Source: Candidatus Methylomirabilota bacterium (GTDB taxonomy: Bacteria > Methylomirabilota > Methylomirabilia > Rokubacteriales > CSP1-6). Taken from it: DNA of 10,252 nt. This document shows, in pieces, positions 1-10,252 of this stretch. The notes below the pieces were generated by a model. The model was given only the letters and a program-made list of their open reading frames with translations. It did not search any database and had not been told where the DNA came from. The position numbers and the translations under genes are program-made. Position 1 is the first letter of the stretch. Each line of letters opens with the position of its first letter. The stretch spans positions 1 to 10,252 of the forward strand of contig JBKPAK010000018.1 in NCBI GenBank assembly GCA_046726415.1. The letters run 5' to 3'.

Positions 1-1
1 G

Positions 2-779
2 GCGCTCGTCGGCGCCGCCGACGTCGCCGACGTCCTCGATCGGCGCGACCGAGTGACGCCGTGGCGGGAACGTGCGCGCCGGCTCCGCGAGAGGTTCGAG
101 CGCGACTTCTGGATGGAGAGCGAGGGCTATTACGCGCTCGCGCTGGACGGGGAGGGCCAGCCCTGCCGGGTGATCTCGTCCAATCCCGGCCACTGCCTCT
201 GGGCGGGGATCGTCAGCGACGCGCGCGCCGATCGCGTCGGCAAGCGCCTGCTGGCGGAGGACCTGTTCTCCGGCTGGGGCCTCCCGCACGCTGTCGACGC
301 GCGAGCGACGCTACAACCCCATGAGTTATCACGACGGTTCCGTCTGGCCGCACGACACCGCGATCGCCGCGCTCGGCCTTCGTCGCTATGCGACCGGGCC
401 GTTCGTGGCGCTGTGCACGGGCCTGGTCGAGGCCGCGCTCCACTGCGACGGCCTGCGCGTGCCCGAGCTGTTCTGCGGCTTCCCGCGTCTGCCGGGCTTC
501 GGACCCACACGGTATCCGGTGGCGTGCTCGCCGCAAGCTTGGGCGACCGGCGTCGTGTTCCATCTCCTCCAGGGAATGCTCGGCCTCTGTCCCGACGCTC
601 GCGACAACCGGCTCAACCTCGTGGATCCCGTGCTGCCGCCGTGGCTCTCGTGGATCGAGCTCCACGGCCTGCGGGTGGGCGACTCCAGCATCGATCTGCT
701 CGTCTCACGCGGGCGGCACGGCGCCGCCGTCGAGGTGCTGGACCGCCGCGGCGCCGCCGAGGTCATCGTCCGGCGCTGA
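2..779 (+). CDS. Amylo-alpha-1,6-glucosidase / glycogen debranching enzyme family, C-terminal part (5' end outside window; +1 frameshift at ~283-285)
   Basis: Frame 2 reads LRERFERDFWMESEGYYALALDGEGQPCRVISSNPGHCLWAGIV...LFSGWGL. Removing one C from CTCCCGCACG joins it to RTLSTRERRYNPMSYHDGSVWPHD...PELFCGF...YPVACSPQAWA, which are hallmark GDE C-terminal motifs. Stop TGA at 777-779. Confidence 0.9.
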
Positions 780-880
780 CGTCGCGCTCCTGCTCGGCGC
801 TCCCCGGGCCTGTCCTAGGGTGGCGCGACGGCGAGTCTGACCGAGCGCCTTTCCCGATGGACGCGAGGAGGCCTGGGGCC

Positions 881-1087
881 ATGTCCGCAGCGCACTTACG
901 CTCTACACTCATCACCGCAGACCGGCTCCTGGACGGCAGCAGCGCGACCATCGGACCCAGCGCGGTGTTGATCGAGGATGCGCTCATCGCCGCCGTCGGT
1001 CGACCGCGGAGATCCGCATACCCGAGGGCGCCTCCGTGACGCGGGAGCAGTGCGGCGGTGCCACCATCCCCCCCTAGCCTCGTCGAT
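881..1087 (+). pseudogene. N-terminal fragment of a metal-dependent amidohydrolase family protein
   Basis: GAGGAGG Shine-Dalgarno precedes ATG 881. Reads MSAAHLRSTLITADRLLDGS...AVLIEDALIAAVG, then after a frameshift near 1005 EIRIPEGASVTREQCGGATIPPSLVD, matching the degenerate 'GxTllPGLiD' motif. The following HxH metal motif and the catalytic barrel are absent. Confidence 0.7.
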
Positions 1088-1176
1088 GAGACTGAGGGGC
1101 CGCGGTGGACGGCTTGTCGAGTTCGTGTGGGACGGCCTCTTCGCCCGACGGGTCCGCCGGGGATGCGAGCACCTCC

Positions 1177-1210
1177 CCGCTCGGCGCCGAGCGGCATGCC
1201 GCTGCAGCGG
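1177..1210. repeat. Three overlapping perfect palindromes between convergent genes
   Basis: CCGCTCGGCGCCGAGCGG (1177-1194), AGCGGCATGCCGCT (1190-1203) and CCGCTGCAGCGG (1199-1210), read directly from the sequence. Confidence 0.8.
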
Positions 1211-1301
1211 TTCGAAGGTTGTCCGGCGCGTGGTCGCACGGGGGAGCGTGAGGGAGACGGCGAAAGAGTCGATCGTTGAAGCCGCGCGGGGAGGCAGCGG
1301 G

Positions 1302-2470
1302 CTAGGCTGCGAGAGAGCGCTTCACCAAACGCTCGTAGAGCGCCTCGAAGGCGCCGAGCGTGCGTTCGAGGCTGTGTCCCTCAGCGATCATGCGGCTGGC
1401 CTGACCCGTGCCCGCCGCCCGCGAGGGATCCGCGAGCACCCGTTCGATCCGGTCGGCGAGCGCCCTGGCTTCCCCGGGGGGAAAGAGGAACCCATTCCGG
1501 CCGTCTTCGATGAGCTCGGGGAGTGCGACCGCGTCGGCGGCTACCACCGGGAGACCGGACGCCATCGCCTCGAGCGTCGCGATGCTCTGAAGCTCGTTCG
1601 GGCTCGGCATGACGAAGAGCATTGCCGTCTGCAACAGGCCCGGGAGCTGAGCGTCCCCGACGAATCCGGGGAACTGCACACACTCGGACACGCCCAGACG
1701 CGTGGCGAGGCGCCGAAGGTGGCGTTCGTCAGTCCCGCGGCCCGCCAGGACCACCTCCACGCGGCGCGTTCGGACCACGTGAGGCATGGCTCGGATCAAC
1801 ACCTCGACTTCCTTGTCGGGGTCGAGGCGACCGACGTAGACCATGCGGGCGGCCCGGCCCCCACCGTCGAAGTGGTCGCGGGCGGGGTGAAATCGCATCA
1901 CGTCGACACCGTTCGAGATGACGTGAATCGGTCCCCCCAGACCTTGAGCCCGCGCGAGGGCGGCCGCCGCCTGGCTGGGCGCCGTGACCGCGTCGAGCGC
2001 GAGATACACGCTGACGAACTGCCGCCACAGCGCTGCACTCAATCCTCGGCGGAGGGCTCGAGTCTGAGCAGGACGCCAGGGGCATGAGGGAGCATATTCG
2101 CCGGCATGAAATGATTCGTCCCCACGGCGGGGAGCTGGCGCCGCCGGGCCGCTTGCGCCAGGGCGCGGCCGAGGACGAAGTGGTTCTGGATGTGCACGAG
2201 GTCCGGATGGAAGTCGGTCAGCAGGCCGTCGGCGTCCCCCCGGGTGAGCAAGGCGCACCGCTGCTGGGGATACGGCGTAGGGATCGACCGGACCCGATAG
2301 ATCGTCAGGCCCCGGCTGGGCTCCTCCACGAAGCGATGCCCGTTCGGTGACGGAGCGGCTACGACCACGTCGTGTCCACGGTGTGCCAGTCCAGTGGCCA
2401 AGCGCTCCGCGAACACGGTGGGGCCGTTGACAAGAGGCGTGTAGGTCTCGGTCGCAATCATGATGCGCAC
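1302..2470 (-). CDS. Glycosyltransferase family 4 (GT-B fold; resembles lipid/diacylglycerol glycosyltransferases), frameshifted at ~2055
   Basis: N-half MRIMIATETYTPLVNGPTVFAERLATGLAHRGHDVVVAAP...FHPDLVHIQNHF...TNHFMP. C-half VISNGVD...YVGRLDPDKEVEVLIRA...FVMPSPNELQSIATLEAMASGLPVV contains the EX7E motif. One missing base in the GGG run near 2054-2056 joins the halves into about 389 aa. Confidence 0.9.
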
Positions 2471-2623
2471 GCGGCTACCATCGCATGGTCATACCACGCT
2501 GAACGATCAGCGGCCGACCACGTTCACCCTCGCCGCCCTCGGCCGCTCAGGCCCCTTCACCAGATGTGCTTTCGAGTTCCTTCGTTCGACGCAGTTCCGC
2601 CTCTCGCCCCGACGGCACAGCCG

Positions 2624-2960
2624 TTACAGATTCAGGGTGATCGCGAGGGGACAATGGTCCGACGCCACGGTGGTTTCGGTAACCCCGGGGAAGCGCTTCT
2701 GCGTCGCCCTCGTGGCCTTCGTCGAGAGTCCTCGGCGCTCGACAGCGGGCTTCGCCTGCGTAACCCCGGCGCGCGAGGTCGAGAGTAGCAGGTCGTCGAG
2801 TTGGCGGAATCGTTCCTCTCTTGCGGGCGCGCCGTCGAAGAAGTGCGTCCACCGCTCTTCCTCGTGGAGCCGATCGAAAACGTTCTCCACCTGGGTCCTA
2901 CTGGACGAGCTCCGTAATGCCACTGGTCGTGCCTTGAGCGGGTTCGAGGAAGTCATTGAG
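2624..2960 (-). pseudogene. C-terminal fragment of an endonuclease/exonuclease/phosphatase (EEP) family protein
   Basis: Reads LNDFLEPAQGTTSGITELVQ* (TAG at 2898-2900), then after a frameshift QVENVFDRLHEEERWTHFF...FRQLDDLLLS...VASDHCPLAITLNL*. Contains (GD)xND, LDY-like and SDHxP EEP motifs. The N-terminal part is missing. Confidence 0.75.
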
Positions 2961-3447
2961 GGGCTACCGTCAGCTTGACCCCATGCCGCATCAACACGTC
3001 CAGCGGAGGCCGTGGACTGGGCTCCCGATGACGCTCACCGAGCTCGCTTCCGCTTCGCCTTTTCGGACACCGCCGTCTCGCGCAGTGCTTTATGGCTGAC
3101 TCCCGGGCTGGCAATCCGACGTTTCCGTCCCGCAAATGCAGTGGTTCGTGACGCCCGTTGCGCTCCGCTCGACGATGGGGATCGCGTCGGCATCGGTGCC
3201 TTCTTCCCCGGACGCATGAGGCCGATATGCCGACCGAGGTTGAGCGGGAGGGCGAAGGTACGGCTGCACTCCGGAGAGGCGAGCGGGCCCGTGACCCCAG
3301 AAGTGCGCCCCGGCGGATGGCCGGATTGCGCAGCTCGTGAGGCCTTGGACGTCACGGCCTCGAGACGGTAGCCGAGCCGGCCAAGGGATTCGCGGAGTGT
3401 GGTAACGCGCTTCTCCTGGCACGTGAAGACAGCCCGCTTCTCTTTGG

Positions 3448-3784
3448 CAAGCGCTCATTGCTGACTACCGGACCGCGGGCCTGGACCCCACCGACGAGGC
3501 CATCGCGGCCTTCGCCGAGAAAGTCGTGCTCGGTGCAGATCAGGTGATTGCAAGTCCCCATCGACGCGCTGCGCGCCCATGGCCTGAATGACGCCGAGAT
3601 CGTCGACGTCGCGTTGGTCGCGGCAGCCCGCCTCGTCTGGAGGCGCGCGAACGACGCAATCGGCTACGAGCCGTCCCGATCGTTGCCGGAGCGCGCCCAG
3701 TCGCTCTTCGGCGAGCGCGCCTTTCAGGCCCTCATGGTCGGTCGTCGGTACGGGCAGCCGGGTGCTCTCGCGGGCAGTCAGTAG
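3448..3784 (+). pseudogene. C-terminal fragment of a carboxymuconolactone decarboxylase / AhpD-like (peroxidase-related) protein
   Basis: Reads ALIADYRTAGLDPTDEAIAAFAEKVVLGADQV, then after a frameshift at ~3555 IDALRAHGLNDAEIVDVALVAAAR...DAIGYEP. There is an in-frame TGA at 3424-3426 upstream, no start codon and no CxxC motif. Confidence 0.75.
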
Positions 3785-3933
3785 CCATCGGGCCTCCTCG
3801 CGTTCGGACGTCGAAGCGTCCAGACAACCACTCTGTAGCACCGATGCCGGACCCGATGCCGCTCGGCCTTCATCGTTCGCGAATAAGTCAGGCTCGAACG
3901 GGCCGGACGACCCGACCGCGTCGCCTCGGGCAC

Positions 3934-3963
3934 TTGACGGCAGAGGGCTTGACGCCCTAGCTT
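3934..3963 (+). promoter_or_regulatory. Putative sigma70-type promoter for the small ORF/SBP unit
   Basis: TTGACG (3934-3939), 18-nt spacer, TAGCTT (3958-3963). CTTGACG occurs twice, 15 nt apart. The -10 ends 33 nt upstream of ATG 3997. Confidence 0.4.
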
Positions 3964-3996
3964 CGCCGTGTCCCACCCATCGGCTGGGAGGCGGCG

Positions 3997-4134
3997 ATGA
4001 GGAACCGCCGTTCACGTCAGAACCTGGAGGGCTGGATGCGCGGGAAGACTGCGCCTGCCCCACCCGTGCCCAAGCCGGCACGTCCACCGAGACGGCCACG
4101 ACCGCCTCGACCCTCACCGCCAAGGCCGAGATGA
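3997..4134 (+). CDS. Small Pro/Arg-rich protein (45 aa), not in the ORF track
   Basis: GGGAGG Shine-Dalgarno 5 nt before the ATG. Translation MRNRRSRQNLEGWMRGKTAPAPPVPKPARPPRRPRPPRPSPPRPR*. The TGA overlaps the ATG of the next gene (ATGA 4131-4134). Confidence 0.5.
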   Translation: MRNRRSRQNLEGWMRGKTAPAPPVPKPARPPRRPRPPRPSPPRPR

Positions 4135-5151
4135 ACCGACGCGCGTTCCTGTGCTGGTCCCTCTTCGCCGCACTCGCCGTCCCGCTCGCCGCCGAGGCGC
4201 AGCCAGCGGGGAAGGTGTATCGGGCCGGATGGGCTCGACGCCAATCCGACCGCGTGGGCCGGGTGGCGGATGGCGTTCCTGGACGGGCTGAAGAATCTCG
4301 GCTGGACGCTCGGCCGGGACTTCGTCTTCGAGTGGCGGCAGCCGGATTCGCACGAACCGACCTATGAGCGGCTGCCCCGGCTCCCGGGAGAGCTTGTCGG
4401 CGCCCAGATGGACGTGATCGTGGCGTGGGGGGGACCGGCGACCGAGACGGCCCGGGTAGCAACCAAGACGATTCCCGTCGTCTTCGTCAACGTCGACTCA
4501 CCGAGCCACTCGACGCCGGCTGCGAACGTCACCGGCATCTTCAACAAAGCCTCGGAGCTTGTCGGCGGAGCACCTCCGGTTGCTAATGGAATTGGTGCCA
4601 GGAGTCTCTCGGGTGGACGTACTTCGCGATCCCGGCAAGGTCGGCGCGGCGGCTCTGTTCGCGCGCACGCACGAGGCGGCTCGGGCGCTCGGCCTCCAGG
4701 TCCAAGCGCGGAACGTGATGCAAACCTCGACCCGGCCTTCGCTGTAGTGCAGGGGGATGGCGCCCAGGCGATGCTCGTGCGGAGTGCCGCGTGGATGATT
4801 CCACACCGGGGGCGCATCGCCCTGATCGCCCGAGAGCATGGGCTGCCTCTGGTCTCCGATTGGTACTACCTCACGCAGGCGGGAGGTCTGCTGTCCTACC
4901 GGTGGGACGACAATCAGTTGCTAGCGCGGGCCGCGGGGCTGGTCGACAGGATCTTCAAGGGCGCCAGGCCGGCCGACCTCCCCGTCGAGCAGCCGACGAA
5001 GTTCAAGCTGGCCCTCAACCTCAAGACCGCGAAGGCCCTCGGCATGACGATTCCGCCGTCGCTGTTGGTGCGGGCGGATCACGTGATCGAGTCGCGAGGG
5101 TGTGCACCGTTGACAGGTGTTCGATCAGGCCAAGAGGAGATCGGGGTATGA
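4131..5151 (+). CDS. ABC transporter substrate-binding protein (ABC_sub_bind family) with Tat-like signal peptide; three frameshifts (~4232, ~4560, ~4715)
   Basis: Reads MNRRAFLCWSLFAALAVPLAAEAQPAGKVYRAGW / AFLDGLKNLGW...DVIVAWG...ATKTIPVVFV...ANVTG / LRLLMELVPGVSRV / GGLLSY...VDRIFKGARPADLPVEQPTKFKLALNLKTAKALGMTIPPSLLVRADHVIE. The family normally ends at 'VIE' (~5090); here the frame reads on to 5151. No permease or ATPase genes are nearby. Confidence 0.88.
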
Positions 5152-5360
5152 CCTACGGCTTTCGCCCTGAGAACTGGCCGGCATTCCAGCACGAGCTTGA
5201 GGAGCGAGGCATAGCGGTGACCGACATCGAGAAGGTCGAGATGCGGCCTCAAGTTGTTCCCAACGCCACGGACCTTCCCAGCGGCATGGTCGACGTCGTC
5301 GTGACCCTCCGATCGGGTCGCGTCGAATTCTGGAGGCACCGGCAGGCCGAGCTCCCGTGA
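5148..5360 (+). CDS. Hypothetical protein (70 aa)
   Basis: GAGGAG Shine-Dalgarno precedes ATG 5148. MTYGFRPENWPAFQHELEERGIAVTDIEKVEMRP...VDVVVTLRSGRVEFW has globular composition and GC3-rich codons. Confidence 0.65.
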   Translation: MTYGFRPENWPAFQHELEERGIAVTDIEKVEMRPQVVPNATDLPSGMVDVVVTLRSGRVEFWRHRQAELP

Positions 5361-5410
5361 GCCAGCAAGAGGCGTGGGGCCTGTCTCCGAGAACCCGCAG
5401 TTGTCTCGTC

Positions 5411-5501
5411 TTGGCCTCCCTGGTCACGGCGGTGACCGCCGCGCCGCTCGCCGCCGAGGCGCAGGAGTATCAGGCGGGGAAAGGTGTACCGGATTGGTTG
5501 G
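5411..5501 (+). pseudogene. Second, truncated ABC substrate-binding protein N-terminus (signal peptide region only)
   Basis: Reads LASLVTAVTAAPLAAEAQEYQAGK/VYRIGW with an extra A at ~5480-5482. The 21-mer CCGCTCGCCGCCGAGGCGCAG is identical at 4182-4202 and 5444-5464. Confidence 0.75.
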
Positions 5502-5666
5502 AGGGAACTTCGGGCCCTGCCGAGAGGGCCATTCCCCCCCGCCCGCGGCGCCGGCAGCCGCCGTCGCGACACCGACGCACGGGGATTCGCTCTCCCGTCG
5601 TTCCGCAGCCTCGCATTCCTCCTGTTCAGGGTCGACGCGCGACGACCCCTGCGTGATGCTGAGTCC

Positions 5667-5915
5667 ATGATCCGGCTCGCCGCCCGGACGCGTCGCACGC
5701 CGGAGGAGGTGATCCGCACCGCCGTGGTCTTCTTCGGGCCGGACGGTCTGGGACTGCGCATCGCCAGCCAGGCGCCGGATCGGGCCAGTTTCGAGGGGGG
5801 CGGAGGCTTCGTCACCGTCGGCGCACAGGCCAGGCACCCGAGTGGCGAGACCGAGGTCGTCGTGGACGCGCGCGAGTGGGAAGCCGACGCGCGCCGATTC
5901 CTGGGCACGGTGTGA
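5667..5915 (+). CDS. Conserved-looking small hypothetical protein (82 aa)
   Basis: MIRLAARTRRTPEEVIRTAVVFFGPDGLGLRI...FEGGGGFVTV...ETEVVVDAREWEADARRFL*. The pattern 'FFG..GLGL...FEGGGG.V...REW' resembles an uncharacterised small-protein family (recalled, not searched). Codon usage is strongly coding-like. Confidence 0.75.
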   Translation: MIRLAARTRRTPEEVIRTAVVFFGPDGLGLRIASQAPDRASFEGGGGFVTVGAQARHPSGETEVVVDAREWEADARRFLGTV

Positions 5916-5929
5916 GACAAGAGAGCGGG

Positions 5930-6172
5930 ATGAGCCTGCTGATCGATATCGCGGGCATCGAGCAAGTATTGCGCGCCGATGGGTTGCACGAGATCAGGAA
6001 CTACTCGTTCGACATCGGCGCCTACGGGTTCAAGGAAGGCCCCGGCGCGCGCATCCTTACTGTAGTGTCGGCGGAGTTGCGGAACAGGCATCGGCCACCG
6101 GGGCGAGGTGGACCGAGCTGGACGGCACGGTCATCGTGTGTCCCGCTCTCGTCGATCCTGGCCGTCAAGTGC
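5930..6172 (+). pseudogene. Hypothetical protein with two compensating frameshifts; 3' end uncertain
   Basis: Reads MSLLIDIAGIEQVLRADGLHEIRNYSFDIGAYGFKEG / GGVAEQASATGARWTELDGTVIVC / PLSSILAVKC. Starts 14 nt after the previous stop. The downstream Arg/Pro-rich read-through to 6451 looks non-coding. Confidence 0.55.
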
Positions 6173-6345
6173 GCGGGCGAGCAGAGGATGCCCAGGCGAC
6201 GACGCGGAGAGCCGACGCCGGTGCCGCCGCGGGCTCGGCCGTTGACCGGCGAGCGGCCGCTCCGGCTCGGAGACGGGCCGGCGCTCGCGCCGGCCACATG
6301 CGATTCGCATTCCTCGTGGTGGGCGGTCGCTGACAGGGTAGGCCC

Positions 6346-6593
6346 ATGCCGGCCAATCTCACGCCCGCCTACAGGGCGGCGGAGGCCGCATTCCGCAAGG
6401 CGCGCGACCCCAGTCAGCGCCTCGAGTGGCTGCGGGAGATGCTGCGCGTGATCCGAAGCACAAGGCGACGGATCATCTCCAAGGCGACATCAAGCGGCGC
6501 ATGAAGGAGCTCTCCGCCGAGCTCGAGCGACCCAAGGCGGGGGGGGCCCACGGCGGGCCGGCGCGCGTGATCCGCCCCGAAGGCGCGGCGTAG
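6346..6593 (+). pseudogene. N-terminal fragment of a DRG/Obg-family (TGS-domain) GTP-binding protein
   Basis: Reads MPANLTPAYRAAEAAFRKARDPSQRLEWLREMLRVI/(P)KHK/(G)TDHLQGDIKRRMKEL...VIRPEGAA* (TAG at 6591). 'MPANL...PKHKGT..L...EGAAQ' is the typical N-terminus of this family. The sequence stops just before the G1 P-loop. Confidence 0.85.
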
Positions 6594-7295
6594 ATTGCCG
6601 CAGTAACAGGCGCCTGGCTGAATAAAGGAGGAAGCTTCAGCGACGCCATGCGCCATGAGTTCGGCCTTATCCTGGCCGCGACCCTGACGCTTCTGGGATT
6701 GCTGATCGGGTTCAGCTTCTCGATGGCGGCCAGCCGCTATGACCAGCGCAAGAACCTCGAGGAGGCGGAAGCCAACGCCATCGGGACCGAGTACCTGCGG
6801 GCGGGCCTGCTGGGACAATCCGAGGCCGCCAAGACGCGCGAATTGCTGAAGAGGTATGTCGAGCTGCGCGCGCGCTTCTACACGGCGAACGAGAGCGATG
6901 TTCGCGAGGTCGATCGGCAAACTGCGCTGCTGCAGAAGGAGTTGTGGTCCGCCGTGCTGACGCCGGCCATCCAGCAGCCCGGTGCGCTCACGGCGCTCGC
7001 CGTTTCCGGCATGAACGACGTCATCAATGCGCAAGGCCAGATTCAGGCCGCATGGTGGAATCGCATTCCGGCGGCCGCCTGGGTCTTCATGGCCCTCATA
7101 GCCGTCTGCTCCAACCTGCTGGTCGGGTACGGCTTGCGAAGCTTCAAGCCACGCAGTCCGTTGCTCATAGTCCTGCCGCTGCTTGTCGCCCTTGCCTTCC
7201 TTTTGATCGACGATATCGACACGCCTCGGCATGGCCTGATCAAGGTCGTGCCGAGAAACCTCATCAGCCTGGCCGACTCCCTGAAAACTCCGTAG
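6594..7295 (+). CDS. DUF4239 / bestrophin-like membrane protein, probably lacking its first transmembrane segment (first ATG at 6648)
   Basis: Reads FGLILAATLTLLGLLIGFSFSMAASRYDQRKNLEEAEANAIGTEYLRAGLL...GMNDVIN...WNRIP...LIDDIDTPRHGLIKV. The frame is open back to 6594 (IAAVTGAWL), where it meets the GTPase fragment. Confidence 0.8.
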   Translation: MAAVTGAWLNKGGSFSDAMRHEFGLILAATLTLLGLLIGFSFSMAASRYDQRKNLEEAEANAIGTEYLRAGLLGQSEAAKTRELLKRYVELRARFYTANESDVREVDRQTALLQKELWSAVLTPAIQQPGALTALAVSGMNDVINAQGQIQAAWWNRIPAAAWVFMALIAVCSNLLVGYGLRSFKPRSPLLIVLPLLVALAFLLIDDIDTPRHGLIKVVPRNLISLADSLKTP

Positions 7296-7440
7296 ACCAC
7301 AATTCTCGATCCACCGCTGTGGCGAGCCGGCAGACGACCTCGCCTCCGCCCTCGCTCCCGCGCTCCCCATGCCCCGTCCCCATGACGTCAGCCCCCAGCC
7401 CCGCACGCTGGAGCCATGCTGGAGCCCGTAGGCACAGGTC

Positions 7441-7667
7441 CCTCGCCACTGGGCGTGGGCGGATCTGATGCGGCGCGCGTTCGACATCGACGTGATGGCA
7501 TGCCCGCGCTTCGGTGGACACCTGCGGTTGATTGCCACGGTCGAAGACCCCGACGCAATTCGCGCGATTCTCGTGGCTCTCGTCGACTCTCGAGAGCTGG
7601 CGGGTCGGGCGCCGCCGTTCGCACCAGCGCGCTGAACACCCGCCACGTTGCGGCGGTCGGCGTCTGA
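7441..7667 (+). pseudogene. IS91/ISCR-family transposase C-terminal fragment (not in the ORF track)
   Basis: Frame 1 reads PRHWAWADLMRRAFDIDVMACPRFGGHLRLIATVEDPDAIRAILVAL...GRAPP, matching the 'WA.L..R.F.ID...CP.CGG.LR.IA..EDP..I..IL....RAPP' tail. The second Cys is mutated to Phe. Stop at 7633-7635, or 7665-7667 if a frameshift is allowed. Confidence 0.85.
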
Positions 7668-7787
7668 GCACACCCGGACGTCGCGTTCGCTGGGCCCTGC
7701 TCCTCGTTCTTGGGGGGTCTATCCCCTGGTCCGCCGCTCGGTTGGCCGCAGAAAACTCCTTGTCAGGCTCGTTGTGCCCGCTGTGTC

Positions 7788-7890
7788 GGGGCGGACCGCG
7801 AGAACCGGTCGCTGCCGGGATTCGGATCCGCGCGGGAGGGGGCTGAGAACGGACGTTCCGTCAACCGGGCCTTTGTAGCTCCTATGCTCT
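7788..7890 (+). repeat. Direct repeat copy 1 (oriIS-like terminus)
   Basis: 7843-7890 matches 10108-10155 at 42/48 positions, including the perfect 26-mer CTGAGAACGGACGTTCCGTCAACCGG. Weaker similarity extends left to GGGGCGG at 7788/10047. Confidence 0.9.
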
Positions 7891-9222
7891 CATCGTTCGA
7901 CCTTCGCCGCGCAGACGACAAGCCCCGCGACCGGCGCGCCCGACTCCGTGCGGAGTTCTGGGTGAATGATCCGGGCGCGCAATCCTGCCGCGGCGAGCAG
8001 GCGCTCGACGTACTCGCGGCCATGGCTGTAGCGGCCGTGCAGCTCGAGGCGATAGCCGCCCTCCGGCTCCGCGCTTGTCGCACGTTCCAGCGTGAACACG
8101 AAGAGCCCGTTCGGGCGAAGCGCCGCCGCGGCCGCGGCCACGACATCGTCCAGCGCGCCGAAATACACGAGCGTGTCGGCCGACACGATCAGGTCGAAGG
8201 CGCCGGGGTGCTCGCGCAGGTAAGCGGTCAGCTCGGCCTTCGTCAGCTCGTCGTAGACGTGCTTCTCTCTTGCCTGCGCGAGCATGCCGTCGGAGAGATC
8301 GACGCCGATCACGCGTCGCGCGTACGGGGCGAGGAGCGGGCCACAGAGTCCCGTCCCGCATCCGGCGTCGAGGACGTCCAGCCTCTTCGACTCCTCGAGC
8401 CCTGAGTCCTCGAGCATCGTCGCCACCAGCGCCGGCGCGCGGTACGACAGCTTCTGAAGCTTGGATTCGAAGCTGGCGGCAAAGCTGTCGAACGTCCGCT
8501 CGACGAATCCGTCCGACGCGCGCGCCGGCACGCTGCGGCCGGTGCACGCCGCGAGCATGTGCAACGCGATCGGATCGTCCGGCTCCTCGCTAAGCCAGTC
8601 CTCGAAGATCCGCGCCGCCTCAGCGACGTCGCCAAGGGCGCAGTGCGCGAGCGCGAGCAGGCGCCGCGCTTCCGCATGCTTCGGCCTCAGCGTGATCGCC
8701 CTTGCAGTAGCACGCCGCCGCTTCTTCAGTCCTGTTCAAGCCGTTCAACAGGATGCCGAGGTTCGTGTACGCGTCGGTGTGATGGGGATCCAGCTCGATG
8801 GCTGTGCGATACGCGGCCTCGGCCTCCGACGGCTTCCCGGTCGCGCGCAGCAGCACGCCGAGATTGCTGTAGGCGTTCGCGTGGCGGGGATCGATCACGA
8901 TCGCTCGACGATAGGCGTCGATCGCTTCGTCGAGCCGGCCCGAGGACTGCAAGACGATGGCGAGGTTGTTGTAGCAGTCGGCGCGGTCGGGCACGAGCGC
9001 GAGGCTGCGCTCGATCAGCGCGACGGCCTCATCGCTGCGCCCCTGCTGATGCGCGAGCACGCCCGCGTAGTGCAGCGCCTCGGGATGATCCGGCTCCGCC
9101 TCGAGCACGCGGCGGTGCACTTCCGCGGCCTCAGCGAACTGGCCGTTCTTCTGCAGCAGGATCGCGAACGCGACCGCCTCGTCGAGCGTCAGCTCGCGAG
9201 GCGGCGTCTCCGTCTGCTCCAT
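7890..9222 (-). CDS. TPR-repeat + class I SAM-dependent methyltransferase fusion protein (COG4976-like), frameshifted at ~8699-8701
   Basis: TPR repeats (ALHYAGVLAHQQGRSDEAVALIERSLAL, YNNLAIVL, AYSNLGVLL, AYTNLGILL). Removing one G from AAGGGCGATC joins them to AITLRPKHAEARRLL...FDSFAASFESKL..LSYRAP...VLDAGCGTGLCG...GVDLSDGML...FDLIVSADTLVYFG...RYSH. About 443 aa when repaired. Confidence 0.9.
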
Positions 9223-9231
9223 GGCCGTGCC

Positions 9232-9702
9232 CTAGAACGTCTTGTTGGCCTTCAGGTCGTACTTGAAGTGGATGCCGGCGTCGAGCGATCCGTCGGCCTT
9301 CTGCGGCTTGTACTGAAAGTCGATCTTGGCAAAGGCCAGCGTCACCATCTCCGACCCGGTGTCCGGCTGGGTGGCGGAGCCGCTGTGCGTGACGCCGGTG
9401 ATGATCACGTCGTTCAGCTTGACGATCAGATATTCCTGCTGGCCCTTGCCCGCCTTCCGGTGCGTGATGGTCGCGTCGGGCAGGTGCTTCCCCGTCGCGC
9501 ACGCGAGCAGGAGCTGCGGCGTCGCCTTGTCGATGTGGTGAACGATCGAGAGATCCTGGAAGTTCGGCTTGCCGCCGCCTCCAGCCGCGGGGGCCGCGCT
9601 GGTGACGCCCCACGAGAACGAGAGCACTTCGATCTCGTCCTTGTGCTTGGCGTCGGTCGATTCCCCTTTGATGTCCCCGAGCTTTGCGAAGATGTCCGGC
9701 AT
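9232..9702 (-). CDS. hcp: Type VI secretion system tube protein Hcp (TssD), 156 aa, intact
   Basis: MPDIFAKLGDIKGESTDAKHKDEIEVLSFSWGV...FQDLSIVHHIDKATPQLLLACATGKHL..ATITHRKAG...EYLIVKLNDVIITGV...EMVTLAFAKIDFQYKPQKADGSL...YDLKANK. A G-run precedes the ATG as a possible Shine-Dalgarno. The stop lies 9 nt before the TPR-methyltransferase start. Confidence 0.96.
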   Translation of the reverse strand: MPDIFAKLGDIKGESTDAKHKDEIEVLSFSWGVTSAAPAAGGGGKPNFQDLSIVHHIDKATPQLLLACATGKHLPDATITHRKAGKGQQEYLIVKLNDVIITGVTHSGSATQPDTGSEMVTLAFAKIDFQYKPQKADGSLDAGIHFKYDLKANKTF

Positions 9703-9742
9703 CTGACGCCCCCCCAACTGACGGGTCAGGGAAAGAGACATC

Positions 9743-9748
9743 ATTCTA
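9743..9748 (-). promoter_or_regulatory. Putative -10 element for hcp
   Basis: TAGAAT on the minus strand 40 nt upstream of the hcp ATG, in a locally AT-richer spacer. No recognisable -35. Confidence 0.4.
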
Positions 9749-9760
9749 AGCCCGACGAGG

Positions 9761-10043
9761 CTATTCGGGGCGGATGGAGAGACTTTCCTGGCGGGCCAGC
9801 TGGAGGCGCGGGCCCTCATGTCATCGCCGCGAATTTCCTGCAGCGCACACGCAACGAGCGTGTGGACCATCTTCTTGCGCCACACGAGCTCGAAGTCGGT
9901 GTTGTCCATCGGCTTGGCGACCTCGCTCGCCGCGGCCGCGACCGCCGCAATAACTCGTCCGTCAGGCTTTCGCCCTCCAGCAGCGCTACCGCGCGATCGG
10001 CTTCCATCGGCTTCGACGCGACCGTGCCGAGAACGATCTGTAC
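9761..10043 (-). pseudogene. C-terminal fragment of a molybdenum-hydroxylase FAD-binding subunit (4-hydroxybenzoyl-CoA reductase beta / CoxM-like)
   Basis: Reads QIVLGTVASKPMEADRAVALLEGESLTDE/IAAVAAAASEVAKPMDNTDFELVWRKKMVHTLVACALQEIRGDDMRA/RLQLARQESLSIRPE*, with frameshifts at ~9952 and ~9810. The 5' side is cut off at the second oriIS-like repeat. Confidence 0.75.
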
Positions 10044-10046
10044 CGG

Positions 10047-10155
10047 GGGGCGGGAGCGCAAGGACCAGCCGCTGGGTTGGTCCGGTGGCGCGAGAGGGCG
10101 GGAGTGTCTGAGAACGGACGTTCCGTCAACCGGCCCTTTGTCGTGTCTACGCTCT
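10047..10155 (+). repeat. Direct repeat copy 2 (solo oriIS-like terminus with no adjacent transposase)
   Basis: CTGAGAACGGACGTTCCGTCAACCGGCCCTTTGTCGTGTCTACGCTCT, in the same orientation as copy 1. Confidence 0.9.
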
Positions 10156-10164
10156 TGACGGCTT

Positions 10165-10252
10165 TGGAGAATCCCTTCGCCGAGCGCGTCATCGGTTCGA
10201 TCGCCGCGAATGCCTTGATCTCGTCATCGTGCTCAACGAACGCCACCTGCGT
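10165..10252 (+). pseudogene. Integrase core domain (rve, DDE) transposase fragment, running off the window edge
   Basis: Reads W/(Q)NPFAERVIGSI/(R)RECLDLVIVLNERHLR with two single-base deletions. This is the typical 'PWQN..AER.IGSIRRECLDH.IV..E.HLR' segment, with no upstream part. Confidence 0.85.

Follow-up and report, generated by a model that had tools for sequence, protein, structure and literature searches.

A recurrent pair of hcp and TPR-methyltransferase genes outside type VI secretion clusters

What is the role of an hcp gene, which encodes a component of type VI secretion systems (T6SS), when its only close companion is a predicted TPR repeat methyltransferase gene? The window, that is, the whole stretch of DNA analysed here, is an entire contig of 10,252 nt. 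The preliminary description reported an intact hcp gene located 9 nt upstream of the methyltransferase gene, and this is exact: hcp (tssD; 9232..9702, minus strand) encodes 156 amino acids followed by a stop codon, and a 9-nt spacer (9223..9231, minus strand) separates this stop from the methyltransferase ATG at 9220-9222. The protein matches the Pfam family T6SS_HCP, PF05638 (E 9.6e-37; 126.6 bits, cutoff 23.5) and TIGR03344, TssD (70.2 bits, cutoff 58.9), and its closest solved structure is Hcp1 of Pseudomonas aeruginosa, 1Y12 (E 6e-41, residues 3-150). With the curated family cutoffs passed and a structurally defined, ring-forming Hcp as a close relative, the protein can be assigned, on sequence grounds, to the Hcp/TssD family. 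It is 62-78% identical to the Hcp proteins of 50 related loci. In a neighbor-joining tree built on BLOSUM62 distances (all trees here are of this type and carry no support values), it clusters with the products of the first hcp genes of three T6SS cluster loci, L013, L039 and L045, rather than with the second copies; judging by this placement, the window hcp is of the primary tube-subunit type of H1-like T6SS clusters.

The second gene (7890..9222, minus strand) encodes TPR repeats followed by a class I SAM-methyltransferase domain and is broken by a single extra base. The 5' part, frame A (8702..9222, minus strand), comprises the N-terminus and at least six TPR repeats up to K174 (TPR_1, E 6e-33, with matches to many other TPR models) and is 84% identical to residues 8-174 of the intact, 438-aa homolog P0004. 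The 3' part, frame B (7890..8698, minus strand, stop codon at 7890-7892), comprises the last TPR and the methyltransferase domain, with matches to Methyltransf_25 (E 5e-15; 56.3 bits, cutoff 27) and Methyltransf_11 (E 2e-14; 54.2 bits, cutoff 21.2), and with Methyltransf_12, _23 and _31 likewise above cutoff. The alignment with P0004 runs in frame A to the motif CYCK, which ends with K174, and is picked up in frame B at ITLRPKH. Because frame B resumes at the residues that come next after K174, with none lost, the lesion amounts to one extra base (a +1 break) in a G-run, AAG-GGC-G, at 8699..8701 (minus strand). A programmed frameshift at this site was considered and rejected, given that the homologs are single ORFs and that no slippery motif is present. 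The 51 homologs from related loci are single ORFs of 425-467 aa, and the SAM motif LDAGCGTG (D-x-G-C-G-T-G) is invariant in the two alignments built, A2 and A4, of 51 and 57 sequences, respectively. The Pfam matches above cutoff, the glycine-rich SAM motif and the Rossmann-type fold of an AlphaFold2 (AF2) model together point to a class I SAM-methyltransferase.

Relatives are numerous: of more than 6,000 proteins given a score, the best 120 are 73-80% identical to the window protein. The closest relatives (79-80% identity) are metagenomic, and most of the named ones among the best 120 bear JGI product names. The nearest relatives are called "Predicted TPR repeat methyltransferase" and share the TPR plus Methyltransf_11/25 architecture, the name being a description of the domains only; presumably, this family is COG4976. 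The pair also has a cultured carrier, Bradyrhizobium erythrophlei GAS478 (locus L030; FSRD01), and two more pair-bearing assemblies, Rhodospirillales URHD0017 (FODP01) and Rhizobiales AFS091992 (UCKM01), likewise come from isolates.

The claim that the window holds no T6SS genes besides hcp stands within this contig: a tblastn search (E <= 0.01) with eight families drawn from related cluster loci (TssB, TssC, TssE, TssF, TssG, ClpV, VgrG and ImpE), a probe set outside which TssA, J, K, L, M and PAAR fall, finds no match, and by this search the core genes of a complete T6SS cluster do not accompany hcp. Because the window is the entire contig, the statement spans only about 8 kb on one side of the pair and 0.5 kb on the other. 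The upstream edge of the module is marked, outside the module itself, by a C-terminal, 5'-truncated remnant of a CoxM-like flavoprotein-subunit gene (9819..10061, minus strand). A C-terminal fragment is present where the 3' end of an "FAD-subunit" gene had been described; the six-frame translation changes frame near 9960, and the match to CO_deh_flav_C (E 0.0018, profile positions 32-66 of 102) is weak and falls below the Pfam cutoff. An IS-like fragment also flanks the module in the window. Elsewhere on the contig, a GT4 gene is split across two frames, the match of an ABC_sub_bind gene falls in two stretches, and further frame breaks are visible by eye, amounting overall to about one break per 1-2 kb; apart from the one near 9960, break points fall at about 2100 and 4500-4800. 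The remark that hcp is free of indels amid this decay is true but uninformative, since, by our estimate, some two thirds of genes as short as 471 nt would stay unbroken by chance at this rate, and the apparent decay looks like indel error.

The TAGAAT box noticed upstream of hcp is present (9743-9748, minus strand); it precedes the start codon of hcp by 41 nt and resembles a -10 element. Of 52 regions upstream of hcp, 11 contain TAnAAT, against a background of 0.011 per 100 nt, and the promoter-like boxes upstream of hcp are lineage-specific. As a consensus scan of positions 7600-10252 for sigma-70 promoters and terminators yields 0 sites and no full -35/-10 arrangement, the box is regarded as a candidate promoter of the pair. 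The module is also bracketed by two copies of a 48-nt direct repeat (family D3, no strand assigned), copy A at 7843..7890, which abuts the methyltransferase stop codon, and copy B at 10108..10155; the copies are 88% identical, with weaker similarity extending to about 100 nt. Identification of this repeat as a known element was rejected: the 80 related loci contain no copy, no Rfam family matches anywhere in the window, the repeat included, and the repeat has no fold better than those of shuffled sequences.

The wider distribution of the pair was examined in 80 loci, collected with the methyltransferase part as the query and with exact peptide patterns, one genome per species, a sample that is neither exhaustive nor unbiased. 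In 53 of these, hcp abuts the TPR-methyltransferase gene and the flanks covered, which in 33 of the 53 reach at least about 9 kb to each side, contain no match to the eight T6SS families, a result that is unchanged at E <= 0.01; on inspection, L055 and L052 also have hcp nearby. In 43 pair loci, hcp shares the strand of the methyltransferase gene and lies upstream of it, mostly with a gap of 11-57 nt; in the other 10, it lies downstream on one strand or the other, and some of these pairs are convergent. A strict caller finds the two ORFs intact in 36 of the 53. The pair loci, many of them from soil bacteria, span at least five phyla by the submitters' labels, their flanking genes are mostly unshared, and no third conserved gene family was found in the flanks. 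The hcp gene is thus found outside the main cluster with a conserved partner, as in auxiliary modules, and the search of these flanks, with no third conserved family and no VgrG match, finds no cognate immunity gene, adaptor, vgrG or PAAR. The view of the pair as a self-contained, recurrent unit gains from the survey: the linkage survives rearrangement, the flanks mostly differ and the upstream regions carry lineage-specific, promoter-like boxes. In pair loci, the median NG86 dN/dS of hcp is 0.196 (408 pairs) and that of the methyltransferase gene is 0.18 (429 pairs), with dS near saturation in many pairs; both genes are under purifying selection, with a median dN/dS of about 0.2.

T6SS core matches are present in 15 of the 80 loci, in none of which is an abutting hcp scored; not one locus in the sample joins the two arrangements. 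The cluster order is tssB tssC hcp [hcp2] impE/tagJ tssE tssF tssG clpV, TPR-methyltransferase, vgrG, where brackets denote an optional second copy; clpV directly flanks the methyltransferase gene in 13 of the 15, and vgrG comes next where the flank reaches. The earlier statement that such genes lie next to hcp in some proteobacterial T6SS clusters calls for correction: in these clusters, the gene occupies the interval from clpV to vgrG, and hcp is about 8 kb away. This position is fixed in clusters from distant taxa, labelled Acidobacteriota, Gammaproteobacteria and Polyangiaceae, as is characteristic of a T6SS accessory (Tag) gene, and the TPR-methyltransferase gene is a conserved accessory gene of the H1-like T6SS cluster. 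Away from such clusters, its immediate neighbor is almost always hcp. More distant members of the family (36-55% identical) occur in non-T6SS settings: Azospirillum homologs belong to a flagellin/TPR region, and the flanks covered in Planctomycetes loci contain neither hcp nor genes of the eight T6SS families. A plasmid collection contributed 18 records, all below 60% identity, of which two were inspected.

Some pairs, at least, arose by erosion of a T6SS cluster, since relics of core genes adjoin pairs in four loci. In L052, 294 nt of the 3' end of clpV (residues 822-910, 63% identical) lie between hcp and the TPR-methyltransferase gene, and in L009, L010 and L018, about 170 nt of the 3' end of tssC are located directly upstream of hcp. 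The alternative raised in the preliminary description, that the pair is a piece broken off a cluster, is historically right for these four loci, but the accompanying possibility that all close homologs reside within full clusters is not borne out by the gene neighborhoods: only 7 of the 57 loci with at least 61% identity are in clusters.

An AF2 model of the full-length protein from L028 (pLDDT 92.8, pTM 0.83) places a Rossmann methyltransferase domain after about 13 paired TPR helices, and a model of the window's own methyltransferase domain (pLDDT 92.0) has a Rossmann-type fold as well. The best PDB fold matches of the full-length model are the TPR solenoids of O-GlcNAc transferase (OGT) and SPINDLY, both of which are protein modifiers that combine TPRs with a transferase. 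A Foldseek search with the methyltransferase domain retrieves UbiG, RPA2492, MitM, NTMT1 and others (TM 0.6-0.78), a resemblance to generic class I methyltransferases. The candidate substrate class is left wide because the nearest folds include enzymes that act on small molecules (UbiG, MitM, ToxA), on RNA (METTL6) and on protein (NTMT1). A 1:1 complex prediction for the L028 Hcp and TPR-methyltransferase, both supplied as alignments and run without controls, gives a score of 0.00 (mark, 0.32), which speaks neither for nor against binding.

Taken together, these observations are somewhat better compatible than not with the following scenario. The window would carry one copy of a widespread module consisting of hcp followed by a gene for a TPR superhelix/class I SAM-methyltransferase of about 445 aa, with a promoter of its own and a frame break that is probably an assembly error, and the enzyme would be a TPR-guided protein methyltransferase that works with a T6SS component, of which Hcp is the likeliest. 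By analogy with OGT and SPINDLY, the TPR solenoid may bring a protein client to the catalytic domain; the client or working partner could be a T6SS component, most probably Hcp. The pair would be transcribed from its own promoter and might act as an auxiliary module, whether independently or in the service of a T6SS whose genes lie elsewhere.

One could object that the copy in the window is a dying relic, with a real break at 8699-8701, a methyltransferase pseudogene and a truly decaying contig region. The frame break itself, the additional broken genes, the IS-like fragment and truncated flavoprotein gene at the flanks and the bracketing 48-nt repeat are what such decay might leave. However, the gene carries one single-base lesion only, with no stop codons or deletions, and each frame shows 79-84% identity to homologs that are intact; breaks that recur every 1-2 kb in unrelated genes are more typical of an indel-prone assembly, and splits of the same kind occur in several related loci from MAGs, long contigs included. 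Because other genes of the contig are split too, an indel introduced during sequencing or assembly is the likeliest source of the break, ahead of a true pseudogene, and we consider the relic interpretation doubtful. That the adjacency of hcp and the TPR-methyltransferase gene is a chance neighborhood devoid of functional meaning appears extremely improbable: nothing beyond the general caveat that neighbors need not interact speaks for it, and against it stand the recurrence in 53 of 80 loci and at least five labelled phyla, with unshared flanks and in three relative orientations, and the complete lack of overlap between the pair context and the in-cluster context.

Two further possibilities concern what the enzyme does. 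The TPR-methyltransferase could be a secreted effector and the adjacent Hcp its dedicated carrier or chaperone, in an ordinary auxiliary module that serves a T6SS with its genes elsewhere in the genome. An orphan hcp with its cargo gene behind it is a known layout; on the Thiodictyon plasmid pTs485, a 56%-identical homolog belongs to a PAAR - methyltransferase - TPR-methyltransferase string beside a divergent vgrG, an arrangement reminiscent of spike or cargo genes; and in the clusters, the TPR-methyltransferase gene directly precedes vgrG. On the other hand, the lumen of the Hcp ring is generally thought to fit proteins of about half the mass of this enzyme (about 49 kDa), which is thus roughly twice the presumed limit; there is no conserved third gene that might encode an immunity protein; in the clusters, the gene adjoins clpV on the upstream side of vgrG, whereas genes for cargo and adaptors, such as DUF2169, are found downstream of vgrG; and in 10 loci, hcp and the methyltransferase gene are not co-oriented or co-transcribed. 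Secretion of the enzyme as cargo is accordingly a rather unlikely explanation. Alternatively, the pair may operate without any T6SS, Hcp rings and the methyltransferase having been retained after loss of the cluster for a secretion-independent job in which Hcp is the substrate, a scaffold or a chaperone. The relics of tssC and clpV beside otherwise intact, selected pairs show that these two genes were kept when the rest of the cluster was deleted. Pairs also reside on large contigs labelled Actinomycetota/Thermoleophilia (L048, on a 1.08-Mb contig, L053, L043 and L079) and Verrucomicrobiota/Udaeobacter (L020, L022 and L023), and we know of no T6SS in actinobacterial lineages; furthermore, each lineage has its own promoter-like box. 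Yet many of the labelled hosts (Bradyrhizobium, beta- and alphaproteobacteria, Acidobacteriota) come from T6SS-rich groups, the taxon labels are the submitters' own, and the constraint on the paired Hcp is similar to that on in-cluster Hcp (with only two cluster comparisons), which fits continued function as a tube. This possibility appears no more than a minority one, and the same modest credence applies to its fullest form, a two-protein system that has outlived the T6SS, including in lineages labelled Actinomycetota and Verrucomicrobiota, and in which the enzyme methylates Hcp, or uses its rings as a scaffold or chaperone, independently of secretion.

The preferred interpretation, a TPR-guided methyltransferase associated with a T6SS component, can be placed among known systems. 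The H1-T6SS of P. aeruginosa has the gene order tssB1 tssC1 hcp1 tagJ1 tssE1 tssF1 tssG1 clpV1 vgrG1, and the related clusters keep this order from tssB to clpV and on to vgrG, with impE in the tagJ position; the Hcp of the window is closest to Hcp1 (1Y12). The related clusters differ in the addition of the TPR-methyltransferase gene between clpV and vgrG and, in some cases, of a second hcp, whereas the window keeps only hcp and the extra gene. Orphan or auxiliary hcp modules, in which hcp, often with vgrG or PAAR, is followed by effector and immunity genes, resemble the pair in the separation of hcp from the main cluster, the tight, conserved partner and the apparent promoter of their own. 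Unlike these modules, the pair has no vgrG, PAAR, adaptor or immunity gene, its partner is a TPR enzyme of about 49 kDa that is also fixed beside clpV in the main clusters, and four pairs, with their core-gene relics, derive from cluster erosion. With OGT and SPINDLY, the modelled protein shares its layout, a TPR superhelix at the N-terminus with a catalytic transferase domain behind it; however, those enzymes are GT41 glycosyltransferases and the match covers the TPR part only (TM about 0.4-0.5), so that the relationship is an analogy and not enzyme homology. TagJ/ImpE (PF07024) is likewise a helical-repeat (TPR-like) T6SS accessory protein from the same clusters, but it belongs to a different family without an enzyme domain and is lost from the orphan pairs in which the TPR-methyltransferase is kept.

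Accessory (Tag) proteins of the T6SS are known, as are orphan hcp modules, and stand-alone hcp genes are usually taken either to indicate a T6SS or to be leftovers. What is new relative to the literature found is a methyltransferase that is fixed within H1-like clusters and travels with hcp after the rest of the cluster is gone: in the literature searched, no paper links a TPR-methyltransferase to T6SS or Hcp, and no function is in print for the JGI-named family. Should Hcp or some other T6SS protein be modified by the enzyme, a much-studied machine would gain a new layer of post-translational control. Should the pair function with no T6SS, the reading of stand-alone hcp genes in genomes and metagenomes would change; and if it outlives the T6SS, Hcp would have in the methyltransferase its first enzymatic partner at the post-translational level, and a canonical Hcp would have its first T6SS-independent role. 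In PMC10845061, the passages that mention T6SS or erythrophlei contain nothing on T6SS in B. erythrophlei, the cultured strain of which makes the role of the pair directly testable.

A search for Hcp among longer proteins returned 47 matches, 10 of which have Hcp plus TPR (plus methyltransferase) Pfam sets; all 10 are singletons. In the three of these fusions that were scanned, the Hcp profile is covered at positions 37-129 (P0143) and 1-110 (P0136), both partial, and at 1-126 of 129 (P0138). Such proteins were rejected as Rosetta-stone evidence and are taken to be read-through or indel artefacts of the short spacer. P0156 combines Hcp with a different, MTS/PrmA-like methyltransferase.

The gene at 9232..9702 on the minus strand of the window encodes a 156-aa Hcp protein (Pfam T6SS_HCP, E = 9.6e-37; NCBIfam TIGR03344, TssD, above the cutoff), for which the closest solved structure is Hcp1 from P. 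aeruginosa (1Y12, E = 6e-41). Nine bases past its stop codon, at 9222, starts a gene for TPR repeats fused to a SAM-methyltransferase (TPR-MTase), in agreement with the preliminary description, as is the TAGAAT box, read from the sequence on the same strand 41 nt 5' of the hcp start. Because a consensus scan finds no full sigma-70 site in the window (GC about 68%), promoter function of this box is putative. Upstream of the box, a gene for a FAD subunit with a natural 3' end had been described; the minus-strand fragment does resemble the C-terminal domain of a CoxM-type flavoprotein, but the match is weak (E = 0.0018, below the cutoff) and the fragment is 5'-truncated and frame-broken. As also noted earlier, no other T6SS gene is present in the window by tblastn with eight families (TssB, TssC, TssE, TssF, TssG, ClpV, VgrG and ImpE); given that the window is the entire 10,252-nt contig, this absence says little about the genome.

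The TPR-MTase gene is split between two minus-strand frames. Frame A, starting at 9222, encodes TPR repeats, aligns with P0004, an intact 438-aa homolog, at 84% identity up to the residues CYCK, and stops making sense beyond residue 174. Frame B spans from about 8698 to the stop at 7890 and carries one more, last TPR together with a class I SAM-dependent methyltransferase (Pfam). Since frame B picks up at the residues directly after the last aligned one of frame A, the break amounts to a single additional base in the G-run 8699-8701, and no residue is missing. Other genes of the contig are affected as well: in a GT4 glycosyltransferase gene (1305-2470, minus strand), positions 1-108 of the Glyco_transf_4 profile match one ORF and 104-168 another; a gene for an ABC_sub_bind solute-binding protein (4270-5148, plus strand) has an internal frame change, with the profile matched in two separate stretches; and a glycoside hydrolase-like gene at the left end (2-776, plus strand), the flavoprotein fragment and a right-end fragment show frame changes by eye. 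The breaks in the first three of these genes, together with that at 8699-8701, suggest an indel-prone assembly, and gene splits of a like kind occur in several related long-contig MAG loci. A true pseudogene would be an alternative for the window copy of the TPR-MTase only; because single-base breaks hit unrelated genes, both halves of which stay highly similar to intact homologs, the breaks look, from the sequence, like indel error and not pseudogenisation. The earlier remark that hcp is free of indels in a decayed region is accurate as regards hcp, but we estimate that at this break density an intact 471-nt gene is expected by chance about two times in three, and the decay itself resembles indel error.

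A genome scan yields 80 related loci with flanks of up to 10 kb per side, whose record titles include Acidobacteriota (Vicinamibacterales, Pyrinomonadaceae), Alphaproteobacteria (Bradyrhizobium erythrophlei GAS478, Pseudolabrys, Reyranella, Xanthobacteraceae), 'beta proteobacterium' MAGs, Verrucomicrobiota/Udaeobacter, Actinomycetota (Gaiellales, Thermoleophilia), Polyangiaceae, Gammaproteobacteria and Planctomycetes. The Hcp, TPR and methyltransferase parts of the window were placed on these loci by tblastn; neighbouring ORFs were clustered, and the recurrent clusters were named via Pfam (ClpV-like AAA+, TssF, VgrG, TssC, TssE, ImpE/TagJ, TssG, DUF2169, TssB and DUF6484) and mapped back onto all loci. 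In 53 of the 80 loci, hcp directly adjoins TPR-MTase and the flanks show no T6SS core match with the eight-family probe set, about 9 kb or more being available on both sides in 33 of them. In 43 of these pairs hcp lies upstream on the same strand, mostly with gaps of 11-57 nt, and in the other 10 immediately downstream, on one strand or the other; three 'beta' loci have the genes in convergent orientation with a 17-nt overlap. T6SS core matches are found in 15 loci, none scored with an adjacent hcp, and 13 of these display, completely or partially up to the contig end, the order tssB tssC hcp (hcp2) impE tssE tssF tssG clpV, TPR-MTase, vgrG DUF6484 DUF2169. Locus L071 has the same neighbours with TPR-MTase convergent to clpV. 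In L068, also with core matches, clpV is 7 kb off, and L052, treated below, likewise counts among the 15. The remaining 12 loci have neither feature; nine of them are remote (36-49% identical), in L004 and L006 the encoded proteins are shortened at the N-terminus (303 and 384 aa), and L055, assigned here by the script, is a pair with a frame break. An adjacent hcp and T6SS core genes never occur together (0/80). Thus, the proposal of a self-contained unit is borne out, and the earlier statement that TPR-methyltransferases adjoin hcp in some T6SS clusters is not, the gene there following clpV and preceding vgrG. Nor are all close homologs in complete clusters: the 57 loci at least 61% identical to the window comprise 46 pairs by script (48 with L052 and L055), seven cluster members and two truncated loci.

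Both ORFs are intact in 36 of the 53 pair loci under a strict caller, and the remainder include contig-edge truncations and frame splits. Pairwise NG86 comparisons (0.05 < dS < 1.5, dS often being near saturation) give a median dN/dS in pair loci of 0.196 over 408 comparisons for hcp and of 0.18 over 429 for MTase; the few comparisons among cluster loci give 0.08-0.21 and 0.19-0.35, respectively. Of 52 regions upstream of hcp, 11 contain a TAnAAT box (background frequency 0.011 per 100 nt), and each of the 11 belongs to an Acidobacteriota-type locus or to the window; alphaproteobacterial pairs have a TTGAC(A/T)...TCTACT pattern in common by eye. The hcp + TPR-MTase pair is real, recurrent, selected and self-contained.

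Several loci retain traces of a larger cluster. In L052, 294 nt of the clpV 3' end (residues 822-910, 63% identical) separate hcp from TPR-MTase, and in L009, L010 and L018 two pieces (about 170 nt) of the tssC 3' end lie directly 5' of hcp; these are scars of deletions in an H1-like cluster that spared only hcp and TPR-MTase. In NJ trees without support values, MTases of cluster loci are either basal to those of pair loci or interleaved with them, L052 groups with the cluster locus L045, 'beta' pairs group with the cluster loci L013 and L039, and the large pair clade divides by taxon label; the Hcp tree has the same groupings, with paired Hcps siding with the first hcp of the clusters and not the second. 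Some pairs are remnants of cluster erosion, and we read the trees as reflecting several independent transitions from cluster to pair, together with long vertical descent, with some lateral transfer likely, given the 65-78% identity across phyla.

Of 8,000 candidates scored, more than 6,000 are related to the methyltransferase part; identity is 73-80% for the best 120, which are mostly single proteins of about 440-460 aa (the remainder 222 to 475 aa), and all but one of the named relatives among them are JGI 'predicted TPR repeat methyltransferase'. In an AF2 model of TPR-MTase (51-sequence alignment; pLDDT 92.8, pTM 0.83), residues 13-227 form about 13 paired TPR helices, which are followed by a linker helix and then a Rossmann-type domain; the model of the window's own MTase domain has a pLDDT of 92.0, and the SAM-binding motif is invariant in the alignments. 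For the full-length model, the top fold matches in the PDB are to the TPR solenoids of two enzymes, O-GlcNAc transferase and SPINDLY, in which the solenoid brings protein substrates to a C-terminal transferase domain; this likeness is an architectural analogy only. By fold and sequence, the MTase domain is akin to generic class I enzymes whose substrates are small molecules, RNA or protein N-termini.

H1-like T6SS clusters include the TPR-MTase as a resident gene, and our most confident suggestion is that the enzyme would act in the T6SS/Hcp sphere; with less confidence, it may be a protein methyltransferase recruiting clients via the TPR solenoid, and, most tentatively, Hcp could be its client or partner. 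Alternatively, it might be a cargo or effector: in L082, from plasmid pTs485 of Thiodictyon syntrophicum (313347-344078), a homolog (56% identical) stands in a string of PAAR, a second methyltransferase-domain gene and TPR-MTase beside a divergent vgrG, with peptidoglycan-binding genes farther out. Against this reading, genes flanking the pairs are mostly not common to other loci, so that conservation is limited to exactly these two genes and leaves no candidate for an immunity gene. Another possibility is that the pair works independently of T6SS. In the wider family, homologs on Azospirillum megaplasmids (about 50% identical) are surrounded by genes for flagellin, FlbT and other TPR proteins, and T6SS genes are absent from their vicinity. 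One such locus, L081, on the A. ramasamyi plasmid NZ_CP029830.1 (198370-229095), is a flagellar, not T6SS, setting, in which the homolog, about 50% identical, has flagellin, flbT, flagellar hook/rod genes and several genes for large TPR proteins around it. The Azospirillum and Thiodictyon settings indicate that the T6SS link is a property of one subfamily; that the family recurs beside genes for secreted-polymer subunits (Hcp, flagellin) is suggestive, though no proof. Full-text literature searches, with most subscription journals outside their coverage, found nothing tying a TPR-methyltransferase to T6SS or Hcp. We rate the pair as a T6SS accessory or auxiliary module.

In the window, two copies of a 48-nt direct repeat (7843-7890, adjoining the MTase stop codon, and 10108-10155; 88% identical, with weaker likeness over about 100 nt) enclose a 2.3-kb segment with MTase, hcp and the flavoprotein-gene fragment. 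The repeat is absent from the 80 related loci and has no Rfam match or notable fold. The right end (10152-10252, plus strand), read across a frame change, resembles the C-terminal part of an rve-type integrase/transposase; Pfam has no match in its two short frames. An intact gene on the opposite strand (6648-7295, plus), some 600 nt downstream of the module, encodes a membrane protein of 215 aa that has a Bestrophin-like domain (PF14023, E = 1.3e-15); this gene is not kept beside other pairs.

The 49%-identical pair locus L056 (12809-15709), with hcp convergent downstream, is neighboured by DUF6484, DUF2169 and a 379-aa family without a name, all placed after vgrG in cluster loci; no vgrG or T6SS core gene is found in this locus. 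L035 and L051, two contigs of one MAG (prefix CAWIGD01), each carry a pair, with nearly identical Hcp and neighbours in common (clusters 70, 20 and 71), so that either the pair region itself is duplicated or the assembly has duplicated it. Four predicted proteins of giant size, P0123-P0125 and P0127 (1,061-1,510 aa), begin with an Hcp domain 41-43% identical to the window Hcp, followed by PKD/cadherin/RTX-like repeats, and are extended forms unrelated to the pair. In the 604-aa singleton P0156, an Hcp domain (profile positions 1-111) is joined to a methyltransferase domain of another, MTS/PrmA-like type; this protein is either an artefact of read-through or a second case, independent of the first, of Hcp associated with a methyltransferase.
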